A model generated the notes under the pieces. The model searched no databases and was not told where the DNA came from. It worked only from the letters and a program-made list of their open reading frames with translations. From positions 1-44,375 of the forward strand of contig JBFMBF010000007.1 of assembly GCA_040755315.1 (NCBI GenBank): a stretch of 44,375 nt of DNA. Reading direction: 5' to 3'. Source of the stretch: Candidatus Hadarchaeota archaeon (GTDB taxonomy: Archaea; Hadarchaeota; Hadarchaeia; Hadarchaeales; Hadarchaeaceae). Shown here one piece after another: positions 1 to 44,375 of this stretch. Positions within the stretch are counted from its first letter, which is position 1. The number at the start of each line of letters is the position of its first letter. The position numbers and the translations under genes were made by a program.

Positions 1-184
1 CGTCCAACCCAGTGATGTCAAAGTCATGGAGCTTCTCCTCGAGCCAGCCTATGCCGCAGCCGACGTTGAGGATTCTGTCCCCCGCCTTCAGATGTTTCCG
101 GATGTAACTTGCTTCCATATCTGTCACCTTTTTTCCTAACTCGCTCACGCAAAAACCAATGAATTTCTCTACGTCGCTGGTCAT
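1..184 (-). CDS. Class I SAM-dependent methyltransferase, partial (runs off the window start)
   Basis: Not in the ORF track. Manual translation from ATG at 184 (TGATG overlap with the upstream stop) gives MTSDVEKFIGFCVSELGKKVTDMEASYIRKHLKAGDRILNVGCGIGWLEEKLHDFDITGLD, containing SAM motif I (ILNVGCGIG). Confidence 0.8.
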   Translation of the reverse strand, partial: MTSDVEKFIGFCVSELGKKVTDMEASYIRKHLKAGDRILNVGCGIGWLEEKLHDFDITGLD

Positions 185-711
185 CACTTCTCGCCAACCA
201 TCAAGACGGAATTTTTTCCAACCCTATCGGCGCCAAGGTATTTGTAGCCGGCCCGCACCAACATGTTTTTTACATCATTCGGTGTGAATTTATAACAACT
301 GGATTTCCTCTTCCGCTCGGTGAACCAGTAATCCAGCACGATTATCTTCCCATGGTCCCCAAGTAACCTCCTGATTTTTCTTAAAGCAGTGGTCGGTCGG
401 TCTATGTGGTGGAGAGTGTAAATGAGAGTTACGGCATCAAAGCTTTTCTCATTAAAACACTCATCTATTCTATGCGCATCTCCTTTTATGCACTCAATTA
501 AATCGCAGGTGTCAAATTTCTTGCACCATTTATGTGATTTGGTAAACCCCGAATCTGATATGTCGAACCCAACGACTTTTCTGTTGAGTTTTCTGGCAAG
601 GCAATTCACAAGATAACCTTCACCACACCCCACATCCAGCAGGCTCCCCGTTTTGTAGATTTTTCGGTAGATTTCATTGCAGATTGTATAATCATTCATT
701 TTTCTGCCCAC
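184..711 (-). CDS. Class I SAM-dependent methyltransferase
   Basis: LLDVGCGEG motif I, GFDIS, FDAV..YTLHH. Start may be ATG at 699. Confidence 0.85.
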   Translation of the reverse strand: MGRKMNDYTICNEIYRKIYKTGSLLDVGCGEGYLVNCLARKLNRKVVGFDISDSGFTKSHKWCKKFDTCDLIECIKGDAHRIDECFNEKSFDAVTLIYTLHHIDRPTTALRKIRRLLGDHGKIIVLDYWFTERKRKSSCYKFTPNDVKNMLVRAGYKYLGADRVGKNSVLMVGEK

Positions 712-1058
712 TCCCCGTAAAATCTCTTGATAAAGCCGGTGGAGTTTAACAGGCCAAGTAACTCTTGCTGTCTATCTTCGTTCTCAAGAATCTCGTTCAC
801 GACTGTGCTTTGGTAATGCGCTTTGAGTTTTACCTTGACTTTTTGTTTCAACCTCGTTTCAAGCACATGTTTTATCATGACGCCTATAGCTGCACTGAAG
901 GGGCACATTGGGGCCGTTAGGGTGTAAGAGACCTCTATCGCATCATCCGTGATCTTGATGTCCTCCTCACCAACGAGTTCCATGTCAACGATGGACTTGT
1001 TTGGGTAGTCTGGGTCGCGTACTTCTTTCAAAATTTCGATTACTTCTTTTTCATCCAA
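696..1058 (-). CDS. DUF59/MIP18-family Fe-S cluster assembly protein
   Basis: LKEVRDPD..SIVDMELV and LTAPMCP motifs. TTG at 1058 follows AGGTGA, so the track start of 1106 is probably too long. Confidence 0.8.
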   Translation of the reverse strand: MDEKEVIEILKEVRDPDYPNKSIVDMELVGEEDIKITDDAIEVSYTLTAPMCPFSAAIGVMIKHVLETRLKQKVKVKLKAHYQSTVVNEILENEDRQQELLGLLNSTGFIKRFYGEWAEK

Positions 1059-1062
1059 AATA

Positions 1063-1452
1063 TCACCTTGCGGCGTCGACCATCTCTTGAATTTCTTTCT
1101 CAACATCCTCCGCCTCGGCTACGCCCACTTCTGGAAAGAGCTGCGTGACCATCGTGGGTCTCATCCCAACAATCTTCACTTTACCGTTGTCCTCCAGCAC
1201 GTTTATCTTGCACGGCATGCAGAGCGAGATATACTTGTTTTTGTTGAGGAAACTGTTTGCATGCTTCCCTGAGCAGATCTCGATTATCTTGAGCGGGCCC
1301 TGTTCGAACCCCTTTGCAGCCAGTCTTTCCTTGATATCATGTATCTGAAAAACTGTCCAACCCTTCCTTTCAACGCTTCTCAGGACGGAAACCACAGCTT
1401 CGTCAAAGCTCTTTCCGGTCTCCACAACATGTGCAAAGTCCTCAAGCTTCAT
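1063..1452 (-). CDS. DUF302 domain protein
   Basis: SFDEAV..GWTVF..HDIKE, IEIC, MPCKINV..E pattern. Start taken at MKLEDF. Confidence 0.8.
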   Translation of the reverse strand: MKLEDFAHVVETGKSFDEAVVSVLRSVERKGWTVFQIHDIKERLAAKGFEQGPLKIIEICSGKHANSFLNKNKYISLCMPCKINVLEDNGKVKIVGMRPTMVTQLFPEVGVAEAEDVEKEIQEMVDAAR

Positions 1453-1882
1453 GCTTTGCCCCCAATCGTTTGTGCTCAATCATCATGCATCGATTCATCA
1501 CGACATCCAAGCCAGCGCCTTTGGCCAGCTTGGCGGCTTGCTCGTTCACGATGTCTAATTGCATCCATACTGCGCGCAGCTTCCCGTGTTTTTGTTTGAG
1601 TTGAATGGCCTGTTCTACGATGGGCGGAACATCCTCGGATGGCCTAAAAATATCCACCACCTCAATGCTTTTTTGGAGCTCCTCTGGAGCACCCAATAAG
1701 CTCTTGTAACATTTTTCGCCCAAAATTTCGCCTGCAAGTGGATTGATAGGGACTATGCGATGCCCGTGGTTTTTCAGGTAAGTCGCTACCCTATGGCTGT
1801 CTTTGGCAGGATCTCTTGACAGCCCTACCACCGCCACGGTCTTGAGGCAGATAATTTTTAGTGTTTCATCTTCGGCCACCAT
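1442..1882 (-). CDS. CoA-binding protein (YccU-like)
   Basis: VAVVGLS, VPINP, VDIFRPS, VWMQL, VVMNRC motifs. Confidence 0.9.
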   Translation of the reverse strand: MVAEDETLKIICLKTVAVVGLSRDPAKDSHRVATYLKNHGHRIVPINPLAGEILGEKCYKSLLGAPEELQKSIEVVDIFRPSEDVPPIVEQAIQLKQKHGKLRAVWMQLDIVNEQAAKLAKGAGLDVVMNRCMMIEHKRLGAKHEA

Positions 1883-2207
1883 GCTTCCCCGCCTTAACTA
1901 GCTTTTTTCCTTCTGCAAGCTGTTCGAAAAGCACGTCCCGGATGAGCGCGCATGCCCGCACAATTTTCCGGCTGGCAATCCTGTAATACACGTTCACTCC
2001 ATCTTTGCGCGCCACGACCACTCCCCGCTGGCGCATGAGCGCGAGATGTTGTGATAAATTTGCCTGCCGCAGGCTGGTAGCTGCAACCAGTTCATTCACA
2101 GTTTTCTCCCCGTCCCTGAGCAGGTTCAGAATTTCCAACCTGACTGGATTCGAGAGCGTTTTACAAAGTTCAGCGTGCAGCTGGAAAATCTTGCGTTCTT
2201 CGGCCAT
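1866..2207 (-). CDS. ArsR/SmtB family transcriptional regulator
   Basis: KTLSNPVRLEIL, LSQHLALMR, RKDGVNVYY winged HTH. Start at ATG 2207 or 2216. Confidence 0.9.
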   Translation of the reverse strand: MAEERKIFQLHAELCKTLSNPVRLEILNLLRDGEKTVNELVAATSLRQANLSQHLALMRQRGVVVARKDGVNVYYRIASRKIVRACALIRDVLFEQLAEGKKLVKAGKHGGRR

Positions 2208-2215
2208 TCCAATCA

Positions 2216-2243
2216 TATTCAAATATTCGAATAAGTTTATAAA
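2216..2243. promoter_or_regulatory. Divergent arsR/dsrE promoter with candidate ArsR operator and palindromic TATA box
   Basis: TATTC-N8-GAATA inverted repeat at 2216-2233. TTTATAAA at 2236-2243 lies about 30 nt from both divergent start codons. Confidence 0.55.
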
Positions 2244-2272
2244 TGTTGATATCCAATTAATTCTTTGGACAC

Positions 2273-2623
2273 ATGGCAGTGGTTACCATAATCATAAACA
2301 AGGCTCCATATGGTGAGGAGCTGGCTTGGAATGCTCTGAGGCTGGCGCAGGCGCTACTTGCCAAAGGAGTTCATGTTAACCTTTTCCTGCTCGGTGACGG
2401 CGTGTTTGCCGCGAAGAAAGGGCAGACCACGCCACATGGATATTACAACCTAGAACAAATGCTGGAAGATTTGGCAGAGCGGGGCGTGAAAATCGGAGCA
2501 TGCGGCACATGTGCGGCAGCGAGAGGACTTGAGGAGGAAACAATGGTCGGCGGCGTGAAGATGAGTGGGATGATTGACCTCGCGACATGGATAAAAGAAA
2601 GCCAGCACGTCCTTACGTTTTGA
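2273..2623 (+). CDS. DsrE/YchN family sulfur relay protein
   Basis: APYGEE, NALRLA, FLLGDGV, CGTCAAARG, VLTF terminus. Confidence 0.9.
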   Translation: MAVVTIIINKAPYGEELAWNALRLAQALLAKGVHVNLFLLGDGVFAAKKGQTTPHGYYNLEQMLEDLAERGVKIGACGTCAAARGLEEETMVGGVKMSGMIDLATWIKESQHVLTF

Positions 2624-3842
2624 CTACTTCCGCCGCTCTTGATATTGCGTCCCGCGTGATTTTCAAATCCTTTGCAGAATGGGCCGAAGAAGTGAACCAG
2701 CACTCAAGTTGCGACGGCGCTGCAAAAACTCCGTTTTTCAGAAGAGTTTGGTGGAACCTCATGAAATTGGCCATGTCGGATTTCCTGGCATCATCTGCTG
2801 AACGAACTTCTGACTCGTTGAAAAACACCTGAAACATAGAGACCACCCTGTTGACAGGAAAACCCAATTCCTTTTCCAAGATGTCTGCAACTTTTCCGGC
2901 AAAGCCGCTCGCTTTTTGAATGCTTTTTTCCCTCTCCAGAGTCTCGATGGTCGCCAAACCAGCCGCCATCGTCACGGGATGGCCGCAAAATGTTCCGGCT
3001 TGGTAGACCTTGCCCGCGGGAGCGACCAGTTTCATTATCTCTTTTCTCCCTGTGAAGGCGCCGACCGGGAACCCGCCGCCGATTATTTTCCCCAACGTTG
3101 CTATGTCCGGTTCAACCCTGTAGAACTCCTGCGCGCCTCCCATCGCCAACCTGAAGCCGGTTATAACTTCGTCAAAAATCAGAAGCGCGCCGCTGTTGTC
3201 GCAGATTTCTCTGAGCCCCTGGAGGAAACCATCTTGAGGTGGGATGCAGCCAAGGTTGCCCATGACGGGCTCCACCATGATGGCCGCCAGCTTTTTTTTG
3301 CGCGAGATTTTCTCGACGCTGCCGATGTCGTTGAACGATGCCACAAGAGTGTTTTTTCTGAGCACGTGGGGGATGCCTGGGCTCTTTGGCCCCTTTTTCC
3401 CGAACAGAAAGTGGTCGTGGGCGCCGTGGTAGCAGCCGTCGAAGAGGAGGATGCTATCGCGGTTCGTGCAAGCGCGCGCCAGCCTCACCACGCTAGCCGT
3501 GGCCTCTGTCCCGGAGTTCACGAAGCGCACCATCTCGGCGCATGAGACGTGTTTCGTGATTTTTTCCGCCATCTTTACCTCTAGCTCGTTTGGTATTCCG
3601 AAAACAATGCCGCGCCCAAGTTGCTCCTTGACCGCTCTGACAACGGACGGCGCTTGGTGCCCGAGAATCAGCGGGCCGTATGCCAGGCAGTAGTCCACAT
3701 ACTCGTTGCCGTCCACATCTGTTATTCTGGCATCTCTGCCGCGCTCGATGAAGAATGGGTAGGGCTTAAAAGCGCGGACTGGGCTGTCCACCCCTCCGGG
3801 TAACAAGCGCTTGGCTTTTTCATATAGCCGGCGTGATTGCAC
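2613..3842 (-). CDS. hemL: Glutamate-1-semialdehyde 2,1-aminomutase
   Basis: PGGVDSPVRAF, NSGTEAT, FDEVITGFR, GKIIGGGFP, YQAGTF. Confidence 0.95.
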   Translation of the reverse strand: MQSRRLYEKAKRLLPGGVDSPVRAFKPYPFFIERGRDARITDVDGNEYVDYCLAYGPLILGHQAPSVVRAVKEQLGRGIVFGIPNELEVKMAEKITKHVSCAEMVRFVNSGTEATASVVRLARACTNRDSILLFDGCYHGAHDHFLFGKKGPKSPGIPHVLRKNTLVASFNDIGSVEKISRKKKLAAIMVEPVMGNLGCIPPQDGFLQGLREICDNSGALLIFDEVITGFRLAMGGAQEFYRVEPDIATLGKIIGGGFPVGAFTGRKEIMKLVAPAGKVYQAGTFCGHPVTMAAGLATIETLEREKSIQKASGFAGKVADILEKELGFPVNRVVSMFQVFFNESEVRSADDARKSDMANFMRFHQTLLKNGVFAAPSQLECWFTSSAHSAKDLKITRDAISRAAEVVKT

Positions 3843-3871
3843 TTGGCCACCATTAAATGATTTTTACGTAT

Positions 3872-4924
3872 TTAATCAACGTTTCTAATATTGGCCGCTG
3901 AAAAAATCAGTTTCTGCCCAGTAGGGAACCAATCCGGCATCGTGGCACCCGCCGCCGACCAGTTTATCGTCGCATCATGCTTGCTGCTCCCATCGGCGTT
4001 TATCAGTCCTAAACCAATCCCGGTAGGACGGAGGTACCAAAACGCCAGCTTCGTGCCATCCGGTGACCACGTCGGCATGGCCTCAGCGACATCTGGAGTG
4101 CTCGTCAGCCTTGTCTCGCCCGCACCATCAGCGCCGATGGTGTACAAATCGTAGTTACCTATGACGGTCCCACCAATCGTCAGGTTGTCATCCAAGTGTC
4201 GATAGAAAGCGATTTTCGTCCCCCCTGGCGAGATTTTTGGATCGAAGTCACCGAAATTGAAGGCGGCCTCGCTCTTGGTATAAAAACTTGGGGATGTGAG
4301 CTGGCTGGCTCCAGTACCGTCGCTGTTCATCAGCCACAGATTTTGCACGTTTTCATTTTTAACTAGCCGGGGAAACACCATCTTGTTTTCAACCCAATGG
4401 GGATCAGCTTCTATCATGTTATCAGTCAAAGTCAACCTCTGGATATTGTCCCCTGTTGAGTTCATGACATATAAGTCGAGATTTAGATTCTCCAACACGC
4501 TACCGCGGCTTGAAGCGAAGAGAATCTCCGTGCCGTCAGGGGACCACACAGGGACAGCGTCGATGATGTTGTCCGGACCTGTCAGGAGCCTGTAGCCGGT
4601 CCCGTCGAGGTTCATGACCCCGACTTCTGCGGAGAAGAGATCATCCTCATTCGCCGTTCCATCGCCGTTCAGGTCCTGTGTGAACTCGCTGAACAGAATC
4701 CTGGTTCCATCTGGAGAGATGTGGAGGTGGTTGAGCTGGGTATCGCTCTGGTGAATCAGCGTCAGGTCCGAGCCGTCCGAGTTGACCGAGAAAACACCGT
4801 ATTTTTTGATCCAGTTGTCGGCTGTTGTCGATGCCGTCTTGCCGAAGTTGCTGAGGTTACTGAGAATTATGATTGCAGCGACCAAGACGATTACCACGAT
4901 GATGACTTTCTTTGCTGCGCTCAA
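3872..4924 (-). CDS. Membrane-anchored TolB-like (PD40 repeat) beta-propeller protein
   Basis: N-terminal basic plus hydrophobic anchor; repeated PxWSPDG and MNxDG motifs. Confidence 0.8.
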   Translation of the reverse strand: MSAAKKVIIVVIVLVAAIIILSNLSNFGKTASTTADNWIKKYGVFSVNSDGSDLTLIHQSDTQLNHLHISPDGTRILFSEFTQDLNGDGTANEDDLFSAEVGVMNLDGTGYRLLTGPDNIIDAVPVWSPDGTEILFASSRGSVLENLNLDLYVMNSTGDNIQRLTLTDNMIEADPHWVENKMVFPRLVKNENVQNLWLMNSDGTGASQLTSPSFYTKSEAAFNFGDFDPKISPGGTKIAFYRHLDDNLTIGGTVIGNYDLYTIGADGAGETRLTSTPDVAEAMPTWSPDGTKLAFWYLRPTGIGLGLINADGSSKHDATINWSAAGATMPDWFPTGQKLIFSAANIRNVD

Positions 4925-4955
4925 ATCATCCCCCAGAACTCGATAAGCACTAGCA

Positions 4956-6344
4956 TCAACTTTTAAAAAGTGTTTCGATGGTTGGTTTTTCTGTTTCGTG
5001 ATTAATGCCGATCCCGTTCGCCTTCGAAAAATCTGTTACTTCTTTTCCTAGCGATATCACAAAAGAACTGTTGATCTTTCCAACGAACTCCTTTTTCAAT
5101 CCGAGTTCGTCCGCCGCTTTCAGCAAGTATCTCAGAAGTCCCGAACTCGTCAGCAGAGTGAAGTCGTTCTTTGTTTTGAGGTACTCTCTGACGGCCCCAT
5201 CCAGATTTTTTGGCTTGACCTGATAGGCCACGATGTTCACGGCGCCCTCTAACTTCTCCTCCGCGAGAGGTGACCGGAATGCCAGGACCCGCCCCCATCT
5301 CCTCTTTCTCAGGAGCTCCCTCACGCCGCCCAGATTCTGCTCCCGGGGGACGGAAACGCGCCGATGCCCGTGGCGCCGAAGCTCTCGCCTAGTCGTCCCT
5401 CCGACCGCGACCAACCTGTACTTCCTGAAATCAAAAAACCCGGCAGTTGATCGGACCCCGGCCGCGCTCATGAAAACAAGCGTGCCCCAGCGCTCGGATG
5501 CGGCGCGTTTCAGGTTCTCTTCCTCCGGTTCAATCTCGCAGATTTCGAAAACGTTTGGGATGCCGCCCGCCCGTCTGATTAGCCGTTCCGTTCGCCCGAC
5601 CTCGTCGCGCGCCCTGAAAGCCGCGACCCGCTTGCCACGGAAGTCGAGCAGGGTACTTATCACCTTCCCTACAACCAGGACTGCGGGAGGACTCGCACCT
5701 AGCCGCCGCGAAAAATCAACTATCCTGTCCAATGTTGAGACAACGAGGCGCCCTTCCTCGGTCGCTCCATGACTTACCAAAGCGCACGGTTCCGCCCCGG
5801 ACTTCCCTGCGCGGGTCTGCTCCCTAACCACTTCCCCAATGTTCTCAACCACCATCAACACCACCACCGTGTCCCCCAAGCGGCGCAAGTCCGGCCTCCT
5901 GCGCTCGGCACGGTGCCCTGTCAGGATTGTGAGGCTCGATGAAACACCGCGCCTTGTCAGTGGAATCTTCGCGAGGGATGGAACCGCAATCGCTGAGGAG
6001 AGGCCGGGGACCACCTCCACCTCAACCCCCCTCTGCTGGAGGTACTGAAGCTCCTCGCCGCCGCGCCCGAACACCATCGGGTCGCCGTTCTTCAGCCTGA
6101 CCACAATCTTCCCCTTCCGCGCCTCGGAGCAAAGCCTGCGGTTGATCCAGTCCTGCTTCAGCGGCTCCCCCGGGCGCTTCCCGGATGGGATTTTTTTTGC
6201 CTTTCTGGCGTAATCGAGGGCGCTTGGATCAATCAACCTGTCATGGAGGACGACATCCGCCTTCTTCAGTGTTTCAACAGCCCGGAATGTGAGAAGGTCT
6301 GCTGACCCGGGACCGCAACCGACTAGGTAGACTTTTCCTGGCAC
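4956..6344 (-). CDS. cobA: Uroporphyrinogen-III C-methyltransferase fused to a HemD-like synthase domain
   Basis: VYLVGCGPG, VVRLKNGDPMVFGRGGEE, VVPGLSS. The C-terminal half has HemD-like VFMSAAGV/AVGGTT. Confidence 0.88.
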   Translation of the reverse strand: MPGKVYLVGCGPGSADLLTFRAVETLKKADVVLHDRLIDPSALDYARKAKKIPSGKRPGEPLKQDWINRRLCSEARKGKIVVRLKNGDPMVFGRGGEELQYLQQRGVEVEVVPGLSSAIAVPSLAKIPLTRRGVSSSLTILTGHRAERRRPDLRRLGDTVVVLMVVENIGEVVREQTRAGKSGAEPCALVSHGATEEGRLVVSTLDRIVDFSRRLGASPPAVLVVGKVISTLLDFRGKRVAAFRARDEVGRTERLIRRAGGIPNVFEICEIEPEEENLKRAASERWGTLVFMSAAGVRSTAGFFDFRKYRLVAVGGTTRRELRRHGHRRVSVPREQNLGGVRELLRKRRWGRVLAFRSPLAEEKLEGAVNIVAYQVKPKNLDGAVREYLKTKNDFTLLTSSGLLRYLLKAADELGLKKEFVGKINSSFVISLGKEVTDFSKANGIGINHETEKPTIETLFKS

Positions 6345-7177
6345 AAAATTCTCCCCGCTTTCTTTCCCAACATGATTGGATTTTTACCTTCCAGCTTGAT
6401 TAGCCTGCGCCCGCCATCGTGAACCACCGCAACCAGATTTATTTTCTTGCCCCTCGCTCTTGCAACTGCGCCGGCCCCTCCACGGCATCCTGAACCGAGC
6501 TCATTCAGGAAGGCCCGCTCGCAGGTGACCTCCTTCCAAGCCCGGTTGTCATTTATCTTTTTTAAAAAACCTGACCCGCCCTTCCTCTTTACCACCGCCA
6601 GCGCACCTTGTCCCGGTGCTGGGACCATTTCCCCCAGCTCAAACACCTGCGCGGCCATGTTTTCTATGCCAAGCCTCTCTAACGCGGCAAAGGCGACGAT
6701 TGTTCCATCGTACGTCTTCCCATCAACCTTAGATATGCGAGTCTCTATGTTCCCCCGGATTTCCATGAACTTCAGGTCTTGACGTATAAACGAGAGTTCC
6801 GCCGCTCTTCTTGGGCTGTCCGTCCCGATAACGGCGCCTCTTGGCAGACCTTGGATGTCAACTCCCTTCCAGGACACGAGCGCGTCATTGGGCGACATCC
6901 TCTCGGGAACGCACGCCACCTCCAGCCCGCGCGGAAGTTTTGTCGGTAGGTCTTTCATGCTGTGGACCCCAATGTCAACCTCTCCTCTGAGCACCGCTCG
7001 GTTGATCTCGTTCACGAATATCCCCCCAACAATTTTTCCCCGGCGGACATCTCCAGCGGTTTTTATCACCATGATTTCTCCTTCAAGATTTGGAACAACT
7101 TTCTTCAATTTTTTCAAAACCAGCTGAGTCTGCAACAGCGCAAGCTTGCTTCCGCGTGTCCCGATCCTAAGTTCCAT
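6323..7177 (-). CDS. hemC: Hydroxymethylbilane synthase
   Basis: IGTRGSKLA, VHSMKDLPT, IRGNIETR, PAPGQGAL. Confidence 0.95.
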   Translation of the reverse strand: MELRIGTRGSKLALLQTQLVLKKLKKVVPNLEGEIMVIKTAGDVRRGKIVGGIFVNEINRAVLRGEVDIGVHSMKDLPTKLPRGLEVACVPERMSPNDALVSWKGVDIQGLPRGAVIGTDSPRRAAELSFIRQDLKFMEIRGNIETRISKVDGKTYDGTIVAFAALERLGIENMAAQVFELGEMVPAPGQGALAVVKRKGGSGFLKKINDNRAWKEVTCERAFLNELGSGCRGGAGAVARARGKKINLVAVVHDGGRRLIKLEGKNPIMLGKKAGRILCQEKST

Positions 7178-8159
7178 CCAACCACTTCACAGCATCGAGA
7201 GCGGCATAGGTGATGATGAAGTTGGCCCCGGCGCGCTTTATGGATGTGAGTGTTTCAATGAACGCCATCTTTTCATCAAGCAGGCCGCGCTGGCCAGCCA
7301 GCTTTAACGCCGCGTATTCCCCGCTCACCTGATATGCCGCCAGCGGCACGTCAAACCTCCTCCTTGCCTCCGCAATGACATCCAGATAAGGCAAAGCCGG
7401 CTTGACCATCGCGATGTCTGCCCCCTCTTTTACGTCAAGCGACATCTCGTACATGGCCTGCTCCAGGGATCTGAAGTCCATCTGGTAAGTGCTGCGGTCT
7501 GTAATGTACGGCAGGCCCTTAACCCGCTTGGGCGCACTTTCAACCGCGTCCCTGAAAGGGCCGTAGAATGAGCTGGCAAACTTCGCCGAGTAGCTCATTA
7601 TCCCCGTGTCCGTGAACCCCTCGGCATCGAGAGCGCCACGGATTGCCTTCACCTGACCATCCATCATGGCAGAGGGGGCGACGAAGTCAGCCCCCGCCCT
7701 GGCGTGGGAAACCGCAGTTTTCGACAGCAAATCCAAAGTGCGGTCGTTGTCCACCCCACGCTCTGCCAAAACCCCGCAGTGGCCATGTGAAGTGTACTGG
7801 CAAAGGCAGACGTCCGTAAACACAACGATGTCTGATATCTCTTTTATTTTCTTGACAGTTTTTTGCACGACCGCCTCGTCATTGTACGCCTCTTTCCCCA
7901 TTGCATCCTTTCTCGCAGGTATGCCGAACACCAGCAGCCCCGGAATTCCTGCCCTTTCACAACTCTTAACGACCTCGCCAATGTCACTCAAGGAATGGCG
8001 GTAGTGCCCCGGGATGCTTTTTATCTCTGTTTTTTCCAGCTGCCCTTCCTTGACGAAAACTGGGTAGACAAAATCATCCTTGCTCAAGCTAACTGAACTC
8101 ACAAGTTTCCTCACTTTATTGCTCTTCCTCAGCCGCCTCAGCCTTGCTTCAGGCGCCAC
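7167..8159 (-). CDS. hemB: Porphobilinogen synthase (Zn type)
   Basis: RLRRLR, DVCLCQYTSHGHCG, PSAMMDG, YGPFRDA, MVKPA, YQVSGEY. GTG start at 8159 preferred over 8231. Confidence 0.95.
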   Translation of the reverse strand: MAPEARLRRLRKSNKVRKLVSSVSLSKDDFVYPVFVKEGQLEKTEIKSIPGHYRHSLSDIGEVVKSCERAGIPGLLVFGIPARKDAMGKEAYNDEAVVQKTVKKIKEISDIVVFTDVCLCQYTSHGHCGVLAERGVDNDRTLDLLSKTAVSHARAGADFVAPSAMMDGQVKAIRGALDAEGFTDTGIMSYSAKFASSFYGPFRDAVESAPKRVKGLPYITDRSTYQMDFRSLEQAMYEMSLDVKEGADIAMVKPALPYLDVIAEARRRFDVPLAAYQVSGEYAALKLAGQRGLLDEKMAFIETLTSIKRAGANFIITYAALDAVKWLDGT

Positions 8160-8580
8160 GCTCCAGCTCCTCCTTGACCTTCTTTGACAGGCGAGGATTC
8201 TTCCCGAATGTTGAAAAGGAAAACACGCCAAAGTCTTTTTCTATCACTGCCGGAAAAATGACGTTGCCGCCCTCGAAGAAATCCGCCCTGTTCACAAGAC
8301 AGCCTTTCCTCATGGCGCTCTTTGAAATCTCCTCGTTGAGTTTTTTATCATCGGTGGCCGCCACGACCAAAAAATATCCCCTGAAAGACGGCATATTTTC
8401 CGGCCCCAAATTTTTCTGGACGAACCCCATGCGGCCTTTGAGCCTGACTTTTTTCTTGTCCACGACCGTGACATCCGCGCCAGCCGCAAGCAGCTTCTCC
8501 GCCCTCCGCTTCCCGACTTTGCCAAACCCAACTACCAAGACCTTCTTCCCCCGAAGGCTCACGTGAAGGGGCAGGTACAT
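8149..8580 (-). CDS. sirC: Precorrin-2 dehydrogenase (SirC/CysG N-terminal type)
   Basis: YLPL, VLVVGFGKVGKRR, LVVAATDD, STFGKNPRLS. Confidence 0.8.
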   Translation of the reverse strand: MYLPLHVSLRGKKVLVVGFGKVGKRRAEKLLAAGADVTVVDKKKVRLKGRMGFVQKNLGPENMPSFRGYFLVVAATDDKKLNEEISKSAMRKGCLVNRADFFEGGNVIFPAVIEKDFGVFSFSTFGKNPRLSKKVKEELERGA

Positions 8581-9732
8581 CTACTTCGTCTCTTCGGCCT
8601 TTTTCCTAGAATAGTAGTGGTTCATCAGCAACTCCGCCAGCTCCGGCCTCATTATCTTCTCCGAAATCGGCTTCCCCTCAAGGAGCAGTTCCCTTATCTT
8701 CGTGCCGCTGAGGCTCACCCTCGTGCTCTTCAGGTGCGGGCATGTCTTTTCCGTGGCCATCGCGTCGCAGAGCACGCAGAAGAACGCGTTTTCAAAAAAC
8801 ATTGGCGTTATCCCGAGCTCTCCCTCCTCAAACTCGAAGAATATCCGCTGAGCGTCATACGGCCCGTAGTAGTCGCCGACCCCCGCGTGGTCCCTCCCGA
8901 CTATGAAATGGGTGCAGCCAAAGTTCTTCCTCACGAGGGCGTGGAATATGGCCTCCCTCGGCCCGGCATATCTCATGGAAGTCGACAGCGCGGCGAGCAG
9001 GAACCTGTTTCTAGGGTAATAGTTGTTCAGGATTATCTCGTAGCTCCTGACCCTGACATCCGCCGGCACGTCCTCCTTCCTGGTCCAGCCGACGATGGGG
9101 TGAATCAAAAGCCCGTCCACGACCTCAAGGGCGCACTTCTGCAGGTACTCGTGGGAGCGGTGGAGGGGGTTGCGGGTCTGGAAGCCCACGATCGTGCGCC
9201 AGCCCCTCTCGGAGAACTCCTTCCTGGTCTGCGCCGGGTCCATGTGGTACCTTTCAAACGGGTGCTTGGGGCGGTTCACCAGGTCTATCTTCCCTCCCAG
9301 CAGGACATTCCCCCAGCCGTAAACTGTCGCGACTCCAGGGTGCTCCTCGTCGGCCGTGCGGAAGACCTTCTGGGCGGTCTCCCTTTTGTTGTACCCGAAC
9401 TTTTCCTCAAGATGCAGCACCGCAATTGGAGTTCTTTCCTTGTCCAGAAGCGCCACATCCTCTCCCTCCTTGAGCCCGGCCGCCGTTTGCTCGTCAACCG
9501 GGAGGACAATTGGGATTGTCCACGGCGAGCCGTCCTCAAGCCTCATCCTGTTCAGCACCGAGTCGAAGTCCTCCTTCGTGAGAAATCCTTCGAGAGGGCT
9601 GTAACCCCCAGTGCAGATGAGTTCGGCGTCCATTATCATCTCGTCGCTCGGAACTATCGTCTTGTAACCCTTCAGCTCCGCGAGAATCTTGTCCCTCGCC
9701 TGACCGGTCAAAATCCTGTTCACGAGCGCCAT
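8581..9732 (-). CDS. sat: Sulfate adenylyltransferase
   Basis: GGYSPLEGF, FQTRNPLHRSHEY, YAGPREA, HFIVGRDHAG, LSGTKIR. Confidence 0.96.
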   Translation of the reverse strand: MALVNRILTGQARDKILAELKGYKTIVPSDEMIMDAELICTGGYSPLEGFLTKEDFDSVLNRMRLEDGSPWTIPIVLPVDEQTAAGLKEGEDVALLDKERTPIAVLHLEEKFGYNKRETAQKVFRTADEEHPGVATVYGWGNVLLGGKIDLVNRPKHPFERYHMDPAQTRKEFSERGWRTIVGFQTRNPLHRSHEYLQKCALEVVDGLLIHPIVGWTRKEDVPADVRVRSYEIILNNYYPRNRFLLAALSTSMRYAGPREAIFHALVRKNFGCTHFIVGRDHAGVGDYYGPYDAQRIFFEFEEGELGITPMFFENAFFCVLCDAMATEKTCPHLKSTRVSLSGTKIRELLLEGKPISEKIMRPELAELLMNHYYSRKKAEETK

Positions 9733-9741
9733 CCAGTCACC

Positions 9742-10050
9742 TTAAACAGTCTTCCTTTGTATCTCAAACTTTTCCACCTTTCCGTCCGGATCCGTCAACG
9801 TCCAAACAATCTTGTCCTTGCCCATCTCCGGCACCAGCGTGGCTTCATAGCGGGCGATGGCCTTCGGCAACTTCAGGGTGATGGCCCTCACGGGGCAGTG
9901 CTTGACGCAGACCCAGCAGTTCCAGCAGTCCCTGTTGTCCCAGATGAAAGCTTTTCTTGTCTTCGGGTTAAGGGCGAGGAGATCGCCCGGGCAGAGCTTC
10001 ACGCAGAGGCCGCAGCTGTTGCATGTTTTTTCGTCAATGGCTATCGGCAT
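9742..10050 (-). CDS. aprB: Adenylylsulfate reductase beta subunit (2x[4Fe-4S])
   Basis: CNSCGLCVKLCPGDL and CWNCWVCVKHCP. ATG at 10050 follows GGGGTGA. Directly downstream of aprA. Confidence 0.85.
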   Translation of the reverse strand: MPIAIDEKTCNSCGLCVKLCPGDLLALNPKTRKAFIWDNRDCWNCWVCVKHCPVRAITLKLPKAIARYEATLVPEMGKDKIVWTLTDPDGKVEKFEIQRKTV

Positions 10051-10054
10051 TCCA

Positions 10055-11788
10055 TCACCCCTTGTACCTGTCCCCCGGCAGCATCTGCATGTAAGGCACC
10101 TTGAACACATTTATCTCCCCTGTGTTTGGATCCCGCCTGCTGTTGACGAAACACGGCCAGTTCTCATCGTCCAACTTTGTGTAATCCAGCCTCGTCTGGT
10201 ATCCCGGCCACCTTGTCTCTTTCCTGAATATCAGGTGCTCCACAAGTACCCTTGCGACATCTATCCGGTCTATAAGGTCGTGGGCGAGCATCAGCTCGTG
10301 CAGGTTTTCGGCCGCAAGCTCGTTGGCGTGCTTATCGGCCAGTTCCTGGAGGCGCCTGCGCGCGACCAAAAGCCGCTCCTCGTCCATCTCGTAAAAGACG
10401 CTTATGCCGCCCGCATACTTGTCCATCGTGGATTGGAGTTCGTCCTCGAGTCCCGCCGGCTTCAGTTTTCCGCTACCGTCCTCCCACCTGACAATCGGAT
10501 CAAAAATCCTTTCCAACTCCCGCTCGGCGAGTCCCTTGTCGACCTCTCCAATTTCACTTGTCTTGATGTACTCGACGGCTGAGCGGGCGGCGATGACTCC
10601 CTCCGCCCAGCAACCGGAGACGAACTTGTAAGGCACTCCGCCGGCGACATCCCCTGCCGCGAACAGGCCGTCGAGGGTCGTCCTTCTGCTCTCGTCCACC
10701 CAGTAACCCGCCTGGCAATGCCCGCCAACTATGTACGGCTCCGTGCCGGAGATTGCTATCGGCTGCTTGCTGGGGTCTATCTTGTTGGCCGCCAGCCAGA
10801 GCGTCATCTGAGGATACATGTCGAGGTAGCTGGCCTTCAGCTGCCTGACCCTGTCCAGTGTGAGGTGTCTTGTGTCGAGGTAGCAGGGCCCGCGGCCTTC
10901 CTTGACCTCCATCGTCGGGGCGTAAGCCCTGATGGGAGTTGGAGCACCTTCACCACCCATGTTGGCATACCTGGTCTTCATGTACTGCTCGCCCTTCGCG
11001 TTCACCTGGGCCGCGCCGAAGCCTAGAGCAAGAGTCCCGGTCGGCGCGATGATGTCTTTTACCCTGAGGGCGATGAACCTCATCTCGAAGCTAGTCATCT
11101 CGGCGCCAGCCCGAATCCCCATGGCGTAGCCCGCGCCAGTGTTGAACGGGCTGTACCACATAGTGTGGTGGGCGTCGCCCGTGTTGTTCGGCAGATAAAT
11201 TCCGGCGGCCCCGCCAGTCGCGATGATTGTGGCCTTCGCCCTCACCACAAAAAACTTCTTATCGCGGAGGCTGAAGCCGAAGGCCCCGACCACGCGATTG
11301 CCGTCCAGGATGTAATTCGTGGCGACGGTGTGGTTCAGAACCGTGACTTTGGACTCCGCAACGGCTTTTGAAATTATTGTTTTGAGGGCTTCTCCGTTTA
11401 TCTCGACGTTCCACCTTCCGCGCCGGGAGTAGTTGCCCTTCTCATCCTTCGTGATCGGGAGTCCCCAGCCCTCCACCTTCTTGACGGCGGGATTCACCTC
11501 TTTTATCATGCTGAGGGTGAGGTCCTCGCGACAGATGCCCATCGCCTGCCACCGCACGTACCTAGTGAAGCTTTCAGGTGTTTCCCCTGGGTGAAGATAA
11601 ACATTGATGGCGTTCATCCCCGCCGCCAAACAGCCGCTCCTGTCTATGTGGGCTTTTTCCATTATGACGACCTTCAGCCCCGGCTTGAGCCTCTTCGCCT
11701 CCACAGCCGCCATGCACCCGGCAGCCCCGCCTCCTATTATCAGGAGGTCGGCGTCCAATTTTTCCCATCTGATTTCTTCAAACTTCAT
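10055..11788 (-). CDS. aprA: Adenylylsulfate reductase alpha subunit
   Basis: IIGGGAAG, EKAHIDRSGCLAAGMNAIN, INGE, FVSG, RKETRWPGY. Sits beside aprB and sat. Confidence 0.9.
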   Translation of the reverse strand: MKFEEIRWEKLDADLLIIGGGAAGCMAAVEAKRLKPGLKVVIMEKAHIDRSGCLAAGMNAINVYLHPGETPESFTRYVRWQAMGICREDLTLSMIKEVNPAVKKVEGWGLPITKDEKGNYSRRGRWNVEINGEALKTIISKAVAESKVTVLNHTVATNYILDGNRVVGAFGFSLRDKKFFVVRAKATIIATGGAAGIYLPNNTGDAHHTMWYSPFNTGAGYAMGIRAGAEMTSFEMRFIALRVKDIIAPTGTLALGFGAAQVNAKGEQYMKTRYANMGGEGAPTPIRAYAPTMEVKEGRGPCYLDTRHLTLDRVRQLKASYLDMYPQMTLWLAANKIDPSKQPIAISGTEPYIVGGHCQAGYWVDESRRTTLDGLFAAGDVAGGVPYKFVSGCWAEGVIAARSAVEYIKTSEIGEVDKGLAERELERIFDPIVRWEDGSGKLKPAGLEDELQSTMDKYAGGISVFYEMDEERLLVARRRLQELADKHANELAAENLHELMLAHDLIDRIDVARVLVEHLIFRKETRWPGYQTRLDYTKLDDENWPCFVNSRRDPNTGEINVFKVPYMQMLPGDRYKG

Positions 11789-12561
11789 TTAATCACCTGT
11801 TTCGCCAGCACTACTGCTCCAAGCACTATAGCTGTTATTCCCACAATCCGTTTTAGAGTTTTTGACCTCAGGCGTTTGGCTGTCGCGGCGCCGAGAATGA
11901 CCGCGACTGACCCCCCCAACATTAGCGGTGCCAAGACATCGAGCTGCACCCCTGTGAAAGCAAAGTATGTGGCGCTGCCGATGAGCGCGACAAAAAATCT
12001 CGCGAGAAGGGATGAACCGACCGCCGTCTGCGGCAGAACTCCTAAAAAAATGAGCAGCGGCACCCCCAGCGGACCCCAGCCGGTGCCGAGGGCCCCGTGA
12101 GAGAGCCCGGCAACGAGGCCCACGAGAGCGATGGATGAAGCGCTTGGGCTCCGAAGCCTTTTGGACAATTCTTTCAGCGCGTGGTTGTTGTTTGACCTAG
12201 GGAACTTCACTATGATAAAAGCTCCCGCCATTATTGTTGAAACACCGACCAGTAATGTGAGCTCTTTCACCGGTATGTGAGTCGATAAAATGGCGCCTGA
12301 CAGTGCCCCGACCATACCGGTTATCGCCAGCGGAACCAGTATCTTCCGCCTTCCGTTGCCCTTCTTGTAGTGGTACAGGCCACCCAGGGGAGAAATAACC
12401 ACATGCATCATCAAACTTGAACCAATCGCCGCCGTCGGGCTGACGCCTAGCAGGACCAGGCCTGGAACGATGGTTGCACCGACTCCGGCACCCACGACTC
12501 CGCCCAGATAACCTCCTACGGCCCCGACCAGCAGAACCGCAAGGATGGTTTCAAAAGGCAT
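11785..12561 (-). CDS. TauE/SafE family sulfur-oxyanion permease
   Basis: About 8 hydrophobic segments with duplicated Gly-rich GxxGxGxG..VP.L and PxxA(I/V)GSSL repeats. Confidence 0.88.
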   Translation of the reverse strand: MPFETILAVLLVGAVGGYLGGVVGAGVGATIVPGLVLLGVSPTAAIGSSLMMHVVISPLGGLYHYKKGNGRRKILVPLAITGMVGALSGAILSTHIPVKELTLLVGVSTIMAGAFIIVKFPRSNNNHALKELSKRLRSPSASSIALVGLVAGLSHGALGTGWGPLGVPLLIFLGVLPQTAVGSSLLARFFVALIGSATYFAFTGVQLDVLAPLMLGGSVAVILGAATAKRLRSKTLKRIVGITAIVLGAVVLAKQVIK

Positions 12562-12676
12562 CTAAATCCCACTCCCCCCGCCCACGCTGGGCGTTTCGAA
12601 GACGCGCTTTGAATAGGAAAATGAATCGATACCAAGCTGCGCTAGCTCATCCGGCCTAGCACCGGCAGCACCGGCA
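12562..12676 (-). promoter_or_regulatory. Structured 5' leader (candidate attenuator) of the sulfate operon
   Basis: Long interrupted hairpin at 12630-12676 covering the Cys codons, a pyrimidine tract at 12611-12625, and overlapping hairpins at 12591-12605 and 12579-12593 next to the tauE RBS. Confidence 0.55.
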
Positions 12677-12697
12677 ACAGCAAACTACATCCCTCAT
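12656..12697 (-). CDS. Cysteine-rich leader peptide MRDVVCCCRCCRC
   Basis: ATG AGG GAT GTA GTT TGC TGT TGC CGG TGC TGC CGG TGC TAG, preceded by AAAGGTGGTGTAA. Six of the last eight sense codons are Cys. Confidence 0.8.
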   Translation of the reverse strand: MRDVVCCCRCCRC

Positions 12698-12744
12698 TTA
12701 CACCACCTTTGGCGTCTCCACTATAACATTGTAATAAATTATGG

Positions 12745-12760
12745 TATTAAAAACCTTTCT
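12745..12760 (-). promoter_or_regulatory. BRE-TATA promoter of the leader peptide/sulfate operon
   Basis: Minus strand AGAAAGG-TTTTTAATA, about 48 nt upstream of the leader ATG. Confidence 0.65.
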
Positions 12761-12969
12761 AAAAATTCCTAGCAGGAATAAAATCAAGCCAGCTACCAAG
12801 CGTCCATCCAGATTCATATCGCGATTTTCTTTGAAACTTCTGGCAAGCTTCGACGGTTGCAGAGGCGTCTTCCGTGTCTCAGGCATCCATAACAAGAAGA
12901 TGTCGAGATCTTTTTTGGCCTCCGCCCAATATTTATAACAAAAGTTTATTATGATGGGGTGCACCAACG

Positions 12970-14412
12970 ATGAAATTCAACAACAAGGCCATGATGATGG
13001 GCTACGGCGCCGTGGCAAAGTGCACGCTGCCGCTGCTACTGAAACACGTGAAAATACCGTACAAAAACCTGACGATAATCGACTTTGAGGACAAGGCCCC
13101 CGCCCTGAAGAAATGGACAGACAGGGGGGTGAAGTTTGTCCACACAAAAATAACGAAGCAAAACCTCAAGAAAGTCCTGTCAAAACACCTCGACGGCGGC
13201 GGCCTCCTCATAGACCTGGCTTGGAACATTGGCTGCAACGACCTCCTGAAGTGGTGCCACGACCACGATGTCCTGTACGTGAACACCTCCGTCGAGCAGT
13301 GGAATCCGGAAAAAGACATGGACAAAAAGTCCCCGTTCGAGAAATCGCTCTACTACAGGCAGATGCAGATAAGGGAGCTGACCAAGAACTGGAAGGACTC
13401 CCCGACGGCGGTGCTCGACCACGGTGCCAACCCCGGATTGATTTCACACTTCACAAAACTCGGGCTGATAGACATAGCGAGGAAGCTGATCGCCGACAAA
13501 AAAGTGCCAAAGAAGGAGGTGGAAAGGCTCGAGAAATTGATAAGGAAAAAGAACTTCGCGGAGCTGTCGATGGCCCTGGGAGTGAAGGTGATACACTGCA
13601 GCGAGCGGGACACCCAGATAACCGACAAGCCGAAAGAGGTCGACGAGTTCGTGGGGACCTGGAGCATAGAGGGGCTCAGGGAGGAGGGAACGGCGCCAGC
13701 GGAGATGGGGTGGGGCACGCATGAAAAGCAGCTCCCCAAGCTGGCGCACATGCCGCCTTACGGGCCAAAGAACCAGATATTCCTCGCGCAGATGGGCATC
13801 AACACTTGGGTCAGGTCATGGATACCAGAAGAGGAGATAGTCGGGATGGTGATAAGGCACGGCGAGGCTTTCGGGATATCAGACAGGCTTACCGTCTGGA
13901 GGAACGGCAAGGCGATATACCGCCCGACCGTCCACTACGCATACTTCACGTGCCACGAGACGATTGCCTCCTTGCACGAGCTTCGCTGCAGGAACTACAG
14001 GATGCAGCCGAAGGTCAGAATCATGAGCGACGAGATAACGGATGGGGCTGACATCCTTGGGGCCCTGCTGATGGGGCACAAGTACAACTCCTGGTGGACC
14101 GGCAGCGTGCTGGACATCAACGAGGCGAGGAAGCTGGCGCCGGGGGAGAACGCCACGACGCTTCAGGTGGCGGCGGGAGTGGTCTCGGCCGTGTGCTGGA
14201 TGATAGAAAACCCGAGGATGGGCGTCTGCCTGCCCGACGACCTGCCCCACGACTACATCCTGAAAATCGCGAGGCCATACCTGGGCAAAATCGTGTCAAA
14301 GCCTTACGACTGGACCCCGCTGAAGAACAGGAAAATATTCTTCAAGGAGAACCCGGATGCCAAGGCCGACGCCGACCCCTGGCAGTTCAAGAATTTCCTA
14401 TTTATACCGTAA
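12970..14412 (+). CDS. hss: Homospermidine synthase
   Basis: GYGAVA NAD-binding loop, TAVLDHGANPGLISHF, ERDTQ, TWSIEG, AEMGWGTHE, YRPTVHYAY, NATTLQV. Confidence 0.88.
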   Translation: MKFNNKAMMMGYGAVAKCTLPLLLKHVKIPYKNLTIIDFEDKAPALKKWTDRGVKFVHTKITKQNLKKVLSKHLDGGGLLIDLAWNIGCNDLLKWCHDHDVLYVNTSVEQWNPEKDMDKKSPFEKSLYYRQMQIRELTKNWKDSPTAVLDHGANPGLISHFTKLGLIDIARKLIADKKVPKKEVERLEKLIRKKNFAELSMALGVKVIHCSERDTQITDKPKEVDEFVGTWSIEGLREEGTAPAEMGWGTHEKQLPKLAHMPPYGPKNQIFLAQMGINTWVRSWIPEEEIVGMVIRHGEAFGISDRLTVWRNGKAIYRPTVHYAYFTCHETIASLHELRCRNYRMQPKVRIMSDEITDGADILGALLMGHKYNSWWTGSVLDINEARKLAPGENATTLQVAAGVVSAVCWMIENPRMGVCLPDDLPHDYILKIARPYLGKIVSKPYDWTPLKNRKIFFKENPDAKADADPWQFKNFLFIP

Positions 14413-14430
14413 AATCTCCAAACTATAACC

Positions 14431-15603
14431 ATGGGCGGGGCGGGGATGAAAACGAAAGAAGAGGAAAGTATAGACAAGGAATTGTTCCAGCGAATAGCGC
14501 GGGAACACGGCACGCCTGTTTTTGTAATAGACCACGAGAAGGTCAGGCAGAACTACCGCGAGTTCAAGGAGCACCTGCCGAACGTCCAGGCATACTACGC
14601 CGTGAAGGCCAACCCGGACCCCGAAATCATCAGGACACTCTACAAGATGGGGGCGAGCTTCGACGTGGCCGCCTTCCCAGAGTTCATGCTCGTCCACGAA
14701 AATATCAGGCACCTCCCTGAAAAAGAAAGGCAGGACTTTATCTGGGACAAGATAATCTACGCGAACACGATAAAGCCGGCAGAGACCCTGGAGAAGCTGA
14801 ACCCCTACAAGCCGCTTGTGACTTACGACAACTTGGAGGAGATAAAGAAGATAAAAAAGCACTGCCCCAACGCTGGGCTGGTGCTGAGGATAAGGGTGCC
14901 CAACACGGGGTCGATGGCCGAGCTGTCATCAAAGTTCGGGGCGCACCCGGGAGAGGCCGTGGACCTGATCGAGGAGGCGTTCAACGTGGGGCTGGTGGTG
15001 GAGGGGCTGAGCTTCCACGTGGGGAGTCAGTGCACGAACTTTGACAACTACGTGCAGGCGCTCCATCTGGCCTCGTCCATCTTCAAGGAGGTGGAGACGA
15101 GGGGGAAGAAGCTCCAGATACTTGACATCGGCGGCGGGTTCCCGGTGAAGTACGACCCCCACGTGAAATCCTTCAAGACCTTGGCCAGGAAAATCAACTC
15201 CGAAGTGAAACGGCTGTTCCCGCCCAACATCCAGATAATCGCTGAGCCCGGGAGGTTCATAGTGGCTAACGCCTGCACTCTTGTGGCGAGGGTCATAGGC
15301 AAAGCTGTCAGGGACGGGAAGACCTGTTATTACCTGAACGACGGGGTTTACCACACTTTCTCGGGCAAGGTGTTCGACCACTGCAACTACCCCATAAAGG
15401 CGTTCAAGGAGGGGGAGAAGAAAATCAGCGCGACGTTCGGCCCTACCTGCGACGCCTTCGACACCATATCGCTGTCAGACGAGCTGCCCGAGCTGGAGAT
15501 AGACGACCTGGTCTACGCCGAGAACATCGGGGCTTATTCCATCGCCTCGTCAACGTATTTCAACGGACTGCCGCCGGCGAAAGTTGTTCACATAAACCAG
15601 TGA
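14431..15603 (+). CDS. Fold-type III PLP ornithine/lysine decarboxylase
   Basis: YYAVKAN, SKFGA, SFHVGSQ, LDIGGGF, AEPGR, GPTCDAFD, GAY. Start may be 14446. Confidence 0.9.
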   Translation: MGGAGMKTKEEESIDKELFQRIAREHGTPVFVIDHEKVRQNYREFKEHLPNVQAYYAVKANPDPEIIRTLYKMGASFDVAAFPEFMLVHENIRHLPEKERQDFIWDKIIYANTIKPAETLEKLNPYKPLVTYDNLEEIKKIKKHCPNAGLVLRIRVPNTGSMAELSSKFGAHPGEAVDLIEEAFNVGLVVEGLSFHVGSQCTNFDNYVQALHLASSIFKEVETRGKKLQILDIGGGFPVKYDPHVKSFKTLARKINSEVKRLFPPNIQIIAEPGRFIVANACTLVARVIGKAVRDGKTCYYLNDGVYHTFSGKVFDHCNYPIKAFKEGEKKISATFGPTCDAFDTISLSDELPELEIDDLVYAENIGAYSIASSTYFNGLPPAKVVHINQ

Positions 15604-15670
15604 ATCCAACCACTGGACTACATACAAAAGGCAATTATTATTTCCTGAGATGTGAACTTGTGCTGGAAAC

Positions 15671-15946
15671 ATGAAAGCGCGGGTGCATGTTCTTGTGTCC
15701 GGGGTGGTCCAGGGTGTTTTCTTCAGGCACCACACTAGGGAGATGGCAAGACGGCTTGGGGTGAGCGGCTGGGTGAGGAATCTTCCCGATGGGAGGGTCG
15801 AGGCGGTCTTCGAAGGAGAACACGAAAATGTTGAAAAAATGTTAAAATTCTGCCGAAATGGGCCGCCGGGCGCCGATGTCACAGATGTCAGTGTCAGACG
15901 CGAGGACTACCGTGGAGAGTTCTCGGGTTTTCAAGTAAGTTACTAA
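15671..15946 (+). CDS. acyP: Acylphosphatase
   Basis: GVVQGVFFR, GWVRNLPDGRVE. Confidence 0.95.
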   Translation: MKARVHVLVSGVVQGVFFRHHTREMARRLGVSGWVRNLPDGRVEAVFEGEHENVEKMLKFCRNGPPGADVTDVSVRREDYRGEFSGFQVSY

Positions 15947-15963
15947 GATTTGGATGTTAACAA

Positions 15964-16575
15964 TCATGCACCGAGCTTGCTTTTCATCCAGTCGAAGCCT
16001 ATATCAAAAGCTTTCAGGTTCACATCAATGGTCTTGGGCGGCACGTTTTCCTTCACGACTTCTTTAAGCGTTTCGGACTTGCAGGGCAGTTTCCCTGTGG
16101 CGGCAAGCGCCCCCAACATCACGACGTTCAATGTACGGACATTTCCAGCCTGCTGCGCTAGAGCTGTACCGTCAATCTCAACCACGCTGCCGCCCAGCTT
16201 CTGCGCTGCGCCCTTTATCTCTTCCATACTCGGGTAGGTAGCGCGCCCGATGCTGACATCCATCGGCAGCCACGGGTGAATGTTCGTGATCAGAATTCCT
16301 CCCTTTTTCAAATAATTCACAGAAATCCTAAAGCCCTCCAACGGCTCCATTGCCAGCACTATATCAGCATCGCCCTTCTGGACAAGCGGGGAATAAACTC
16401 CCTTTCCTATCCTTACGTGGCTAGCCACCGCCCCTCCTCTCATGGCTGCCCCAAATGTCTCTCCTACTCTGGCCCTCAAACCGTCTTTTATGGCTGCTGT
16501 CGCGACCATGTGGGAAGCGAGTATGCTCCCCTGGCCGCCCACTCCAGCAATTATTACATTCATGTCCTCGGTCAT
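15964..16575 (-). CDS. iorB: Indolepyruvate:ferredoxin oxidoreductase beta subunit
   Basis: AGVGGQGSIL, RGGAVASHVR, NVVMLGA. ATG at 16575 overlaps the iorA stop. Confidence 0.9.
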   Translation of the reverse strand: MTEDMNVIIAGVGGQGSILASHMVATAAIKDGLRARVGETFGAAMRGGAVASHVRIGKGVYSPLVQKGDADIVLAMEPLEGFRISVNYLKKGGILITNIHPWLPMDVSIGRATYPSMEEIKGAAQKLGGSVVEIDGTALAQQAGNVRTLNVVMLGALAATGKLPCKSETLKEVVKENVPPKTIDVNLKAFDIGFDWMKSKLGA

Positions 16576-18530
16576 CCTTCCACCTTTATCGCCCCAACAG
16601 GGCAGACCTCGGCGCATATCCCGCACCCCACACAGAGAATTGGGTCCAGCCCGGCCTTTCTCTCCTTGACGCTGAAAGTTATCGCAGGGCAGCCAACCAT
16701 AACACAGAGCCTGCAGCCGGTGCAGACATCCTTGTCGAATATCATCTTCTTCCCCTTGTACTGCTTCAGTCTCTGGGCCTGGATGGTGCAGACCCTCCTC
16801 GTCACCACTATCGCGAACTTGTCGCTCTGCAGGGCCTCCTCTATGGCCTTCTGGGTGGACTTGAGGTCGAACGGGTCCACAGTCCGGATGAACTCCACTC
16901 CGCAGGCCTTCGCCACCTCCTCTATCGAAAGAACCTTTGCCTGATCGCCGGTCGCGGTGACTCCAGTCACGGGGTCGGGCTGGTGCCCGGTCATCGCAGT
17001 CCAGGAGTTATCCATCACAAGGAACAGGCCCTTCGCCTTGTTGTAGACGGCGTTGACCACAGCTGGAAGACATGCATGAAAGAACGTGGAGTCGCCTGCC
17101 ACGGCGACCACGACTCCGTCCTTGTACCCAGCGTGAAACTGCCCCTGCATGAGCCCTATCCCTCCGCCCATGATGTAGTTTGTGTCCAGCGTCTCGTATG
17201 GCGCCTCAATCGGGTAACGGACGGATTCCCCGGCGACGCTTGGTTTGTATTCCTTCCCGGCTATCCCGTAACCGCCCTGCTCGTAACACCCTATGTCCCC
17301 GTTGACTATCGGCGCGTTGCCGCCGAACTTCCTGAGAGCCTGCTTGAGAGCCCAGTAGCTACCGAGGTGCGGGCAGCCGGCGCAGAGAGTGGACGAGCGC
17401 GGGGCCACGAGTTTTTTAATCTCATCCCTGACGCTTCCTCTCTCGTCTGGCTGAACCTTCCGTCCCACGAGCTTTGAGATTGCTTGGACGGCGATGTCGG
17501 TGTTTATCTCACCCACCTGTGGCATGGCGCCGCTCAACCTGCCCAGAATTTTCACTTCAGGGTTGAAATCCTTGGCGATGGCCTTCACCTGCGTCTCCAC
17601 CACAGGCTCTCCCTCCTCGACCACGAGGACCGACTTCACCGCCTTCAGGACTTTTGTGACGAGCTTTTCTGGGATCGGGACAGGGGCCGCGATCTTGAGG
17701 AACGCCACCTTGTCCTCCAGCCCGAGCTTCTTCATGGCGTCCTGGGCATAGCTGGCGCCGATTCCGGAGGCTATCACTCCGACCTTCTGCCCGGCCTTTA
17801 AATTCAGTTCATTCCATGGGAGAGTTTCAACAATCTTCTTTATCTCGGGCATCCGCTCGTGGAGCCAGCGATGCTTGTGCACGGCCCCAGGAGGGCCATA
17901 CACATCCCAGCGCCACGGGATCTTCCAGTGCTTGTCGAAGACCGGCTTTCTGTCAAGCTTTGTGATTTTTCCAAGCTCCACATCCCCAGAAGCGTGGCTG
18001 ATGCGGGTGACGGACCTCAGCATTACTGGGAGCTCAAGCTTCTCCGAGAGCTCAAACGCGAGCTTGGCCATGTCCTTGGCCTCCTGTGTGTTGGACGGCT
18101 CAAGGCAAAGCATCTCGCCGTACATCGCCACGAACCTGGTGTCCTGCTCGTTTGAGGAGTAGTGGGCGTCGGGATCGTCGGCGACCGCTATCAGGAAGCC
18201 GCCCCTCACGCCGCTGTAGACTAGGGTCATGAACATGTCCATCACCCAGTTCAGCCCCGCATTTTTCATTGACGTTATAGAGCGAACACCCGTGATGGCC
18301 GCGCCGGCTGCAACCTCGAACGCCACCTTCTCGTTTGTTGACCACTCTGCGTGAAAGCCCAGCTTTGGCGCGGCCAGAGCCAGAGCCTCCAGGATTTCCG
18401 AAGAAGGAGTCCCCGGATAGGAGGCTGCAAGGCCAACCCCCGCCTCTATCGCACCCCTGGCTATCGCCTCGTTGCCCATAAGAAGAACCCTCTTGCCAGG
18501 GCTGTCGTCGGTTATGCTGAAACCTGCCAA
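16572..18530 (-). CDS. iorA: Indolepyruvate:ferredoxin oxidoreductase alpha subunit
   Basis: MGNEAIARG, YPGTPSSE, NEKVAFE, LCAGCPH, GDIGCY, GDSTFFH, TAMTGHQP and a C-terminal ferredoxin domain. Confidence 0.93.
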   Translation of the reverse strand: MAGFSITDDSPGKRVLLMGNEAIARGAIEAGVGLAASYPGTPSSEILEALALAAPKLGFHAEWSTNEKVAFEVAAGAAITGVRSITSMKNAGLNWVMDMFMTLVYSGVRGGFLIAVADDPDAHYSSNEQDTRFVAMYGEMLCLEPSNTQEAKDMAKLAFELSEKLELPVMLRSVTRISHASGDVELGKITKLDRKPVFDKHWKIPWRWDVYGPPGAVHKHRWLHERMPEIKKIVETLPWNELNLKAGQKVGVIASGIGASYAQDAMKKLGLEDKVAFLKIAAPVPIPEKLVTKVLKAVKSVLVVEEGEPVVETQVKAIAKDFNPEVKILGRLSGAMPQVGEINTDIAVQAISKLVGRKVQPDERGSVRDEIKKLVAPRSSTLCAGCPHLGSYWALKQALRKFGGNAPIVNGDIGCYEQGGYGIAGKEYKPSVAGESVRYPIEAPYETLDTNYIMGGGIGLMQGQFHAGYKDGVVVAVAGDSTFFHACLPAVVNAVYNKAKGLFLVMDNSWTAMTGHQPDPVTGVTATGDQAKVLSIEEVAKACGVEFIRTVDPFDLKSTQKAIEEALQSDKFAIVVTRRVCTIQAQRLKQYKGKKMIFDKDVCTGCRLCVMVGCPAITFSVKERKAGLDPILCVGCGICAEVCPVGAIKVEG

Positions 18531-18588
18531 TTTTACACCTTCCCCTCTTATAATGGGGGTGTTTTAAATTTTTGGGAGACAAGGTTAA

Positions 18589-18915
18589 ATGATGAAATCG
18601 GTCGCGTTTCTGCTTGTCCTGGCCATCGCGGCCTCGGCGTGGCTCTGGCTTGTCCCGGCTTGCAAAGGGCAGGAGGGCGAAGAGGCCCCCACCGGCCGCG
18701 GCGAGACGGAGCCGCAGCAGCCTGGAGATGGCGACAGCGCCAACCCCACGCACCCCAACTGGCCCGACGAACCAGCTGCCCCGACCACCGATAACCAGTA
18801 CGCGCCTACCCAAGAGGAGACCTACACGCTGTCGAACGAAGCGAAAGTGGTCTTGGCCGTGATCTCGATCAGTGTTATCTTTGCGGCGGCTTTCATCTAC
18901 TACCGTCGGTCGTGA
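18589..18915 (+). CDS. Small type I membrane protein (signal peptide, acidic/Pro-rich ectodomain, C-terminal TM)
   Basis: Hydrophobic N-terminus, low-complexity E/D/P/T segment, TM followed by YYRRS. Confidence 0.7.
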   Translation: MMKSVAFLLVLAIAASAWLWLVPACKGQEGEEAPTGRGETEPQQPGDGDSANPTHPNWPDEPAAPTTDNQYAPTQEETYTLSNEAKVVLAVISISVIFAAAFIYYRRS

Positions 18916-18984
18916 AACATCCACAAGGTAAACCCTGTTTTTTTTGAATTTGGGAAAAAATTTATGCTGCCGAGTTTATTTATT

Positions 18985-19326
18985 ATGATGAAAAAATTAC
19001 CTATTGCCCTGATTGTCCTGGTCGTCCTGGGCCTGACGGCAAGCCAGGTCATTCGCGCGCAAGAGGAGCCGCCTGACGAGGGATCCATCCCGCCCCAGAC
19101 GCCTGGCGACGCTCCTGGAATCGGCCAGGGCGAAGCAGGTGAAAATACTGAAAACGCGGCCGGGGGCAGGCCTACCGGGATAGGGGACGTTCCTGTGCTG
19201 GTGGCTGAAGTTGTGATCGTACTTGTTGTGGTTGGGGCAATCGCGGCTCTGCTGCTCAGAAGGAGGAGGTCCGGCCTGTATGAAGTCCCTCAAGAGGTTC
19301 CGAACATACCCCAGCAACCAGCCTGA
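18985..19326 (+). CDS. Small type I membrane protein, paralogue of 19391-19789
   Basis: MMKKLP signal peptide ending VIRA|QEEPP, DAPGIGQGEAGENT, TM, RRRR and a Pro-rich tail. Confidence 0.75.
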   Translation: MMKKLPIALIVLVVLGLTASQVIRAQEEPPDEGSIPPQTPGDAPGIGQGEAGENTENAAGGRPTGIGDVPVLVAEVVIVLVVVGAIAALLLRRRRSGLYEVPQEVPNIPQQPA

Positions 19327-19584
19327 AAACATGGCCTGGATTTTCTAATTCGAGGAAAAATATTTAGCGCCCCGCGTCCAAGTTGAACTGATGAAAAGAG
19401 CGGCTGCTACAATATTGGCTATGCTGGTCGTCTTGGCGGCGAGCCATGTCGTTTTCGCGCAGGATGAGCCGCCGCAAGATCCTGACTCCCCACCAACACC
19501 TCCTGACGATACACCCAGCCAGCCAGACACTACAACTCCCACAACTGATGCACCTGGAGTCGGCCAGGGCGAAGCAGGTGAAAA
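19121..19584 (+). repeat. 25-bp identical direct repeat shared by the two paralogues (19121-19145 and 19560-19584)
   Basis: TCGGCCAGGGCGAAGCAGGTGAAAA occurs at both positions. Confidence 0.9.
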
Positions 19585-19789
19585 CACGGCGGATAACGCG
19601 GTGGGGGAAAGCCCCAGCGGGCTCGGGGAACTTTTTGTGCTTGTGATAGAGGTGGTGGTCATAATTGTTGTGATAGGAGCAATCGTGGCCATATTGTCGA
19701 AGGCTAGGAAACCCAAGGATTATTACGCTCTTCCCGAGGTTCCGGGGACTGGACCTCCAACTGGTGGAGAAACGCCGCCGGCTTCTTAA
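19391..19789 (+). CDS. Small type I membrane protein, paralogue of 18985-19326
   Basis: Signal peptide ending VVFA|QDEPP, DAPGVGQGEAGENT, TM, basic cluster and a Pro-rich tail. Confidence 0.75.
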   Translation: MKRAAATILAMLVVLAASHVVFAQDEPPQDPDSPPTPPDDTPSQPDTTTPTTDAPGVGQGEAGENTADNAVGESPSGLGELFVLVIEVVVIIVVIGAIVAILSKARKPKDYYALPEVPGTGPPTGGETPPAS

Positions 19790-21120
19790 TTTCGTCGAGA
19801 TGATTTTACGAGGGCTGTGATGGCTTTTGCACACCTGGACGGACAGGAGTAGTCAGGCAGCTTCATTGAGGCGAGCTTGGCCCTCTCCTCATCCTCGACC
19901 TTCCCTCCCCCCAGCATCACCGGCACCACGGGCTTCCCCGACTTCACGTGCTTCGCGATCACTTCTGATATCCCTGGTATGGGGTCGCCCACAATAACCA
20001 TGATCGAGTGGATGTCTCCTGAGGGGACGGCGGCCGACAGCACGGCGTCGTACATCTGTGCTGTGGCGCTCCCCGTGAGGTCGAGCGGGTTCCTGATGAT
20101 GCACTCCGCTGGCAGGCTCTGGCGGAGGCTCTCCCCTATTTCTTTCGGAAGGTCCACCACGTTCAGGCCAAGCTCCTCGCAAGCGTCCGTGGCTATTATG
20201 CCTGCCCCGCCGGAGCTGGTGACTATCGCGACGTTTGGCCCAGCTGGCCCTGGGAGGCTCGCGAGCGCCTTGCAAACGTCGTAAAGCTCTTCCACGCTGT
20301 AGACTCGGATCACGCCCGCTTTACTGAATGCTGAGTTGAAGACCTGGTCCAGCCCAGCTAGGGACCGCGTGTGGGACTTCGCCGCCTCCGCGCCCTTCGC
20401 GGTCCTGCCCGGCTTGAGCACCACGACCGGCTTTGTCGATTTCTTGGCGACATCTACGAACTTCCTCCCGTCCCTGGTGGCCTCCATGTAGATGGCGATC
20501 ACCTTCGTCTCCGGATCCTGCGACATGTAATCAAGCAGCTCTGTCTCATCCACATCACACTTGTTCCCGAGCGCCACCAGCTTCGAGACCCCGATGCCGT
20601 CCGCCTCCGCCCAACAACCCATGGCCGCGAGCACCGTGCCGCTCTGGGATATCACAGAGATCGGGCCCCTGGAAGTCACAAGGGGCCAGCTCGCGCAGAG
20701 TCCGGCGGACGTGCTGTTCAACCCCTGGCAGTTTGGGCCGATAATCCTTATGCTGGCGGCTTTCGCTGCCTCCACAAGCTGTTGCTGCAGCTGCGCCCCA
20801 GCCTCGCCCGTCTCGCTGAAGCCGCCCGAAATTACCACTGCAGCCTTCGCGCCCTTCTGCCCGCAGTCCTGAATCACGGAAGGGGTGAACCTCGCGGGGA
20901 CTACTATCACCACAAGCTCGACTTCGCCCGGGACATCCTTGATTGATGGATAACACTTCAGGCCGAGCACCTCGTCGGCTTTCGGGTTTACGGGATAGAT
21001 TTTCCCCTTGAAGCCTGCGTCGACTATGTTTTTCAGGATGGAATAGCCGAGCTTTCCCGGCTCCCTCGAAGCGCCTATCACCGCGACGCTCGATGGCTCA
21101 AAGAAGCTTTTGAGACCCAT
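19786..21120 (-). CDS. acdA: ADP-forming acyl-CoA synthetase alpha subunit
   Basis: VAVIGASREPGKLG, IIGPNC, ISQSG, AKSHT phospho-His region, SGGAG, NPLDLTG. Confidence 0.88.
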   Translation of the reverse strand: MGLKSFFEPSSVAVIGASREPGKLGYSILKNIVDAGFKGKIYPVNPKADEVLGLKCYPSIKDVPGEVELVVIVVPARFTPSVIQDCGQKGAKAAVVISGGFSETGEAGAQLQQQLVEAAKAASIRIIGPNCQGLNSTSAGLCASWPLVTSRGPISVISQSGTVLAAMGCWAEADGIGVSKLVALGNKCDVDETELLDYMSQDPETKVIAIYMEATRDGRKFVDVAKKSTKPVVVLKPGRTAKGAEAAKSHTRSLAGLDQVFNSAFSKAGVIRVYSVEELYDVCKALASLPGPAGPNVAIVTSSGGAGIIATDACEELGLNVVDLPKEIGESLRQSLPAECIIRNPLDLTGSATAQMYDAVLSAAVPSGDIHSIMVIVGDPIPGISEVIAKHVKSGKPVVPVMLGGGKVEDEERAKLASMKLPDYSCPSRCAKAITALVKSSRRN

Positions 21121-22511
21121 CAGACCACCGGCCAGTTGGGGCCTATCTTTAAACCCAGCTTTGCGTCGACCTCCGGCCCTATTTCCTTCACCTGCTCTAT
21201 TACCTTCTCCTCGTCTATCGTCCGGAGCTTCCTGTTTTTCATGATGACTTTCCCGTCAACTATGACAGTGTCAACGTCGCCTCCGTTCGCCGCATACACC
21301 AGCGTTGAGACTGGGTTCCTCACGGGAACCAGGTGTGGCTTGCTCTGGTCGATTATTATTATGTCTGCCAGCTTCCCGGGCTCTATCGATCCAAGCTCCT
21401 TCCCCCAGAGGGTGGACCTCGCCCCGTTGATTGTCGCCATCTCAAGCACGCGCTCAGCCGGAAGGGCCGTGGGGTTCAGTAGCCTAGCCTTGTGGATTAT
21501 CGCCGCAAGCTTCATCTCCCTAATCATGTCATAGCAGTCGTTGCTGGGGCCCCCGTCGCAGCCAAGGGCGACGTTCGCACCGGCGCCAAGCATCTCTGGT
21601 ACGGGGGCGAACCCCGAAGCGAGCTTCAGGTTGCTCGCCGGGCAGTGGCAGACCGTGCTCTTGGTCTCCCGCAGCATTTCAAAATCTTTCTCACGCAGCC
21701 AGACGCCGTGAGCGTAAACTACGTGCTCCCCGACCAGCCCGCAGTGCTTCATGAACTCCATCGGGGTCATGTTGAACTCGTTTTTCATGTACCTGATGTC
21801 GTCCTGTACTTCTCCCAGATGAAGTGTAATCCCGGTGTTGAACTTCTTGGCGTTCTCTGCTATCTCCCGGAAGTACTCGACTGTGGCGCCTCCGGGGGTC
21901 CTAGGGCCGAACCAAACGTGAACCCTGTTGTCGGCCTTCCCGTGCCACCTCTTGTACATCTCGATGTTCTGTCGAATGGCCGTCTCCCCGTCCTCCACCA
22001 TGCTTTTGACAATCGCGTCGGGGAAGTCGGCGTAGCCGCGGAGGTTCATGAGCTTCTTGGTCAGGCAGGCCCGGATGCCTATCCTCTCCACCGCCCTCGC
22101 TATCTCGTCCAGCCCGTAGCGGTAGTGCATCCCGCTCTCGATGAAGCAGGTTGTGCCTGACTTTAGCATCTCTATGCAGCAGAGCTTTGCGCTGAGTTCG
22201 CCCTCCCGCGGAGTGTATGCGCCCTGAAGGGGGTGGACACGCTCCTTCAGCCATGACACCAGGGATAGGTCGTCGGCGCAGCCCCTGATGAGCGCCTGGG
22301 CGAGGTGGACGTGGCAGTCGACGAAGCCGGGGAGCACAAGCTTCCCTTTGCAGTCGATGACGACGTCGGCAGTGTGGCGCTTTTTTATCTCGCCTGTCTT
22401 GCCGACGGCCGTGACCCTGCCGCCATCTATCGCCACGGCGCCGTCCTTCACTATCTCACGACGCCCGTTCATCGTCACAATCGTTCCGTTCGTCAGCAGA
22501 ATATCAACCAT
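21120..22511 (-). CDS. Metal-dependent amidohydrolase (MTA/SAH deaminase, Atz/Trz-like)
   Basis: PGFVDCHVH, LHLGE, AHGVW, HCPASNLKLASG, LGCDG, GSIEPGKLAD. Start taken at MVDILL. Substrate uncertain. Confidence 0.88.
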   Translation of the reverse strand: MVDILLTNGTIVTMNGRREIVKDGAVAIDGGRVTAVGKTGEIKKRHTADVVIDCKGKLVLPGFVDCHVHLAQALIRGCADDLSLVSWLKERVHPLQGAYTPREGELSAKLCCIEMLKSGTTCFIESGMHYRYGLDEIARAVERIGIRACLTKKLMNLRGYADFPDAIVKSMVEDGETAIRQNIEMYKRWHGKADNRVHVWFGPRTPGGATVEYFREIAENAKKFNTGITLHLGEVQDDIRYMKNEFNMTPMEFMKHCGLVGEHVVYAHGVWLREKDFEMLRETKSTVCHCPASNLKLASGFAPVPEMLGAGANVALGCDGGPSNDCYDMIREMKLAAIIHKARLLNPTALPAERVLEMATINGARSTLWGKELGSIEPGKLADIIIIDQSKPHLVPVRNPVSTLVYAANGGDVDTVIVDGKVIMKNRKLRTIDEEKVIEQVKEIGPEVDAKLGLKIGPNWPVV

Positions 22512-22621
22512 GAAGACCTTACGATAGTGGCGCCGGAGTTTTTTAATACTTTGCATTGTTTGGCAGGACGTGGTCATTTGGGCCTGACGGAATGTCAAAG
22601 GTGTCAGCTGGCAGCGCAAAT

Positions 22622-22670
22622 GAAAAAAAGTCTGGATTGCGGCGCGGGGTCGTCATTAAAATGGGCCGCG
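22622..22670 (-). terminator. Probable terminator after the CCCC microprotein
   Basis: GC-rich segment after the stop, then a T7 run on the minus strand (A7 at 22623-22629). Confidence 0.45.
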
Positions 22671-22671
22671 T

Positions 22672-22818
22672 TCAGCAGCAACAGCACCCCGGGAATCCTG
22701 CTGCTTCCCCTTTTTGCAATTTTTCCATGTACTCCTTTGCTTTCTCTCCTTTGATTTCAATCCTGATCCCATCGTCGGTCTCGATGCATCTTACCTCACA
22801 TGCAACTTTTTCTGTCAA
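22672..22818 (-). CDS. 48-aa microprotein ending in CCCC (putative metal/thiol-binding)
   Basis: Not in the ORF track. GGAGGTGA RBS then TTG. Translation: MTEKVACEVRCIETDDGIRIEIKGEKAKEYMEKLQKGEAAGFPGCCCC. Confidence 0.8.
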   Translation of the reverse strand: MTEKVACEVRCIETDDGIRIEIKGEKAKEYMEKLQKGEAAGFPGCCCC

Positions 22819-22832
22819 TTTATCACCTCCTT

Positions 22833-22894
22833 ATATCGGGTGTCCAATACAAGCCAATGTGCGGAAACTTATAAGCGTATCGGTTGCCCAATAC
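22833..22894. promoter_or_regulatory. Two candidate PadR operators flanking a palindromic TATA box
   Basis: ATATCGGGTGTCCAATAC (22833-22850) and GTATCGGTTGCCCAATAC (22877-22894), with CTTATAAG at 22868-22875. Confidence 0.7.
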
Positions 22895-22899
22895 TAATC

Positions 22900-23232
22900 A
22901 TGAAAAAGAAGGAGTGCTGCCCGCCGGGGTATTGCGTCTGCGACATGCGTGGGATGCTTTCGTTTCTAATCCTGTGGTTACTGTCAAAAAAGCCGATGCA
23001 CGGTCAGGAAATAGCGAAAGAGCTGGAGAAGAGAAGAGGGTTCAAGCCAAGCCCCGGAACGATATACCCCGCGCTGAAGGAGCTGAAAAAGAGGGGGCTG
23101 ATAAAAGGAGAAAAAAAGGGGAAGGTTGTCGTCTACAGCTTGACTGAAACGGCTCGGAAGGAGATAACCAAAACCTGCCGGTACTTTTGCAAAATATTTT
23201 TCGACGTCTTTGAAAAACACAAGGTGGGGTAA
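22900..23232 (+). CDS. PadR family transcriptional regulator with Cys-rich N-terminus
   Basis: ILWLL..PMHGQEI, PSPGTIYPALKEL, YSLTE. Start at MKKKECCPPGYCVC (ATG 22900), about 25 nt after the TATA box. Confidence 0.9.
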   Translation: MKKKECCPPGYCVCDMRGMLSFLILWLLSKKPMHGQEIAKELEKRRGFKPSPGTIYPALKELKKRGLIKGEKKGKVVVYSLTETARKEITKTCRYFCKIFFDVFEKHKVG

Positions 23233-23237
23233 GTCAA

Positions 23238-23855
23238 GTGGAGATTGTGCTGGTCGGGAGGTCAAACATCGGCAAGTCAAGCGTGATCAGGCAGCTCACG
23301 GGGAAGCGGGTGAAGGTGGGGAAGCGGCCTGGGGTGACGCGGAAAATCTCCCGCTACGAGTTCGGTAAGCTGGAAGTCGTGGACATGCCTGGCTTCGGGT
23401 TCATGAGCGGGGTGCCAAAGCACATGCAGGAGGCGACAAAGACGAACATTGTGAGGTACCTTGAGCAGAACAGGGAAAAAATCTGCGCGGCGCTAGAGGT
23501 CGTGGACGCCAAGTCATTCATGGAAATCGCGGAGAGGTGGGAAAAAAGGCGACAGGTGCCGGTTGACGTTGAGATGTTTTCTTTCCTGGAGGAACTCAAG
23601 CTGGAGCCGATAGTGGTGGCCAACAAGATTGACCTTTTGCACCCAGATGACAGAGATGAGGCTCTCGACGGCATCTGCGAGAAGCTCGGGTTCAGCCCGC
23701 CGTGGAGGCAGTGGCAGGACATTGTTGCACCAACTTCCGCAAAAACAGGGGAAGGGGTCCCGCAGCTCAGAAAGCTTGTTACAGAGAGGCTGAGAAAGAA
23801 GGGGCTGGATCGGCTGGTCAAGTGGCCGAATGCTGCTGGCGGCGGAGCACTCTAA
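23238..23855 (+). CDS. engB: GTP-binding protein EngB/YihA
   Basis: GRSNIGKS, PGVTR, DMPGFG, NKID, TSAK. Confidence 0.9.
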   Translation: MEIVLVGRSNIGKSSVIRQLTGKRVKVGKRPGVTRKISRYEFGKLEVVDMPGFGFMSGVPKHMQEATKTNIVRYLEQNREKICAALEVVDAKSFMEIAERWEKRRQVPVDVEMFSFLEELKLEPIVVANKIDLLHPDDRDEALDGICEKLGFSPPWRQWQDIVAPTSAKTGEGVPQLRKLVTERLRKKGLDRLVKWPNAAGGGAL

Positions 23856-23894
23856 AGGCTTTTAAGCGGTTTGGCGTTAGACTCTGGGGAACTC

Positions 23895-25268
23895 ATGGCA
23901 GATGTTCTCATAATCGGGGCCGGCCCTGCGGGGCTTTTCGCCGCCCACGAGCTGTCTCAGAACTCCAACCACTCTGTGACGGTAGTGGATTGGGGGATGG
24001 AGATTGAGAAGAGGTACTGCCCGGCCGTCGACAAGGGTAAATGCATCGGTTGCAAGCCCTGCCACATCATGTGTGGGCTGGGTGGCGCCGGCGGGATGTC
24101 CAGTGGCATCCTGAACCTAAGGCCAGACATAGGCGGGGACCTGAGCAAGCTCACCAAAAGCAACAGGGTCGCCGAGAACCTCGTGAAGGAAGTGGACAAT
24201 GTCTTTGTGAAGCACGGGGCGCCCAAAGAGGTCTACGGTGCCACGGCGAAGGGGGTGGAGGAACTCACCCGGAAGGCCGCGGCTTCGGGCATAAGGTTCA
24301 TCCCTATCCCGCAGCGTCACATCGGGAGCGAGTACCTGCCAGAAGTCATAAACTCATTCAAGAAGGCGCTCGAGGACAGAGGCGTTAAGTTCATGTTCAA
24401 CACAAAGGTGGACAAGATAGGGAATGGCGAGGTGGTGGTGAACGGGCGGCCCATGAAGTTCAAGTATTTGCTGGCGGCGCCCGGCAGGGTCGGGGCCGAC
24501 TGGTTTGCCGAGCAGGCGAAGGAGCTGGGGATGAAGGTCTCGCACGGGGCCATAGACATTGGGGTGCGGGTCGAAATCCCGGCCGTCGTTTATGAGCAGG
24601 TTGTGAAGGTGAACAGGGACCCAAAGTTCCACATAAGGACGAAGACTTTTGACGACTTTGTCAGAACTTTTTGCACCAATGCTCAGGGCATGGTCATGGA
24701 GGAACTTTACAACGACCATGTGGGGGTGAACGGCCAGTCGCTCAGGGACAAAAAATCCCCGAACACAAACTTTGCGTTCCTCGTCCACATTGAACTCACG
24801 CAACCCGTGACGAACACCACTGCTTACGGGCGGTCGATAGCATACCTCGCGACCACCATCGGCGGAGGGAGGCCGGTGCTCCAGCGGCTTGGGGATCTTA
24901 GGGCCGGGAGGAGGTCGACCTGGGAGAGAATCGATCGCGGCCATGTTGACCCGACTTTAAAGAGCGTCACGCCTGGGGACATCTCGATGGCTCTTCCCGG
25001 CAGGATAGTCACCGATATAGTCGAGGGGCTTGAGATGCTGGACAAGGTGGCTCCCGGCGTTGCCTCCGACTCCACGCTGCTGTACGCGCCGGAGGTCAAG
25101 CTCTACGCGATGACGGTTGACGTCGACGAGAATATGGAGACCAACGTTCCCAACCTCTTCGTGGCCGGGGACGGGGCCGGCCTGTCGCGGGGGATAGTGA
25201 CGGCCGCGGCGACGGGGCTCCTTGCTGCTCAAGGGATAATCAAGAAGTCCGGCAAAGCTGGTGCATGA
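23895..25268 (+). CDS. NAD(P)/FAD-dependent oxidoreductase (uncharacterised FAD dehydrogenase family)
   Basis: IIGAGPAG, CxxCxxC insert, RHIGS, DIGVRVE, VRTFC, GDGAGLSRG. Confidence 0.85.
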   Translation: MADVLIIGAGPAGLFAAHELSQNSNHSVTVVDWGMEIEKRYCPAVDKGKCIGCKPCHIMCGLGGAGGMSSGILNLRPDIGGDLSKLTKSNRVAENLVKEVDNVFVKHGAPKEVYGATAKGVEELTRKAAASGIRFIPIPQRHIGSEYLPEVINSFKKALEDRGVKFMFNTKVDKIGNGEVVVNGRPMKFKYLLAAPGRVGADWFAEQAKELGMKVSHGAIDIGVRVEIPAVVYEQVVKVNRDPKFHIRTKTFDDFVRTFCTNAQGMVMEELYNDHVGVNGQSLRDKKSPNTNFAFLVHIELTQPVTNTTAYGRSIAYLATTIGGGRPVLQRLGDLRAGRRSTWERIDRGHVDPTLKSVTPGDISMALPGRIVTDIVEGLEMLDKVAPGVASDSTLLYAPEVKLYAMTVDVDENMETNVPNLFVAGDGAGLSRGIVTAAATGLLAAQGIIKKSGKAGA

Positions 25269-25359
25269 GGGCCAGGCGATTTCACTTTTTCCGCCATTTC
25301 ATCCTCGTACACAAAAGTACGTACAAGTAAGTATTCCAAGAAGACTGCCAACGCAAACA

Positions 25360-27414
25360 TCACAAAATTTTCTCAACTACTCGAACCCTAACGTGCAACT
25401 TGCCATCCAGCTTGTAGAATTCAGCTGCGGCACTGAACCTGCGGCCTTTTTTGAGCAGCTGCCTCGGGCCATTGTAGGCAGCCGGCGTGAGCAGGGCCGG
25501 CCACCTGTCGTCAACAAACAGGACGGCTTCTCCCCTGCCTATCTTCTTGACTTCGAACGTGTGGAAGTCCTGTTTTATTGGCTCAGCGGCGCCGCGAGGT
25601 AGAATTTTCCCCCCAACCACATCCACCTGCTCTTCAGCCACCAGCCTTTTCAGCGCCTCCTTCAACATGCCGCGCGTCGCCGGGTCATTTTCAATCTCAT
25701 CTAGGCTCACGCCCTCCCGGCCACGTTTCAGGGTTCTCTCCAGCAGCTCCCCGGCAGCTTTCCTAGCCTCCCTGCCAAACTCCTGCTGCCCGGCCCTCCA
25801 CCCTTCCTCATCAAGCTCGGCAATCGGCGCCGGCGGCCCCTCGGAGTAAATCTCGTCTGGCGCCATCCGGTCAACTTCAGGAGGCGGCCCGGTCCTGAGA
25901 ATAGGCTGCAGCTCCGAGTTCAGCTTCTTGATTATCCTCTTCATCCTCTCGGCCATCTTCTTGCTGCCCTTCAGATAAGAAACGTCGAGTGTCCCCTCCG
26001 CCGCGAGGATTATGACCTTCCCGAAGTTCCCCCTGCCTGTCCTGCCCTTCCTCTGAATGTACCTGATCTCGCTCGGGACCGGCTCGTAGAACAGCACCAT
26101 GTCGACGTTCGGGATGTCCAGTCCCTCCTCTCCAATGCTTGTGGCCACTAGCACGTTGAAACCGCCGTCCCTGAAGCTCTCGAGTGCCGCGGCCTGCTCC
26201 TCCTGGCTCATCCCAGCCTCACCCTCCCTGTCCGCCTGCCCGACGAACCTCCTTGCCGAAACGCCAAGTCCCGAGAGCCTGGAGACAATCGAGGCGGCGG
26301 TAGACCTGTACTGGGTGAAAACCATGATTTTGGAATTGCTGTTCGAGGAAATTTGCCCGCACACCAGCTCTTCCAACAGGCGCATCTTTGGGTGATCCTC
26401 TAGCGATTCGAGAACATCAAAAATTTCAGCGGCCTCCAACTCTTTGACCACCCCCCTGTGGCTCCTCTTCTCGCTCCTTCTCACCCTGTCCATGAAGTCG
26501 CGGAATGTGTGGGAACCCTGGCTCTCCAGCAGCTCCAGCGCGTGGTAGAGTGTGAGGGCGGATGACTGCAGACCCAGGGCGCCGAAAAGCATTCCCCTGT
26601 TCCGCGGGCCAGCCTTCAGCCTCCGCATGAGCTCGTCGCCCGCCAGCACCAGATCCCTCCTGAAGATGTACTTCGGGTGCTTCCTGACCACGCCCATTTT
26701 TGCTAGGGAGCTGAGCCTCCTCTCAAGGGCCTTATTGATAGCGTCGCGGACGGGGCCGTATGACTCCGGCAGCTTGACGAACTTCCACTCCAACGCCACG
26801 GGACTGACGTAGGGCTTGACGTCCTCATCATCTTCTGTCCTGGCCTCCACATGCTCGATGAAGAGGGCGCGGCATATCTCCTCTATCTTCTCCCTGTCGG
26901 CGCCGGGGCTGGCGGTCATGCCGAGAATCAGCGGATATTGGGAATCCCTGGCGTATGCCTGGGCCACTTTCGTGTAGGAATAATTCTTCCTGGCGCGGTG
27001 GCATTCGTCGAACATCAGGAGGCTGAAATCCTTCAGGCTCAGGCCCCCCTCGCTGTCGTTGTTCACAACCTGAGGCGTGGCAAAGTAGAGTCTGGCTGGT
27101 CCGTTCCAAGCGTTGAGGCGGTGGTTGGGCGGGCTCCTTCCGGTCAGTATTTCCGCGTCCCCGGGGCGGAGCTTCAGAAACCTGAGGAAGGTGTCGCGGT
27201 GCTGGAGCACCAGGGGCCTCGTCGGGGCCATGACCAGGACCTTGTGTCGCCGGTGGTTGTAGAGGAAGTCGGCCGCTACTAGCGCGGCTATGACCGTCTT
27301 TCCGAGCGCGGTCGGGAGCACCACGAGGGTGTTCTTCTTGACGGCCTCGGAAGCGATATTTTCCTGGTAGTCTCTCTGCTGGATCAGCTCTTTCCTCAGC
27401 AGCGGGTTCTCCAT
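25360..27414 (-). CDS. Hef/FANCM-like SF2 helicase
   Basis: RDYQ, LPTALGKT, APTRPLV, FDECHRA, MTASPG, EEGLDIP, IQRKGRTGR. Start between 27414 and 27459. Confidence 0.9.
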   Translation of the reverse strand: MENPLLRKELIQQRDYQENIASEAVKKNTLVVLPTALGKTVIAALVAADFLYNHRRHKVLVMAPTRPLVLQHRDTFLRFLKLRPGDAEILTGRSPPNHRLNAWNGPARLYFATPQVVNNDSEGGLSLKDFSLLMFDECHRARKNYSYTKVAQAYARDSQYPLILGMTASPGADREKIEEICRALFIEHVEARTEDDEDVKPYVSPVALEWKFVKLPESYGPVRDAINKALERRLSSLAKMGVVRKHPKYIFRRDLVLAGDELMRRLKAGPRNRGMLFGALGLQSSALTLYHALELLESQGSHTFRDFMDRVRRSEKRSHRGVVKELEAAEIFDVLESLEDHPKMRLLEELVCGQISSNSNSKIMVFTQYRSTAASIVSRLSGLGVSARRFVGQADREGEAGMSQEEQAAALESFRDGGFNVLVATSIGEEGLDIPNVDMVLFYEPVPSEIRYIQRKGRTGRGNFGKVIILAAEGTLDVSYLKGSKKMAERMKRIIKKLNSELQPILRTGPPPEVDRMAPDEIYSEGPPAPIAELDEEGWRAGQQEFGREARKAAGELLERTLKRGREGVSLDEIENDPATRGMLKEALKRLVAEEQVDVVGGKILPRGAAEPIKQDFHTFEVKKIGRGEAVLFVDDRWPALLTPAAYNGPRQLLKKGRRFSAAAEFYKLDGKLHVRVRVVEKIL

Positions 27415-27577
27415 CAGATTAGGCGCCACTTTCTCCCCTTCCCGACCTTGCGGAGTCAACTCTGCGCTTTGGTCTTATGGAGTTTGCGCCGGGTGGTGGG
27501 TCGCCGAACTCACTAGCGCGAAACCAGCAAGTCCACGACGCCGCTGCTCAAACAAAACCGCTGCCGCAGCGCCGTCG

Positions 27578-27925
27578 TCAGACCTCTATGACTTCCCTGG
27601 CCGACTTCATCCTCTCAGGAATCCCCGGACTGACGTCCGCCACTCCCTTGAGGAGGTCCTCGAGCTTCTCCTCGTGGAGCAGTCTCTTGTATTCCTTCAA
27701 CTCCTCGGAACTTCTTAGGAACAGCCCGCGCTTCTTCGTGGGGTTGCCGGTAGCGTCCACAGGGTTGACCTCCACGACAAGGCGTGGGGCGGCCTTCCCA
27801 TAGGCCGGGATTTTCATTATGAAGACACCGCGGATGCTCGTGGGCTTCCTCTCCCATTCCACTCCCTCCTTCAGGAACTCCTTGAGGGATTCGACCAACT
27901 TTGAATCAACCATACTATTCACCAT
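27578..27925 (-). CDS. Hypothetical protein
   Basis: Globular-looking, charged ORF of about 110-120 aa co-oriented with its neighbours. Start uncertain (27913, 27925 or 27943). Confidence 0.65.
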   Translation of the reverse strand: MVNSMVDSKLVESLKEFLKEGVEWERKPTSIRGVFIMKIPAYGKAAPRLVVEVNPVDATGNPTKKRGLFLRSSEELKEYKRLLHEEKLEDLLKGVADVSPGIPERMKSAREVIEV

Positions 27926-28038
27926 AGTTGTTGCGGCCTCCAAACCAATAAGGCTTTTGTATAAGCCATTGGCTGTATCTTGGAGGTTGCTATATCGAAA
28001 CGAAATGTTATTGCAACTGCTCCGTGCCAGCCGATGTC

Positions 28039-29088
28039 CTACTCGATTATGTCGATTTTTGACAGAATCTTCCGCTGCTCTTCGGTTATCTCGATGGGGT
28101 GCGGCCTCTCCGGGACGCTGACTTCCTTCACCTCGCCGAACAGCAGGGTGGAGAAGTAGCGGAACCCATGGTCGTTCAGCATCGTCACTATCCTCTTGAG
28201 CTCCGGGTGCTTATTGTGGAGCCTTATGCAGGCCTCGACGTTGGCGCCGCTTGATATGCCCACGAAGAGCCCCTCGTCCCTGGCTATCCTCTTTGTCATC
28301 CAGATGGCCTTTTCCGAAGAAACCATGATGGCGCCGTCGGTTAGTGAGATGTCAAAAATGCTCGGGATGAAGCCGTCGCCAATCCCCTCTATCCTATGGG
28401 TCCCCCACTTCTGCTTCGTGAGGACCGGGCACTCCTCCGGCTCAACGGCGTAAATCTTCACGTTCGGGTTTTTTTCCTTCAAATACTTGGCCACGCCAGT
28501 GAGGGTCCCGCCCGTCCCTACCGTGGCCACAAATGCGTCCACCTTCCCGCCTGCCTGCTCCCAGATCTCCGGCCCAGTCGTCTCGTAGTGGGCCTCAACG
28601 TTCTTCTCGTTGTTGAACTGGTTGACCCAGAAGTAGTGGCCCGGGTCCACGGCTATCAAATCCTTCGCCTGCTTCACGGCCAAATCAACGTCGGACTCCG
28701 CCCCGGGGAAAGTCATGAGCTTGGCTCCGAAGGCCCTGATGGCCTTCATCCTCTCCTCGCTCATGCCCGCAGGAATTATAATAACGACGGGAAAGCCGAG
28801 GTATGTGGCGAACATCGCGGTGGCAATCCCCGTGTTGCCAGTGGTGCTTTCGACCACCGTCATTCCGGGCTTGAGTTTTCCTTCCTTCATGGCGTCCGTC
28901 AAAATCTTCACCAGCACCCTGTCCTTCAGGCTGCCGGAAGGGTTCATGAACTCCGCCTTCCCGAAGAGCTCCATGTCCGGGAGGCCAGCCAGCTTAGGGA
29001 GCCTGCCCATCTTTATAAGAGGCGTCCCCCCGACCAGATCGCGAATGTCGCCGACGGCCCTCTTGAACTTGTCCCACTTTATTTCCAT
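28039..29088 (-). CDS. cysK: PLP-dependent cysteine synthase family protein
   Basis: KAEFMNPSGSLKDR, ESTTGNTG, HYETTGPEI, GTGGT, IEGIG, GISSG. Start taken at MEIKW. Confidence 0.88.
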   Translation of the reverse strand: MEIKWDKFKRAVGDIRDLVGGTPLIKMGRLPKLAGLPDMELFGKAEFMNPSGSLKDRVLVKILTDAMKEGKLKPGMTVVESTTGNTGIATAMFATYLGFPVVIIIPAGMSEERMKAIRAFGAKLMTFPGAESDVDLAVKQAKDLIAVDPGHYFWVNQFNNEKNVEAHYETTGPEIWEQAGGKVDAFVATVGTGGTLTGVAKYLKEKNPNVKIYAVEPEECPVLTKQKWGTHRIEGIGDGFIPSIFDISLTDGAIMVSSEKAIWMTKRIARDEGLFVGISSGANVEACIRLHNKHPELKRIVTMLNDHGFRYFSTLLFGEVKEVSVPERPHPIEITEEQRKILSKIDIIE

Positions 29089-29135
29089 TCGACCCCATAA
29101 ACTCATAAATCTCCGGCTTAAATCTCCTTGGTGCA

Positions 29136-30335
29136 ATGATGAAATCAGCTTTCGTCTTCGCAGTGATGCTGATGCTCGCCGGGGCCGCCGCAGCGGACGA
29201 GTGGCCCGCGTTCAAACATGACGCCCAGAGAACAGGTTACGGTCAGCTGGGTCCGGAGAACGGCGAGGTAGCCTGGACCTTCTCGGCGGCCGGATCATTT
29301 TCCTCGCCCGTCATCACCAACTACATCATTTACATCGGCTCCTCAGATGGCACACTGCGGGCGGTGGATGTGTTCAACGGCCGCGAGGTCTGGTCCTTCA
29401 GGGCTGGCGACGAAGTCTCCACGCCAACTGTGTCCGGCGGCCGCGTCTACTTCGGCTCGCGCGACAACTCCGTCTATTGTCTGAATGCCGTCACCGGTGA
29501 AAACATCTGGAAATACACGACCGGAGACGCCGTCTACTCCTCCCCTGCAATTGTCGACAACACGGTCTACATCACCTCGACCGACAACCGACTCTATTCC
29601 CTGAGCGCCCAGACAGGGGGCCTCATCTGGTCCGCTGACCTCGGAGCCAAGATTACGGCTTCCCCGGCTGTCCAGAGCGGAAGGGTGTTCGTGGGTACCT
29701 GGGCGGGGGCGATGGTCTCAATAGGTTCCGACGGCTCTGAGATCTGGCGGAAGCAGCTGGGCGGCCAAGGTGCTTTTGAAAACTACGCGATAGTGTCCAC
29801 CGCCGCCGTCTCGGGTGCCATGCTCTACGTGGGCTCCAACGACGGGAACCTCTACGCCCTCAACTCGGGGACTGGACAGGAAATCTGGAAGTTCACAACG
29901 GCGGGGCAGGTCCAATCATCCCCTGCGATTGCGGACAACGCGGTCTACTTCGGCTCGGTGGACGGCTACATCTACGCCGTCGATGCCACGGGAGAGTCGC
30001 TGAGGTGGAAGAAGAAAACAGACGGAGAGGTCAACTCATCCCCTGCGTTGGCCGGAGGAAGGGTCTTCGTCACATCTTCGGACGGGTTTCTTTACAACAT
30101 CGTGGCGGAGAGCGGAGAACTGGCCTGGAGAATCCAACTGGGGAGCATGGTGAAAAACTCTCCCGCCATCGCCTACGAGAAGGCCTTCGTGAGCACTAAC
30201 GATGGGAGGCTCCACTGCGTCGGGAGTTGGGGGAAAGCGCCGGGAGGGAACGTCGAGAAGGGGTTGTTATTTCTCGCAATCGCCATAACTTTCTTCTTCA
30301 TCCTCAGGTGGCTCGGGAAGCACAGGCCCACTTGA
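29136..30335 (+). CDS. Secreted PQQ-like (BamB-type) beta-propeller repeat protein with C-terminal membrane anchor
   Basis: Signal peptide, repeated SSPA..VYxGSxDGxLYAL..TG..W units, C-terminal hydrophobic helix. Confidence 0.85.
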   Translation: MMKSAFVFAVMLMLAGAAAADEWPAFKHDAQRTGYGQLGPENGEVAWTFSAAGSFSSPVITNYIIYIGSSDGTLRAVDVFNGREVWSFRAGDEVSTPTVSGGRVYFGSRDNSVYCLNAVTGENIWKYTTGDAVYSSPAIVDNTVYITSTDNRLYSLSAQTGGLIWSADLGAKITASPAVQSGRVFVGTWAGAMVSIGSDGSEIWRKQLGGQGAFENYAIVSTAAVSGAMLYVGSNDGNLYALNSGTGQEIWKFTTAGQVQSSPAIADNAVYFGSVDGYIYAVDATGESLRWKKKTDGEVNSSPALAGGRVFVTSSDGFLYNIVAESGELAWRIQLGSMVKNSPAIAYEKAFVSTNDGRLHCVGSWGKAPGGNVEKGLLFLAIAITFFFILRWLGKHRPT

Positions 30336-30344
30336 AGCGCTCCC

Positions 30345-30887
30345 TCAAAGGAGCCTCACCCTGAGCTTGGAGAAATCCTCTTTCACCTCTGCACTGAACT
30401 TCATGCAGTCCATAAAATCTTTCACTATTTCTTTGACAAATTTTTTGGTCGCGTTTGAGTTCAACACCAAGGTAAAATCTTTTTCTGAATTCTTGACCAG
30501 CCTGAAAAAATTGCACGCTTCCAGCCTTTCAAGCAGCTCTTCCGGGGTGCGGACCTTGCTCCGGAGCTGTTCGGCATGCGCCAGCGCCACCGCCCGGCAC
30601 CCCTTCCAGAACTTCTCCTTCTTGGGCGAGGAGTCGATGAGATTGAGAAGAAGAATCCAGTGGTCCATATCTAAGATTATGTGCTCGCCGCTTGACAGCA
30701 TGTCCACGTAAAGGTCAACCTTTTTGTCCCTGGTTTTGAGGAGCCCCTTGTTCTCGTCGTAAAACTTCAGCGCCCGCCTCATCAGCGCGCTTTGTGAGAC
30801 TCCCTCCTCCTTCCTGAGCTTGTCGAATATCTGGAAGGAACCCTCATCCAATGCGATGGTAACCCTGGCTAGATTTTTTACCGTCAT
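30345..30887 (-). CDS. CopG/ribbon-helix-helix transcriptional regulator
   Basis: RVTIALDE..SQSALMRRAL N-terminal RHH plus a C-terminal domain of unknown function. Confidence 0.75.
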   Translation of the reverse strand: MTVKNLARVTIALDEGSFQIFDKLRKEEGVSQSALMRRALKFYDENKGLLKTRDKKVDLYVDMLSSGEHIILDMDHWILLLNLIDSSPKKEKFWKGCRAVALAHAEQLRSKVRTPEELLERLEACNFFRLVKNSEKDFTLVLNSNATKKFVKEIVKDFMDCMKFSAEVKEDFSKLRVRLL

Positions 30888-30955
30888 TCCGGACCCCTAT
30901 AGATTTCCAAAGCGCTAATAAATAACTTGGCGCCCGACATCAGAAAATTCAAAAA

Positions 30956-31690
30956 TCAGTACGAGTAAATCTGCCCATACGGGCGGTGGGAAAACGGCAC
31001 CAATTTTGTAAACTCCCTGCCCATGACCTCTTCCATGCTGGTGGAGAACCTGGAACAGAACTCCTCCAAGGGTCTCCTGATTTTTTTGTAATCGTCCTCG
31101 GCCGGCCGCTCCATCCTAATCTCCTTCCCAATCTGGTATTTTTCCACCTTCCCGCTGATGTACATCTCCCCTCCATGCATGCCCGTGCCAACGTAATTCC
31201 CGACAATAGGGCCCTTCTGGGGTCCATCAAGACCAAGCACTATCAAAAGGCCCCCGGCCATGTATTCCCCTAAGAAATCTCGCGCCCGGCCGCCCACCAC
31301 AATCTCCGGGTAAGAACTTTTGTAAGCTTTCATGTGAATACCGGTGCGGTAGCCGACGCTGCCCCGGATGTATATCTCACCGCCCCGCATGGCGTACCCC
31401 ACTATGTCCCCCGCGTCCCCATCCACAACGACCTTCCCGGAGTTCATGGTGTTGCCGACGCCGTCCTGCGCGTTGTTGTTCACGATCACGGTGGGGCCGT
31501 CCATGAAAGCCGCCAGGTCATTGCCTGGCACGCCGTTTATTTGAATCACTGCGTCCCCGGAGAGCCCATCACCGATGTAACGCTGCCCGTTCACGTTGTC
31601 GATGACTATCTCTTTCTCCCCGCTTGCCACCGCGGAGTGAATCAGCTCATTCAGCTTTCGGTACGGCATCTCGCCGGCATTTATCCTCAT
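30956..31690 (-). CDS. Glutamate synthase large subunit domain 3 (GXGXG beta-helix)
   Basis: NGQRYIG, GNTMNSG, GYAMRGG, GEYMAGG, GMHGG repeats. Confidence 0.9.
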   Translation of the reverse strand: MRINAGEMPYRKLNELIHSAVASGEKEIVIDNVNGQRYIGDGLSGDAVIQINGVPGNDLAAFMDGPTVIVNNNAQDGVGNTMNSGKVVVDGDAGDIVGYAMRGGEIYIRGSVGYRTGIHMKAYKSSYPEIVVGGRARDFLGEYMAGGLLIVLGLDGPQKGPIVGNYVGTGMHGGEMYISGKVEKYQIGKEIRMERPAEDDYKKIRRPLEEFCSRFSTSMEEVMGREFTKLVPFSHRPYGQIYSY

Positions 31691-32964
31691 ACCTCAGTCC
31701 CCTCGCCAACAACGGTATGCTTCCTGAAAGTCTCCGGCAGCCACACCAGCCCAAAATCGTCGCGCAGGAGAACGTCCTTGAAAATGCGGACATTTTCCCT
31801 GCTTTTTATCAGCGCCCTGAACACGCCGGCCCGGTCTATTTTATTGACAAATATCGCCCCGACTATAACATCGTCCTTCAGCACTATCTTTTTGTAAGCT
31901 CTCTGGGCCTTTTCATGGCGCTCAAGCACCTCGTAATCATTCTCCTGGGGATCTGTAAGCCCGATTGAGATTGTCGGAACGTCGCATATCTCCACAGCGT
32001 TCATAGCAAAACTGCCATCGTACGCCTCCGCATTCCCTGCCATATTCAACCCGGCGATGCTCCCTTGAAGGTGGGCGTTCGGCCATATGGCAATCTGCCT
32101 TGTCGTGGCCGTGACAATATCATAGGCCTCGACAACGTCCCCGGCCGCGTAGATGTCCGGCAGATTAGTCCGCATGCGGTCGTCCACAAGGATGCCCTTT
32201 CGCACCTTTATCCCGGCGCCTTTCGCAAGTTCTGTGTTAGGCGCTACCCCTATGGCAAAAACCACGAGCTGGCAGTGCACCTCGGCTCCGCCCCGCAAGA
32301 CCACTTTTTTCACCCACTCCCTGCCTGGGATCCTCCATATGGTGCTATTTGTTATGAGCTCACAGCCTTTCTCCCGCAGGGCCGTCTCCACAATTTCAGA
32401 TGCCTTCCTGTCAAAAGTGGCGGAGAGTATCCTGTCAGCGAGCTCTACTATGGTAACCTTTATGCCGCGGGCGATGAGGGCCTCGGCTGTTTTCAACCCT
32501 ATCAGCCCCCCGCCCACCACTACTGCGTTTTTCACATCGTTCTTCTTTATGAACTCGTCCATCTTCCTCGCGTCGTCCAGCGTGGTAAAAGTGAAAACTC
32601 CCGGCAAGTCCTTGCCTTCCACCTCTGGAACAATCGGGCGGCCACCAGTCGCCAAAAGCAGTTTTTGGTAGGGCAGAATCGTGCCGTCGTTTAGCACCAC
32701 TTTTTTATCCTCAGGATGGACGGCTACGGCTTCCTTCCCAAGAACCTCTTCAACTTTGTATTTTCTGTACAGGCCGGGACTCCCGTACGACATCTTGCTT
32801 TCGTCGATCTGGCCCGCCAGCAGGTACGTGATCAAAGGTCTGGAGTACAGCGGGTGGGGCTCGTTCGACACTACTGTAATTTTTCCGTCTTTGTCTGCCG
32901 CTCTTATGCTCTCGACCGCCCCGATTGCCGCGGCGGAACTTCCGATTATGAGATATTTCGTCAC
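31687..32964 (-). CDS. NAD(P)/FAD-dependent oxidoreductase (NirB N-terminal/rubredoxin reductase-like)
   Basis: YSRPL, LLLATG, VVGGGLIG, IYAAGDV. GTG at 32964 follows GGAGGAG. Confidence 0.88.
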   Translation of the reverse strand: MTKYLIIGSSAAAIGAVESIRAADKDGKITVVSNEPHPLYSRPLITYLLAGQIDESKMSYGSPGLYRKYKVEEVLGKEAVAVHPEDKKVVLNDGTILPYQKLLLATGGRPIVPEVEGKDLPGVFTFTTLDDARKMDEFIKKNDVKNAVVVGGGLIGLKTAEALIARGIKVTIVELADRILSATFDRKASEIVETALREKGCELITNSTIWRIPGREWVKKVVLRGGAEVHCQLVVFAIGVAPNTELAKGAGIKVRKGILVDDRMRTNLPDIYAAGDVVEAYDIVTATTRQIAIWPNAHLQGSIAGLNMAGNAEAYDGSFAMNAVEICDVPTISIGLTDPQENDYEVLERHEKAQRAYKKIVLKDDVIVGAIFVNKIDRAGVFRALIKSRENVRIFKDVLLRDDFGLVWLPETFRKHTVVGEGTEV

Positions 32965-32965
32965 G

Positions 32966-33403
32966 CTACTCCTCCTCCAGTACAAGCGCCTCGTTCGGAC
33001 AATGTTTCACGCACGCCGGCTCCTCCGCCCCAATGCACATGTCGCACTTCGATATCACCTTCTTCTCCCGCCCCCGGCCAATCACTCCGAACGGGCACAT
33101 CATGATGCACATCCAGCAGCCGACGCACCTGTCCTCGTCGCACAGTACCGCACCAGTTTTCGGATCCCTGTGCATCGCCCCCGTTATGCAGGCCCTTATG
33201 CATGGGGCGTCCTCGCAGTGCCTGCATTGAATCGCAAACGAGAGATAATCCTTCTCCTCCACCAAGATCCTCGGCACCGGCTTGGGATACTCCCCCCTGT
33301 AAGCCTTGACTAGGTCCTTTGACTTGGAGTGCTGGACGGCGCAGTATATCTCGCACAGCCGGCACCCCATGCAGTACTGTTCCCTTATGTGGATTTTCTT
33401 CAC
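32966..33403 (-). CDS. 4Fe-4S dicluster (HycB/CooF-like) protein
   Basis: CMGCRLCEIYC, CRHCEDAPC, CVGCWMCIMMCP, KCDMC..CVKHCP. Start at 33403 or 33421. Confidence 0.9.
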   Translation of the reverse strand: MKKIHIREQYCMGCRLCEIYCAVQHSKSKDLVKAYRGEYPKPVPRILVEEKDYLSFAIQCRHCEDAPCIRACITGAMHRDPKTGAVLCDEDRCVGCWMCIMMCPFGVIGRGREKKVISKCDMCIGAEEPACVKHCPNEALVLEEE

Positions 33404-33404
33404 G

Positions 33405-34922
33405 CTACCAGGCCTCACCAACGTGCTTTATCCCGAGCATCTCAAGTTCGATGTCGCTCAGTCCCACCCCCCTGAGCTGCTCCCGGTTCCCCCTCAGGCT
33501 CTCGATGGCGTTTATCCCCATCCCGCCTATCATCTCCTTTATCTCTAGGGACCAGGCCCTGAGAAGGTTGTTCAGCCTCCTCGTCGCGATTTCGGGGTTC
33601 AGCCTTTTCGTCAAGTACGGGTCTTGCGTCGCTATCCCCCAGTTGCACTTCCCCGTGTAACACTTCTGGCAAATCGTGCAGCCCATAGCAACAAGCGCCG
33701 AGGTGGCTATGTACACGGCGTCGGCCCCCAAGGCGATGGCTTTCACCACGTCCGAGCTCTTCCTAAAACCTCCGGCGACTACCAAGGACGCCTGGTTCCT
33801 GATGCCCTCCTCCCTAAGCTGGGTGTCCACGACCGCTGTCGCGACCTCGATGGGTATCCCGACATTGTCCCGGATGACCTTCGGCGCCGCCCCCGTGCCG
33901 CCCCTCACGCCGTCTATGACTATGAAGTCCGCCCCCGCCCTCACTATCCCGCTTGATATCGGCGCGACGTTGTGCACTGCCGCAATCTTCACCCCGACGG
34001 GTTTCTTGTACCTCGTCGCCTCTTTCAACGCGTAGATAAGCTGCCGCAGGTCTTCTATCGAGTAGATGTCATGGTGGGGTGCTGGCGACAGGGCATCCGT
34101 CCCTATCGGTATCATCCTCGTCTCGCTTATGGACTCGGTGACTTTTTCACCCGGGAGGTGGCCGCCGATGCCAGGCTTCGCCCCCTGCCCTATTTTTATC
34201 TCGATTGCCGCGCCGGTGTTCAGGTATTCCCGGGTGACCCCAAACCTGCCCGACGCGACTTGGACGATGGTGCGACCGCCATACTTGTAAAAGTCCTTGT
34301 GCAGGCCTCCCTCCCCCGTGTTCCAGAATGTCCCAAACTCAGTGGCGGCGCGCGCCAGCGCCAGAGAAGCGTTGTAGCTTATGGAGCCGTAAGACATGGC
34401 ACTGAACATGACGGGGGCCTCCAGTTCCAGCTGCGGCGAGATTTCCGTGGTGAGCTTTGGATCACTTGAACTTTCTAAATCTATTCTGTCCGGTTTTCGC
34501 CCTACGAAAGTCTTCAATTCCATGGGCTCGCGGAGGGGATCTATCGACGGGTTTGTCACCTGGGACGCGTTGATGACGATGCGGTCCCAATAATTTGTGT
34601 ATGGCTTGTCGCAGCCCATTCCAGTCAGGATCACTCCGCCCGTCCCAGCCTGGCGTTTGATGTCGGTTATGACCTCGGAGGTCCAGTTGAAGTTCTCCCT
34701 GTACTCGGACCTAGTGCGCTCGACGGCCAGCGCCGAGGTCGGACATATGGCTTCGCAGAAGTGGCAGCCGACGCATTTGGTGGTGTCGCTCACTATAACG
34801 TCATTTTCAGAGTCGTAAGCGTGGACATCGTTGGAACACATCCTGACGCATGCTTGGCATCTTATGCACTTCTCATCGTCTCTGTTTATCGTGAAACCAA
34901 AAGGCGGCGTTGATTTAACCAT
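33405..34922 (-). CDS. Glutamate synthase FMN-binding subunit with N-terminal ferredoxin domain
   Basis: AMSYGSIS, NTGEGG, QVASGRFGV, IKIGQGAKPGIGGHLPG, HHDIYSIEDL, CTICQKC. Confidence 0.95.
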   Translation of the reverse strand: MVKSTPPFGFTINRDDEKCIRCQACVRMCSNDVHAYDSENDVIVSDTTKCVGCHFCEAICPTSALAVERTRSEYRENFNWTSEVITDIKRQAGTGGVILTGMGCDKPYTNYWDRIVINASQVTNPSIDPLREPMELKTFVGRKPDRIDLESSSDPKLTTEISPQLELEAPVMFSAMSYGSISYNASLALARAATEFGTFWNTGEGGLHKDFYKYGGRTIVQVASGRFGVTREYLNTGAAIEIKIGQGAKPGIGGHLPGEKVTESISETRMIPIGTDALSPAPHHDIYSIEDLRQLIYALKEATRYKKPVGVKIAAVHNVAPISSGIVRAGADFIVIDGVRGGTGAAPKVIRDNVGIPIEVATAVVDTQLREEGIRNQASLVVAGGFRKSSDVVKAIALGADAVYIATSALVAMGCTICQKCYTGKCNWGIATQDPYLTKRLNPEIATRRLNNLLRAWSLEIKEMIGGMGINAIESLRGNREQLRGVGLSDIELEMLGIKHVGEAW

Positions 34923-35997
34923 GGGGTACCTCCAAACGGCCTATCACCGGCTCCCCTGCCTCCGGCATCCAGACTTTATCTGGCGACTGGCACACTTCCC
35001 TGATTCCCGACTCCTCGCTCGACAGGTAGAGCATGCTGTCCCTGCGGGCGGCGACTAGTGGGCGCAGCTTGATCCTGTCGTTTATCCCGACGATCCCCCC
35101 CGTGTGACCGACCACCGTGGCGAACGGGCCGTTGAGCAGCGCCCCGCCGTAAGTCAACCTAAGAGCTTTGCAGATTTCCCGCTGGTTCCTCGGGAGACGC
35201 TCAATTTCGTCCCAGAAGGGGGAAGTCAATATTTTGCCCACAATGCCAAAGCTGAACCCGTGTTTCCTCGCAAGAAGATCGTAAAGGTAAGTTATGACCT
35301 CGGTGTCCGTGAAGAACGCGCAGCGGTACCCAAATCTTTCCAGATATCTTTTGTTTGCACCATATGATGATATCTCGCCGTTGTGGACCACCGACCAGTC
35401 AAGCAGCCCAAACGGGTGGGAACCGCCCCACCACCCCACGGTGTTTGTCGGGAACCTTCCGTGGGCGGTCCACGTATAACCCTTGTATTCATCCAGTCTG
35501 AAGAATTTCCCTATCTCCCCGGCAAAACCCACACCCTTAAAGATGCCCATGTTCTTCCCGCTGGAAATCACGTAAGCACCGTCTATTTCCTCGTTTATTT
35601 TCATCACTGTGCTCACCACGAAATCCTCCTGACTGGGCCAGCCTTTGGATTTGGTTTCCTTCGCCGCAAGAAAATATCTCCAGAGCAGCGGCGGATTCTC
35701 TATCGTGGTCTTTTTTCTAGTCGGAATCGGCTCGTCTTTTTCTATTGAATAATTCTCTCCCAGATACAGCTCCGTGGATTCCTTCGCCTTTTCGCCGTCG
35801 TAAAGCAGGTGAAAAGCGTGGCAGTCCTTGAACCTAGGATAAATTCCGTAACCGGCGAATCCTCCCCCTAGGCCGTTCTCTCTGTCCTGCATCTTGGCTA
35901 TCGCGTTTATGGCCTGGGCTCCGCTGAACCTCTCTCCGCTCTCGTCAATCAGCCCGAACAGGGAGCACCCTCCCCGGTCCACTTCCACGCGCCTCAT
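34915..35997 (-). CDS. Class II glutamine amidotransferase (glutamate synthase domain 1)
   Basis: GGCSLFG (Ntn Cys), AHGRFPTN, HPF, VVHNGEI, TDTE, DRIKLRP. Confidence 0.92.
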   Translation of the reverse strand: MRRVEVDRGGCSLFGLIDESGERFSGAQAINAIAKMQDRENGLGGGFAGYGIYPRFKDCHAFHLLYDGEKAKESTELYLGENYSIEKDEPIPTRKKTTIENPPLLWRYFLAAKETKSKGWPSQEDFVVSTVMKINEEIDGAYVISSGKNMGIFKGVGFAGEIGKFFRLDEYKGYTWTAHGRFPTNTVGWWGGSHPFGLLDWSVVHNGEISSYGANKRYLERFGYRCAFFTDTEVITYLYDLLARKHGFSFGIVGKILTSPFWDEIERLPRNQREICKALRLTYGGALLNGPFATVVGHTGGIVGINDRIKLRPLVAARRDSMLYLSSEESGIREVCQSPDKVWMPEAGEPVIGRLEVPHG

Positions 35998-36066
35998 GGT
36001 TTCAATAAAAGGTCAAAAATTTGGGCTTTAACCATGGTTGCGAAAAGTGTGAAGAAGTATGAGGTT

Positions 36067-36085
36067 ACTGTAAAAGGTTTACAGT
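36067..36085. promoter_or_regulatory. Perfect inverted repeat upstream of the glutamate synthase operon
   Basis: ACTGTAAA-AGG-TTTACAGT. Confidence 0.5.
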
Positions 36086-36108
36086 GTTCCGCATCATTGG
36101 CACGAGCT

Positions 36109-37110
36109 TTACATCAGCTTCTGGATATGCTGCATTTCTGCAATGTCCAGCACGGCTTCGATTGTTTTTGTCTCCGCCTTGATGCCGCTTTCCTCAACAG
36201 CCGCAATCGGGTTGATTCCGCCCATGACTATAACTCCCACCTTGTTCACGTCAACGGGCAAACCGTACAGCGGCTCTCCAGGGGCGCTCACAACCAGCAC
36301 TCCGCCTAAACCTCCGTATTTTGCCTGGCTTACAATCTCTTGGGCATGAGACCTCGCAGACATGGGTATTTCCCTGAGGTTTGCAAGTATTCTTCCAGAG
36401 CCATGCTTCAAAACATCCAAGTAAGATGTCATTTTTCTGGACGCGAAAACATCCAAAGGATCCAGCGATGACCCCTGGTAGGTTATCACGTCTGTAAATC
36501 TTTTCGGCTCCCCTTTTTCTATTTCCAACAGGCCCCCAAATTTTGGTAAAACAGGAATGCCGGCCTTTGCCAGCAGGCCGTCAATGGTAACGCTGCACAT
36601 CATCGCTATGCCAATCTTTCCTCTGGGCACGACGGTTCCGGCTATCCTTTCTCCCCCTTCGGCTATTTTTATAAACGGGCTGGGGGCATACCCCGCGTCT
36701 ATGACTTTCTTCGCCACGGGAAGCGCTTTTTTAACATCCTTGGCATCCAGATAAGAGATGTTGACAATGACCGTGCCTGTTCTGGTTTTGACATCGTAAG
36801 TCATCTTGTAAATCAACTCTTCGATTTTCCCAACGCCGAAGCCGACCCGCTTGCCGACAAGCGCGCGCTTTATCTCTTCTTCGCCTTTTTTTGTGAGCAC
36901 CCTTCCCTCCAGCGGGCCTGATTTTTTGGTGAAACCCTGATCGTCCAAGATTCTCAAATGATGTCGCACGCCTCTCTCGCCTATTTTAAATCCTCTTTTG
37001 TCAAGCACTTTGGATATAACCCGCGCGCCAATCGGCCTCTCTTTGCCTTTTTCTTTGAGAACTTCCAGTATCTCAAAAACCAGTCTTTGAACCTTGTCCT
37101 CGTTTATCAT
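36109..37110 (-). CDS. nrpR: Nitrogen regulator NrpR (wHTH plus a single NRD domain)
   Basis: PIGARVI, ERGVRHHL wHTH; CSVTIDG, GSSLDPL, LANLRE, GGINP. Flanked by glutamate synthase genes. Confidence 0.9.
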   Translation of the reverse strand: MINEDKVQRLVFEILEVLKEKGKERPIGARVISKVLDKRGFKIGERGVRHHLRILDDQGFTKKSGPLEGRVLTKKGEEEIKRALVGKRVGFGVGKIEELIYKMTYDVKTRTGTVIVNISYLDAKDVKKALPVAKKVIDAGYAPSPFIKIAEGGERIAGTVVPRGKIGIAMMCSVTIDGLLAKAGIPVLPKFGGLLEIEKGEPKRFTDVITYQGSSLDPLDVFASRKMTSYLDVLKHGSGRILANLREIPMSARSHAQEIVSQAKYGGLGGVLVVSAPGEPLYGLPVDVNKVGVIVMGGINPIAAVEESGIKAETKTIEAVLDIAEMQHIQKLM

Positions 37111-37168
37111 AATTCCGCCTCACAAACTAACCATCATGCCCAGAGCTAATTTAACTATGCGGGTAATA

Positions 37169-37182
37169 GGAAAACTTTTTCC
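37169..37182. promoter_or_regulatory. NrpR operator (GGAA-N6-TTCC)
   Basis: GGAA-AACTTT-TTCC, with the palindrome extending to TAGGAAAA-CT-TTTTCCTA, between nrpR and the divergent glutamate synthase gene. Confidence 0.8.
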
Positions 37183-37248
37183 TACAAAAATGCTGAATTT
37201 TCACACATAATTTTTTATGCCACGGCTCATCCCAAAAGCGGGACACGC

Positions 37249-38854
37249 ATGACGGAAAGAGTCCAGAAAGATTCGTCATACCTGAACGGGATGTCCACTT
37301 CTGGCACCCGCACCGGGGTAAAAGACGTCGCGCCGGTGAGCGGGATGTGCTCCCTCTGCATTAAGGACTGCCCGTTCCTCTGCGAGGTGGGGCTTTCCGC
37401 CATGAGGGGCCGCGAAGTCCTCTACCCAGACTCCGCCTACTTCGGAACAAGCACCGCGGCGTCTCTGAAAAATTACTGGATGGACTGGTCGCACTTCAAC
37501 ATACTCTGCGGGCTGAGGGGGCCGAGGGGATAAAGCCCGACCCCGACCAGGCGTTTTTCGCCAACGTCAGCACCGAGACAAAGTTCGGGGGGATCCCACT
37601 CAAGGTACCGCTGGCGACGGGAGCTTTCGGCTCCACCATGGTCGCCAGGCTCAACTGGGACGGGCTGGCTATCGGCGCGGCACTCGCAGGGGCCATAATA
37701 GTGATAGGTGAAAATGTCTGCGGGGTAGACCCCGAAGCAAAATACACAAACGGCAAAGTCTCCCACTCAAAGGACCTGGAATACAGGGTTAAGAAGTTCA
37801 GGGAGTTCTGGGACGGAAAGCACGGTGGAGTGGCGGTGCAGACGAACGTCGAAGACCAGCGCGCTGGTGTGGACACCTACGCGATATCAAAGCTGGATGT
37901 TGACATCATCGAGAGGAAGTGGGGACAGGGGGCGAAGGCGATAGGCGGGGGGATAAGGACCACAAGCCTTGATAGGGCGCTCACCCTGAAGCAGAGGGGA
38001 TACATAGTCTTTCCCGACCCCGAGGACCCGGCCGTCCAAGAGGCCTTCAAGTCGGGATTCTTCAAGAGCTTCGAGAGGCACAGCCGGGTCGGCATGCCAG
38101 CCGAGCGGGACTTTGTCGAGGACGTGGAGTGGCTGAGGGGGCAAGGCGCGAAGAAAGTCACGCTCAAGACTGGGGCCTACCGTCCCGTCGACGTCGCCTG
38201 GACCATGAAGGTGGCATCTGAGGCGAAGGTCGACTACATAACATTCGACGGGCCGGCGGCGGCACTGGGATGAGCCCGGTCACCATGATGAACGAGATGG
38301 GGACGCCCACGGCCTACCTCGAGGCCCAGATTCTCAAGTGCGCCCAGATTCTGAAGAAAAAGGGGAGATACGTCCCGGACATCAGCATGGCCGGAGGATT
38401 CATGAACGAGGGGCAGATCTTCAAGAGCATCGCCATGAGCAACTTCGGCGACGGGCCGCTGGTGAAGACAATAACAATGGCGAGGGCGCCGCTCACCGCC
38501 GTCTTCAAGTCAGTCTACTATACCGATCTGGCTAAGGGCGGGAAGCTGCCGCGCGACTTTGCCGCCCGCTATGGCACAGACCCGCTCAAGTTCTTCGTCG
38601 CGGCGCCGGAGCTCAGGCAGAAGTTCAGCGAAAGGTTCGCTGACATCCCGCTTTCGGCGGTGGGGCTCTACACATACTTGGTGGACCGGCTCGGGGTAGG
38701 GCTCCAGCAGCTTATGGCAGGCGCAAGGAAATGGAAGCTTGAGCTGCTCGACAGGGGTGACCTGGCGGCGCTGACAGACGAGGCCTCCAGAATCACCGGC
38801 ATCCCGAAGATGGATGAAGTAGAGGCCGGCCTCATCGAGCAGATTTTGGATTGA
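37249..38854 (+). pseudogene. FMN-binding glutamate synthase family gene with two frameshifts (real or sequencing error)
   Basis: Three ORF pieces (37249-37533, 37638-38273, 38270-38854) join if one G is added in each G-run, near 37517-37521 (LRGAEGIKPDPD) and 38250-38252 (FDGAGGGTGMSP). Confidence 0.8.
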
Positions 38855-38866
38855 TCTGAAAAACTC

Positions 38867-38961
38867 TGGTGGGGTCGCCGAGATTTGAACTCGGGTCACC
38901 GGCTCTTCCGCGCTTTCGCGCCCCGAAGCCGGCAGGATAGGCCATGCTACCCCACGACCCC
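38867..38961 (-). tRNA. tRNA-Pro(CGG) with a 17-nt intron at 37/38 and encoded CCA
   Basis: Acceptor stem GGGGTCG/CGACCCC-A-CCA, anticodon stem CCGGC/GCCGG, loop TT-CGG-G, T arm CCGAG-TTCAAAT-CTCGG. Intron at 38905-38921 forms a bulge-helix-bulge. Confidence 0.95.
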
Positions 38962-38995
38962 GAACCAACTATTTGCCAAAAGTAAAAAGCTTGGG

Positions 38996-40183
38996 CTATC
39001 CCTTGAGCAGCCTCACGAGCTCCTTCTCAATCCAGGCCACTGGCACCTCCGGGATGCTCATGACCATGCTCCTTCCCCTGTGCCCTGGCCCGGAAGGCCT
39101 GACCTCAGCGAGGCCCAGCTCACCTAGTCGCTTCATGTGCCCCCAGAAAGGAGTGTGCCTCATGGGTTCTTCCCCGTATTCCTCGCAGACCACCGCGTAG
39201 GCCTTCTCCACCTCCCCCGTCAAGGCGTAGGCCTGCTTGGAGATCCTCAGCCTCCTCGCGAGCGCCAGAAGGAGGAGCTTCTCGTGAAACATGAGCTCCT
39301 GGAGCGACTCTTTCCTTATCTCCGGGTAGACCTCGGCCTTCGCCTGCCTGGCGTGCTCTGGCAGCACAGAGTCGGAGCTCTCCCTGTCCGCAACCGTCCC
39401 CGCCCTCCACAGGAGTTCGAGCGCAAGCCTGGCGTCCCCCCACCTCGAGGCGACGTCGGCTATCAACTCCACCGTCTCCTGGTCCACCGCCCCTGCCCTG
39501 AAGGCCTCTGGCAACCTACGGTTCATTATGTCGGCCAGTTGCTCGGCATTGTATTTTGAGAGGGACAAAACATTGTGAAGAAAAGTGCTCTGGGTCGGGG
39601 CGTCCAACAGCCGCAGGAACTCTCCCTTGTCCCTGGCGATTGCAATCAGGCTGATTCGGCTTTTGCCCCCGTGCTCCTCCGCCACCCTCGTCAATGTGTA
39701 AAGGATATCCGGTCCGTTCAACTGTATGAAGTAGTCGAGCTCGTCAAGGGTCAGAAGAAGGCGGGTGTCGTGGGCATCCAAAAATTTAACCACCATGTCG
39801 AGCAGCTTCTCCGGCCCCAGCCCCCTGTACGGCCAGCGAGGGTTGTAGTGGTGGACGAGCTTCATGAACACCGCGTGAATGGTCTTCTCCTTCCTGCAGT
39901 TTATGTGGAGGTAGTCGAGGCTGATCCCCTTCTCTTTCCCCACCGCCCTGAACTCCTCGCCGAACTTCATCGTCATGGATGTCTTGCCCACACCGGTGCT
40001 CCCTGTGACCAGCGCCCTCTGGCTGGCGCGGCTGTCTATCACGGGACGGAAGAACTGGGTGAGCATCCTGAACTCCTCGTCCCTGTGAACCAGCACCGGC
40101 GGGACATAGTCTGGCAGAAGCTTCCCCGCGTCCCTGAACACCGTCTCTCGGCCGAGCTCCTCCTCAAACACTCTTTTTGACAT
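38996..40183 (-). CDS. cdc6: Orc1/Cdc6 replication initiator family protein
   Basis: PDYVP..HRDEE, GSTGVGKT, INC, LDELD, GDARLALELL and a C-terminal winged helix. Confidence 0.92.
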   Translation of the reverse strand: MSKRVFEEELGRETVFRDAGKLLPDYVPPVLVHRDEEFRMLTQFFRPVIDSRASQRALVTGSTGVGKTSMTMKFGEEFRAVGKEKGISLDYLHINCRKEKTIHAVFMKLVHHYNPRWPYRGLGPEKLLDMVVKFLDAHDTRLLLTLDELDYFIQLNGPDILYTLTRVAEEHGGKSRISLIAIARDKGEFLRLLDAPTQSTFLHNVLSLSKYNAEQLADIMNRRLPEAFRAGAVDQETVELIADVASRWGDARLALELLWRAGTVADRESSDSVLPEHARQAKAEVYPEIRKESLQELMFHEKLLLLALARRLRISKQAYALTGEVEKAYAVVCEEYGEEPMRHTPFWGHMKRLGELGLAEVRPSGPGHRGRSMVMSIPEVPVAWIEKELVRLLKG

Positions 40184-40208
40184 CGACGACCGGTAGAAAA
40201 TCACCGGC

Positions 40209-41435
40209 TCAAGATAAATCTTTCCGCTTTCTCTTGGGCCTTTCTTTGAAAACCGCCTTCACGAGCAGCGGGGTTACCATGGATGTAAAAAGCACGACGA
40301 GGACCGTCATCGAGAGCAGGCCCTGGCCGACCACACCTGCCCTTACACCGATCGCCGCCATTACAAGGGCTACCTCTGCCCGCGGCATCATACCTATGCC
40401 AACTCTCAGGGCGTCCCTTTTGCCGAACCCGCTGAGGAGAGCGCCAATCCCGCAGCCCGCTACCTTGTCGAAGAGGGCCACCATGATGAAACCTAGAGTC
40501 AAAATCCCAACCTGACCGAGGATTCTGAGGTCAGTGCTCGCGCCCATGTAAACGAAGAAGAGCGGGACCAGCAGCCCGTACCCGACTGTGGTCGCCTTCG
40601 CACGCAGTGTTTCGGCCGCAGAGGACTTGCCGGCGATGAGCCCCATAAGAAACGCTCCGGTGATGGCGGCTATCCCGACCTTTTCAGCCAAGGCAGCAAC
40701 GAGAAATGTGAGCACGAGGGCTGTGGAAAGTACCATCTCCTCGACATGGAATCTACCCACGTAAGACAAAAGGCGGGGCACCACCTTGAACCCGACGTAA
40801 ATCACCACCAAAAAAAATATAGCCATTATCACGATGGTTTCAGCTATTCCCAACAAAGTGAAGCTGCCGTAGGCAACCCCGGCCAGCACGCTCAGGATTA
40901 TTATGCCGATGACATCGTCGATCACGGCCGCCGTGAGTATCGTCATTCCGACTTTGGTGTGAAGTTGGTTGATGTCAACGAGCGTCCTTACTGTGATTCC
41001 GACGCTTGTGGCAGCGAGCACCCCGCCGGCGAAAGCCGCCTCAAGCAAAGTCCAGCCGAAGAACGAAGCCACGCCGAAGCCCAGGCCGAACGCCATGATA
41101 ACTCCGGTTGCTGCGATGATGGCCCCGGCCTTCCCCGCCCTCTTGAACTCCCTTACCTCCAGCGAAAGCCCCGCCATGAACATCAGGAGGATTATGCCGA
41201 ACTCTGCAAGAACCCCGACAATCTGGCCTGCTGGCGCGGCGGTGTTGGCATAGATTGAAGTTCCCAGCAGCAACTGGGACAGCGCCCCAGCCACCGACGG
41301 CCCGATGAGAAGCCCCGCGATGAGCTCTCCAAAAACTCCCGGCTGGCCGAACTTCGCCGCGGCGAGGCCCCCGAGCTTGGCCACCGCGAGGAAGGTGGCT
41401 ACATATAGCAGCGCCGTGGAAACCTCGACTTCCAT
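40209..41435 (-). CDS. Cation:proton antiporter (CPA2, NapA-like)
   Basis: GELIAGLLIGP, ATSVGIT, AAVIDD, PLFFV, GMMPRAEV; about 12-13 TMs. Confidence 0.92.
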   Translation of the reverse strand: MEVEVSTALLYVATFLAVAKLGGLAAAKFGQPGVFGELIAGLLIGPSVAGALSQLLLGTSIYANTAAPAGQIVGVLAEFGIILLMFMAGLSLEVREFKRAGKAGAIIAATGVIMAFGLGFGVASFFGWTLLEAAFAGGVLAATSVGITVRTLVDINQLHTKVGMTILTAAVIDDVIGIIILSVLAGVAYGSFTLLGIAETIVIMAIFFLVVIYVGFKVVPRLLSYVGRFHVEEMVLSTALVLTFLVAALAEKVGIAAITGAFLMGLIAGKSSAAETLRAKATTVGYGLLVPLFFVYMGASTDLRILGQVGILTLGFIMVALFDKVAGCGIGALLSGFGKRDALRVGIGMMPRAEVALVMAAIGVRAGVVGQGLLSMTVLVVLFTSMVTPLLVKAVFKERPKRKRKDLS

Positions 41436-41448
41436 GCCGGATCAACCC

Positions 41449-41919
41449 CTACTTCATCACCCGGTAGAGCTCGACGACATCCCTGAGAGAAACGAGCCCG
41501 ACCAGCTTTTCATCCTCGACGACCGGGAGGCGGCGGAGCTTGTTGGAAACCATGAGATTGAGTATCTGCTCGACCGTGGTGTCCGGTGTAACAGAGATGG
41601 GGCGCTTTGTCATTATATCGCCGACGGTGCGCGCCGTGCGCTTCATGAGTAACTTTATTGAGACGTTGCCTATCGCCGAGCTCGGGGTCTGGGCGTGCAG
41701 AACCTGGATAACGTCGCTCTCTGTGACTATCCCGATGAGCTTCTGGTTTTTGTCCACCACTGGGAAGCAGCCCTCGATCTGGCCCAGCAGGCGCTCCACC
41801 AGGCCGTCTATCGAGGTGTTCGGGCGGACGGTCCTGGGCCTCTTGTTCATTATCGTCTCGGCTTTGACCAGGGCCAGCTGGGACTGGCGGACAGGGGCGT
41901 GCGGAACCTTGCGACTCAT
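41449..41919 (-). CDS. CBS domain protein
   Basis: Two CBS repeats: FPVVD..GIVTESD and RRLPVV..GLVSLRD. Confidence 0.9.
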   Translation of the reverse strand: MSRKVPHAPVRQSQLALVKAETIMNKRPRTVRPNTSIDGLVERLLGQIEGCFPVVDKNQKLIGIVTESDVIQVLHAQTPSSAIGNVSIKLLMKRTARTVGDIMTKRPISVTPDTTVEQILNLMVSNKLRRLPVVEDEKLVGLVSLRDVVELYRVMK

Positions 41920-41990
41920 TCAACCCACCGAATAAAAATGGGGCTTCGGCTTAAATGTTTGCGCGGCCAAGGATGGCTAGGTGCTGCCCA

Positions 41991-42548
41991 TTGATCCTCG
42001 AGATTGTTACCGTAGGCGAAATCCCCAAAGATTTTATCCAGAAGCTGGCCTGGGAAATCAAGATAGCTTACTCCTCGGTGATTGAGGAGTGCCTGATTGG
42101 CCCCGACATCGGCATGCCGCCGGCCGCCTACAACAAATCCAGACGGCAGTACGACGCGGACATGATGCTGGACAGAGTTCTGTACAGAATAACCGACGAC
42201 AGCAAAGTTCTGGTGGTGCTCGACGTCGACCTTTACACCCCCTCGCACGACCTGAACTTCATTTTCGGGCAGGCGCAGCTCGGGGGCAAAGTCGCGCTGG
42301 TCTCCCTCCACCGCTTGAACCCGAAATTCTACCGCAAAAAAGAGGACGACCGCCTCTTCCTGCAGCGGGTCATCAAGGAAGCCGTGCACGAGGTCGGGCA
42401 TGCCCTCGGACTGGGCCACTGTACAAACACGGCCTGCGTCATGTGTTTCTCGAACAACATTTCCGACGTGGACAAGAAGGGGCCAGCACTATGTGGAATA
42501 TGCCAGGGAAAGCTTCAGAGGGTCCTGACCATCCGGGACTCGCGGTAG
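41991..42548 (+). CDS. amzA: Archaemetzincin family Zn metalloprotease
   Basis: LNFIFG, KEAVHEVGHALGLGHC..CVM.FS, C..C. TTG at 41991 follows AGGTG. Confidence 0.92.
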   Translation: MILEIVTVGEIPKDFIQKLAWEIKIAYSSVIEECLIGPDIGMPPAAYNKSRRQYDADMMLDRVLYRITDDSKVLVVLDVDLYTPSHDLNFIFGQAQLGGKVALVSLHRLNPKFYRKKEDDRLFLQRVIKEAVHEVGHALGLGHCTNTACVMCFSNNISDVDKKGPALCGICQGKLQRVLTIRDSR

Positions 42549-43624
42549 CCCGCTATCACCCTGACGTAACCCTTAAGCTCCTGATCAAGCGCCAGGTCAC
42601 CTGTGTCTACCCTCAGTGCCAGGGTCTGGGATAGCTTGTGCGGGGTGGCTATCACCCAAATGTTCTCCTTCCCCGCCTTCCTGACAACCTCTGGGCTTAA
42701 CTGCTGGTTCCCGCGCCCCAAGATGAAGCCCTGGCCGCCTATCGGCGAAACAATTATCACGGCCTTCACGCCCTCCAACAGATTGAGTATCGCCTTCTCG
42801 TTCAAGTCACGATGAATTATCTTTCCATTTTTCACGGCGTCCACCCCCAGCAGCGTCTTTTCCTCGCCCAGGGCCTCAGCCACCGCCCTCGTGCTCGTCC
42901 CCGGCCCCAAAAGGTAGACTTTTTCCGGCTCCATCGACTCGATTACCTGCTTTGCGATTGCACCGTGCTGCTCGGCCTCCTCCTCGACCTCCAGGCTAGC
43001 AAGCTTCGTCCCTTGGAGCAGGGTTGGCTCGTAAGGCGTGAGCACGAAGCCGTGAAGCTTCGCGGATAGCCTGCCGGATCGGTAGGCCTCCTCGTCGACA
43101 TCCATAACTTCCGCCTCTTTGAGCGGGAGCTCTTCCCACAAGAATTTCGTCACCGTCTCAGCTGCTGCCTCCGGGCTGGTCGAGAACGCCGCCGAGTGGA
43201 CCTTTACGCCGGCCGGGACGCCGAGCACCGGGACGTCCTGCCCGACTGAGTCGTGAACGTCTCGCAGGGTGCCGTCTCCCCCAACCACCAAAATCAGGTC
43301 GACCTCCAGCCGAGCCATCTCTCGCGCAGCCACTTTTGTGTCCTCTGCGCGGGTCCTGCCCGGGGTTATGCTGCCAATTACCTCGGCATCAAGCCCCGCC
43401 GCCTTAACCTCGTCCTTTCCCATCTCGTTGGGATAAGTGACGATGCTGAAACTGCCCTTAAAGGTTGCAAGCTTCCTAATCATGCGTACGGCCCTCTCTG
43501 GCGACACAGGTCTGGCGCCCAGCTCACGAGCTTTTTCGAGAACCGCCTCACCGTCCGTCCCCTTCAGCCCGACGCGGCCGCCCATCCCGGCGATTGGATT
43601 GACAATTAATCCAATTTTTTTCAT
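42515..43624 (-). CDS. ATP-NAD kinase family protein
   Basis: NPIAGMGG..GLKGTDG, GGDGTLRD, GVKVHS, GQGFILGRGNQQ. Confidence 0.88.
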   Translation of the reverse strand: MKKIGLIVNPIAGMGGRVGLKGTDGEAVLEKARELGARPVSPERAVRMIRKLATFKGSFSIVTYPNEMGKDEVKAAGLDAEVIGSITPGRTRAEDTKVAAREMARLEVDLILVVGGDGTLRDVHDSVGQDVPVLGVPAGVKVHSAAFSTSPEAAAETVTKFLWEELPLKEAEVMDVDEEAYRSGRLSAKLHGFVLTPYEPTLLQGTKLASLEVEEEAEQHGAIAKQVIESMEPEKVYLLGPGTSTRAVAEALGEEKTLLGVDAVKNGKIIHRDLNEKAILNLLEGVKAVIIVSPIGGQGFILGRGNQQLSPEVVRKAGKENIWVIATPHKLSQTLALRVDTGDLALDQELKGYVRVIAGYRESRMVRTL

Positions 43625-43659
43625 TGTTTTTGCCTTTACCCAGTAGTATCAGAACCGCC

Positions 43660-44283
43660 CTATCCGTTGTTCTTGTTACCTGAGTTGCCTTGGCCCTGAT
43701 TTCCCCGGCTCTGGCCGTTGCCCTGGCCGCCCGGGTTGCCCTGCCCACCACTCTGCCCATTCTGTCCGCTGCCTTGACCTTGGTTTCCCTGCTCTCCACC
43801 GTTTCCTTGGCTTTGGTCAGATGATTGGCCAGGCGGCGTCCCCCCCTGCCCCGGCGGCGTGCTCGGCGGGCCCTGCCCTGCGTTTCCACCCGACTGTCCC
43901 GGCGGAGTCGCGGGCCTGTTGCTGTGGCTTTGCGCCTTGTCACTGTCCTGGCCAGGGTCAATCACCCGGATGTTGCCACTCCCGCGGAACGGTGCTTCAC
44001 CCCACCTGCCGATGACGGTAAGCTCTACACTTTCACCTACTTCCACCAGCTCCTGCACTGCCGCCCGGTCGAACTTCACCATCAGGTCCGGGATCCCGTC
44101 GTTGTCGTGGTCTCTGACTTCAGCGGGCTGAAGCTCAGCCGACAGCGCGCCTTCCATCAGCGCCTCACCTTCCAGGGCCACGGTGCCAACCATTATGTTT
44201 TCAACACCAAAGTCCGCTGGAAGCTCGATGTAAACGGTTATCCACCTGCGGTTCTCCTCGGAACTCTTGATTCGAGTGTGCAC
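43660..44283 (-). CDS. Hypothetical protein: small beta-rich domain plus Gly/Gln/Asn-rich tail
   Basis: WITVYIELP..DNDGIPDLMVKFDR domain, then PPGQ/GQG repeats. No signal peptide and an in-frame TGA two codons upstream of the GTG, so possibly a remnant. Confidence 0.55.
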   Translation of the reverse strand: MHTRIKSSEENRRWITVYIELPADFGVENIMVGTVALEGEALMEGALSAELQPAEVRDHDNDGIPDLMVKFDRAAVQELVEVGESVELTVIGRWGEAPFRGSGNIRVIDPGQDSDKAQSHSNRPATPPGQSGGNAGQGPPSTPPGQGGTPPGQSSDQSQGNGGEQGNQGQGSGQNGQSGGQGNPGGQGNGQSRGNQGQGNSGNKNNG

Positions 44284-44375
44284 GAATCATCATCTCCCGT
44301 TTGAATTGTCGTGCCCTGCCGAATAAAACTTGTGCGGCCGACGCCACACAAACAATTTTCTGCCCTGTGGAAGAT

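Follow-up and report, generated by a model that had tools for sequence, protein, structure and literature searches.

A putative cysteine-codon leader ORF ahead of the tauE-aprAB-sat-siroheme operon of Hadarchaeota

That bacteria sense amino-acid supply through leader peptides is textbook knowledge. In the classical trp, his and leu attenuators of Proteobacteria, transcription and translation are coupled and the leader ORF is enriched in codons for the cognate amino acid, as is the archaeal leader described here. For cysteine, the closest described systems are the mycobacterial polycysteine leaderless sORF attenuators of the Ms5788A type, outlined as a 'Cys ribulon' (Canestrari et al., bioRxiv 10.1101/834739). 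As outlined in that preprint, a Cys-codon-rich short ORF is the first cistron before cysteine and sulfur genes, ribosome pausing for Cys-tRNA is the proposed sensor and a classical terminator is absent, all of which our locus shares. Cys leader peptides have also been predicted for cys operons of Mycobacterium and Propionibacterium and for cbs in Bifidobacterium, for which the authors suggested a factor-dependent mechanism (Rho, tna-like; Seliverstov et al. 2005, PMC1262725). As reported there, these leaders resemble the present one in carrying Cys-codon runs near the stop codon with no conserved terminator hairpin, but they are bacterial whereas the present leader is archaeal. On the archaeal side, Methanothermococcus thermolithotrophicus reduces sulfate for assimilation by means of a dissimilatory-type APS/PAPS reductase, and the abstract of that paper describes no leader (Jespersen and Wagner 2023, PMC10322725). 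Among the literature matches listed, there was no example of amino-acid sensing by a leader peptide in archaea.

The window, that is the whole 44,375-nt stretch of DNA analysed, belongs to a Hadarchaeota MAG of 1.21 Mb (labelled G000). On its minus strand the first-pass annotation had placed a 13-codon sORF with six Cys in the final eight codons, an RBS ahead of it and a 94-nt gap to tauE, all of which could be read directly from the sequence:

12656..12697, minus strand: leader sORF, 13 codons plus TAG, MRDVVCCCRCCRC (direct reading; homologues in relatives)
12659..12682, minus strand: Cys-codon tract, six of eight codons (direct reading)
12701..12710, minus strand: Shine-Dalgarno-like AAAGGTGGTG (direct reading and leader alignment)
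12562..12655, minus strand: 94-nt spacer from the sORF stop to the tauE start (ATG at 12561); longest T run T4 (12621-12618), no terminator-like site

Specifically, the frame opens with ATG (12697-12695), continues with AGG GAT GTA and a GVT-type codon, runs through TGC TGT TGC CGG TGC TGC CGG TGC and closes with TAG (12658-12656). Six Cys in 13 codons compare with a Cys-codon share of 1.14% over 970 long ORFs of the genome, in which a single decoder, one tRNA-Cys(GCA), was found. Only two frames in the entire 1.21 Mb have at least five Cys in eight codons behind a start, and the sORF is the sole short one.

The ribosome-binding motif of the sORF is GGTGGTG, and GGTG is enriched ahead of long-ORF starts in this genome (143 vs 32 of 961). 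The distance from the motif to the ATG is 6 or 3 nt, against a modal distance of 5 nt; GGTG-bearing starts at 6 or 3 nt number 4 and 2, compared to 74 at 5 nt. Since this Shine-Dalgarno sequence, 3-6 nt upstream, is conserved in relatives, the sORF is probably not leaderless, in contrast to the Ms5788A type as the preprint presents it.

Downstream of the spacer, the tauE-aprAB-sat-siroheme order that had been proposed was matched by Pfam and NCBIfam profile searches:

11785..12561, minus strand: tauE, which opens the operon and encodes a TauE/SafE-family permease (Pfam PF01925, 142.4 bits)
10055..11788, minus strand: aprA, adenylyl-sulfate reductase alpha subunit (NF005331, 763.8 bits, cut-off 557)
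9742..10110, minus strand: aprB-like 4Fe-4S subunit (Pfam; TIGR02060, 64.3 bits, below cut-off)
8581..9732, minus strand: sat, sulfate adenylyltransferase (Pfam; NF003166, 539.3 bits)
4956..8580, minus strand: siroheme/tetrapyrrole genes as a group (Pfam, NCBIfam)
8149-8580, minus strand: precorrin-2 dehydrogenase-like gene (Pfam, NCBIfam)
7167-8231, minus strand: hemB (Pfam, NCBIfam)
6323-7177, minus strand: hemC (Pfam, NCBIfam)
4956-6344, minus strand: cobA-hemD fusion (Pfam, NCBIfam)

Against TIGR02061, aprA scored 461.9 bits, below the cut-off of 641.75. The proposal that this AprAB/Sat set is assimilatory fits evidence that is independent of the leader. The genome has one sulfite reductase, of the NirA/Sir type; a search for a second NIR_SIR locus was negative, and therefore no DsrAB was found. 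No APS kinase was found either, so that the reductase probably acts on APS and not on PAPS, and a CysK-like gene lies within the window. An archaeon using an AprAB-like reductase for assimilation has a parallel in M. thermolithotrophicus as reported (PMC10322725), from which the Hadarchaeota genome differs in that no APS kinase was found and that its sulfite reductase is NirA/Sir-like and not F420-dependent.

The leader was then compared among relatives. TauE-profile scans supplied loci from genome contigs (four) and metagenome contigs (three). A homologous sORF lies 94-105 nt upstream of tauE at eight loci (window, G002, G008, G049/L027, L029, L028, L030 and G001), and at a ninth, G060, it precedes a tauE relic. 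The sORF is thus present ahead of 9/9 orthologous loci examined, from seven lineages, with a GGTG-type Shine-Dalgarno sequence and a spacer of about 95 nt, as the first-pass annotation would predict. The shared pattern is ATG-[AT]GG-GAT-nnA-nTT-TGC..., and the peptides are MRDVVCCCRCCRC, MRDVVCCCRCCWC, MRDLVCPCCVCC, MRDLLCGCCDCC (twice), MRDSVCDCCDCC (twice), MRDLVCLNSD and (MST)MWDLFCCSS. The expectation that orthologous operons carry a Cys-rich sORF held in part: 5/7 lineages have 5-6 Cys codons, while G001 has one and G060 two, the operon being kept in both and the Cys run absent. The genes upstream of the leader differ from locus to locus, which indicates that the leader moves together with the operon.

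The sORF is the best-conserved stretch of the leader, even though, between groups, the flanking genes have reached saturation at synonymous sites. Between the window and G002, identity is 0.98 in the sORF and 0.54-0.62 in the four-fold sites of tauE and aprA; the corresponding values are 0.87 and 0.47-0.63 for G008 and L027, and 0.67-0.71 and 0.31-0.40 between the window/G002 and G008-type groups. Moreover, the pattern ATGAGGGATNNANTTTGC occurs once each in 5/66 Hadarchaeota genomes, always at the sulfate operon, and the reversed control gave 0 matches.

These comparisons bear on the trivial explanation that a GC-rich repeat merely happens to read as Cys codons. The final 18 nt of the tract are indeed a 9-nt tandem duplication (TGCCGGTGC twice), and chance does produce such frames: one of ten order-2 Markov genomes of equal size contained a frame with at least six Cys in eight codons, and two of the ten had a short frame (up to 40 aa) with at least five Cys. 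Against this, the sORF occurs at all nine loci, shows much higher identity than synonymous sites do and is tied solely to the sulfate operon. Conservation is the strongest argument against chance, to which we give almost no credence.

The pattern of substitution points to the Cys codons themselves. Within the two polyCys groups, every substitution in the alignment hits a non-Cys codon. The residues between the Cys and the layout of the run vary among the five polyCys lineages (CCCRCCRC in the window and CCCRCCWC in G002, compared to CxCCxCC in the G008 type), both layouts being Cys-rich, and the run adjoins the stop codon in all five. Retention of 5-6 Cys in 5/7 lineages while other residues change is the signature of regulatory codons. 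Features of leader-peptide attenuators in general are therefore found here: a short ORF 94 nt ahead of a cognate amino-acid operon, and cognate codons that are enriched and kept as other codons drift, albeit with the run lost in two lineages. We conclude, with a probability of roughly 60%, that the sORF is a cis-acting leader ORF on which the translating ribosome gauges the supply of Cys-tRNA(Cys) and thereby sets expression of the tauE-aprAB-sat-siroheme operon.

The same spacing data weigh on the idea that the product is a functional Cys-rich micropeptide of 12-13 residues, for instance one that binds metal or sulfur as a partner of the TauE permease or the reductase and is co-expressed with the operon. 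The CxCCxCC spacing is identical in three distinct G008-type sequences, M-R-D is conserved, and a conserved Cys-rich 48-aa protein encoded elsewhere in the same genome demonstrates that such proteins exist here. However, Cys spacing and length differ between the window type and the G008 type, so that spacing is not conserved overall, and the Cys residues were lost in G001 and G060 with the operon retained. In addition, there are no specific maturation or partner genes, the peptide is shorter than the Cys-rich micro-proteins we are aware of, and the arrangement, a first ORF about 95 nt before biosynthetic genes for the same amino acid, is that of a classical leader. A micropeptide is, in our estimate, quite improbable.

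A search for further leaders covered Shine-Dalgarno-led, compositionally biased sORFs upstream of 1068 gene proxies and returned no second Cys leader in the genome. One candidate, a frame ending GCCCC at 22675-22818 upstream of a deaminase-family gene, was set aside: with a perfect Shine-Dalgarno sequence and conservation along its full 48 residues in G001 and G002 (60-69% identity), it is a small protein. Among the same 1068 upstream regions, none of the sORFs with runs of a single amino acid was convincing as a leader for another pathway. The leader is thus single per genome and no regulon-wide pattern stands behind the leader reading, unlike in mycobacteria, where the preprint counts six Cys-sORF loci and speaks of a ribulon, a term that does not extend to the Hadarchaeota case.

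Conservation in the leader is not confined to the Cys tract. GGTG[GA]TG is invariant in 7/7 aligned leaders, and the Shine-Dalgarno sequence together with the first six codons is invariant including synonymous positions (GAT 8/8, first TGC 8/8). This implies a constraint at the nucleotide level that a simple codon-counting model leaves unexplained. Further upstream, the following elements were recognised:

12745..12760, minus strand: BRE/TATA-like string AGAAAGGTTTTTAATA, putative promoter (direct reading; near-identical in G002)
12731..12742, minus strand: second TATA-like stretch ATAATTTATTAC, aligning with the TTTTATATAAC box of other lineages
12723..12735, no strand assigned: imperfect palindrome ATTAC-AAT-GTTAT, candidate operator, one base off ATAAC-N3-GTTAT

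The palindrome is the sole site in the window with at most one mismatch to ATAAC-N3-GTTAT (0.27 expected). The perfect form abuts the TATA box in 6/8 distinct leaders, the window and G002 having one mismatch. In G000, G002, G008 and G049 it also occurs 13-16 bp upstream of tRNA-Cys, and it stands immediately upstream of a conserved Cys-rich HTH gene. The HTH protein of G000, encoded at 7318-7710 of contig C14, has 130 aa. In G008, none of the four genomic sites is more than 12.4 kb from sulfur genes. Ahead of HcyBio, no palindrome with up to two mismatches was found in G000, from which G008 differs. A motif common to the leader promoter, the tRNA-Cys promoter and the HTH gene points to a second, transcription-factor layer, and the palindromic candidate operator probably adds such control to the operon.

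These observations could be taken further, to the view that what is conserved is a signal in DNA or RNA (a transcription-factor operator, a protein or small-RNA site, or the initiation region of something else), with the Cys frame incidental or a decaying relic and the palindrome-binding factor as the main regulator. The synonymous invariance, retained despite four-fold saturation between groups, speaks for it, as do the recurrence of the palindrome at the TATA box, at tRNA-Cys and at the HTH gene, its proximity to sulfur genes at 4/4 sites in G008, and the N-terminal codons that G001 and G060 retain with the Cys run gone. However, an operator leaves unexplained why the frame, its length of 12-13 codons and the stop directly after the last Cys are kept, why changes hit non-Cys codons and why two differently built tracts are both Cys-rich. 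Moreover, the palindrome is a separate element about 25-30 nt upstream of the sORF, so that both layers can coexist, and Rfam searches gave no match at gathering score in the window and none at E up to 1 for the window and L027 leaders. We consider a pure nucleic-acid signal unlikely and retain the Cys-codon leader as the preferred reading.

How a stalled ribosome would be coupled to expression is less evident, and the attenuator structure implied by the first-pass annotation did not emerge from RNA analysis. In the window's leader there were no terminator-like sites and no T run of at least five, and folds were no better than shuffles: z ranged from -1.21 to -0.03 for whole-leader MFE folds against mononucleotide shuffles and from -1.67 to +1.54 for local folds against dinucleotide shuffles. 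RNAalifold on four G008-type leaders gave 1/40 compensatory pairs, with a covariation score equal to the shuffle control (255 of 500). Duplexes between the Cys tract and the spacer, the sORF 5' part and the tauE TIR, or the Shine-Dalgarno sequence and the spacer did not exceed dinucleotide shuffles in 7/7 leaders. The tauE Shine-Dalgarno sequence has an unpaired probability of 0.20-0.50 in the free state, a value that stalled-ribosome masks shifted inconsistently, without consistently freeing the site; a counterpart of the Ms5788 RNA duplex that hides the downstream RBS, as the preprint describes it, was not found in the Hadarchaeota leaders. In contrast to the trp, his and leu attenuators, the leader therefore has no demonstrated terminator or antiterminator hairpins: the trp/his arrangement, in which a terminator hairpin with a U run and an antiterminator overlapping the leader ORF exclude each other, was not found. 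The L027 leader does have one hairpin plus T5, and a spacer T run of at least five occurs in 6/8 distinct leaders (T4 in the window, T3 in G002).

That no RNA switch was found would suit a different device, in which the nascent peptide (M-R/W-D-x-x-C at the start, Cys beside the stop) arrests the ribosome, as TnaC and other arrest peptides do, when a small molecule (for example free cysteine, sulfide or sulfite) is present, independently of tRNA charging. Conservation of the N-terminal residues extends to the lineages in which the Cys run is missing, and in the five polyCys lineages the run always abuts the stop. On the other hand, the conservation of the N-terminal codons is seen in the nucleotides and does not have to stem from the peptide, 12 residues hardly suffice to fill the exit tunnel, and we know of no archaeal precedent; nascent-peptide arrest therefore appears very improbable to us.

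Returning to sensing through Cys codons, the charging route defines what the codons would report. In G000, profile searches detected SepRS (559.5 bits) and SepCysS (501.7 bits), while the best score for CysRS was 34.2 bits against a cut-off of 340. SepRS is present and CysRS absent in all four polyCys genomes (G000, G002, G008, which is 94% complete, and G049). Compared to the mycobacterial systems of the preprint, the host is thus an archaeon without CysRS, in which Cys is made on the tRNA. The 'cysteine-sensing' label accordingly has to be reworded: the signal would be Cys-tRNA formed on the tRNA and not free cysteine, and the codons would report the sulfur supply to tRNA-bound cysteine synthesis.

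With regard to the lineages that lack the run, the single-Cys genome G001 has a CysRS-like gene (324.9 bits, below the cut-off of 340) and is the only one of six operon-bearing genomes with such a gene (n = 1), whereas no CysRS was found in G060 at E up to 1e-30. The joint occurrence of the CysRS-like gene and the single-Cys leader in G001 is suggestive only, and with four polyCys genomes without CysRS, G001 with and G060 without, the genomes are too few for a correlation.

Taken together, a scheme can be proposed. The transcript would start a few nucleotides past the TATA box and palindrome; ribosomes would load at the conserved GGTG-type Shine-Dalgarno sequence and translate a frame of 12-13 codons that is mostly Cys over its final 7-8. 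If the leader behaves like the bacterial ones for Cys, Trp and His, scarce Cys-tRNA(Cys) would stall the ribosome on the Cys run beside the stop codon and raise operon expression; with plentiful Cys-tRNA(Cys) the ribosome would finish and leave, and expression would fall. As SepRS and SepCysS are present and CysRS is missing, synthesis of Cys-tRNA(Cys) would take place on the tRNA and use a reduced-sulfur donor, and the stall would report sulfur supply, the pathway's end product. As to the output, our first preference is that the stalled ribosome would relieve premature termination in the U-rich spacer, in a tnaC-like manner, the termination being either intrinsic at oligo-U or dependent on an FttA/aCPSF1-type factor. 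To our knowledge Rho is absent from archaea, and its archaeal analogue would be FttA/aCPSF1. Our second preference is that the stalled ribosome would open a structure hiding the tauE ribosome-binding site, as in mycobacteria, and our third that a 5'-proximal stalled ribosome would stabilise the mRNA.

A more specific version is also conceivable, and we put it forward tentatively, at less than even odds: the Cys run may read the flow of reduced sulfur into Sep-tRNA conversion, not free cysteine, jointly with the Cys-rich HTH regulator, so that leader, tRNA-Cys and pathway would form one regulon. If true, this would be a direct feedback loop between the product of a sulfate-to-sulfide operon and decoding.

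In conclusion, if the leader reading is true, it would represent ribosome-mediated leader-peptide control in Archaea. The conserved Hadarchaeota Cys leader offers a short, concrete element for asking whether archaeal coupled transcription-translation serves regulation, and also raises the question of how such regulation works without Rho or hairpin terminators. It would tie decoding to the synthesis of cysteine on tRNA, a route about whose regulation and physiological sulfur donor little is known. Finally, the leader speaks for an assimilatory AprAB/Sat set, which matters wherever the finding of apr and sat in MAGs of subsurface archaea is counted as a marker of sulfate respiration.

The leader and the operon lie on the minus strand of the window, and the features read from the sequence, measured or matched to profiles are listed here.

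Leader and operon features in the window
12760-12745, minus strand: BRE/TATA-like string (sequence read)
12742-12731, minus strand: second TATA-like stretch (sequence read)
12735-12723, minus strand: imperfect palindrome ATTAC-AAT-GTTAT (sequence read)
12710-12701, minus strand: SD AAAGGTGGTG (sequence read)
12697-12656, minus strand: Cys-rich leader ORF (sORF), peptide MRDVVCCCRCCRC (sequence read)
sORF stop to tauE ATG, minus strand: spacer of 94 nt (measured)
ATG at 12561, minus strand: tauE, TauE/SafE-family permease (sequence and profile)
3' of tauE, minus strand: aprA (NF005331, 763.8 bits, cut-off 557)
behind aprA, minus strand: aprB-like ferredoxin, sat, precorrin-2 dehydrogenase-like gene, hemB, hemC and cobA-hemD fusion (profile matches)

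The sORF codons are ATG AGG GAT GTA GTT TGC TGT TGC CGG TGC TGC CGG TGC TAG. The first-pass annotation of the promoter, the SD, the sORF, the 94-nt gap and the operon genes was right in every checkable detail. In addition, a short direct repeat, GGGAU[G/U]UAG, is found on the minus strand of the window, at sORF codons 2-4 (12693-12685) and adjoining the tauE start codon (12570-12562), and is shared by the related genome G002.

A frame of this kind could arise by chance. In G000, the genome carrying the window (1.21 Mb in 50 contigs, 86.6% complete), Cys makes up 1.14% of the codons of 970 long ORFs, and only two frames that open with a start codon reach 5 or more Cys per 8 codons, the second one being 71 residues long. 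Among ten simulated genomes of the same size (order-2 Markov), 6 Cys in 8 codons occurred in one, and two contained a short frame reaching 5 in 8, so that the Cys-rich frame alone is roughly a one-in-ten-genomes event. It is conservation across loci that decides against a chance origin.

Of 41 related genomes, three (G001, G002 and G008) carry an AprA orthologue, 77-93% identical; the TauE profile recovered these three again from a species collection, with one more locus (L027, in G049), and three further loci from metagenome contigs, and a Sat search of 66 Hadarchaeota genomes added G060. The total is nine loci in seven lineages, L029 being close to L027 and L030 equal to L028 across the 450 nt of leader compared. 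A homologous sORF precedes the orthologous operon at all nine loci, with 5-6 Cys in five of the seven lineages, two adjacent Cys in G060 and a single one in G001.

Peptides of the homologous sORFs
G002: MRDVVCCCRCCWC
G008: MRDLVCPCCVCC
L027 and L029: MRDLLCGCCDCC
L028 and L030: MRDSVCDCCDCC
G001: MRDLVCLNSD
G060: (MST)MWDLFCCSS

The architecture of the Cys run differs between the two polycysteine groups, the window type (window and G002), which carries a 9-nt tandem duplication, and the G008 type (G008 and L027 to L030); both are Cys-rich, with the last Cys abutting the stop codon. Within each group, substitutions hit non-Cys codons exclusively (R/W; V/L, P/G/D, V/D, L/S). The leader pattern has exactly one match in each of 5 of the 66 genomes and none in the reversed control, G060 being missed because one base differs. 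The spacer between sORF and tauE measures 94-105 nt in seven leaders. The genes upstream of the leader vary from locus to locus, and the promoter, sORF and spacer are therefore part of the operon module.

Some loci show further peculiarities. In G060 (L075 6800-7000, minus strand), tauE is a relic of about 70 codons with its N-terminus fused to its C-terminus, aprAB, sat and the siroheme genes are kept, and the leader has an sORF with two Cys codons, without the GGTG motif, and T5 and T7 runs in the spacer. In G002, tauE (L002 around 4160, minus strand; L024 2195) has ACG where ATG is expected, with an in-frame TAG immediately upstream, and is C-terminally extended (310 versus 258 codons, counting from ACG); early decay or an assembly error could explain this, as could use of a non-canonical start. 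In G001 (L026/L023 940-960, plus strand), reading on in frame past the sORF stop TAA gives GGC TCG AGT TGT TGC TAG, a segment with apparent homology to the post-stop spacer of the other leaders rather than to the lost Cys run.

The conservation of the leader was then compared with that of four-fold degenerate sites in the operon, under a global alignment in which unrelated upstream DNA gives a baseline of 0.52-0.57.

Pairwise identity of leader segments and four-fold sites
Window and G002: four-fold sites 0.54 (tauE) and 0.62 (aprA); promoter (75 nt) 0.93; sORF 0.98; spacer 0.68
G008 and L027: four-fold sites 0.47 (tauE) and 0.63 (aprA); promoter (75 nt) 0.72; sORF 0.87; spacer 0.76
L027 and L028: four-fold sites 0.67 (tauE) and 0.75 (aprA); promoter (75 nt) 0.68; sORF 0.92; spacer 0.89

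Between window/G002 and the G008 type, the sORF retains 0.67-0.71 identity, with four-fold sites at 0.31-0.40 (saturated). In all comparisons among polycysteine leaders, the sORF is the most conserved segment, and GGTG[GA]TG, ATG, GAT and the first TGC are invariant, synonymous positions included. These alignments point to two constraints, one acting on nucleotides, over the SD and codons 1-6, the other on codon identity in the Cys run. All together, the leader ORF with its Cys codons is genuine and conserved.

With regard to its translation, GGTG occurs within 16 nt 5' of 143 of 961 long-ORF starts in G000, versus 32 in a control window; this genome therefore uses a GGTG-type SD. At the sORF the gap from GGTG to ATG is 6 or 3 nt and the genome mode is 5 nt (74 cases versus 4 and 2), a slight argument against the site being optimal. 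The G000 assembly lacks the 16S 3' end.

Terminator, fold, mask, duplex and covariation searches gave no convincing attenuator structure. No terminator-like site was present in the window's leader; the L027 leader has one hairpin followed by T5, and T runs of at least five occur in the spacers of G008, L027, L029, L028, G001 and G060 and are absent from those of the window (T4) and G002 (T3). Leader folds were no more stable than shuffles, masking a stalled-ribosome footprint at each Cys codon gave no consistent gain in tauE SD accessibility, and three specific duplex hypotheses equalled dinucleotide shuffles in 7 of 7 leaders. On four G008-type leaders RNAalifold drew five helices, including pairings of the Cys tract with the 25 nt that follow it and of the 5' end of the sORF with the stretch just ahead of the tauE start, and a hairpin 5' of the T5 run; 1 of 40 pairs was compensatory, and the covariation score matched the shuffle control (255/500). 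Rfam gave no match in the window or the leaders searched. The sensor side is thus backed well, and the route from the leader to operon output is one that we only infer.

Transcriptional control probably offers a second input. Next to the TATA box, the invariant GTTATA forms one half of the palindrome ATAAC-N3-GTTAT. The palindrome is perfect in G008, L027, L029, L028, G001 and G060, and in the window and G002 it has a single mismatch. Each genome has few perfect copies.

Perfect ATAAC-N3-GTTAT sites per genome
G000: 5 (C14:6274, C14:7717, C23:10558, C30:4047, C37:4959; contig:position)
G008: 4 (L067 3021-3033, 3940-3952, 7657-7669, 15363-15375); reversed-pattern control 1
G002: 5; reversed-pattern control 0
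G049: 5; reversed-pattern control 0
G001: 11; reversed-pattern control 1

All four G008 sites fall inside 12.4 kb: before a 129-residue HTH gene (also preceded by the palindrome in G000), 16 bp 5' of tRNA-Cys, in the divergent promoter shared by Thi4 and HcyBio, a gene for homocysteine synthesis, and in the sORF promoter, with IscS, IscU, ThiI and ThiS-like genes around them. The palindrome lies 13-16 bp upstream of tRNA-Cys in G000, G002 and G049 as well as in G008.

Genes for the HTH protein
L047 3319-3711 (C14:7318-7710), minus strand: HTH gene of G000
L067 3034-3423, plus strand: HTH gene of G008

The two proteins (about 130 aa) are 47% identical, have a C-terminal CxxC...C.LH...CxxC region and match the ArsR/SmtB and BigR models only with sub-threshold scores. 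Members of the family, found in 31 of 66 Hadarchaeota genomes and in all six operon-bearing ones, are candidate regulators of the palindrome sites. The arrangement resembles a sulfur regulon controlled by a putative Cys-rich repressor, which would act on both the sulfate operon and the tRNA-Cys read by the leader.

The window holds another Cys-rich small gene, of 48 codons (22675-22818, minus strand), with a TTG start, a perfect AGGAGGTGAT SD and the C-terminus GCCCC; it is divergent to a PadR gene and has a T7 run downstream, and conservation in G001 (69%) and G002 (60%) spans the entire gene, the C-terminal C[CG]CC included. No Pfam family matches its product, which is an uncharacterised Cys-rich small protein.

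The assimilatory role previously proposed for AprAB/Sat fits the gene content of G000. Its single NIR_SIR locus, on a different contig from the window's, encodes a 504-residue NirA/Sir-type protein, and DsrAB was accordingly not found in this 86.6% complete assembly; APS kinase was not found in it, and a CysK-like gene lies at window 28039-29136 (343.9 bits, cut-off 344.15).

CysRS was not found in G000, G002, G008 (94% complete, 3 contigs) or G049 (best 42.7 bits versus a cut-off of 340); all four encode SepRS, known from Hadesarchaea (Mukai et al. 2017, PMC5424206), and SepCysS was confirmed in G000. At E up to 1e-30, CysRS is matched in nine of the 66 Hadarchaeota genomes. Of the operon-bearing genomes, G001 alone, whose leader kept one Cys, carries a CysRS-like gene (324.9 bits, cut-off 340); G060, with two Cys and no CysRS, is a counter-example, so that a link between a lost Cys run and CysRS, with one case on each side, is only a lead. 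ARAGORN also reported a 95-nt tRNA-like gene in the window (38867-38961, minus strand) to which it assigned no anticodon and which may be an archaeal tRNA with an intron.

No archaeal amino-acid leader peptide was among the matches listed in a full-text literature search. Of the published systems covered, the closest experimental one is that of the mycobacterial polycysteine leaderless sORFs (10.1101/834739) and the closest prediction that of Cys leaders for actinobacterial cys and cbs operons (PMC1262725), in which the Cys run likewise abuts the stop and a terminator is likewise absent. Unlike these bacterial leaders, the Hadarchaeota sORF is SD-led, occurs once per genome and has an archaeal host that is CysRS-free and SepRS-dependent; in contrast to the mycobacterial sORFs, no RBS-sequestering duplex was found.

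In conclusion, we favour, with a probability of about 60%, the reading that the sORF lets ribosomes sense Cys-tRNA supply on behalf of an operon for assimilatory sulfate reduction, leader control being probably combined with transcription-factor control. Without CysRS and with SepRS, the tRNA that decodes Cys codons has its cysteine synthesised in place, with reduced sulfur from a donor, and a ribosome stalling in the Cys run would report the very thing that the operon provides.
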